Of a stretch of 30,112 nucleotides of DNA, positions 1 to 30,112 are shown piece by piece. The stretch's first letter is position 1. Each line of letters starts with the position of its first letter. Made by a program: the position numbers and the translations under genes. This DNA comes from Candidatus Aenigmatarchaeota archaeon (GTDB lineage Archaea; Aenigmatarchaeota; Aenigmatarchaeia; CG10238-14; SCSR01), in the NCBI GenBank assembly GCA_039000165.1, contig JAWBTW010000009.1, forward strand, positions 1 to 30,112, read 5' to 3'. The notes beneath the pieces are model-generated. The model made no database searches, was not told the DNA's origin, and saw only the letters and a list, made by a program, of their open reading frames with translations.

Positions 1-296
1 TGCCAGTTTCCTGCAAAAGCAAGCAAAGGAATAGAAAGAAGCAAAGCATAACCAAGAAAAGTTAACAGCCAGTAAGATTTTGTTTTGTCTGAAATGTAAC
101 CAGAAACTGCTCTCAAAGCATAACCAAGAAATTCTCCTAAACCAGTGAAAAAACCGATTATTGCTGCACTTGCCCCAAGAATTTGCAAGTATTGACCGGT
201 AATTCCTCTTGCTCCTTCATAAATTATATCTCCAAGCAAGCTAACTAAACCAAAAATTGTTATCAAGACTAACGCTTGTTTCACCAATTTTTTCAT
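1..296 (-). CDS. MFS transporter, 5' part (runs off window start)
   Basis: Manual translation from ATG at 296: MKKLVKQALVLITIFGLVSLLGDIIYEGARGITGQYLQILGASAAIIGFFTGLGEFLGYALRAVSGYISDKTKSYW. Hydrophobic helices and an MFS motif A-like G-Y-I-S-D-K. Not in the ORF track. Confidence 0.85.
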   Translation of the reverse strand, partial: MKKLVKQALVLITIFGLVSLLGDIIYEGARGITGQYLQILGASAAIIGFFTGLGEFLGYALRAVSGYISDKTKSYWLLTFLGYALLLSIPLLAFAGNW

Positions 297-334
297 ACAA
301 ACACAAGAAATTTTTATTTTTCAAACCTTAAAAA

Positions 335-1027
335 CTATTCTAAGCTAAGGTCATAAAGAAAGTTGTAAATTTCAACATGAGTTCTATATTCTTTCATCAA
401 ACTTTCTATAACTTTTTTATTGGGCTTCAATTTTTCTATAGCAATTGGTAAGATATTTCTTGCTCTACTCATGCAATATACTGGCACTCCCAAGTAGTTT
501 GTGATGTATTTTTCAGGAAAAGCTCCTCCCCATCTTCTATCTTCTCTGTAGCAAACTACTATTATTGAATTGACTTTTGCTCCACCTTCGTACAAATGCA
601 AAGCAGTTGTTATAACAGAATCGCCAGTTGTGGCTGTATCTTCAAGCAAATTGAAAGTTTTGCCTTTAACATCTATGGGTGAAAGACTGTAGGGAAACTT
701 TCCAGAAACACCGTGAGATTTAAGTTGGGAACGTAGAAAAATAAAATCTTTAAAGCCAAGCTTTTTATTTACTTCTATGGCTGGAAGAGTTGCAGATTCA
801 GGAACCCCAACTAATGGATATTTGTCAAGATTTCTTGAAACCACAAAATCCTTAACAAAACTAGCAAATTCATCAAGCTTTTCAAAATTTTCTTGAAGCT
901 CTCTCAAGTTGACATACCATGAACTTTCTTGTCCAGAGGAAAGTTTTATGGGTTCTTCAAAAAAACCGATACACTTATTTTCCACTAAGAATTCTATAAA
1001 ATTTTTTTCGTCAAATTTTGCTTCCAT
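335..1027 (-). CDS. pyrE: Orotate phosphoribosyltransferase (divergent)
   Basis: LSSGQESSWYVNLR, KSHG loop, PRPP-binding motif LLEDTATTGDS; directly downstream of pyrF. Confidence 0.85.
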   Translation of the reverse strand: MEAKFDEKNFIEFLVENKCIGFFEEPIKLSSGQESSWYVNLRELQENFEKLDEFASFVKDFVVSRNLDKYPLVGVPESATLPAIEVNKKLGFKDFIFLRSQLKSHGVSGKFPYSLSPIDVKGKTFNLLEDTATTGDSVITTALHLYEGGAKVNSIIVVCYREDRRWGGAFPEKYITNYLGVPVYCMSRARNILPIAIEKLKPNKKVIESLMKEYRTHVEIYNFLYDLSLE

Positions 1028-1859
1028 CTCTTATAGCCTCCTTCAAAATTTTATCCCATTCTTCTGCCTTCTTCTTTATTACCTTGAAAGGGTCTTCCTC
1101 TGGGTATTTTCTCCATTCCCCAGCAATGTCTCTTCCAACATTCCCAATTATTCCAGGAAAACTTACTCCTTCTTTTTTAAGATATTTTAAAACTCTTACA
1201 GGAACTCCTTGGGCACCTAGACCAGGAGCAAGTATCACTTGAGTATCGCAAACACCTCTTATCTCGCATGCTAATTCTTCATCTCTTGGACCTGCTACTA
1301 TTCCAACCGGGGAATAATCCTGTTTAGGAAGCTTTTGACTCCATTCGTTCGCAACTTTTAAAGCCAAAAACCTCCACATAGGAATTTCATTTATATTCAA
1401 GCTCCAAAACATTTCTGAATTAGGACTTGTCGTATAAACAAGAACAAAAATTCCTTTTTCATCCAAGTAAGGAGTGAAGGAATCTATTACATCATTTAAC
1501 CATGGTAATGCGTTTACTGTACAGGCATCTGCATCTATTTCTTTCAAATATCTCCTTGCATATTCTGCTGCAGTAAACCCAACATCATTTGCTTTCGAAT
1601 CCACAATAAACAATCTTCCTTTATCCTTAGCATATTTACACATTTCCTTTAGAGAGTCTAAATCCTTCCCGCTACCCACATAACCTGATAAGTTTGCTTT
1701 AAAAGCAAGAGCTACATTATAAGTTGAGTTGATCATCTCTCTAGCCCACTCTCTTAGGTCATAACTTGGGGGAATAACTTCTGGTAACGGATCCAAACCA
1801 ACGCAGAGAATACTTTTTGCCTCTTTATATACAGCTTTTACTCTATCTTCAAAAAGCAT
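1011..1859 (-). CDS. pyrF: Orotidine-5'-phosphate decarboxylase
   Basis: LCVGLDP, AFKAN, catalytic DxKxxD (DSKAND), APGLGAQG, NVGRDI. Start moved from 1904 to ATG 1859 (MLFEDRV) to avoid the upstream gene. Confidence 0.9.
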   Translation of the reverse strand: MLFEDRVKAVYKEAKSILCVGLDPLPEVIPPSYDLREWAREMINSTYNVALAFKANLSGYVGSGKDLDSLKEMCKYAKDKGRLFIVDSKANDVGFTAAEYARRYLKEIDADACTVNALPWLNDVIDSFTPYLDEKGIFVLVYTTSPNSEMFWSLNINEIPMWRFLALKVANEWSQKLPKQDYSPVGIVAGPRDEELACEIRGVCDTQVILAPGLGAQGVPVRVLKYLKKEGVSFPGIIGNVGRDIAGEWRKYPEEDPFKVIKKKAEEWDKILKEAIRDGSKI

Positions 1860-1900
1860 ATTAACTAAATGAAGGATTAAAAATAAATAATTTGCCAAAT

Positions 1901-2701
1901 TCAAGGATAAGAATAAATTAAGACCAACTTTCCTTCTCCATCTTTCAGATAAAGTGTATCTTCATCGTTATTCCAAACTGGGTATTTGCTGTTTAGAAAA
2001 ATTTCATTTTTTGAGTTATTTCCAAAACCAGAAAGAATTTTTACTTCTGAGTTAGGTTGGAGTAAAAACTCAGAAAGATAAAAAGAGCTAAAGCTTCTAT
2101 CCTTAACATTCCATTTAGTGATGTTTATAGAAAAGTTACAGACATTTTTCAAAACAAAGTATTCGTCATTTAAATTCTTGCTGTCATCACCTTTGGCATC
2201 ATAATGAAACTCTTTCACTTTAATGCAATCCCTAAACTGGGAAAATTTTCCCCAAATACCAAGCTTATTCTTTCTTGCATATTCCTCTGCTTCTAAAAGT
2301 TGAGAAGAATATTTTTGGTTTGGTGAAACTATGTAAACGTTTGCGAAACCTTGCCTAACCATTTCCAAATTAACAAAAGTATCGCCAACAAAAACATACC
2401 TCAAAAACCTTCCGCTTGAATCTGAATTTATCACATCAGATTCGAGGAAAACATTTTTATTTTCTATTAGTTCTTTAAGCTTTTCTTTGGCTTCTAAATA
2501 GAAGTACTTATTTTTCTCTGGAGCATCCACTCCTAAAAGCCTAACTTTTTTTCCATTAGCTAGCTCAAAAGTATCGCCATCTATAACCCTTGCAACAGTA
2601 ACAAGAGTTTTGTTTGAAGAATTCTTAGAAAAAAGAAAGTAAGAGAAAGCTAAAATTAACAGTAAGACGATCAAAATCGGTAGAATTACTTTAAGCTTCA
2701 T
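1901..2701 (-). CDS. Membrane-anchored thermonuclease (SNase) with C-terminal lamin-tail domain
   Basis: N-terminal TM/signal; VIDGDT, VRLLGVDAPE, GRFLRYV, NLEMVRQG, ARKNKLGIW; LTD motifs NDEYFVLKN and VWNNDEDTLYLKD. Confidence 0.9.
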   Translation of the reverse strand: MKLKVILPILIVLLLILAFSYFLFSKNSSNKTLVTVARVIDGDTFELANGKKVRLLGVDAPEKNKYFYLEAKEKLKELIENKNVFLESDVINSDSSGRFLRYVFVGDTFVNLEMVRQGFANVYIVSPNQKYSSQLLEAEEYARKNKLGIWGKFSQFRDCIKVKEFHYDAKGDDSKNLNDEYFVLKNVCNFSINITKWNVKDRSFSSFYLSEFLLQPNSEVKILSGFGNNSKNEIFLNSKYPVWNNDEDTLYLKDGEGKLVLIYSYP

Positions 2702-2787
2702 GTTTTTCTGTTTGAACTTTTACTAATTAACCTAATCTAACTACCAAAGGTGGTAATTTTAAGATTTTGTCTAACGAAATTTAAAAA

Positions 2788-3765
2788 GTGAGACTTTTTG
2801 AAATAACTTCAGAATCAGGAATTCCTTTGGTTGGAGCGATTTGTTTTGGTATAATAGATAGAGGCACAAATCTTTTACAGATTAGACCGAGCACACTTTG
2901 CAGTTTAAGCTGCATTTTTTGCTCAACAGATTTAGGACCAAACTCAAGAACAAGAGTTACTGATTATATTGTTGAGCTTGATTATTTGCTTGAGTGGGTA
3001 AAAGAAGTTGCAAAATTTAAAGGAAAAAACCTTCAGGCTCATATAGATTTTGGCGAGCCAACCTTATACCCTAAGTTAATAGAGCTTGTCCAAGGATTAA
3101 AAGAGATAGAAGGAATAGAAATAGTTTCCATGGAATCAAAAAACTTACATCTTAACTTTAGAAAAATAGATGAACTTGCTGAAGTTGGTTTGGAAAGAAT
3201 TAATTTATCTATAGATGCTTTAGACCCTGAGCTAGCAAGAAAGTTAGCAGGAACTGAAAATTATGATGTTACTAGAATAATAGAACTTGCAGAGTATATA
3301 GCAAAAACTAACATCAAACTTTTGCTAGCTCCTGTCTGGGTTCCTGGTTTGAATGACCAAGAAATCCCAAAAATAATTAGGTTTGCAAAAGAAATAGGAG
3401 CAAAGCTTGGGATTCAAAAGTATGAAGCTCATAAGTTTGGTAGAAAACCTGAGGGTGTTAAGCCAATAAGCTGGTGGAAATTTTATCGAAAGCTTGAAGA
3501 ATGGGAAAAGCAGTTCAACGTTAAGCTAAGAATTACTCCAAAAGATTTTGGAATAGAAAAGAGAAAAATGCTTCCTATTCTTTTCGAAAAAGGGCAAAAA
3601 GTTAGAGTTAAAATAAAAGCTCCTGGATGGATTAGAAACGAAATGATTGGAGTGGCTAAGAATAGATGCATAAGCATAGTTGATTGTCAAGCAGAAATTG
3701 GAGATGAAATAAAAGTGGAAATTCTTGAGAACAAGCACAACCTTTATGTTGCAAGAATGGTTTGA
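2788..3765 (+). CDS. Radical SAM protein with C-terminal TRAM-like domain (archaeal family)
   Basis: GIIDRGTNLLQIRP, CxxxCxxC (CSLSCIFC), GEPTLYP, beta-rich C-terminus; GTG start. Confidence 0.85.
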   Translation: MRLFEITSESGIPLVGAICFGIIDRGTNLLQIRPSTLCSLSCIFCSTDLGPNSRTRVTDYIVELDYLLEWVKEVAKFKGKNLQAHIDFGEPTLYPKLIELVQGLKEIEGIEIVSMESKNLHLNFRKIDELAEVGLERINLSIDALDPELARKLAGTENYDVTRIIELAEYIAKTNIKLLLAPVWVPGLNDQEIPKIIRFAKEIGAKLGIQKYEAHKFGRKPEGVKPISWWKFYRKLEEWEKQFNVKLRITPKDFGIEKRKMLPILFEKGQKVRVKIKAPGWIRNEMIGVAKNRCISIVDCQAEIGDEIKVEILENKHNLYVARMV

Positions 3766-3842
3766 AGAAACATTAAGTGGATTGGAATTTTACCGGAATT
3801 AAACCTCCGAAATAAAAGTATATTTATAGCTTTATACTATTT

Positions 3843-5153
3843 ATGATGAACGTTTGGCTTTCCAAGGTAATAGATAACGGAAAAGTTTTGAGTGAGTTAA
3901 GTACTCAAGAGATTAAAACTGTCGAAAAAGATTTTAGATGTATACTTTGCAAAGGTTCAAGACTTCTTTGTGGAAAGGCTAGATGCCCTATTTTAATAAG
4001 AATTTATACTCAAATAAAAATTCAACCTCTCGTTCAAAAGACAGAACTAGAAGGCTCAAGCCCTCCTGACATTTTTGTGGGCAGAATAGGACATCCTTAT
4101 GTTTATGTTGGACCTTTGATTCCTCCTTTGAAAGGAGATACATCAATCCTTTCTTGTCCAGAATTTTGGCACGGAAAAAGTATAGATGAAATAATTAACC
4201 TAAGGTTTCAGCTTGTTAGGGGAAAGTATCGCACGCATGTAAAAAATTTTGAAGGAAAAATTGTTGAGTTAACAAGAGAAATAGCTTTAAGCAAAAGCTC
4301 AGTAGAAAGTGAGGCTCATTTTAAAAGAAAGCCTTCTGGAACAATAGTTTTAGACGATGAAGTTCAACCTTTTGGTCCTTCTGCTCCTTTAAAAAACTTG
4401 TTTGTTGGTAGCATAAAAACAGATCAAAAAATAGAAAAGGCTTATAACGATACTGACTTGAAAGCTAGCGAAGCAGTATTTTGGCTTTATGAAAAAGGGG
4501 TTTTAATTTCAAGAATCCAAAGAGCTTTCTCTGCTGGATTGTTTGGAATAGAAGAAAACCGAAAGCTAGTTCCTACTAGATGGTCTATAACTGCTATCGA
4601 TTCAATAATTTCTCAAAAACTCTTGGAACAAGTAAAAACTTTTCCTTTGATAAACGAGTTTAGAGTTTACGAGCATGAAGCCTTGGACAATAAATGGATT
4701 GTTTTAATGATTCCTGATTATTGGAGCTATGAACTGATAGAAGCTTGGTATCCTGGAACAACTTGGAACCCAAAAGGAAAAAATATATGGATAATTTCTG
4801 ATTGGGAGGGATTTGAAGGAAGGAGCAGCTATCCTAGTATAGGAGGGTGTTACATGGCTAGTAGGCTTAGTATATCATCAAAATTGAAAGAAGAAAAAAG
4901 ACAGGCATCAGTGATAGTATTGAGAGAAATACACCCAGGCTTTATCATGCCACTAGGAGTATGGAATGTTAGGGAAAATGTAAAAGAGGCCTTGAAAAAT
5001 AAACCATTGATATTTGATACTTTAGAAAAAAGTTTACAATACATCTCCACAAAATTGAATATCCCTTTAATAAAATGGATTAGAAATAGCTTTCTTCTAA
5101 GAAAGTTTCTATTTCAAAAAAGACTTTCTCATTTTTTAAAAACCACAGCGTAG
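3843..5153 (+). CDS. nreA: Nre-family archaeal DNA repair protein
   Basis: N-terminal Cys cluster CILCKGSRLLCGKARCP, GSSPPDIFVGRIGHP, LVPTRWSITAID, GVWNVRENV, C-terminal PIP box QKRLSHFL. Confidence 0.92.
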   Translation: MMNVWLSKVIDNGKVLSELSTQEIKTVEKDFRCILCKGSRLLCGKARCPILIRIYTQIKIQPLVQKTELEGSSPPDIFVGRIGHPYVYVGPLIPPLKGDTSILSCPEFWHGKSIDEIINLRFQLVRGKYRTHVKNFEGKIVELTREIALSKSSVESEAHFKRKPSGTIVLDDEVQPFGPSAPLKNLFVGSIKTDQKIEKAYNDTDLKASEAVFWLYEKGVLISRIQRAFSAGLFGIEENRKLVPTRWSITAIDSIISQKLLEQVKTFPLINEFRVYEHEALDNKWIVLMIPDYWSYELIEAWYPGTTWNPKGKNIWIISDWEGFEGRSSYPSIGGCYMASRLSISSKLKEEKRQASVIVLREIHPGFIMPLGVWNVRENVKEALKNKPLIFDTLEKSLQYISTKLNIPLIKWIRNSFLLRKFLFQKRLSHFLKTTA

Positions 5154-6282
5154 GCTTTTTGCTATTATCTTTGGAAACTATATTTTCTTTTAATAGTTGC
5201 CTCATATGTGCCCAAATAAGTGTTTGGTTTAATCCGGTCAACCTTGAAAGTTCTGGTACGGAAGAAGGTTTATTTAACAACATTTTTAATATTTTCTTCC
5301 TATTTTTATGGATATCTACAAAACTTTTTACTGCTTCTTGGAGTAATAGACTCTTCTTAGGATGAGTAAAACCAATTTTATTTAAAAAATTTTCTAAACT
5401 CTTTTTTCCAAAAACACTAAACCTTAAGACGATTTTATTTCTTTCCCTCTTATCTCTAAAAATCTCTTGTTTTGTTATTTTACCTGATTTGATTCCAAAC
5501 TCTGATAGTATTTCTTTTATCGAACATAGAAAATTTTCTAGGGAACCCTTTAGTTCAAGTAATTTTCCTTGTGCAAAAATTATTGCCTGACTTCTACTCT
5601 TTTTATTTTTCTTCTTAACACATCCTTCATCATCAAAAATTCCACGTAGAAAAGATAATTTAATTTCTTTAGAACCATTTTTAATCCATTCTGGAACATC
5701 AAAGCATTGAAGAGTTTTATTGCCAACAGGAACTCCTGCTCTATGAAGTACAAAACCAACAAAAGGGCAAAATTTAACTTGAATTCTTCCATCCTTAAGT
5801 TTAATGATAGTTCCTCTCGTTCTGCCTATAGCTTTATTAACACAATCACATACTTCTTTAACTAATTTCCTTTCATTATTCCAAAAAGAAAATCTAAATG
5901 TGTCTTTTTCTATACTTCCATCCCCCATACCTTTAGCAACAAGTAATGCTAATTCTGGAGATTCTATAATGGGAAGCTTAACTTCAGTTACTTTTCCTGA
6001 CATTCCACCTTTGATAGCAACTACATGCTTTTCTAATTCTTCTTCGGAAATTTCAGTAATCGCAATTAATTTTTTGAGTATTTGCCATTTTATAAACTTT
6101 GTTTGACCTATTTTCATTAACCTTATAGAGTCCGGGTCACATTCTAGTTTTTTTGCCAAATTTTTAATCATGCCTTCTTTTTCGATAGCTTTTCTAAATA
6201 GTTCTAACCTAAACTTGTCCTCGATCAAAAATCTAAAGCTCCTACACATTAAATCTTTCAATCTTACTTCCATCTTTCTCAC
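5080..6282 (-). CDS. Free-standing double-motif LAGLIDADG endonuclease with N-terminal HTH-like region and C-terminal winged HTH
   Basis: Motif 1 LALLVAKGMGDGSI, motif 2 FLRGIFDDEGCV, VPEWIKNGSKEIKLSF, IGFTHPKK; C-terminal SVPELSRLTGLNQTLIWAHMRQL. No intein splice residues. Start may be ATG 6273. Confidence 0.88.
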   Translation of the reverse strand: MRKMEVRLKDLMCRSFRFLIEDKFRLELFRKAIEKEGMIKNLAKKLECDPDSIRLMKIGQTKFIKWQILKKLIAITEISEEELEKHVVAIKGGMSGKVTEVKLPIIESPELALLVAKGMGDGSIEKDTFRFSFWNNERKLVKEVCDCVNKAIGRTRGTIIKLKDGRIQVKFCPFVGFVLHRAGVPVGNKTLQCFDVPEWIKNGSKEIKLSFLRGIFDDEGCVKKKNKKSRSQAIIFAQGKLLELKGSLENFLCSIKEILSEFGIKSGKITKQEIFRDKRERNKIVLRFSVFGKKSLENFLNKIGFTHPKKSLLLQEAVKSFVDIHKNRKKILKMLLNKPSSVPELSRLTGLNQTLIWAHMRQLLKENIVSKDNSKKPTLWFLKNEKVFFEIETFLEESYF

Positions 6283-6385
6283 TTTTAATTACTTGATTGC
6301 TATCTTTCAGTATATTACTTTCGGGGGTTCACTTCCGATGAAAAATAGCCTGAAGATTTTTATAAGTAGCAATTAATCTAAATTT

Positions 6386-7186
6386 ATGCAAGTAAAAGAA
6401 ATAAAGTGCAAATCCATTTTAAACAGAAGCAAGCTTGCCGATTATTGCATAAATTGTTATGTTGGCTGCGAACATGCTTGTGTTTATTGCTACGCAGAAT
6501 ATTACACAAAAAAATACACTCAGCATAAAGAAGAGTGGGGAAGGTTTGTTGACGTTAAGATAAATTCTCCAGAAATTTTAAGAAAGGAAATCTTGAACAA
6601 GAAAAAAGGTAGCGTTTTCCTTTCTTCTTTAACAGACCCCTATCAGCCTTTAGAAAAAAAATATGAACTAACAAGAAAATGTTTAGAGATTCTACAAAGA
6701 AACAATTTTTCTGTTTGCATACAAACAAAATCTTCTTTAGTCTTGAGAGACCTTGAAATTCTTAAAAAGTTTAAAGATTGTGAGGTTGGCTTTACAATAA
6801 CAACATTAGAAGAAAAAATAAGAAAAAATTTTGAGCCTTTTTCTTCTAGCGTTGATGAAAAATTAGAAGCTTTGAGGATTTTAAAAGAAAGTGGAATAAA
6901 AACTTTTGTTTTTTTCGGTCCAGTTTTACCTTTTCTTTCTGACAAAAATTTGGAAGAATTCTTTGAAAAACTTTCAGGTTTGACCGATTATTTTTTTGTG
7001 GACAAACTTAACCTTAAGCCTGGGGTTTGGGAAAGGTGCGAAAAGATTTTGAAAGAGAAATATCCTGAGCTTCTAGAAAAATGGCAGAGAATATTTTTTG
7101 AGAAAAACGATTACTATAAAAATTTGAAGAAAAAGATAGAGGAAATTGCAAGAAAAAATAAGCTGAAAGTTATTTTCTGTTACTAG
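6386..7186 (+). CDS. SplB/spore photoproduct lyase-like radical SAM DNA repair protein
   Basis: INCYVGCEHACVYCYA, SSLTDPYQPLE, QTKSSLVLRD, FEP motif. Confidence 0.85.
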   Translation: MQVKEIKCKSILNRSKLADYCINCYVGCEHACVYCYAEYYTKKYTQHKEEWGRFVDVKINSPEILRKEILNKKKGSVFLSSLTDPYQPLEKKYELTRKCLEILQRNNFSVCIQTKSSLVLRDLEILKKFKDCEVGFTITTLEEKIRKNFEPFSSSVDEKLEALRILKESGIKTFVFFGPVLPFLSDKNLEEFFEKLSGLTDYFFVDKLNLKPGVWERCEKILKEKYPELLEKWQRIFFEKNDYYKNLKKKIEEIARKNKLKVIFCY

Positions 7187-7397
7187 TTACTTTTACACCT
7201 TCTTCAAAAGCCTTTTCGTCTTTTTCTCCGAATTCTTCTATTACTTCAGAAGTTTTCATATCTCCAAGCCTTTCAGCACAATCTTTACAAATTGTTACAG
7301 TTTTTTTAGTATCTTCGTCGCCAGCAGTAAAAACTGTTCCTTCTTTTCCGCAAATAGAGCATTTGCCTTCAAAGGTAGCTGAAAGTTTAATCTTCAT
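7170..7397 (-). CDS. Small zinc-finger protein (CxxC...CxxC)
   Basis: CSICG and CKDC pairs; 75 aa; host-like codon usage. Confidence 0.75.
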   Translation of the reverse strand: MKIKLSATFEGKCSICGKEGTVFTAGDEDTKKTVTICKDCAERLGDMKTSEVIEEFGEKDEKAFEEGVKVTSNRK

Positions 7398-7502
7398 ACT
7401 TAATTTTTGTTTTTTTAAGTTAAATCTGTATACTGAAGAATAAAAAAATATTTATTTGGGTTAATTTCCTTTTATTTTTAGAAAATAAAAAGAGGTGGAA
7501 AA

Positions 7503-7544
7503 ATGGCAAAGAAGAAAAAGAAGAAAGAAGAAAAGCAATGCTAA
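7503..7544 (+). CDS. Candidate 13-aa lysine-rich microprotein MAKKKKKKEEKQC
   Basis: GAGGTG ribosome-binding site at 7492-7497, ATG 7503, TAA 7542-7544, AT-rich TATA-like element about 7449-7455, T-run after the stop. Confidence 0.5.
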   Translation: MAKKKKKKEEKQC

Positions 7545-7562
7545 TTTCTGGGTCTTGTTTTT

Positions 7563-8159
7563 TTATATTTTTATTTTACAACCTAGCTCAAAAATTTCTT
7601 TGTTCATACTAAAATACTTCTCTGGGATTATTCTTCTTATTCCTCCAAACAAGCTTTCTTTCTTTAAAGGAATTAGGTTTGAGCAGCTAGCAACACCAAG
7701 CATAAAGACATTGGCCCCTGTTGTGCTTCCGTATTCTTTTTTCAAGGTTTTGCTCGCATCAACAAAGAAAACTTTTGAAGAAAACTCTTTCAAAATCTTC
7801 TTTATTTCCTCGTTTGAAGGGTATTTCTCGCCAAGAGCAGAAGATGAAATAGGAACTATTCTTTCTGAATCTATGAGGAAAACAGTCCTTCCTTTCGAGC
7901 CATAAACACAAGCTCTTAAGGCTTCTAAAGGCTCTAAGCCAATTATTAAATCTGCCTTTCCTACTCTTACTGTTGAAGAATAAATCTTTTTTCCAAACCT
8001 TACATGACAAGGAATGCTTCCTCCTCTTTGTGAAAGTCCGTGAAGCTCTGAAGTTTTCACGTCATAGCCTTCTATTAAAGCAGCTTCTGCTATTATCAAA
8101 GCTAAAGTTAAGGAGCCTTGACCTCCAACTCCTGCTATCACAAGGTTAAACTCTTTCAT
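7563..8159 (-). CDS. iorB: Indolepyruvate:ferredoxin oxidoreductase beta subunit
   Basis: IAGVGGQG, SELHGLSQRGGS, LEPLEALR, ANVFMLG; downstream of iorA. Confidence 0.93.
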   Translation of the reverse strand: MKEFNLVIAGVGGQGSLTLALIIAEAALIEGYDVKTSELHGLSQRGGSIPCHVRFGKKIYSSTVRVGKADLIIGLEPLEALRACVYGSKGRTVFLIDSERIVPISSSALGEKYPSNEEIKKILKEFSSKVFFVDASKTLKKEYGSTTGANVFMLGVASCSNLIPLKKESLFGGIRRIIPEKYFSMNKEIFELGCKIKI

Positions 8160-8226
8160 TTTTTATACCTCAAGTTCTAGGTTACCCAAGAAGCTAAGCT
8201 AATTCTCTTTAACTTATTTGACTCTT

Positions 8227-10071
8227 TCATTCTTTCACCCTTATCGCATTGTATTGACAAACTTGAAAGCAAACAGCACAACCTGTACAAAGCTCTTCGT
8301 CTATGACAAAATCTTCTCCTTCTTTTTTAATAGCTGGACAAGCAAACTCATTTAAACAAACCCCGCACTTAGTGCACTTTTCCTTTGAAATCTCGAACTT
8401 TGGAATTTTTATACCTTCTTTTTTCTTATCCCTTACAGCAAGTAGCTGACAATACCTTCTTGCTATTATAACAGAAACCTTATCCTTTTCCAAAAACTCT
8501 TTAATTGCTTCTTCCATTTCTTTTAAATTGAAAGGATCTACAACCTTAACATTCTCTACACCACAAGCTCTGACTAAATTTTCTAGATCTATTGCTTTTG
8601 TTTCCTCGTTTAAACCAGTTTTTCCTGAACCAGGATGTGGTTGATGGCCTGTCATGGCAGTTACTTTGTTATCCAAAATTATTACTAAAGGATTTGACTT
8701 GTTGAAAACCATGTTTATAAGAGCTGGAATTCCTGCATGAAAAAAAGTAGAGTCGCCAATAAAAGCTATCGCTTTCTGGTTTGTTGCTTTTTTTATTCCG
8801 TGAATTATTCCTTCTCCTGCTCCCATAGAAATTATAAAATCTAAGGTTTTCAAAGGAGGTAAAATTCCAAGCATGTAACAACCAATATCACCGCCAAAAA
8901 CAGCATCTTTTGCAACTTTTTTCACAGCATAAAAGGTTGCTCTATGTGGGCAACCAGGACACATTACAGGAAACCTTCTTGCGATTTCTATTTGCTTGTA
9001 CTTTTTGTAAATCTCTTCTATTTTATTCAAATTCTTCCCAAGAATTTTTCCTATAGCAAGAAAAACTATTTCTTGGCTTAGTTCACCAGCTTTTGGAATT
9101 AGTTCTTTTCCGTAAATTTTAACTTTCGGGTTTGCATCTTTGGCTATTGCCTTAACCTTTTCCTCAAGGATATCGTCAAGTTCTTCCACTATTAAAACCT
9201 TTTTTAAGTTTTTAAGGAATCTTGCAATCTTTTTTTCGGGCAAAGGATTGGTAAGGCTTAGTTTTAGAACTGGAACTTTAACTTTCAAGTCTTCTAGAGC
9301 TTCCATCACATAGGCAAAAGAAATTCCTGAAGCTATTATTCCAAAATTGCTCTTGGATTTTTCGTTAACTACAAAGTTGATTTCTGTTTTTTCTGAAAAT
9401 TCCTTTATTTTTTCCATTTTTTCTAGAAGCTTTTTGTGCAATTCAATAATTTTTGGAGCAAGGTTAAAGTACTTCTCATCCTTCTTGAAAAAACCTTTAG
9501 CTTCTTCTTTCTTTATTTCATCCAATAAAACTATTCCACGAGTATGGCTTACTCTAGTTGTTAGTCTTATTAAAACCGGAATTTTATATTTTTCTGAAAT
9601 TTCAAATGCAATCTTTGTAAAATCTTTGCATTCTTGCGGGCTAGAAGGTTCTATCAGAGGAACATGGGCTAAAAAAGCATAATGCCTAGAATCTTGCTCA
9701 CTTTGGGCTGAACTAAAGCAATTTGGATCGTCAGCAACAACTATTACTAAGCCTGCGTTCAAATCAAAGTAAGCTACAGGAAAGAAGCTGTCAGAAGCAA
9801 CATTCAAGCCAAAATTTTTAAAAGAAACTATGGATTTTAAGCCAGAAAAAGAGGCTCCTGCTGCAGCTTCTAAAGCAACTTTTTCATTAACTGAATACTC
9901 AAAGTAAATTCCTGTTTGTTTTGCTATTTGAGCGAAGGTATCGCCAATTTCAGAAGCTGGTGTACCAGGATAAGTTGTTGCAAACTTTACTCCAGCTTCC
10001 AAAGCACCTCTTACAATTGCTTCGTTACCCAAAAGAATGACTTTCTTTCCTTTTTCTTCTAATAGCTTCAT
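8227..10071 (-). CDS. iorA: Indolepyruvate:ferredoxin oxidoreductase alpha subunit
   Basis: LLGNEAIVRGALEAG, YPGTPASEI, NEKVALE, MCPGCPHR, GDIGCY, GDSTFFHAG, TAMTGHQPHPG, two C-terminal 4Fe-4S motifs. Confidence 0.95.
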   Translation of the reverse strand: MKLLEEKGKKVILLGNEAIVRGALEAGVKFATTYPGTPASEIGDTFAQIAKQTGIYFEYSVNEKVALEAAAGASFSGLKSIVSFKNFGLNVASDSFFPVAYFDLNAGLVIVVADDPNCFSSAQSEQDSRHYAFLAHVPLIEPSSPQECKDFTKIAFEISEKYKIPVLIRLTTRVSHTRGIVLLDEIKKEEAKGFFKKDEKYFNLAPKIIELHKKLLEKMEKIKEFSEKTEINFVVNEKSKSNFGIIASGISFAYVMEALEDLKVKVPVLKLSLTNPLPEKKIARFLKNLKKVLIVEELDDILEEKVKAIAKDANPKVKIYGKELIPKAGELSQEIVFLAIGKILGKNLNKIEEIYKKYKQIEIARRFPVMCPGCPHRATFYAVKKVAKDAVFGGDIGCYMLGILPPLKTLDFIISMGAGEGIIHGIKKATNQKAIAFIGDSTFFHAGIPALINMVFNKSNPLVIILDNKVTAMTGHQPHPGSGKTGLNEETKAIDLENLVRACGVENVKVVDPFNLKEMEEAIKEFLEKDKVSVIIARRYCQLLAVRDKKKEGIKIPKFEISKEKCTKCGVCLNEFACPAIKKEGEDFVIDEELCTGCAVCFQVCQYNAIRVKE

Positions 10072-10112
10072 ATTTTCACAATAATTAATTTTTGAATAAC
10101 TTAAAGAAAAAG

Positions 10113-13100
10113 CTATTTCTTCTTAACTTTTCTTTTTGGTCTTTCTTTTGGCTTAGGAATTTCTTTAACTTTGGGTTGTAATTTTTCAGCTACTATTTTA
10201 GCAATAAGAGAAATGGCTAGAAAAACAATAATTATTCCTAACCAGAAAACTAAAGTTGGTAATTTTTCCTCCTCAGGTTTTTCTTCGCAACTTCTTTCTT
10301 CTTCTGGTTTATTAGCTACAGTTCCACATCTATTCCTATCCGTACAAACTCTTGTTTGCTTTCCTTCTATACATGCAGTCCATTCGGAACAAACCCAATC
10401 TTCTGTGCAAGGAGTAACTATAGGAATGCAAGCATGATTCTCGCATTTGTAGCCAGAAGTGCAAGCTTTATCATAATACTCTGCCTCTCCTATGCAGCAT
10501 TCATAAGGACAAGTTTGCTTAGATTTTTCTCCTGCTATCGCAAAGTAGCTTAGCCCTGGACTAGAAGCTTCAAAGTAAATGTCCTCTGAATCCTCTCCTA
10601 TTCTTAGAGTGTTAAGTTTTTCCCATCTGTAAGTGTACCTGTATAAAGCTATTGAATCGAGTTTTATGTTGTTAGAGTTAATCCAAGACTTTTGAACTCT
10701 AAACCTAAGCTTAACTTCTGTTATGTTTTCGTCATGAATATTCTTCTTGTCAACTCTTATGTAGCGATAAACGTTAGCTAAAGCGGGAACTTCTTCTGGT
10801 TTTTCGTCTAGCTTTGTTATGTTTATTTGAACAGAAGTTACTCTATTTCTAACTGAAATCACTATTTGAGTAAAGTCAATTCCTTCTGTTTTTTGTATGC
10901 TAACATTAGCTTTGCTCATGGCTGCTATTAAAGGAATGAAAATAACAGCTTTTCCTGGAGTTGTTGATACTGTTGTTAGAGGAGCTCCTGCCCCTGGACC
11001 AGGACCAGCTCCACCTGAGGGACAAGTTCCACAATCTCTTGGACAAGAAGAACAAGTTTCTCCTGTCTCACAGTAACCATTCCCGCAATAAATTTCATAT
11101 TTATTACTTAAAGGATAATAATCAGTATCCTTTCCTGTTGAATCTAACAGATATGGTGAATCACAAAAACCATCTTTATTATTATCAGAACAAGTGTCAG
11201 AATACCCATTACCACTAGGATCGGTCCAGTAATTTCCACCTATTTCTTTTCCTGGGGAATAAATTCTTGCTCCTGTCTGCCTTGTTATATTAAAGTAATT
11301 AGTTGGAGAATAAGGATAAAGCTCATAAGTATTGTTACAACCATCGACTGATGGGTCATATTTGCATATAAATAAATTAACGCTATTGTTAAAAAGATTG
11401 TTGTAGATAGTATTGTTTTCGGTAAAATAATAATCTTCTTGATATATGTAAATTCCAAACTCGTTATCTAAAAACTTGTTATTAGCTAATAAACTATGAA
11501 CACAATTCTCTAAATAAACTCCGTAAGAGTTATTAATTAATGACGAGTTTACAATTATTGTTTTTTCTGATGAATGAATCAAAATTCCTTTTTCATTAGC
11601 AGACAATAAGAGATTAGCTAATGTATTGTTTGAACCAGACTCCAAATATAGCCCACCAAATTGATTAGAATCAAACCTCGAATTATTTATGTGATTCAAG
11701 GAGCTACTAGAAAGATAGATTCCATAGCTATTCGAATTGAAAAATGAGTTTAAGATATAGTTTCCAGAAGAAAAATGAAAGAACGCACCATATCTCCCAT
11801 TTTTGGAGCAATTTAAGTTGTTTACTCTATTATAATCACTTGAACTTAAGTAAAGACCATAATGAAAGTTGAAATTAGAAGTTAAATTAATCAGCTCATT
11901 ATAGTGAGAATTTTCAAAGTATAAACCTGAAAACGAGTTATTTTCTGTAACGGAATTTATTATTTTGTTTGATATGCTATCAACAACATAAATTGCGTAA
12001 GAGTTATTGATAAAAGTAGAATGCTCTATTTTATTTAAGGAACTGTTGTAAAGATAAACTCCGTATCGAACAAAAGACGAATTTACCTTACTTAAAGTAG
12101 AATTTTCTGTGTAGTAAATAAGAATTCCGTTATTTTTCAAAAGCGACGAAGGTTTGAGTGTTATGTTAGAAATATTCGACCCAGAAGCGTTACACAAAAT
12201 TAATTCAGAAATCGTCTCGTTCTCTAAGTTTGTTGAAGAATTAAAAAATTTAATGGGTTTCTCATCAGAACCTATTACATTTTCCAAATAATTGTTGCAG
12301 TACAATGGTGAGCTAACATATATCTGTAGGTCGATAGTGGGATTATCTTTAATACTCGAGTTTACAAGAACATTGTGGGCACTATCATGAAAAGCTATCC
12401 CATAATAAGTATTATTACTAACTAATAAACCGTCAAGAACTGTTCGTGAAGAATTTCCGAAATAAATCCCATATTTGTTGTTTTTTATAGTTAAATTTTT
12501 AAGATAATTGGCAGAACTTCCTAAAGAGTAAATCCCATAGATATTGTTGCTGAAGGAAGAATTAATAATTTCATTTCTAGAACTTGTGTTTAATCTGATT
12601 CCCTCATCAAAATTACCATCAAATTTCGAATTAATAATTTGATTGTTTGTAGAATTTTGTAAGTAAATTCCATAATATTGGTTTTCTGTCGATGTTGAGT
12701 TTATAATCCAATTTTGATCGGCCGAGACAAGCCATATACCTATCCACGAGTTACTACCAAAATAAGAGTTTATTATTTTGGTATCCATTACGAAACGTAA
12801 GAAAATCCCATACATAAAATCTCTTACGTAACAGTTTTTAATCGTATTGTTTTTACCTTTGTCAAGATAGATTCCAAAAACAGAAGCATCATTTCCATCA
12901 ATAAAAAAACCTCGACAATCTAATGTAGAATTTTGAATGAAAGAATCAAATTGAATTGCTGTTGTATTAAGATTTAAAGTAGTTTTATTCAAGCAGTAGT
13001 AGGTATTATTTTGGGTTAGTGAGTAAGGAAGGGAATCAATGTAAACTTGACAAGGATTCTTTACAGTAAAGGTAAAATTGGTTACAGCATATTCATAAAT

Positions 13101-13457
13101 GTTTTCTGTTTCATTATAACAATATACATTCCATTCATACACTCCATTTTGTAAGTCTGTCAAATAGATCCAATTTTCCCCCCTAACAATTTCAGTTTGA
13201 TTTGTTTTATTGGCAGCCCATTCGCCAGTAAAATTACCATAAAGAGTACAGTTAGCTATTACCATTGATTCATTCCACTCAACATAGAAAGTAAAGTTTA
13301 CATCCTTTGTATCGATGACGCTATTGTTAGCAGGCAAACCTAAAGTAACATTTAAGGCATCAGTTAAACCAGCATCAGAAAAAACTGAAAAAATAAAGAT
13401 TAAAGAAAAGAAGAAAAAAATTATAAAAACCTCCCACAAAATCCTTTTAATCATCAA
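10113..13457 (-). CDS. Large cell-surface protein: signal peptide, NosD/right-handed beta-helix repeats, Cys-rich modules, PGF-pre-PGF domain, C-terminal TM plus basic tail
   Basis: Repeated GIYLxxSxxNxIxN; GGNYW...DGFCDSPY; CGNGYCETGETCSSCPRDCG; SPGLSYFAIAG; CTEDWVCSEWTAC; TM helix followed by Lys-rich tail. Confidence 0.88.
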   Translation of the reverse strand: MMIKRILWEVFIIFFFFSLIFIFSVFSDAGLTDALNVTLGLPANNSVIDTKDVNFTFYVEWNESMVIANCTLYGNFTGEWAANKTNQTEIVRGENWIYLTDLQNGVYEWNVYCYNETENIYEYAVTNFTFTVKNPCQVYIDSLPYSLTQNNTYYCLNKTTLNLNTTAIQFDSFIQNSTLDCRGFFIDGNDASVFGIYLDKGKNNTIKNCYVRDFMYGIFLRFVMDTKIINSYFGSNSWIGIWLVSADQNWIINSTSTENQYYGIYLQNSTNNQIINSKFDGNFDEGIRLNTSSRNEIINSSFSNNIYGIYSLGSSANYLKNLTIKNNKYGIYFGNSSRTVLDGLLVSNNTYYGIAFHDSAHNVLVNSSIKDNPTIDLQIYVSSPLYCNNYLENVIGSDEKPIKFFNSSTNLENETISELILCNASGSNISNITLKPSSLLKNNGILIYYTENSTLSKVNSSFVRYGVYLYNSSLNKIEHSTFINNSYAIYVVDSISNKIINSVTENNSFSGLYFENSHYNELINLTSNFNFHYGLYLSSSDYNRVNNLNCSKNGRYGAFFHFSSGNYILNSFFNSNSYGIYLSSSSLNHINNSRFDSNQFGGLYLESGSNNTLANLLLSANEKGILIHSSEKTIIVNSSLINNSYGVYLENCVHSLLANNKFLDNEFGIYIYQEDYYFTENNTIYNNLFNNSVNLFICKYDPSVDGCNNTYELYPYSPTNYFNITRQTGARIYSPGKEIGGNYWTDPSGNGYSDTCSDNNKDGFCDSPYLLDSTGKDTDYYPLSNKYEIYCGNGYCETGETCSSCPRDCGTCPSGGAGPGPGAGAPLTTVSTTPGKAVIFIPLIAAMSKANVSIQKTEGIDFTQIVISVRNRVTSVQINITKLDEKPEEVPALANVYRYIRVDKKNIHDENITEVKLRFRVQKSWINSNNIKLDSIALYRYTYRWEKLNTLRIGEDSEDIYFEASSPGLSYFAIAGEKSKQTCPYECCIGEAEYYDKACTSGYKCENHACIPIVTPCTEDWVCSEWTACIEGKQTRVCTDRNRCGTVANKPEEERSCEEKPEEEKLPTLVFWLGIIIVFLAISLIAKIVAEKLQPKVKEIPKPKERPKRKVKKK

Positions 13458-13497
13458 TTAGAAATAGTTTTTCTCGACTAATAAATATTCATCATAA

Positions 13498-13926
13498 CTA
13501 ACTCTGAACCCTAAATTCTTCCCACTTTACCTTTTTTTCTTCAACTATTTCCTTAACTTTCTTCTGAGCTTGGGTAAGCCTGCTTTCTCCTGATTTCACT
13601 TCACAAAAAACTATTTGCCTTAAATCTTTTCCTTCAGAAGAAGAATAACCATCAAAAATTATTAGGTCTATCGGATCGCCTAGCCAGCGAATATCATGAG
13701 CATCATAAGGAAAATTCTCAAGAAAAGGCACAAGCTTTTCCAAAGCCTTTCCAGACAAAGCTCTTGCACTTCTTTTTATAGCATCTTCCCTTATTCTTTC
13801 CTCTTCTTTTTCCTTCCACTCTTTTATTCTTTGCTCAAACTTTATTTTCCACTCTCTATTCTTGAGAAGAAGGTAGAAAATTATGGCTAAAAGAAAAATT
13901 ATTAAAACAAAAAGTAGCTCGCTCAC
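13498..13926 (-). CDS. Membrane-anchored Holliday-junction-resolvase-like PD-(D/E)XK endonuclease (Endonuc_Holl-like)
   Basis: N-terminal TM, REDAIKRS...GKALEKLVP, LGDPIDLIIFDG, IVFCEVKSG. Confidence 0.85.
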   Translation of the reverse strand: MSELLFVLIIFLLAIIFYLLLKNREWKIKFEQRIKEWKEKEEERIREDAIKRSARALSGKALEKLVPFLENFPYDAHDIRWLGDPIDLIIFDGYSSSEGKDLRQIVFCEVKSGESRLTQAQKKVKEIVEEKKVKWEEFRVQS

Positions 13927-13955
13927 AATAATTTATTGAAAAACTTAGGATAAAT

Positions 13956-14417
13956 CTATAAGCCTAGAAAAGCTTTAAGCAAGTTGAAAATTCCAAATAT
14001 TGATAGAAGAATTATTAGCCCCCCTATAAAAGACCCTATAAAAATAGCAAGCAAAGATTTTTTCCAGTCAAGGTTTAAAAGCCAAGCTAAAGTGCTTGCA
14101 GTGTAGGTTCCGCTAAAAGGCGAAGGTAAAAACATTAGAAAAGCTATTCCTATTACTCCATACTTCTCGACATAAGGCTTTCCTTTGCTCCTTATTTTCT
14201 CCAAATATTTTCTAAAAATGCCTATTTTTGAAAGAAAAATTTCGTAGAAAAAGGTTAAACCAAAGAAAACCGGAAAGAACAAGCAACAGTTAACTGCTAT
14301 AGAAATTGAAAAAACTGTTATTGGGTCGAGACCTAAAGCTAAGCCTAGGGGTATTGCTCCCACTTGCTCAACAGTTGGGATTAAGTTTGCAAGAACAACG
14401 TATAAAGTTTTTTCCAT
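13956..14417 (-). CDS. Small multi-drug export family membrane protein (COG2426-like)
   Basis: PTVEQVGAIPLG, VEKYGVIG, LPSPFSGTYT; hydrophobic. Confidence 0.8.
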   Translation of the reverse strand: MEKTLYVVLANLIPTVEQVGAIPLGLALGLDPITVFSISIAVNCCLFFPVFFGLTFFYEIFLSKIGIFRKYLEKIRSKGKPYVEKYGVIGIAFLMFLPSPFSGTYTASTLAWLLNLDWKKSLLAIFIGSFIGGLIILLSIFGIFNLLKAFLGL

Positions 14418-14475
14418 GATTAAAATTTTGTTTGAAAGGTTAAAAGATTTTTTTATCTTTTAACAAAATAAAATA

Positions 14476-15030
14476 ATGCTCGAAAGTTTAATCGAAGCGA
14501 TAAAATCTTTCATAATATCTTCTGGGGATTTTGGAATTTTTTTCGGTAATTTCTTAGCTTCAAGTATAATACCAATTCCTTCTGAAGCTGTTTTGTTTGT
14601 TCAAGGTGCTTCTGGCTTAGAAATAGTTAAAGTAACAATTCTAGGAGCAATAGGTTCAACCTTGGGCTCTTTAGTTTGTTATTATCTTGGAAGATATGGA
14701 AGAAATTTTTTGGAAAAATATGGGAAGTACTTTTTTGTTTCTTCTGAAAAGCTAAAGTTTAGTGAGAAATGGTTTAAAAAATGGGGAAGCTATACTGTTT
14801 TGGTAAGCAGAATCATACCAATAATTCCTTTCAAAATATTTTCAATAGCTTCCGGGATTTTAAAAATGGAGTTAAAAACTTATTTTATTTTAACTCTTAT
14901 TGGCTCGTTTCCAAGATGCTTCTTACTTTCTTACTTTGGCTTTTTAGCTTCTTCCAATATTTATCTTTCGATTTTGGCAATAGCAATTCTTTTTGCTGTT
15001 CCTGCCTTGATAGATAGAATAAAAAGATAG
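14476..15030 (+). CDS. DedA/SNARE-associated family membrane protein
   Basis: IIPIPSEAV, GSTLGSLVCYYLGRYG, SEKWFKKWG, SRIIPIIP. Confidence 0.88.
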   Translation: MLESLIEAIKSFIISSGDFGIFFGNFLASSIIPIPSEAVLFVQGASGLEIVKVTILGAIGSTLGSLVCYYLGRYGRNFLEKYGKYFFVSSEKLKFSEKWFKKWGSYTVLVSRIIPIIPFKIFSIASGILKMELKTYFILTLIGSFPRCFLLSYFGFLASSNIYLSILAIAILFAVPALIDRIKR

Positions 15031-15146
15031 CCCCGAGCGGATTCGAACCGCTGTCACGAGGGTTCTTCCTCATCTTTTTTCAGAGCTTTGATGAGACCAA
15101 AGCCTTATACTAAGCTTCGTATGCTTGGCCGCTGCACCACGGGGCT
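15028..15146 (-). tRNA. tRNA-Gln(UUG) with two introns (29/30: 15105-15116; 37/38: 15063-15096)
   Basis: Minus strand AGCCCCG TG GTGC AGCGGCCAA GCAT A CGA[12 nt]GG CT TTG G[34 nt]C CCTCG TGAC AGCGG TTCGAAT CCGCT CGGGGCT A. Central splice helices ATAC/GTAT and CTTT/GAAG. Confidence 0.92.
15063..15096 (-). ncRNA. tRNA-Gln intron, candidate minimal box C/D guide for Um34
   Basis: Guide ATCAAAGCT (15092-15084) antisense to G30-G37 plus the first intron base; box D CTGA (15083-15080); AAGATGA (15076-15070); N+5 position pairs with U34. Confidence 0.7.
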
Positions 15147-15193
15147 TTTCAAAACTTATAATTAATAAAGAAAAAGAAAATAAAAATTTTTTC

Positions 15194-15349
15194 CTAGCTT
15201 ATTTTTGGAATAAACTGAATCGCAGGAACAAGTTCACAATCAAAATTATTGCAGTATATTACGTAAGAAAGGCACAAATCCAAAACGAAAAATATGAATA
15301 GCAAAATTACAAAAGTTAAAAAAACTTTAAGGCTTGTTCCAGCTTTCAT
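15194..15349 (-). CDS. Small membrane protein, 51 aa
   Basis: Manual translation MKAGTSLKVFLTFVILLFIFFVLDLCLSYVIYCNNFDCELVPAIQFIPKIS; purine-rich GAGGGA upstream; overlaps the end of the upstream gene in operon fashion. Confidence 0.55.
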   Translation of the reverse strand: MKAGTSLKVFLTFVILLFIFFVLDLCLSYVIYCNNFDCELVPAIQFIPKIS

Positions 15350-15572
15350 TTACTTCCCTCATACCTTTTTGAGTTATTGCATAGCAAGTTTTACCTATAA
15401 CTTCAACATAAGTTACTAAACCTTTATCTATTAAAAGCTTAACTATTGTCTCAACAGTAGAAACAGGATTTTCTACCTTTTTTTCCAAAAATAAAACCAA
15501 TTCTTCCTTTTTTACCAGCATTTTCCTTGCTATTTCCTCTAAAACCTCTTTTTCTAGCCCATCTTGAATCAT
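15327..15572 (-). CDS. Small winged-helix protein
   Basis: IVKLLIDKGLVTY...YAITQKG wing motif. Confidence 0.7.
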   Translation of the reverse strand: MIQDGLEKEVLEEIARKMLVKKEELVLFLEKKVENPVSTVETIVKLLIDKGLVTYVEVIGKTCYAITQKGMREVNESWNKP

Positions 15573-16106
15573 TTATACCACTAAATCTCTTTTAAGTTGC
15601 ATGGCCTTTTCTTTTCCCAAAAGCTTTTCAACAATTTTTAAAGCAAACTCTATAGCAGTACCAGGAGCTTGAGAAGTTATTACATTTTTATCAACAACAA
15701 CTCTTCCTTCTCTTGGATGAGGCAACTCTTTTTCCATTCCAGGATAAATTGTTGCTTCTTTATCCTCTAAAATTCCTGCCTTTGCAAGAATAGAAGGAGA
15801 AGCACAAATTGCAGCTATGAGCTTATTTTTTTCATCAAAGTTTTTTATTATCTCGATAATCTTCTGGCTTTTTCCCAAGTTTATATAGCCTGGGTTTCCT
15901 CCTGGTAAAACTATTCCGTCATAATCTTCAGGATTAATTTCATCTAGCCTTTTGTCAGCCATTACGCTTACTCCTCTTGCGCTTTTGATTACTGTTCCTA
16001 CTACACCTACAGTATCAACCTTAATTCCTGCCCTTCTTAAAATGTCTATAATAGCGAAAGCTTCTATTTCCTCAAAACCCTCAGCTAAGGGAACTAGGAT
16101 TTTCAT
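15573..16106 (-). CDS. DJ-1/YajL/ThiJ family protein
   Basis: GFEEIEA, DILRRAG, LPGGNPG, AAICASP nucleophile Cys, ITSQAPGTAIEFAL. Confidence 0.92.
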   Translation of the reverse strand: MKILVPLAEGFEEIEAFAIIDILRRAGIKVDTVGVVGTVIKSARGVSVMADKRLDEINPEDYDGIVLPGGNPGYINLGKSQKIIEIIKNFDEKNKLIAAICASPSILAKAGILEDKEATIYPGMEKELPHPREGRVVVDKNVITSQAPGTAIEFALKIVEKLLGKEKAMQLKRDLVV

Positions 16107-16121
16107 ATAAATAATTTGGTT

Positions 16122-16637
16122 TTATGAAGTTAATACTTTTGCTATTTCCTTGCCGAATTCTTCTGCAGCTTCTGGACCAGAAGCAGTTATTATATTTTCA
16201 TCTCTAACAACGCTTTCTTCTAAATATTCTACCCCTGCTCTTCTAAACTCTGCTAAGACAAAATCTGCAGGAAAAGCTGTTGCTTTTTTTCCTTTCAAAA
16301 TTCCTGCCTTTGTTAAAACATAAGGAGCAACGCAAATTGCAGCTATTAGCTTTTTCTGTTCAAAAAATTTTCTAACTAAGTTTAAAACTTCTGGATAGTC
16401 TGCAAGCTTTGGACTTCCTGTTCCCCCTGCTATTATCAAAGCATCGTATTCGTTAGGGTTTGCCTCTCTAACTGTTATTTCTGGTTTTACTTTCATTCCC
16501 AACATACCTCTTGCCTCTTCTCTTGTTATGCTTGCAACAGTAACTTTTATTCCTTTTTCCTCTAAAATTTTCTTCGGAATTTTTAATTCTTCATCTCTAA
16601 AATTCTGCTGAGCTATTATGTAAAGGGCTTTTTTCAT
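16122..16637 (-). CDS. DJ-1/PfpI family protein
   Basis: NFRDEEL, IAGGTGS, AAICVAP, ITASGPEAAEEFG. Start at 16637 is preceded by GGTGA. Confidence 0.9.
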   Translation of the reverse strand: MKKALYIIAQQNFRDEELKIPKKILEEKGIKVTVASITREEARGMLGMKVKPEITVREANPNEYDALIIAGGTGSPKLADYPEVLNLVRKFFEQKKLIAAICVAPYVLTKAGILKGKKATAFPADFVLAEFRRAGVEYLEESVVRDENIITASGPEAAEEFGKEIAKVLTS

Positions 16638-16678
16638 GTTTTTCACCATTATATACTTTAAAGAATTAATTGATATTT

Positions 16679-17167
16679 ATGTTAGAGACTTTTCTCTCCC
16701 AAGCTTTAGAGTGGATAAGAGTTTTTTCCTATCCTGCAATATTTTTTGTAAGTTTTCTTGGAACTTCAACCATTTTCTTACCTTTCCCTATTTACTTGAT
16801 AATTTTCTTTTCGAAAGAACTTGGGATGCATCCTTTTCTTGTTGGAATGCTAGCAGGAATTGGTTCAGCCTTAGGAGAATTTACTGGCTATGGAATAGGT
16901 TATGGAGGAAGAAAGCTTTTAAAGAAAAAAAGTAGATGGCTTAAAATTGCAGAAGCTTGGTTTAAAAGAAACGGCTTTATAACAGTTTTTATCTTTGCCT
17001 TAACTCCTTTACCAGATGATGTTGTGGGAATAATAGGAGGAATTACAAAGTATGATGCAAAAAAATTTTTTATCGCTTCTTTACTTGGAAAAACCTTGCT
17101 TTGTTTGAGTATTTCTTACTTAGGATATTTAATCCTTCCTCACTTAGAAGGTGTACCTTTGTTATGA
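16679..17167 (+). CDS. DedA/VTT-domain membrane protein
   Basis: IFLPFP, GSALGEFTGYGIG, FALTPLPDDVVGI; ATG 16679 preferred. Confidence 0.85.
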   Translation: MLETFLSQALEWIRVFSYPAIFFVSFLGTSTIFLPFPIYLIIFFSKELGMHPFLVGMLAGIGSALGEFTGYGIGYGGRKLLKKKSRWLKIAEAWFKRNGFITVFIFALTPLPDDVVGIIGGITKYDAKKFFIASLLGKTLLCLSISYLGYLILPHLEGVPLL

Positions 17168-17508
17168 AGCTTAAGCAAGTTATTATAGTTAGAAAAGATT
17201 TGGAAATAGGAAAGGGGAAGCTTGCAGCTAGCGTTGCTCATGCTTCTGTGGCATGTGTAAGAAAAAGCGAGAAAAAAATAATTGAAGAGTGGGAAAAGCA
17301 AGGAGCAAAAAAAGTTGTTTTAAAAGTTAGTAGTTTAAAAGAACTAAAGAAAATTTATAAAAAAGCTAAAGATTCTGGTCTAGTTTGTTTTTTGGTTAAG
17401 GATGCAGGTTTAACTCAGGTAAAACCAGGAGAAATTATTTGTTTGGGGATAGGCCCTGCTGATGAAAAAGAAATAGATAAAATAACTGGAAAATTAAAAC
17501 TTCTTTAG
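17164..17508 (+). CDS. pth2: Peptidyl-tRNA hydrolase Pth2
   Basis: KQVIIVRKDL...GKGKLAASVAHAS, KKVVLKV, DAGLTQV, GIGP, IDKITGKLKLL; ATGA overlap with the upstream stop. Confidence 0.95.
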   Translation: MKLKQVIIVRKDLEIGKGKLAASVAHASVACVRKSEKKIIEEWEKQGAKKVVLKVSSLKELKKIYKKAKDSGLVCFLVKDAGLTQVKPGEIICLGIGPADEKEIDKITGKLKLL

Positions 17509-17510
17509 AA

Positions 17511-18167
17511 TTAACATTTAAGATACTTTTCCAGTTCTTCTTTTGGAGTTAACCCTTGAAAAACTTTTTCGTCAATAATCACAGAAGGATAAGTTGTGAC
17601 GTTAAACCTTTTTACTATATAATCCACAACCAACAAATCAACATCTGTAGTTAGCGGAACTAGCATCATTTTTCTTCCACATTTTTCTTTTAAATCAAGC
17701 AAAATTGCTGATTGTAGTTTATTATTAATTTCTTCTTCACTTGTTAAATTTTTCTTTTTAAACAAGTGAATAACAATACTATAATCAAGGTTACACTTTT
17801 CTTTAAGCTCGATGGAACCAAAGAGAAACTGAACTTGGAGCAGAGTATACCTTCTCCACTCTTGCTCAAGCTCAGGAGTAAACCTGCTTGCTTCTATAGC
17901 TTGCTCTATAACTTTCCCATAACTATAAATTTTTTCGTTGTACTCTAAATTTTCCTCAAAAGCTAAATCACAGTTATTTTTTTCAAGGTTAATAAAGTAG
18001 TAGTTTAACAATCTGGCATCATTCCACCTTATTTCACTTTCGCTTATGCTTTTTCTTATGCCTGACAATCTGTAATTTTCAACTATTATTCCTATCATTA
18101 ACCCTATGAGGAAAATTAAGACAGTAAAAATTGTTGGAGCATAATGAATACTTACTTTGTAAACCAT
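17511..18167 (-). CDS. Membrane-anchored protein with C-terminal thioredoxin-like fold
   Basis: Start MVYKV (18167), one TM helix, scattered Cys, FNVTTYPSVIIDEKVFQG...EELEKYL ending. Confidence 0.65.
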   Translation of the reverse strand: MVYKVSIHYAPTIFTVLIFLIGLMIGIIVENYRLSGIRKSISESEIRWNDARLLNYYFINLEKNNCDLAFEENLEYNEKIYSYGKVIEQAIEASRFTPELEQEWRRYTLLQVQFLFGSIELKEKCNLDYSIVIHLFKKKNLTSEEEINNKLQSAILLDLKEKCGRKMMLVPLTTDVDLLVVDYIVKRFNVTTYPSVIIDEKVFQGLTPKEELEKYLKC

Positions 18168-19384
18168 TTTCTTTCTCCTTTTAAGTACTTGTAAGCTCCG
18201 ATAATAAGAATAATTGGAGCAAGAAAAGCATAAATAGTTATGAAGCATAGCAACTCAAAAAAATTTAACTTGTAACTATGCTGCTTAAGAGATATTCTAA
18301 GCCAAACCATAGCTAAGAGAAAGGTTATAACTCCTAGTATAAACTTAATGTCTGGGTTAAAAACAAGCTCCCATCTTGCAAAAGGGTTAAGACCTAAGGA
18401 GAAGCTTTTACCAAGAAAAGTTAGAAAGTCAAAAGTGCTTAACCCTAATAAAACCATGAATATTCCTATACCAACAAAACTGCCTAAGTAACCAAGAATA
18501 GAAAATGGTAGGAGAAAAGTCCCTAGACCATAACTCTTTTTATTTAAAGATTTTACATGTTTAAAAAGGGTTTGAAAACCACCGATAGTCCACCTTACTC
18601 TTTGCCTTAGCCATTTTTTGAAGTTAGAGGGAACAAAAGAATAAACCTTAGATTCTAGGCTCATCCTTATTTTATACCCATAGGCTATTATTCTCCAGGC
18701 AATTTCTATATCCTCTGTTAAGTTTTCCTCGTCAAAATATCCTATTTTTTCAAGAACGTTCTTTCTGTAAACAGACATTGCTCCGGGGGTTGCTCCAATA
18801 ACATTGGGAAACTCTTCAGCCTTTCTCATAGAAGCTGTAAACATATACTCTAGAGACTGCATCCTTTCGAAAAAAGTTTTTTTTCTGGCTACCAAAACAG
18901 TAGAAGTTACTGCAGCAACATCTTTATCAAAGTATTTCATACAGTTTAACAAAGCGTCCTTTTCCAAGAAAGAGTCAGCATCCATAACAGCTACAAAATT
19001 GTTCTTAGATTTTTTTACTCCAAAGTTTAGGGCAGAAGCTTTTCCTCCTCTACTTTTTTTGAAAACTTTTACTTGCTTAGAAGCAAACTTTTTAGCTATT
19101 TCATAAGTTTTATCAGTGCTTCCATCGTCAACTACAATAATTTCAAGCTTATTTTTTGGATAGTTTATTTCTTTCAACTTCTTAATAGTTTTACCTATTA
19201 TTTTCTCCTCGTTGTAAGCAGGAACTACTATGGAAACTCCTGGTAAATTTTTTTCCCTTATTTTCTTTTTACCAGCAAACTTTTCTCCTTCAAACCAGTA
19301 AAACAGGTGAAAGACAACGTAATAAGCTGAGAAAAAAAGCAAGAATATGTAGATTATTTCAAAGAGTATTAGCATTTCATTCAA
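18152..19384 (-). CDS. Processive GT2 glycosyltransferase (cellulose synthase/PgaC-like)
   Basis: VVPAYNEE, VDDGSTD, GKASALN, DADS, TED, QRVRW; N- and C-terminal TM helices. Confidence 0.92.
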   Translation of the reverse strand: MNEMLILFEIIYIFLLFFSAYYVVFHLFYWFEGEKFAGKKKIREKNLPGVSIVVPAYNEEKIIGKTIKKLKEINYPKNKLEIIVVDDGSTDKTYEIAKKFASKQVKVFKKSRGGKASALNFGVKKSKNNFVAVMDADSFLEKDALLNCMKYFDKDVAAVTSTVLVARKKTFFERMQSLEYMFTASMRKAEEFPNVIGATPGAMSVYRKNVLEKIGYFDEENLTEDIEIAWRIIAYGYKIRMSLESKVYSFVPSNFKKWLRQRVRWTIGGFQTLFKHVKSLNKKSYGLGTFLLPFSILGYLGSFVGIGIFMVLLGLSTFDFLTFLGKSFSLGLNPFARWELVFNPDIKFILGVITFLLAMVWLRISLKQHSYKLNFFELLCFITIYAFLAPIILIIGAYKYLKGERKWFTK

Positions 19385-19952
19385 CCGTTATGTTTAAGCC
19401 AATCATAATTAATTTTATTGTAACTAAATCGAAATCAGAATAATCTTTTGCTTTAACGAATATCACACGATCTTTTAGCTCGATCAAGGTTTCGTTAGAA
19501 TAAACTGGATGGACCAAAGCTATTATAAGATTTTCTTGAGTACCAGAAAGGTTTTCATAAGATTCTACTTCTAAGCCATTAAAATTTGGCTTCATGTTTT
19601 TAGCTTTATAAGCTAAGTAAAGTTTTTGGATTATTTCCATTTCTTCTACTATATAATAAGGGTTTTCTTTTTCCCCTGCTGACTTAAAAGCTATTGTTAT
19701 ATTTTTTAAGTCAGAGTTGAAAAGCTCTTTATAAATTGCTTCTTCAGAAGGGTAAGCTTTTATTTTTTGAGCTTCCCTTAAGTCTGCTCTAAATTCAAGA
19801 AGATAGCCATTATAAACCAAAGAAGTTATGGGTTTTTTAGATTCTCGATAGTTTAAGTAGCTTATTAAAATTGCTGCTAGAACGCAAAATATTGCAAGAA
19901 ATATTAACCTATTCTTAGAAATTTTCAACTTTATTTTTCCATCCATTTCCAT
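19377..19952 (-). CDS. Hypothetical membrane-anchored protein
   Basis: Start MEMDGK (19952); one N-terminal TM; between the S-layer gene and GT2. Confidence 0.7.
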   Translation of the reverse strand: MEMDGKIKLKISKNRLIFLAIFCVLAAILISYLNYRESKKPITSLVYNGYLLEFRADLREAQKIKAYPSEEAIYKELFNSDLKNITIAFKSAGEKENPYYIVEEMEIIQKLYLAYKAKNMKPNFNGLEVESYENLSGTQENLIIALVHPVYSNETLIELKDRVIFVKAKDYSDFDLVTIKLIMIGLNITVE

Positions 19953-20023
19953 CAGAATTAAATTACATTTCAAAAATAAAAAAGGAAAAAAGCCGTCCAA
20001 AAAGTTTTTCAAGGCTGCGATTT

Positions 20024-22186
20024 TTAAGCTATGGGTGTAGCTGTTGCAGTAGCTACAGTAGTACCAGTTACTTCAACAGCTTTTGCTGTGCTTCCTTCAA
20101 GCTTGCCTGCCTGCAAGTACTGAGCTGCAAGTAATGTATCTTGAGCTCTCGTACCTGCAACTACTAGAACAACTTTTCCTGTTGTGCCATAAGCATCTTC
20201 TATTAGCTGGATTAGAGCAAAGTCTCTTCCTGGCCATGCTTCACATGATGTTATAGTATAGCCAGTTGAGTCTTTGAGCTTGCCATCAGCTGCTAACTCT
20301 GCAACTAATTCGTTAACACATGGTCCTCCAACTAGTACAAATGCTTTTGTTGATGTTTTGTCGCTTGCAGTTATTTCATCCGCAAACCTTGTTACTGGAG
20401 TCTTGATTGGAACCATTTCTTTATAGGTTCCACCTGTTGTTACTACTTCACCTATTTTACCTATGTAAACAAACGCTTTTTGTTGCTCTGCTGGAAGCTC
20501 AACAACAACTTTCTGATTTTCTGCGTTTGCTTTAATGTTTGCCTTTAACACTGAACCATAGAGTGAGACCAAATCACTAACTTCATAAGTTCCTGCGTCT
20601 TCGCCATTCCAATCTTTCACATCGCTACCTTCTGCCGAAGATGATAAGCCTAATATTACTCCAGCACTGGTGAAATTGTAGCTCATAGTTATATAGTTGT
20701 TACCTCCATCTTTTAATTTAAGTCCTGTAAATACTGTTTCATCATCTGATTTGTTCAGTAGAGTTATGTTAAATGAATGATCCTCGAATTTTCCTTGGAT
20801 ATTATCAAACGTAGTAATATCATTCGTACCTTCTGTGATGTTTACTATTTTCTTGGTAGTACCCACGAGGATTGGATAGGCTACATAGTAAGTTGGAGAT
20901 GTAGGACAACCGTCACAAACTACGTAAGCTTCTGATACTTCATCAGCACCGAATGTCAGCACATCACCTGTTGCCTCAATTTTTATAGCTGGCTTACCTT
21001 TAAGAAAGGCAGTTGTTGCATCCTCGTTTGCATAAAGGTCTATTTTTGTTGGTGAAAATGTTAGTGTTACAAAAGACTTAACGGTCAAGTGTGATATACC
21101 AAACTCAAACATATTGTTCGGTGCAACTATCTTTTCTCCTAAAGGAAGAGCTTTTGGTACTTCTTCTCCTTCTATATTGTACTCAACCTTTATTTTTTGT
21201 AGCTTTTTGTTTGAAAGATCGGTGATATCAGTTTTAATTTCCTTGAAAACCCATAAATCGCTTCCTGGGAATGTATCTCCTTCTTTATAAGTCTTATCTA
21301 CTTCTGGACCGACTACCATTCTTGCTGAAACTTTTCCTGTTATAGTTGAAGTTCTTACTTCAAGTACCTTTACCTGAAGTTGATAGTCTCCTATTACAAA
21401 GGTGTAAACTGCACCTTTTTCTATATAATCGTGCCCGACTTCATTTCCCTGAGCGTCCTTTACCACTACCTCTACCCATGCAGGTGCCTCTGCACTTCCG
21501 TCTACTACATATACTGTGTAATCACCATAAGTTACTCCTGTACCTGTAACAGAGTCAGATATTCCAACTGTTCCTGTTAACACTGTAATTTCTCCATCAC
21601 CTACCCCTGTAATGCTGAATTCTTTACCTAAGATGTTAACAGTAAGGGGACTAACATCGCTAAACTTACTTGCGTTTAAGTCTTCATCAAATTCTATCAC
21701 ATAAGCTAATTGCTGGCTTATCCCCTCAAGACTAGCGCCTATAGTTCCATTGAGGCTCATGCCACCAGGAAGCACTTTAACATCAGGCACCAGTACCTTT
21801 TCTTTTATTGTGTACTGAACTCTATTGTAAGTTATTGTCTTGGTACCCAAACCTATTGCTGTCTTGAGTTCTGTCCCTAATTCAGTTTGAATGTTGGTGT
21901 TGAAAGTTATTTCGTCACCTTTACAAGTTCCATACTCGCAGCTAACTGTTACTCCTCCTGGAACCTGTTTCACATCATAGTTCATTTCTGCAATCCTTAC
22001 TGCTAAGTCAATTCCTCCTAATACATCTGAAGCAGCTGCACTTCTTCCTACTATCACATAAGCATTTGCTCTGCTAGTTGTGTCAGTTTTTGTTGCTAGG
22101 AAACCTGGAAATTCTCCTAGCGTTGCAGCCATTGCTACTGGTACTAACATTATCGCAGCCAAAAAGGTTGCGATTAACTTTTTCAT
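20024..22186 (-). CDS. S-layer protein
   Basis: Signal peptide; VIVGRSAAASDVLGGIDLA N-domain; LVGGPCVNELV and LVVAGTRAQDTLLAA C-domain; GAGGT ribosome-binding site. Confidence 0.9.
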   Translation of the reverse strand: MKKLIATFLAAIMLVPVAMAATLGEFPGFLATKTDTTSRANAYVIVGRSAAASDVLGGIDLAVRIAEMNYDVKQVPGGVTVSCEYGTCKGDEITFNTNIQTELGTELKTAIGLGTKTITYNRVQYTIKEKVLVPDVKVLPGGMSLNGTIGASLEGISQQLAYVIEFDEDLNASKFSDVSPLTVNILGKEFSITGVGDGEITVLTGTVGISDSVTGTGVTYGDYTVYVVDGSAEAPAWVEVVVKDAQGNEVGHDYIEKGAVYTFVIGDYQLQVKVLEVRTSTITGKVSARMVVGPEVDKTYKEGDTFPGSDLWVFKEIKTDITDLSNKKLQKIKVEYNIEGEEVPKALPLGEKIVAPNNMFEFGISHLTVKSFVTLTFSPTKIDLYANEDATTAFLKGKPAIKIEATGDVLTFGADEVSEAYVVCDGCPTSPTYYVAYPILVGTTKKIVNITEGTNDITTFDNIQGKFEDHSFNITLLNKSDDETVFTGLKLKDGGNNYITMSYNFTSAGVILGLSSSAEGSDVKDWNGEDAGTYEVSDLVSLYGSVLKANIKANAENQKVVVELPAEQQKAFVYIGKIGEVVTTGGTYKEMVPIKTPVTRFADEITASDKTSTKAFVLVGGPCVNELVAELAADGKLKDSTGYTITSCEAWPGRDFALIQLIEDAYGTTGKVVLVVAGTRAQDTLLAAQYLQAGKLEGSTAKAVEVTGTTVATATATPIA

Positions 22187-22211
22187 TTTTTTACCTCTTT
22201 TTTATTTTTTT

Positions 22212-22249
22212 ACTGTTTACTGTTTCATCTTTTATCTACAGTAAACAGT
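22212..22249. repeat. Perfect 12-bp inverted repeat in the S-layer gene leader
   Basis: ACTGTTTACTGT (22212-22223) and ACAGTAAACAGT (22238-22249), 14-nt spacer. Confidence 0.85.
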
Positions 22250-22442
22250 CTCGGGATTTTTTCCTAACTTTAATTAAGCTTTGTATAATATTTAAGAATT
22301 TCTTGAAACAATTTTTACTTCTTAAAATCTTCTAAGTTAAGCTTCCTTTTTTAGGAAAATAAACCAAAAAAAAGTTTCTAATTGTTTCCAGAGTTAAAAT
22401 AAAATTAATTTTAAAAAAATAAGCTTTATTTTAACTTTTCAT

Positions 22443-23366
22443 TTAAAGCTTGAATTTCTTCTTCACAAGTTTGAGCTTGTTAGTTCTTCCTAAGCTTTCA
22501 ACCTCTATTAAACCCCTTTCAACCAAGCTTTTAACCACTCTACTAACCTTAGCTTTCGAAAGGTTAGTTTGCTCCACAACTTTCTTTTGAGTAATAATTC
22601 CGCCTGCAGCTATTATAGCATCCATAACCTTCCTTTCAAACTCGTCTAGGACAGAAAGAACAAGCTTTTCTGGTTTCTTAAAGAACCTTACATAAGCAAA
22701 AACAATAACTAAACCTATCGCAAGCCCAAGGATAATAATAGGAATTAAGTTTAATTTTTCAGCTTCCGCTATTTGCTCGTACAGAAACTGAAGTTTTAAA
22801 GGCTGGTTTGGTTTTATTCCTTCAAGCTTCCAAATAACTATTATTCTTCTTCCTAAGGTAGAAGTGCTTGCATTTTCAGGAAAAGAAACCTTGCTTGCGA
22901 TTAAATTTTCTTCTATCAAAGCCATTCCTTCTGGCAGCTTGACAGAAGCAAAAACTCTTTCTATTTCCTCTTTTAAAGAAAAATCACCATCAAAATAATA
23001 CTTCCCTTCCAAGCTTTTTACAAAATCGCTTGTTTCGTAATAAATTTTAACTGTTCTTCCTACTGAAATGTTTATATCGCACTTCACTTCAGAAATCCCT
23101 TTTCCATAAGCTTTGCAAGTTATGTTTCCAAACTCTGAACTTGCTCTCAAGTTTTCAACTCTTCCTATAACATCAAACTCAAGCCTATCCTTTATCTCGC
23201 TAAAAGTTACAGTTAAAGTAACAAAACTTCTTCCGCTTTTATCCACGTTAACGTCTATGCCATAAAACTGGACTTGAGCTAAAGAAATTGGAATAAAAAA
23301 AATTAAAGCTAGAAAAAATGAAACTATTGCTAAGAGCTTCACAAAAACTAAATGCATTTGAACCAA
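22443..23366 (-). CDS. Membrane-spanning regulator: extracellular beta domain, TM helix, C-terminal MarR-like winged HTH
   Basis: Signal/TM, second TM, LDEFERKVM...ITQKKVVEQTNLSKAKVSRVVKSLVERGLIE...GRTN. Confidence 0.85.
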   Translation of the reverse strand: MVQMHLVFVKLLAIVSFFLALIFFIPISLAQVQFYGIDVNVDKSGRSFVTLTVTFSEIKDRLEFDVIGRVENLRASSEFGNITCKAYGKGISEVKCDINISVGRTVKIYYETSDFVKSLEGKYYFDGDFSLKEEIERVFASVKLPEGMALIEENLIASKVSFPENASTSTLGRRIIVIWKLEGIKPNQPLKLQFLYEQIAEAEKLNLIPIIILGLAIGLVIVFAYVRFFKKPEKLVLSVLDEFERKVMDAIIAAGGIITQKKVVEQTNLSKAKVSRVVKSLVERGLIEVESLGRTNKLKLVKKKFKL

Positions 23367-23377
23367 TTTATTTTTTG

Positions 23378-24385
23378 CTATTCTGTTATTACATCAATTT
23401 TGAAACCGCATTTAGGGCATCTGTCTTTAACTAAGTTTATTTTCCTGACGAAAAAGCCTTCTCTTAAGATTAAAGGCTCTCTGCAATTATAACAATAAGT
23501 ATTTTCGTCAGCATGCCCAGGAACGTTTCCTATGTATACATACCTTAAGCCTGCACTTCTTGCCTCTTCTATACATTTTTCTAGAGTACTTACAGGAGTG
23601 AAAGGCAAGTCTAAAAGCTTGTAATCAGGATGGAACTGTAAGATGTGAAAGGGAATATGAGGACCAAGCTCGTAGTTGATCCATTCTGCAAGCTTTCTGC
23701 AAAGCTCTATGTTGTCGCCAATTTGAGGAACTATCAGATTAGTAATTTCTATGTGAACTCTTTGCTTTCTCATTTGCTTTAATGATTCGAAAATTGGCTC
23801 GACACTTGGGACTGACATGAACTTCTTGTAAAATTCTGGATCTCCAGAAGCCTTAAAATCGACAGTTGCTGCATCTAAGTACTTAAACTTCTTTAAAGCT
23901 TCTGGTGTTATATAGCCGTTAGTTACAAAGGAATTGAATATATTGCTTCTATGTGCCAATTTTGCAACTCTAAAAGCAAACTCGTAGAATATTGTTGGCT
24001 CTGTATAAGTGTAGCTTATTACTTTACATTTATTTTTTTCAGCAAGCTCAACAACTTCTTCAGGAGAATATTCCTCGCCAGGAACTTTTTCGCTTTTTTC
24101 TAAAACTAAGGCTTGGCTTATCGAAGCATTACAGCAAAACTGACATCTAAAATTGCAACCAGCAGAAGCGATAGAAAGAGCAGAAGAACCAGGATAAAAA
24201 TGGAACAAAGGTTTTTTCTCTATGGGATCGACGTTAACTGCAATAAGCTTGCCATAATTTAAAGTGTAAAGCTTGTTATCTTTATTAACTCTTACTAAGC
24301 AAAAGCCTTTTCCCCCTTTTGGGATAAAGCATCTTCTAGCACAAAGCTCGCACCTTATACCATTCCTTTCCTTTTGCCATAGCAT
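23378..24385 (-). CDS. amrS: AmmeMemoRadiSam system radical SAM enzyme
   Basis: CELCARRC...GFCLVR, DPIEKKPLFHFYPG, GCNFRCQFC, YTYTEPTIFYE, YVYIGNV, ENTYCYNC. Confidence 0.9.
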   Translation of the reverse strand: MLWQKERNGIRCELCARRCFIPKGGKGFCLVRVNKDNKLYTLNYGKLIAVNVDPIEKKPLFHFYPGSSALSIASAGCNFRCQFCCNASISQALVLEKSEKVPGEEYSPEEVVELAEKNKCKVISYTYTEPTIFYEFAFRVAKLAHRSNIFNSFVTNGYITPEALKKFKYLDAATVDFKASGDPEFYKKFMSVPSVEPIFESLKQMRKQRVHIEITNLIVPQIGDNIELCRKLAEWINYELGPHIPFHILQFHPDYKLLDLPFTPVSTLEKCIEEARSAGLRYVYIGNVPGHADENTYCYNCREPLILREGFFVRKINLVKDRCPKCGFKIDVITE

Positions 24386-24445
24386 AGCTTCTTTCGTTTT
24401 ATCACCGTATAATAATATATTGGTTTACCATAATATTATAGATAA

Positions 24446-24527
24446 GCCCCGATAGCATAGTGGTAATGCGCCCGCCTCGTATATTCAAGAAAGCGGGAGA
24501 TCGAGGGTTCGAATCCCTCTCGGGGCT
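24446..24527 (+). tRNA. tRNA-Thr(CGU) with 10-nt 37/38 intron (24482-24491)
   Basis: GCCCCGA TA GCAT AGTGGTA ATGC G CCCGC CT CGT A[TATTCAAGAA]A GCGGG AGATC GAGGG TTCGAAT CCCTC TCGGGGC T. Confidence 0.92.
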
Positions 24528-24547
24528 TTGAAAAAAGGAGGGAAAAA

Positions 24548-24838
24548 ATGGAAATAGTGCTTCAAGTTGAAACAAAAGATTATCAGAAAGTAAGAGAAAT
24601 TTTGCTTAAAGATGATTTGGTTTCTAGAGCAAGCGTAACTTTTAGAGAAGGGAAAAACTATGGAAAAGAAGGCTATTATTGCTTTATTTCAGGTTCAGAA
24701 GAGCAATGTAAGAAAGCTTTGGAAGTAACAAAAGAGCTAGCGAAAGAAATTAAAGATGAAGAAAAAGAAAAATTAATAAGTAAGATAAAAGAAGAGGAAA
24801 ATAAAGCCTTAGAAGGTTTTGGTTCGATATTTGGTTGA
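24548..24838 (+). CDS. Hypothetical protein between two tRNA genes
   Basis: GGAGG ribosome-binding site; 96 aa ending GFGSIFG; stop codon abuts tRNA-Gly. Confidence 0.8.
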   Translation: MEIVLQVETKDYQKVREILLKDDLVSRASVTFREGKNYGKEGYYCFISGSEEQCKKALEVTKELAKEIKDEEKEKLISKIKEEENKALEGFGSIFG

Positions 24839-24924
24839 GCGCTGGTAGTCCAGCCTGGTTAAGACGCAGAACTTAGCGGAACCCTGCCACGGCTGAAACG
24901 CGGGTTCAAATCCCGCCCAGCGCA
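24839..24924 (+). tRNA. tRNA-Gly(GCC) with 12-nt 29/30 intron (24870-24881)
   Basis: GCGCTGG TA GTCC AGCCTGGTTA AGAC G CAG[AACTTAGCGGAA]CC CT GCC AC GGCTG AAAC GCGGG TTCAAAT CCCGC CCAGCGC A. Confidence 0.92.
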
Positions 24925-25087
24925 TGAAATTCTATTCCTATGCACCACTCTTTATTACCTGAGAAGACTTGGAAATGTAAACTCAAATAAAACTCTTTTA
25001 AGATACTAATCAGGGTCGGTATTGGAGATTTTTCTTAACAAAATTATATTTCCACTTTCCCTATAATTATTAAAGAGGTAATTGTTT

Positions 25088-26095
25088 ATGATAAGAGATA
25101 AAGGGAAGCAACTTGAACTTAAAATAGAAAAATATTTTCAACTTAATGGTTATCAAACTAAAAGAAATATTGTTTTAGAAGGTAAATCTGGCGGAAAGCA
25201 TGAGATAGATATTCTAGCTGAAAAGTCTGATGCTGTAACTACTATAAAAATAATGGTTGAATGTAAAGCATGGAATAAACCAGTAGAAAAAGATGTTGTT
25301 TCTAAAGTGGGTTACGTACTTCAGGACTTAGGGCTAAATAAAGCAATAATAGTTACTCTAATGGGATGGAGAATTGGAGCTGAGAAAGCAGCTCAAAAAA
25401 TGGGAATAGAATTATGGGGGCCCCAAGAAATAGAGAAAAAATTGGGAAAAGTTTCTGTACAAGAACTTAAAGTTACAGAATTTAAGAAAGTTAGTGTAGG
25501 ATTCCTGCTTTCTATAAAGAAAGAGGAAGCGATTAGTATAATAGAAAAAGAAAGAAAAGGATTCTTTGGATTAGAAAAAGAGGATATAGCATGGATTAAA
25601 TTAGTAGATGTACCGTTTTACTTATTCCAAATAACTTATGGAAGAATACAAGGAATAATTAGTAGAAAATTGTTTACAAAAAAAATTTACAATCTCTATG
25701 ATGCATTAGAAGGTAGTTTCTTTAAAAGTTATGAAGAAAAGCCAAAATTAGAAGAAATTAAATTAACACTTCCGTTGCAAGCAAAAATAAAAGATAGTAA
25801 AGTTAAAAAAGTGATTGAAGAAATGTTTGAAAGAGCATCTAAAGTAGTAACCTATAGAGCTCAATTAAGATACAGAAGCAAGTTAATAAACCTAGGTATA
25901 CCTTTACCTGTTAGCAGTATTTCTATCGATGAAGTAACGGAGGTTTATTACCCCTTCTACATAGCTCTTTTAAGAAGAGGCGAAAAAGAAAGAATTATAG
26001 CAGTTGACGGTCTCGAAGGTAATGTTATAAAAAGTATAAGTGATGTACTTACTAAAAACTTAAGTTATGTTCTAGAAAGTATCAAAAGTTCATGA
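25088..26095 (+). CDS. Mrr-like PD-(D/E)XK restriction endonuclease with unknown C-terminal domain
   Basis: GKQLE...GKSGGKHEIDILAE...IMVECKAW...GIELWG; GAGGT upstream of ATG 25088. Confidence 0.82.
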   Translation: MIRDKGKQLELKIEKYFQLNGYQTKRNIVLEGKSGGKHEIDILAEKSDAVTTIKIMVECKAWNKPVEKDVVSKVGYVLQDLGLNKAIIVTLMGWRIGAEKAAQKMGIELWGPQEIEKKLGKVSVQELKVTEFKKVSVGFLLSIKKEEAISIIEKERKGFFGLEKEDIAWIKLVDVPFYLFQITYGRIQGIISRKLFTKKIYNLYDALEGSFFKSYEEKPKLEEIKLTLPLQAKIKDSKVKKVIEEMFERASKVVTYRAQLRYRSKLINLGIPLPVSSISIDEVTEVYYPFYIALLRRGEKERIIAVDGLEGNVIKSISDVLTKNLSYVLESIKSS

Positions 26096-26183
26096 AAGAC
26101 CGTAGGAACTTTGTAAGAAGTAAAAAAAAATCAAAGTAAGCAAAAAGTTATATTCATTCTAAACAAAATATTAAATGATTTGA

Positions 26184-26789
26184 ATGCCTGTTTTTGGAAA
26201 AAAGGAAGAAGTAAAAAGAGGGTATGTTCCTACTGAAGAAGTTCTTGAGATGATGGAAAAGAAAATTCCTGAAGGAGAAATAATTGAAAGTTTAAGAAGA
26301 GGTGGGTTTTCACCAGATGAAATAGCTCAGGCTTTTGTCGAAGCTTCTAGGAAAATTTTTGCTAAGCCTGAAGTAGTTGAGAAAAAAGTTGAGGAAGTTA
26401 AACCAAAATTGGAAGAGAAGTCTAAAGAGAAAAAGGAAGAGAAGATTGAAGAGAAAAAGGAAGAGAAGATTGAAAGTCCTCCAGTTTTTATAAAAGTTGA
26501 AAAGTATGATGAAATAGTTCTTGAGATGGGAAAGATAAAGGATATTCTAGAAGAATTAAAAGGCATACTTGTTTCCTTAAAAGAACTTGAGAAAACTAGA
26601 AAAGAAACTTTAGAGGAAATTCACAACATAAGTAAAGATTTGGAAGAAAGGGTTTCCAAGCTTTACTCTACATTTTTAAAACCTTATAGCTATGAAGAAG
26701 TACCTATAGAAGGAACAGAAGAAGTTGAGAATATAATAGATGAGCTTAAAAGCCAAATAGAAGAGTTGAAAAGCGAGATGGAAGCTTAA
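26184..26789 (+). CDS. Hypothetical acidic coiled-coil protein
   Basis: N-terminal helical module (IIESLRRGGFSPDEI), E/K-rich linker, PVFIKVEKY followed by heptads. Confidence 0.78.
   Translation: MPVFGKKEEVKRGYVPTEEVLEMMEKKIPEGEIIESLRRGGFSPDEIAQAFVEASRKIFAKPEVVEKKVEEVKPKLEEKSKEKKEEKIEEKKEEKIESPPVFIKVEKYDEIVLEMGKIKDILEELKGILVSLKELEKTRKETLEEIHNISKDLEERVSKLYSTFLKPYSYEEVPIEGTEEVENIIDELKSQIEELKSEMEA
26427..26474 (+). repeat. 24-bp tandem duplication encoding EKKEEKIE x2
   Basis: GAGAAAAAGGAAGAGAAGATTGAA at 26427-26450 and 26451-26474. Confidence 0.85.
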
Positions 26790-26831
26790 AAATAAAAGTT
26801 TAACTTTTTTAAAAGATTAAATCTTATTTAG

Positions 26832-26949
26832 GCAGGGGTTCCCGAGTCTGGTTAAAGGGGCAGGACTCAAGTCAGACTTGAGTTTTGATCCAAGATGAAA
26901 GAAATCCTGTGGCTTAGTGCCTTCCTGGGTTCAAATCCCAGCCCCTGCA
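26832..26949 (+). tRNA. tRNA-Leu(CAA) with 32-nt 37/38 intron (26872-26903)
   Basis: GCAGGGG acceptor/CCCCTGC A; CAGGA CT CAA G[intron]A TCCTG; long variable arm; CTGGG TTCAAAT CCCAG. Confidence 0.92.
26872..26903 (+). ncRNA. tRNA-Leu intron, candidate minimal box C/D guide for Cm34
   Basis: Guide GACTTGAGTT (26875-26884) antisense to GACTCAAGTC (26864-26873); box D-like TTGA (26885-26888); AAGATGA (26892-26898); N+5 position pairs with C34 (26868). Confidence 0.68.
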
Positions 26950-26958
26950 TTTACAAAA

Positions 26959-27288
26959 CTAATCTACTTTTTTCTTGGTATAAAAAACAGTATTTTCCTG
27001 AGAAAAAAGCTCCTTGGGCATTATTCCACCTTTTTTAAGAGGAAAAAGATAAACTTCTCCTTTTTCCTTATCATAATATCTTGCAATAAGCAAATTGTTC
27101 TTGCAGATTATTGACATGAAATCATCAAAAGGAAGTTCACTAAATTTCATGCTAGAATTTTCAAAGGGGTTAATCCACTTCGCTTCTTCGATTATCTTTC
27201 CTTTTTCATCTGTTCTATGTGGCACCCAAAAAACATCTACAGGATAAAAAACTTCATCCTTGTACTTTATCTTATCCCAAAATTTCAT
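26959..27288 (-). CDS. Hypothetical protein
   Basis: Open frame from ATG 27288 (MKFWDK) filling the gap between tRNA-Leu and the PqqD-like gene. Confidence 0.65.
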   Translation of the reverse strand: MKFWDKIKYKDEVFYPVDVFWVPHRTDEKGKIIEEAKWINPFENSSMKFSELPFDDFMSIICKNNLLIARYYDKEKGEVYLFPLKKGGIMPKELFSQENTVFYTKKKVD

Positions 27289-27390
27289 TCGAATCAATTA
27301 GTTAATGTTAGTAAGCAATTTAAGTTTTGCTACAAGAGCAAAAGGCAAAAGTTTTATTAGGCTTAAAACCATGGTTTAATTATCGAAAAA

Positions 27391-27654
27391 ATGGAAGGCA
27401 AGCCTTTAAAAGCAAAAAACCTTAAGGTTATAGACCACTTGGGTACTCTTTATGCTACTTTTAACGGTACCAGCATGTGGAAGCTTGACAAAGTTGCTTT
27501 TGGGATTTTAAGGATGTGTGACGGAAAAAGAAGTGTCGAAGATATTGTTAATGAAGTAGCAAAAATGATTTCTCATAAGCCAGAAGACGTTAAGCCTGTT
27601 ATAGAAGAAATTTTAAAAGAATTAACAAGAATGAAGTTTATAGAATGGGTTTAG
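27391..27654 (+). CDS. PqqD-like (RiPP recognition element fold) protein
   Basis: WKLDKVAFGILRMCDGKRSVEDIV...ILKELTRMKFIE pattern. Confidence 0.75.
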   Translation: MEGKPLKAKNLKVIDHLGTLYATFNGTSMWKLDKVAFGILRMCDGKRSVEDIVNEVAKMISHKPEDVKPVIEEILKELTRMKFIEWV

Positions 27655-27908
27655 AGTTTTTTTCTTAACTTTTCTAGGATTTCTTCCTCTTTAACAAGCT
27701 CAGCAAACCTTTCTTTTAAGAATAAAAGCCTTGCTATCCCTATTTTCCTTTCAACAACTTTTCCTTCGCCTATAAGCTCATGCACGTATTTTGTTGCGGT
27801 AATTCTGCTCATCTTTGCAATTTTTGAGAGCTCTTGAATCGTTAGCCCATCAGGGTGCTCTTTTAGGATGTTTAGAATAATTTCTTTTGAATATTGTTTT
27901 TTTCTCAT
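27651..27908 (-). CDS. Small winged-HTH DNA-binding protein
   Basis: ILKEHPDGLTIQELSKIAKMSRITATKYVHELIGEG...RKIG. Confidence 0.85.
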   Translation of the reverse strand: MRKKQYSKEIILNILKEHPDGLTIQELSKIAKMSRITATKYVHELIGEGKVVERKIGIARLLFLKERFAELVKEEEILEKLRKKL

Positions 27909-27966
27909 ATTTAATAATAGTGTTAAACATCAATATATAGTTTTTGGTAGCTTGAGATTGAGAATA

Positions 27967-28710
27967 TCAATAGAAAAGGCTTTTAAGCCTTGAAATAAAG
28001 CTTGGTTTTTTATACTCTAAACCAGAAAGAAAATGAGCTATTTTAACAAATTCTTCAGCCTTTTTTCTTTTATAAAAAATTAAGGGCATCCTTGCTGCCT
28101 CGCTTCTCAAAAAGTCTTCATCTTCTTTTATTACCCCAAGCAAAGGAAGCTCTACAAGTTGAGAAATTTCTTTTGGTTTAAGCTCAAAATCCTTTTTCCT
28201 GTACTTGTTAACTATTATTCCCAAAGGGTTTATTCCAAGCTGAAGAGCAAGGTTTCTGCATTTTATAGCATCTACTACCGAAGCTATGCTCGGGTTTGTT
28301 ACTATTATTATGTCATCGCTTGCTTGAATTGAAGCTAAGGCTTCTCTTCCAAAACCAGGAGCAGAATCAAGCAAGACTATTTCAAAGTCTTTCATAAAAT
28401 TTTTAATTCTTGCTTTTAAATCAATAGTCTCTATTCCTGACAAATCTGCTAAGTTTAAGGAAGCAGGCACGACATAAATGTTAAAAACAGGATACAAAGC
28501 CTTTTCTATTCCAATCTCATTTCTCAAAACGTTGTTTAAAGTATTTCCTGGGAGCATCCCAAACTCTAGAGCTAAATGGGAAGTTGTGAAGTTAAAGTCT
28601 ATTAAACCAACTCTTTTGTTTAGCAAGCCCAAGGCACAAGCTAAGTTTATTGCTACTGTTGTTTTTCCTACTCCTCCTTTTCCTGCTATTATTCCTATGG
28701 TTCTTGTCAT
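27967..28710 (-). CDS. minD: MinD/ParA family ATPase
   Basis: Deviant Walker A GKGGVGKTT, LLDSAPG, IIVNK, C-terminal amphipathic helix SFISRLKSLF. Confidence 0.85.
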   Translation of the reverse strand: MTRTIGIIAGKGGVGKTTVAINLACALGLLNKRVGLIDFNFTTSHLALEFGMLPGNTLNNVLRNEIGIEKALYPVFNIYVVPASLNLADLSGIETIDLKARIKNFMKDFEIVLLDSAPGFGREALASIQASDDIIIVTNPSIASVVDAIKCRNLALQLGINPLGIIVNKYRKKDFELKPKEISQLVELPLLGVIKEDEDFLRSEAARMPLIFYKRKKAEEFVKIAHFLSGLEYKKPSFISRLKSLFY

Positions 28711-29066
28711 TTCTTCACCAGCTTGTAGTATTTCTTCCTGTCTATCAAAACTCCTTCTGTTATTCCTTCTGCTGTTAGCTCTCTGAAGTATTCGTTACAT
28801 CGTGTTCTTGAAAGGTTTATTAGCTTGCTTAGCTGAGAAGAAGTTAGCCTTTTATGCTGCTCAAGCAAGGAAATTATTTGTTCTTTTATCTTTGCTTTTC
28901 TCACGCTTTCGTTTTCTTTTCCTTCCTGAAGCATAGCCTCAAGCTTTTCTATCCTTTTCAAAAGATCTTCTAGTGTTATTTCTTGTTTTGCTTCTTTTTT
29001 TGCCGGAACCAAAAAGTTTTTTACTCTCTGAACAAAGAAAAACTGCTCTTCTCTTAAGCTTTTCAT
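28707..29066 (-). CDS. Coiled-coil plus winged-HTH DNA-binding protein
   Basis: LEDLLKRIEKLEAML, LTSSQLSKLINLSRTRCNEYFRELTAEG; ATGA overlap with minD. Confidence 0.85.
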   Translation of the reverse strand: MKSLREEQFFFVQRVKNFLVPAKKEAKQEITLEDLLKRIEKLEAMLQEGKENESVRKAKIKEQIISLLEQHKRLTSSQLSKLINLSRTRCNEYFRELTAEGITEGVLIDRKKYYKLVKK

Positions 29067-29077
29067 AATTATAATAT

Positions 29078-29340
29078 GTCGAATTGTCGAATTAAATCTT
29101 ATTATTCGACTGATTGTTGGAGCTCGACAGTCAGATTTTTTCCAGCCTTAAATTACTGACTAAAAAATGCCTTGTTTTTAAAAAGCTTTTTTCTCGATTT
29201 TTTTAAGGTTTAAGCATGGTTTTTCTATCGACACAAAAACTGCTTCTAAATTCTAATACTTCGACAAAAATAGTTAACATTAATGTTAGCCATTAGTATA
29301 CAGAATAGTCGAGATTTTCTTTGCTCTAGAAAAAATCGAC
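29078..29340. promoter_or_regulatory. Intergenic array of TCGAC/GTCGA motifs plus a 14-bp palindrome
   Basis: Eight copies starting at 29078, 29086, 29106, 29124, 29228, 29261, 29308 and 29336; TAACATTAATGTTA at 29275-29288. Confidence 0.6.
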
Positions 29341-29376
29341 TGTTTAGAATAGAAAAAATTTTGAGGTTTGAAAAAA

Positions 29377-29793
29377 ATGAAAGCTTTAAGCAAGCTTAAG
29401 TCGCAAAGTGCAATTTTACCAATCTTTACAGTAATCTTAGTAGGCTCGCTTACAGCTTATTCTGTTCAAAACCTAAGCCTTTTAAACAGCTCAGAAAACC
29501 TTGAGATAAAAGAAACTGTCGAAACGAAAAAAGTCGAAATATTCTTGACAGAACCTCAAAAGATTACCAGAGGAGAACAAACAACGATAAAAGCAGAGGT
29601 TAAAGCTCTTTCTCAAGTAAGAAACTTGAAAGTTTATTGGCAAGTTCCTGAAGGTTTGGAAGCTAATGAAAGAGAAAAGGATTGTGGAGATTTGGAAGCA
29701 AACTCTTCTTGCATTTCTGAAATTTTAATCAAATCTTCTCTTCTTACTGAGCTAGGAAAAAATGAGATAAAGGTTTTGGTGAGCTATGAGTAG
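29377..29793 (+). CDS. Secreted/membrane-anchored Ig-like (CARDB/DUF11-like) protein
   Basis: GAGGT ribosome-binding site; basic N-terminus then hydrophobic stretch; WQVPEGL...CGDLEANSSC beta-sandwich pattern. Confidence 0.72.
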   Translation: MKALSKLKSQSAILPIFTVILVGSLTAYSVQNLSLLNSSENLEIKETVETKKVEIFLTEPQKITRGEQTTIKAEVKALSQVRNLKVYWQVPEGLEANEREKDCGDLEANSSCISEILIKSSLLTELGKNEIKVLVSYE

Positions 29794-30112
29794 AAAATCT
29801 GAAGTAGGGCAAAGCCAACTTTTCTTAGCCTTTCTTGTACTCTTGTCAGGAATTACTCTAGTGATAGCAACAAACTCAAGTTTAACAGGAAACTTTGTTT
29901 TTAGAAATGAGGATTCAGCTTCTACTTTCATAGAAGTTTGGGCAAACACTTCTATAAAGCTTGATGCTATTGATAATCTTATAATAGCAAGATTATTATT
30001 GGACAATTCTTCTTCTTTGGCTGGGCAGGAAATAAAGTTTTACTTAAATGAAAGCTTTTTTGCTTCTGTGATAACTGATGAAGGAGGAGAGGCTAAGCTT
30101 AGCTTGGATTTA
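29786..30112 (+). CDS. Secreted surface protein, 5' part (runs off window end)
   Basis: Manual translation MSRKSEVGQSQLFLAFLVLLSGITLVIATNSSLTGNFVF...LAGQEIKFYLN...TDEGGEAKL; open to the end; Ig-like TDxxG motif. Confidence 0.75.
   Translation, partial: MSRKSEVGQSQLFLAFLVLLSGITLVIATNSSLTGNFVFRNEDSASTFIEVWANTSIKLDAIDNLIIARLLLDNSSSLAGQEIKFYLNESFFASVITDEGGEAKLSLDL

Follow-up and report, generated by a model that had tools for sequence, protein, structure and literature searches.

The 30,112-nt stretch of DNA analyzed here (the window) comprises positions 1 to 30,112 of contig JAWBTW010000009.1 from Candidatus Aenigmatarchaeota archaeon (GCA_039000165.1), a genome of 783 kb in 25 contigs with a G+C content of 33% and an estimated completeness of 91.6%. 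In the intergenic region bounded by ORF ends at 15030 on the plus strand and 15327 on the minus strand, the window contains a tRNA-Gln(UUG) gene interrupted by two introns, with a run of T residues after its discriminator base (Table 1). When both introns were cut in silico, ARAGORN called a 73-nt tRNA-Gln(ttg), and no valid tRNA-Gln call was returned with just one intron removed. The uncut gene was missed both by ARAGORN without its intron option and by Rfam at the gathering threshold. With introns permitted, ARAGORN miscalled the raw gene as tRNA-Leu(taa) with a 46-nt intron, an identity that we rejected because a long variable arm is absent and because the two-intron parse yields a clean tRNA-Gln. 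A search of sequencing runs with this DNA matched zero RNA runs and 12 DNA runs, the latter from hot-spring metagenomes.

Table 1. Coordinates of the tRNA-Gln(UUG) gene, its introns and the elements of the putative guide module, and of a second module-bearing gene in the window
Feature	Position	Strand	Basis or remark
tRNA-Gln(UUG) gene, 119-nt precursor, two introns	15028..15146	-	Sequence reading; ARAGORN after intron removal
Intron 1, 12 nt, position 29/30, hBH-loop type (4-bp helix between 3-nt bulges)	15105..15116	-	Direct reading
Target strand, tRNA nt 30-37	15097..15104	-	Anticodon UUG 15100..15098; wobble U34 at 15100
Intron 2, 34 nt, canonical position 37/38	15063..15096	-	Contains the entire guide module
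5' strand of h' helix, intron nt 2-7	15090..15095	-	Overlaps 5' end of guide
Antisense guide, intron nt 5-13	15084..15092	-	Scripted pairing; kept in 41/41 orthologues
Box D'-like CUGA	15080..15083	-	
A-rich loop of K-loop, 5 nt (AAAAA)	15075..15079	-	
Box C'-like GAUGA	15070..15074	-	Doubles as part of 3' strand of h' helix in this copy
Intron tail, seven bases	15063..15069	-	GAAG 15068..15065 pairs C32-U35; AA 15064..15063 in 3' bulge
tRNA-Leu(CAA) gene, intron with same module aimed at own C34	26832..26949	+	Box and loop 26885-26898

The 37/38 intron contains a candidate guide for U34

Intron 2 had been predicted, from its letters, to be a minimal box C/D guide aimed at the wobble base of its own tRNA; intron 1 did not figure in that prediction. 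The layout given in the original prediction was recovered exactly, on the minus strand: four bases, a nine-base antisense, CUGA, five A residues, GAUGA and a seven-base tail. A pairing script recovered the claimed duplex, in which the antisense forms nine uninterrupted pairs with tRNA nt 30 to 37 and the first intron base. Direct reading identified two of the pairs as G-U (intron nt 13 with G30 and intron nt 6 with G37) and placed intron nt 5 opposite intron nt 1. In box C/D guides obeying the N+5 rule, a guide of roughly 8 to 12 nt lies upstream of box D or D' and the target sits opposite the fifth nucleotide; here the fifth base upstream of CUGA is the A at 15088, and its partner is U34, as had been proposed. 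The script found the same register in 41 of 41 orthologous introns, and precisely this guide:target hairpin appears when the entire precursor is folded to minimum energy. At nine pairs, two of them G-U, the duplex in this copy is short, which counts against a guide function.

Features of canonical C/D sRNAs are present in part. An internal D'/C' motif suited to a K-loop is present at the level of sequence only (CUGA-AAAAA-GAUGA). The terminal K-turn built of box C (RUGAUGA) and box D (CUGA) with its terminal stem is absent, no second GAUGA/CUGA pair occurs at the intron ends, and closure is provided by the anticodon stem. In place of the bipartite, near-symmetric arrangement of two guides of about 12 nt, the intron has one guide only. 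Without the terminal C/D K-turn and without the bipartite architecture, the module is therefore not a plain canonical C/D sRNA.

The original prediction had made the presence of genes for L7Ae, Nop5 and fibrillarin a check on itself, and the genome encodes all three. Nop5 (359 aa, 230 bits) has both the N-terminal and the Nop domains, and its gene adjoins that of fibrillarin (222 aa, 284 bits); L7Ae scored 109 bits. Of 41 related genomes, 39 have a fibrillarin match above 200 bits, and the other two genomes are 71% and 81% complete. A search for an FtsJ/Trm7-type enzyme gave weak, partial matches of 27.5 and 20.4 bits. The splicing endonuclease (95 bits) and RtcB (549 bits) are also encoded.

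The module is conserved among tRNA-Gln(UUG) orthologues

Orthologues were collected in two ways. A BLAST-type similarity search with the whole gene, intron included, covered 41 genomes (this one and 40 relatives, from seven families of one order) and returned 30 loci. By script, 21 of the 30 contain a tRNA-Gln(UUG) gene, and 19 of those 21 genes have a 37/38 intron; the two that do not (L022 and L023) both belong to family f4. A strict pattern was also used, consisting of the anticodon hexamer, a gap, five guide bases, two free bases, TGA, a gap and GATGA. The pattern matched 45 of 118 genomes of the order, against 1 of 118 for its reversed version, and 53 of 371 genomes in a sample of the phylum, all of the same class, against 1 of 371 reversed. 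Leaving this genome aside, matches within the order fell in families f1 (33/69), f5 (10/19) and f2 (1/3), and none occurred among 23 genomes of f4; outside the order, 8 of 253 genomes matched. When the same pattern was run over all genome contigs, at least 120 loci were found, mostly chance bacterial matches, with five tRNA-like loci among the matches listed.

Because f4 lacks the pattern and the two f4 genes sampled lack the 37/38 intron, the module must be dispensable. A relocated Gln guide was looked for at the two f4 loci, and none was found there. Near the tRNA-Gln gene of L022, a reading of the sequence picked out a stand-alone C/D-like RNA that fits tRNA-Lys(UUU), not tRNA-Gln.

Pooling the searches gave 41 distinct intron-bearing tRNA-Gln(UUG) sequences with introns of 28 to 52 nt, of which 18 include a similarity-search locus and 23 came from pattern searches only. 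These relatives are non-independent samples. Moreover, the anticodon hexamer, the five guide bases, TGA and GATGA are fixed by recruitment in the 23 pattern-derived rows, such that their only unbiased columns are d1 and d7 to d9 of the guide, the first box base, the loop and the tail. The original prediction had named loss of the boxes and complementarity in orthologous introns as grounds for abandoning it; in the pooled set boxes, complementarity and N+5 register are all kept. Guide positions d2 to d6 read C (40 of 41), G (41), A (41), A (41) and A (40), and d1, the one-base spacer, is U in 30 introns, G in 9 and A in 2. The box is CTGA in 29 introns and TTGA in 8, so that YUGA accounts for 37 of 41; the remaining four are single degenerate boxes (GTGA, CAGA, TCGA and CTAA) and count against a guide function. 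GATGA is present in 37 of 41 under a search permitting one mismatch. The U expected before GAUGA is mostly an A here, with AA preceding GAUGA in 24 of 41 introns, and this too counts against a guide. The loop between box and GATGA measures 2 to 8 nt and is 5 to 6 nt long in 33 introns.

Contiguous pairing through U34 spans 6 to 11 pairs (median, 9; exactly 9 in 17 introns). The rest of the intron varies: among the 41 there are 37 distinct pre-guide segments, 30 distinct loops and 25 distinct tails. The tail after GAUGA, which is used by the splice motif, is 4 to 16 nt long, and in 30 of 41 the intron ends in GAA. In the 18 similarity-derived sequences alone, the box is YTGA in 14 and the pairing run is 8 to 10.

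The guide helix covaries across the exon-intron junction

The 41 anticodon-arm-plus-intron segments were aligned with MAFFT (alignment A1) and scored against a model of a nine-pair guide helix plus one box pair. In the modeled register, 94.3% of 407 cells were paired, whereas sliding the 3' partner by 1 to 3 columns reduced pairing to 15 to 61%. None of 500 shuffles reached either the observed covariation score or the observed percentage of pairing, and 14 cells showed changes on both sides. By the measure of this alignment, the observation is not chance.

The pairs that the recruiting pattern leaves free are the informative ones. Position d7 faces G36 as G-C in 28 introns and G-U in 13, and G37:d8 is paired in 36 of 41. 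The pair nt31:d2 is G-C in 40 sequences, and in L019 it has changed on both sides to C-G, a compensatory substitution. In 39 of 41 introns the box opens with a base able to pair with the second G of GAUGA (C-G 30, U-G 9), and a box C/D K-turn needs such a pair in its non-canonical stem. The outermost pair, intron nt 1:d9, joins bases of the intron to each other and was A-U 16 times, U-A 10, G-U 4, U-G 2 and G-C 1 on A1, with 5 unpaired. With a minimum loop of 3 nt, d9 paired with intron nt 1 in 30 of 33 cases (U-A 14, A-U 10, U-G 3, G-U 2, C-G 1), whereas pairing with nt 38, the base available after splicing, would be possible in just 13 of the 33. Because d9 covaries with intron nt 1, the selected helix spans the exon-intron junction and its substrate is the unspliced precursor, so that no free circular guide need be invoked.

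The guide fold and the splice motif are mutually exclusive

Intron 2 also forms a textbook hBHBh' splice motif with all pairs canonical, a feature absent from the original prediction. The 4-bp central helix pairs C32-U35 with GAAG near the 3' end of the intron, the two 3-nt bulges are GG|U and AA|C, and intron nt 2 to 7 pair with GAUGAG as the h' helix; together with position 37/38, these are the marks of a bulge-helix-bulge intron. With intron 1 removed, the splice-competent fold was calculated at -35.9 kcal/mol and the guide fold at -30.1. The 5' strand of h' overlaps the 5' end of the guide, and thus the two folds are mutually exclusive.

In this single copy, GAUGA could be explained by splicing alone, and the sequestration of GAUGAG in h' counts against a guide function, as does the greater calculated stability of the splice-competent fold. 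Across the orthologues, GAUGA is kept though its h' partner bases differ and often lie downstream of GAUGA. We conclude that the splice motif does not explain the conservation of GAUGA.

Other pre-tRNAs carry the module with their own antisense

The sequence NTGA-N3-7-GATGA occurs 134 times in the 783-kb genome, counting both strands. Eight copies fall within the 2116 nt of 20 intron-bearing tRNA genes, where 0.18 would be expected, and ahead of five of these copies stands an antisense to the anticodon loop of the host tRNA itself: Gln(UUG), Trp(CCA), Leu(CAA), Leu(UAA) and Met(CAU). The tRNA-Ser(UGA) gene has a sixth such copy in its 5' leader, a region free of any splice motif, four bases ahead of the mature 5' end.

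Pairing of the six guides with the six targets was scored in a matrix whose register sets the fifth base upstream of the box opposite nt 34. On the diagonal, guide and own target formed 9, 8, 9, 9, 8 and 11 contiguous pairs. Off-diagonal cells mostly scored 0 to 5, and four scored 6 to 9 with G-U allowed. The Trp guide reached 8 on Gln; the Leu(CAA) guide reached 8 on Leu(UAA) and 9 on Ser(UGA), on which the Leu(UAA) guide scored 6. Five pre-tRNAs besides Gln thus carry the module, each re-tuned to its own anticodon, which supports the function originally predicted for the Gln intron.

The tRNA-Trp introns of relatives, compared by similarity search, contain an antisense to their own anticodon loop, one base, a CUGA, UUGA, AUGA or CCGA box and a loop in 16 of 20 loci, f4 included. 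About 11 of the 16 continue with GAUGA; the remaining five have just AUGA or UGA in its place, and one of the five (L205) also has a truncated antisense. In the tRNA-Gln(CUG) gene of the genome studied here, the only intron is short and lacks the module. In relative L115, a reading of the sequence found the module in an intron of tRNA-Lys(UUU).

A regular expression for two-motif C/D sRNAs returned only two candidates in the whole genome, with none in the reversed control; the expression is narrow, so the count is no proof that stand-alone sRNAs are absent. One of the two candidates lies inside a tRNA-Ser intron.

Discussion

A 2024 review, in its treatment of introns that guide ribose methylation, names only that of tRNA-Trp, which acts in Haloferax and other Euryarchaeota at Cm34 and Um39. 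According to a 2021 review, Pyrococcus targets position 34 of Leu(CAA), Leu(UAA), Met and Trp with four C/D sRNAs, among which the Trp guide alone is intronic. The function proposed for the Gln module is that of the Trp intron guide (Haloferax volcanii; Pyrococcus sR50) as these sources describe it: both lie in the 37/38 intron of their own target tRNA, are antisense to the anticodon loop and aim at position 34 by the N+5 rule, and the Gln module would likewise use L7Ae, Nop5 and fibrillarin. The Trp guide is described as a full box C/D RNA with two sites, Cm34 and Um39, whereas the Gln introns, of 28 to 52 nt, have one D'/C'-type K-loop and one guide; the tRNA-Trp intron of this very genome carries the same mini-module as the Gln intron.

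Another intron with box C and D elements is that of elongator tRNA-Met in Nanoarchaeum equitans, reported from RNA-seq as a stable, abundant RNA in a paper by whose account only the tRNA-Trp case had been known before (Randau 2012, PMC3491384). It resembles the Gln intron in coming from a DPANN archaeon, in interrupting a tRNA other than Trp and in its box C/D-type elements, and it differs, as described there, in its length of 66 nt, its GC hairpin and the tRNA that it interrupts, Met. The same nucleotide, chemistry and enzyme system as proposed here appear in Pyrobaculum, where sR27 is predicted to target U34 of tRNA-Gln (Lui 2018, PMC6009581), and in Sulfolobus acidocaldarius, where Um34 of tRNA-Gln(UUG) was detected by mass spectrometry and a C/D guide predicted (Wolff 2020, PMC7668247). 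Both of those guides are presented as stand-alone, two-motif and trans-acting, whereas the Gln guide lies inside the intron of its target.

In its architecture, one K-turn motif and one guide, the Gln module is like an engineered hemi box C/D RNP, reported as active but not site-specific, with both motifs needed for specificity (Hardin and Batey 2006, PMC1635284). The engineered particle is synthetic and lost its specificity; the Gln module is natural, tethered in cis and closed by the tRNA body, and the tether and closure might supply the missing specificity constraint.

The original prediction had also suggested that such a guide was undescribed for tRNA-Gln or at this size. That claim stands in part. 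As a C/D target, Um34 of tRNA-Gln(UUG) was already in print in the two reports cited above (PMC6009581 and PMC7668247), so that what appears new, in the literature searched, is the intron location and the one-motif design. A full-text search of main articles (in which the phrase "box C/D" is unsearchable) found no paper on an intron-encoded tRNA-Gln guide or on a natural one-motif intron guide.

We conclude that the 37/38 intron of tRNA-Gln(UUG) is probably (roughly 70%) a box C/D-type guide with a single kink, directing Um34 formation on the precursor before it is spliced. Conservation, register, the parallel modules and the protein genes all point to the single-motif Um34 guide originally envisaged. 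In the unspliced precursor, intron nt 5 to 13 would pair with tRNA nt 30 to 37 and the first intron base, and CUGA-N5-GAUGA would fold as a D'/C'-type K-loop, bind L7Ae and recruit Nop5-fibrillarin. Fibrillarin would then methylate the 2'-OH of U34, opposite the fifth nucleotide upstream of CUGA, after which the RNA may refold into the competing bulge-helix-bulge. Presumably as the last step, the splicing endonuclease and RtcB would remove the intron, possibly as a circle. Against such a guide also counts the absence of a second, terminal C/D K-turn and a second guide, given the in vitro specificity result as reported (PMC1635284).

The main rival, which we consider unlikely, takes the antisense hairpin and K-loop to be a structural or chaperone element of the precursor that would bind L7Ae and shield the anticodon loop, perhaps to set the order of folding, keep other enzymes off or control when splicing occurs, and would guide no methylation. 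The single K-turn-type motif fits such an element, since single-site C/D complexes were reported to be non-specific in vitro (PMC1635284); the covariation across the exon-intron junction bespeaks a selected cis structure, not a chemical outcome, and mutually exclusive guide and splice folds are what a timing switch would require. Such an element would nevertheless leave unexplained the one-base spacer and the register setting N+5 at position 34, held in all 41 Gln introns and across six different pre-tRNAs. It would also leave unexplained why the module falls here in tRNAs (Trp, Leu CAA, Leu UAA, Met and Gln) for which box C/D Nm34 is predicted or observed elsewhere, and why Nop5 and fibrillarin are retained in reduced genomes when the regular expression finds only two two-motif C/D candidates. 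A little less probable still is that the module acts only after excision, with the freed intron, linear or circular, serving as a trans guide on other tRNA-Gln molecules; the circular form is that of the original prediction. Endonuclease and RtcB are both encoded, excised archaeal tRNA introns and C/D sRNAs have been reported as circles (in a review and in PMC3491384), and the RNP of the H. volcanii Trp intron is described in a review as acting in trans. The preference of d9 for intron nt 1 (30/33) over nt 38 (13/33), however, indicates that the selected duplex needs an unspliced target, and the Ser(UGA) version, in a 5' leader, would not be released as a circle by splicing. A variant in which the module acts in trans on another precursor is possible.

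The reading we disfavor, and hold to be very improbable, is that boxes and complementarity are by-products of the bulge-helix-bulge motif or arose by chance in an AT-rich intron. In this copy GAUGAG does pair perfectly with intron nt 2 to 7, the tail GAAG must match C32-U35 for splicing, and the genome is only 33% G+C. Against this, GAUGA is kept among orthologues whose h' partners vary, a second, separate stretch already serves as the complement for splicing, and the module also stands in a 5' leader that has no splice motif. Nor would chance account for eight motifs in tRNA genes against 0.18 expected, or for 53 of 371 genomes matched against 1 of 371 with the reversed pattern.

Tentatively, and at somewhat less than even odds, the cis guide for Um34 may be one part of a wider system in which this DPANN lineage methylates wobble riboses through self-guiding precursors. 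One-kink cis mini-guides, in introns (Gln, Trp, Leu CAA, Leu UAA and Met, with Lys UUU in a relative) or in a leader (Ser UGA), would assemble single-K-loop RNPs on unspliced RNA and take over most of the role of stand-alone C/D sRNAs. Tethering to the tRNA body, or the pairing of two precursors across a Nop5 dimer, would confer site specificity, and the fold switch would enforce an order of methylation first and splicing second. If the guide reading holds, intron-encoded methylation guides, with tRNA-Trp as the one textbook case, would now include tRNA-Gln, within a set of six or more pre-tRNAs from a single small genome. Nature would be using a one-motif box C/D architecture judged non-specific in vitro, which raises the question of how fibrillarin is positioned. 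Genome-reduced DPANN archaea would, moreover, have a reason to keep both tRNA introns and the genes for fibrillarin, Nop5 and L7Ae.

In practical terms, tRNA finders misread genes of this kind, and C/D sRNA finders that demand two motifs will overlook such guides. For guides that adjoin a K-loop and do not match their own tRNA, targets in rRNA were also predicted, and the predictions were not significant, because 299 of 500 shuffled guides find a nine-pair site in 16S plus 23S rRNA with G-U allowed. Two all-Watson-Crick rRNA matches remain as leads.

Mini-guides in other pre-tRNAs

Mini-guides, in which a stretch antisense to the anticodon loop of the same tRNA is followed by an NUGA box, a short loop and GAUGA (K-loop type), were found in further pre-tRNAs of the genome, among them tRNA-Leu(CAA) and tRNA-Ser(UGA). 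The guide in the tRNA-Leu(CAA) intron forms nine contiguous pairs with its own anticodon loop, and the fifth base upstream of the box (N+5) lies opposite C34. The guide and K-loop of tRNA-Ser(UGA) are placed in the 5′ leader, not in the intron, and the element stops four bases short of the mature 5′ end. The leader guide forms 11 contiguous pairs with the anticodon loop, with U34 at N+5.

Among relatives, manual reading of the sequence indicated that an intron of a tRNA-Lys(UUU) gene (locus L115, contig CAZERL010000037.1) contains a mini-guide module aimed at U34. At locus L022 (relative genome G035, family f4 of the same order), a stand-alone C/D-like RNA is located approximately 400 nt downstream of an intron-less tRNA-Gln and has the order AUGAUGA, guide, UUGA, loop, and GAUGA. 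Its guide, likewise judged by manual reading, matches the anticodon loop of tRNA-Lys(UUU), not that of tRNA-Gln.

Features of the window and of other contigs (C1, C8, C13, C14) of the genome under study
Feature	Location	Strand
tRNA-Gln(UUG) second intron, 12 nt, position 29/30	window 15105-15116	-
tRNA gene, short anticodon-region insertion (~10-23 nt)	window 24445-24528	+
tRNA gene, short anticodon-region insertion (~10-23 nt)	window 24839-24924	+
tRNA-Leu(CAA) gene, mini-guide in 37/38 intron	window 26832-26949	+
tRNA-Leu(CAA) intron UUGA, 5-nt loop, GAUGA	window 26885-26898	+
tRNA-Ser(UGA) gene, two-motif C/D-like intron	C1:43454-43599	-
Guide and K-loop upstream of tRNA-Ser(UGA)	C1:43604-43617	-
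tRNA-Ser gene, two-motif C/D-like intron	C14:6986-7124	-
tRNA-Cys(GCA) intron with UUGA-AAAAAA-GAUGA	C13:14410-14514	-
AUGA-AAA-GAUGA inside 23S rRNA gene (C8:296-3556)	C8:1148-1159	-
Gap of ~2.3 kb, 16S rRNA gene to tRNA-Ala, rRNA operon	C8:3973-6331	

The second intron of tRNA-Gln(UUG)

The 29/30 intron of tRNA-Gln(UUG) comprises a 4-bp helix and two 3-nt bulges, with a 5-nt loop replacing h′ of the hBHBh′ splice motif. It is restricted to the same-genus copies (loci L004-L007), and the tRNA-Gln(UUG) of other genera carries D-arm insertions instead. The minimum-energy fold predicted for the precursor with the 29/30 intron favored the guide hairpin; with that intron removed, the predicted fold favored the splice motif.

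Boxed introns lacking a match to their own anticodon

The tRNA-Ser introns on C1 and C14 (59 and 53 nt, respectively, by ARAGORN) contain a central CUGA-N4-UGAUGA and, judged by sequence, look like two-motif C/D sRNAs. Neither intron has guides that match the anticodon of its tRNA. In the C1 intron, the D′ guide can form 9/9 Watson-Crick pairs with 16S rRNA near the 3′ end (index 1428 of 1550), a kind of match that is common by chance at the threshold used. In tRNA-Cys(GCA), the bases 5′ of UUGA showed no complementarity to the tRNA's own anticodon loop. Neither of the two tRNA genes with short insertions in the window contains a K-loop element, and the identity assigned to each by ARAGORN differs with and without the intron option.

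Elements in the rRNA operon

The 11 bases 5′ of the AUGA-AAA-GAUGA within the 23S rRNA gene can form 11/11 Watson-Crick pairs with 16S rRNA (index 932 of 1550). The 23S gene spans 3261 nt where its model has 2987 positions, and the 16S gene spans 1550 nt where its model has 1478; both genes therefore contain insertions. The AUGA-AAA-GAUGA may be part of such an insertion or of the native rRNA structure. We note that several box-loop-box elements are also present in the operon spacers (C8:3618-3738 and 4385).

Follow-up and report, generated by a model that had tools for sequence, protein, structure and literature searches.

The window, by which we mean the whole 30,112-nt stretch of DNA analysed here, contains a gene for a class II tRNA-Leu(CAA) with a single intron. 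Its acceptor stem (GCAGGGG/CCCCUGC) and anticodon stem (CAGGA/UCCUG) can be read directly from the sequence, and its anticodon loop, CUCAAG|A, is split after G37 by a 32-nt intron at 26872-26903 (Table 1). Both ARAGORN in default mode and Rfam at gathering score miss the gene. The intron mode of ARAGORN, which gives wrong names to several genes, detects it with an intron of 32 nt, and sets the borders 2 nt upstream, which puts A37 in place of G37. The sequence alone is undecided between these two placements; we kept the intron at 37/38 because G37 then results and because C32 pairs with intron position n-2 in 69 of 69 relatives.

The intron reads TCAGACTTGAGTT-TTGA-TCC-AAGATGA-AAGAA, or UCAGA-CUUGAGUU-UUGA-UCC-AAGAUGA-AAGAA as RNA, and the layout given for it in the first-pass annotation, with UUGA at intron nt 14-17 and AAGAUGA at nt 21-27, agrees with the sequence. 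The eight bases directly 5' of UUGA (CUUGAGUU, hereafter the guide) pair with tRNA nt 37 to 30, which places the fifth of them, G9 (N+5), opposite C34. This contact had also been pointed out at first pass; it is seen in the sequence, and the 34:N+5 pair forms in all 75 of the relatives described below. The ten pairs originally counted hold only in part: G30-G37 with U13-C6 stands, but the two pairs joining intron nt 1-2 to nt 5-4 are incompatible within one molecule, and at most U1-A5 can be added, giving a possible cis helix of 8-9 bp. Folded alone, the anticodon arm with its intron prefers this guide hairpin at -14.8 kcal/mol (z = -1.96), a value equalled by 5 of 200 shuffles.

Table 1. Coordinates of the tRNA-Leu(CAA) gene, the elements of its intron and the related tRNA-Gln(UUG) gene in the window.
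Feature	Position	Strand	Basis or remark
tRNA-Leu(CAA) gene, class II, one intron	26832..26949	+	ARAGORN intron mode; full-length homologues in relatives
Target strand, tRNA nt 30-37 (GACUCAAG); anticodon 26868-26870, C34 = 26868	26864..26871	+	Sequence; pairing statistics, 75 sequences
5' spacer UCAGA, hairpin loop; 0-24 nt long in relatives	26872..26876	+	
Guide CUUGAGUU, N+8 to N+1; G9 (26880) = N+5, pairs with C34	26877..26884	+	Sequence; pairing statistics; covariance model R1
Box D' UUGA, intron nt 14-17	26885..26888	+	GA invariant in 75/75
K-loop loop nucleotides UCC	26889..26891	+	D'-N3-C' spacing as in complete C/D RNAs of the same genome
Box C' AAGAUGA, intron nt 21-27	26892..26898	+	Core GAUGA in 57/72
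3' tail AAGAA, splice-motif strand; G30':C32, A29':U33; AA|A = 3' bulge	26899..26903	+	32:(n-2) 69/69, 33:(n-3) 60/68
tRNA-Gln(UUG) gene, sister cassette	15028..15146	-	Second intron 15063-15096, guide 15084-15090, D'-loop-C' 15070-15083, U34 = 15100

The 34-nt second intron of the tRNA-Gln(UUG) gene in the same window has its boxes at the same positions, as had been reported, with CUGA at nt 14-17, AAGAUGA at nt 21-27 and A9 opposite U34. These two introns hold the two matches to YTGA-N3-AAGATGA in the window, against 0.08 expected, and none of 100 shuffles reaches two, bearing out the earlier view that chance is a poor explanation. The Gln gene has another intron of ~12 nt inside the 5' strand of its anticodon stem, and ARAGORN mis-calls the gene as Leu(UAA).

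Across the whole 783-kb genome, the looser pattern NTGA-N3-4-AAGATGA has 14 matches: six in tRNA introns (Leu(CAA), Leu(UAA), Trp, Met, Gln(UUG) and Cys), one upstream of a tRNA, four in the rRNA operon and three elsewhere. The N+5 register of the guide-and-box unit, which we refer to as the cassette, recurs as G9:C34 in both Trp and Met, and in Leu(UAA), where the spacer is 2 nt longer, N+5 is still an A opposite U34. The 37/38 introns of Tyr (42 nt) and Gln(CUG) (12 nt; contig C3 c61613-61710) in the same genome have no cassette. A further copy lies in the 5' leader of tRNA-Ser(UGA), where an antisense stretch is followed by CUGA-AUA-AAGAUGA (contig C1 43604-43628 (-)), ending 4 nt before the tRNA (c43454-43599). 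Its guide pairs with nt 30-37 of its own tRNA and with two intron bases, with U34 at N+5. A pattern match recovers the leader cassette at 11 of 20 loci from relatives; nine of these have at least 8 of 9 pairs and U34 at N+5, and the relative locus L205 carries a compensatory change at 31:N+2.

The box C/D consensus comprises a terminal box C (RUGAUGA) and a box D (CUGA), which form a K-turn. UUGA-N3-AAGAUGA is ordered and spaced like the internal box D'/C' pair found in archaeal box C/D RNAs, a pair described as folding into a K-loop bound by L7Ae (PMC7994747, PMC1865073). At the level of sequence, the Leu intron module matches one such box D'/C' K-loop plus a guide, or one of the two halves that make up an archaeal box C/D methylation guide. 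The GA of box D' is invariant in the 75 related introns, and among the 72 with parsed boxes it occurs as UUGA in 46, CUGA in 15 and AUGA in 6. A box C' core is present in 72 of the 75 and, as read from sequence only, is GAUGA in 57 of these 72. By our own parse, the distance from A4 of box D' to G3 of box C' is 5-6 nt in 51 of 72 introns, the gap between the boxes ranging from 0 to 10 nt overall. N+1 and nt 7 of box C' are U and A in 58 of 72, and this frequent U would fit pairing with the last A of box C', not with the target.

A search of the 75 introns found neither a terminal, RUGAUGA-like box C in the spacer nor a CUGA box D at the 3' end, and because this terminal pair is missing the module falls short of full membership in the box C/D family. 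The Leu intron also lacks a second guide and box D for position 39, with merely 5 nt following box C'. Archaeal H/ACA guides also contain a K-loop, in a hairpin with an upper stem, a two-sided pseudouridylation pocket and a 3' ACA/ANA; reading the intron as such a guide was rejected by inspection, there being no lower or upper stem and no pocket, and the antisense abutting box D'. Complete C/D RNAs do occur in the same genome, in the introns of tRNA-Ser(UGA) (59 nt; contig C1 c43454-43599) and tRNA-Ser(CGA) (53 nt; contig C14 c6986-7124), in the order box C, 12-nt guide, CUGA, N3, AUGAUGA, guide, box D. Their D'-N3-C' spacing is identical to that of the Leu module, and UUGA appears as the terminal box D of the Ser(UGA) intron RNA.

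Using the Leu, Trp and Met genes as queries in the 60 nearest genomes, we obtained 90 loci with 132 tRNA calls, 123 of them unique, of which fifteen had no anticodon-stem solution under our own rule. Sequences were kept if the loop was CUCAAG, CUUAAG, CUCCAG or CUCAUA and the intron no shorter than 15 nt, giving 76 rows (Leu(CAA) 19, Leu(UAA) 9, Trp 24, Met 24) and 75 unique sequences from up to 60 relatives. Among the rows left out were neighbouring tRNAs and multi-intron genes, some of which (L021, L030, L035) visibly bear the cassette. When each intron is anchored on its best 6-mer complement of nt 32-37, NN and then xxGA come next in 73 of 75; the two exceptions, L057 and L101, have degenerate guides and retain GAG-CU-YUGA. 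Spacer, D'-C' gap and tail length vary among the relatives, whereas the junction between guide and box D' is constant. The comparison of related introns proposed by the first-pass annotation thus returned a shared antisense-YUGA-loop-(R)NGAUGA arrangement, in which the antisense covaries with the anticodon and nt 34 always lies at N+5.

Pairing was scored on a MAFFT alignment of the 75 introns that was fitted to no structure (Table 2). The conserved duplex is short, with six firm pairs (31-36, at least 97%) and pairing at positions 30 and 37 in ~55%; archaeal guides are typically 10-12 nt. Overall, 87.6% of the guide-target cells are paired, against 73.5% after shuffling, with none of 500 shuffles reaching the observed value, and at most 48.5% with slid partners. 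The shuffle control overstates independence because the sequences are related, and in our judgement of these alignments the slid control and the changes over four anticodons deserve more weight. Since pair 31:N+2 competes with the anticodon-stem pair 31:39, its conservation argues for a second fold.

Table 2. Pairing between tRNA and guide positions in the 75 related introns.
Pair	Paired	Compensatory
30:N+1	39/75	1
31:N+2	73/75	11
32:N+3	75/75	0
33:N+4	75/75	0
34:N+5	75/75	9 (C-G to U-A)
35:N+6	73/75	22
36:N+7	73/75	23
37:N+8	42/74	11

A covariance model, R1, was built from 70 of these sequences, which include no Gln gene and, of the Leu genes of the own genus, only L011. In the own genome it scores Trp at 66.8 bits, Met at 61.1, Leu(CAA), itself outside the training set, at 53.7 and Leu(UAA) at 46.0; it also recovers Gln(UUG) at 34.4 bits, a host type outside the training, and gives weak matches to Cys (19.4) and to a spacer element (19.1). 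At E <= 0.001, R1 matches 94 of 151 sampled genomes of the phylum, including 31/31 of the own family, 10/10 of family f4, 7/7 of f5 and 11/11 of f18, the remaining families being matched in some of their genomes or in none. Copy number is 2-7 in most of the own order's genomes that carry the cassette and 1-4 in those of other orders. Under filters so strict that absence is not implied, R1 found no match in 121 sampled genomes of another phylum, around L131 (Candidatus Iainarchaeum), or in four single genomes.

Matches were obtained in 8 of 121 genomes of a further sample from outside the own phylum, around L128 (Candidatus Micrarchaeota). This sample contains two introns with a small hairpin between box D' and GAUGA, two Ser(UGA) introns bearing the cassette with U34 at N+5, and four Trp introns of 64-74 nt (L167, L168, L169, L172) composed of a 5' hairpin, a box C exactly 12 nt 5' of box D', a 12-nt guide to C34, box D' and box C', with the second guide nearly absent. 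By their sequences, these four look like intermediates between a full C/D intron RNA and the minimal cassette. Among 20 small loci from four further members of the family, a clean cassette is present in 15 (Met 3, Gln 3, Trp 3, Leu(UAA) 3, Leu(CAA) 2, Lys(UUU) 1) and was not recovered at L174, L185, L186, L190 and L193. The regular-expression finder applied to these loci is no test of register, because the 2-nt junction is preset in it, and in its permissive form on 3-kb loci it returned mostly noise, so that only the small-locus results were used. Seven tRNA types host the cassette overall: Leu(CAA), Leu(UAA), Trp, Met, Gln(UUG), Lys(UUU) and Ser(UGA). The description of these elements as portable intron cassettes therefore stands as to portability, with guide and anticodon covarying over the seven hosts, but not as to introns, since on sequence evidence the module is also found in the Ser(UGA) 5' leader.

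The bulge-helix-bulge splice motif has two 3-nt bulges on either side of a central 4-bp helix, next to the anticodon stem. When the intron is at 37/38, this helix joins nt 32-35 to intron positions n-2 to n-5, which in Leu(CAA) belong to the 3' tail. Scored over 70 relatives, these central pairs form, in order, in 69/69, 60/68, 14/62 and 39/60 cases (19 of the last compensatory), and the anticodon stem is 100% paired. In Leu(CAA), C32-G and U33-A alone form of the four. In Gln(UUG) the motif, worked out by hand, is canonical, with an outer helix (CUCAUC/GAUGAG) that overlaps box C'. Constraints on splicing do not explain the guide, as the first-pass annotation had argued, because a separate 3' tail serves as the splice-motif strand, and the Tyr and Gln(CUG) 37/38 introns without a cassette indicate that splicing can proceed without it. 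Each intron thus has two elements complementary to the anticodon, guide and tail, and hence competition between them, as described for pre-tRNA-Trp. The fold of lowest energy is of the splice type in Trp (z = -2.72) and the guide hairpin in Leu, Gln and Met.

The genome encodes L7Ae, Nop5 and fibrillarin, with the fibrillarin and Nop5 genes adjacent and close relatives of its fibrillarin found in Candidatus Aenigmatarchaeota. Its splicing endonuclease is encoded by a single open frame of 226 aa that has one catalytic domain. Of the 151 genomes in the phylum sample, 150 have fibrillarin, including all 94 with the cassette, and the sole genome lacking it has no cassette match; this co-occurrence could have spoken against a guide but is a weak test, because fibrillarin is almost universal.

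We consider it likely that the Leu intron is a monopartite box C/D-type guide, predicted to methylate C34 of its own tRNA, and that the same design has been retargeted for Trp, Met, Leu(UAA), Gln(UUG), Lys(UUU) and Ser(UGA). In the mechanism that we propose, the anticodon arm of the precursor would refold into the guide hairpin, the K-loop would be bound by L7Ae, and Nop5-fibrillarin would dock there. Fibrillarin would then methylate the 2'-OH of the nucleotide opposite the fifth guide base 5' of box D', converting C34 to Cm34, after which the RNA would switch, the AAGAA tail pairing with C32-U33 and the splicing endonuclease excising the intron; the excised intron might be active in trans as well. 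The original proposal that such cassettes program wobble 2'-O-methylation is supported in that it fits every comparative test run, and it is from these comparisons that we infer the methylation. The set of host tRNAs also matches the tRNAs with published or predicted archaeal Nm34 (PMC7994747, PMC7668247). Counting against a guide are the shortness of the conserved duplex, the missing terminal box C/D pair, by which C/D RNAs are defined in part, the lack of site specificity reported for a single-site complex in vitro (PMC1635284), and the tethering of target to guide by a loop of 0-5 nt, for which we found no structural precedent. As to scope, the odds slightly favour single-K-loop guides in tRNA precursors, whether in the intron or the 5' leader, being the general means by which Aenigmatarchaeota and some other DPANN archaea achieve wobble 2'-O-methylation.

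The K-loop could instead be an L7Ae-binding structural element only, acting in folding, intron protection or splice timing, with the antisense forming the usual anticodon-intron helix and guiding no methylation. L7Ae is reported to bind K-turns in many RNAs (PMC1865073), the duplex is short, and the guide hairpin and the splice fold compete, all of which would suit such a role; but it leaves unexplained why nt 34 is held in exact register to box D', at N+5 in 73 of 75, while the rest varies, and why a copy sits in the Ser(UGA) leader, outside any intron. With the splice-motif pairing drawn from a different segment, and the Tyr and Gln(CUG) introns doing without the element, we regard this explanation as unlikely. 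We give little credence to the idea that the cassette does most of its work once excised, as a free and perhaps circular small RNA with trans targets such as T-loop C56 or rRNA, its self-complementarity being secondary. The Trp intron of Haloferax is reported to act in trans (PMC11408192, PMC7994747), no match to Trm56 (PF01994) was found in the own, 91.6%-complete genome, and the second-best match of the Leu guide among stable RNAs is the T-arm of tRNA-Tyr, with a C at N+5. The best match is nevertheless its own pre-tRNA, and a shared trans target would not yield guides that covary with the host anticodon over seven tRNA types. A ranking of stable-RNA targets by 12-nt windows, in which Leu(CAA) and the Ser leader were the only guides with the own tRNA on top, was set aside because it is unsuited to 8-bp guides.

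It is also very improbable, in our view, that the cassette is what remains, in decay, of an intron-borne box C/D RNA that was once complete, and is now neutral after the loss of boxes C and D. Such an origin would accord with the box C retained in the Micrarchaeota Trp introns and with the complete C/D RNAs housed in the two Ser introns, but not with retention throughout the family and in 94 of 151 genomes of the phylum sample, often in multiple copies, nor with compensatory changes and invariant GA dinucleotides. Pairing between intron and anticodon is general for tRNA introns, and AAGAUGA overlaps the h' helix in the Gln intron, so that the resemblance might in principle be accidental or a by-product of the bulge-helix-bulge motif. 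This reading is barely credible: the window counts, the pairing statistics, the phylum spread and the splice-motif pairing already contradict it, the strand used by the splice motif being the 3' tail and not the guide, and the Leu boxes having no splice-motif partner.

Bacterial TrmL and eukaryotic Trm7 are protein-only Nm34 enzymes that work without a guide RNA; the product expected of them is the same as that predicted for the Leu module, and the tRNA sets overlap. The first-pass annotation, which had mentioned TrmL, implied less precedent than there is; TrmL is the bacterial route only. For archaea, PMC7994747 describes four Pyrococcus C/D RNAs that target the first base of the anticodon in tRNA-Leu(CAA), Leu(UAA), Met and Trp; the one for Trp is the intron of its target tRNA. 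Those for Leu(CAA), Leu(UAA) and Met share their targets, and presumably their enzyme, with the Leu module, and differ from it in being separate genes with full box sets that act in trans, where the Leu module lies inside the precursor of its own target (PMC7994747). In archaeal tRNAs, Um34 or ac4Cm34 is reported for Gln, and Cm34 for Trp and Met (PMC7668247). The target set and the principle are thus already known. What is different here, to judge from the sequences, is a single K-loop without a terminal C/D pair in introns of 23-46 nt, the tethering of guide to target, the range of seven tRNA types and the leader version.

The euryarchaeal pre-tRNA-Trp guide intron is longer than the 32-nt Leu intron, and the hosts of the minimal module extend, unlike those of the Trp guide, to Leu, Gln, Lys, Met and Ser. 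As described for Haloferax volcanii and for Pyrococcus sR50 in PMC7994747 and PMC11408192, the Trp guide resembles the Leu module in occupying the 37/38 intron of its own target, in addressing C34 by N+5 and in having guide and splice folds that are alternatives. It has both box pairs and two guides, for C34 and U39, with action in trans reported in Haloferax (PMC11408192), whereas the Leu module has one K-loop and one guide in 32 nt. The intron RNA of elongator tRNA-Met in Nanoarchaeum equitans, also a DPANN archaeon, is likewise C/D-type and lies in a non-Trp tRNA intron, tRNA-Trp alone having been known previously; at 66 nt it is twice as long as the Leu intron and has a box C, a box D and a GC hairpin (PMC3491384).

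A single-site complex was reported to be active in vitro and to lack site specificity (PMC1635284), while an engineered halfmer or monopartite K-loop guide (MMG5; Wang, Yang and Ye 2022) with L7Ae is described as strictly specific and efficient on substrates of 8-11 bp, even at 8 bp (PMC9670817). MMG5 has, like the Leu module, a single K-loop and a 5' guide whose position 5 faces the target nucleotide; it is a synthetic RNA that works in trans with a guide of 12 nt (PMC9670817), whereas the natural module is tethered to its target with only 6-8 pairs conserved. We found no published description of natural single-K-loop self-targeting modules in a search that covered sources other than subscription journals and supplements. 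By its sequence, the Leu module can be placed as a new natural variant of the intron-borne box C/D guides, with one K-loop and one guide directed at its own transcript, and it most likely works as box C/D RNAs do.

If this is true, short tRNA introns would be retained because they hold the tRNA's own modification guide, which would offer a concrete reason for tRNA intron persistence. The guide hairpin would bury the 5' splice site and make methylation a checkpoint before splicing. Half a C/D RNA would be enough in vivo and may resemble an ancestral form of guide RNA; as the natural counterpart of halfmer or monopartite guides, so far engineered only, the module would inform the debated question of whether site specificity requires both box pairs. 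One portable module would tie together the wobble-restricted tRNAs (Leu UUR, Trp, Met, Gln, Lys, Ser) of genome-reduced archaea. On the practical side, tRNA and sRNA finders overlook such genes.

Several further elements of the genome were noted. The D' guide of the Ser(UGA) intron C/D RNA forms 9 contiguous pairs with 16S rRNA at GUCAAGCCA, near the decoding centre. The D guide of the Ser(CGA) intron (C14 c6986-7124) pairs with the RGUUCAAGUC T-loops of tRNA-Tyr, Leu(UAG) and Lys, with C56 at N+5, and may, by this pairing, provide guided Cm56, a modification route known from Pyrobaculum. The 31-nt intron of tRNA-Cys (contig C13 c14410-14514) contains UUGA-AAA-AAGAUGA, and the upstream 8 nt pair over the 3' splice junction (GAG|ACCGA), which brings C39 to N+5; this position-39 register occurs only in Cys among the introns inspected by hand. 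In the window, two further tRNA genes at 24445-24528 and 24839-24924 (+), on whose identity ARAGORN and Rfam disagree, have inserts of ~10-23 nt in or near the anticodon loop. The D'-N3-4-AAGAUGA motifs of the rRNA operon (contig C8 1004-1017, 3618-3631, 3725-3738 and 7111-7125 (-)) lie in an ~82-nt 16S insertion (after GGAUUAGAUACCCCGGUA), twice in the tRNA-Ala/23S spacer and in a 23S insertion, and may, from their sequence, be guides embedded in the pre-rRNA.
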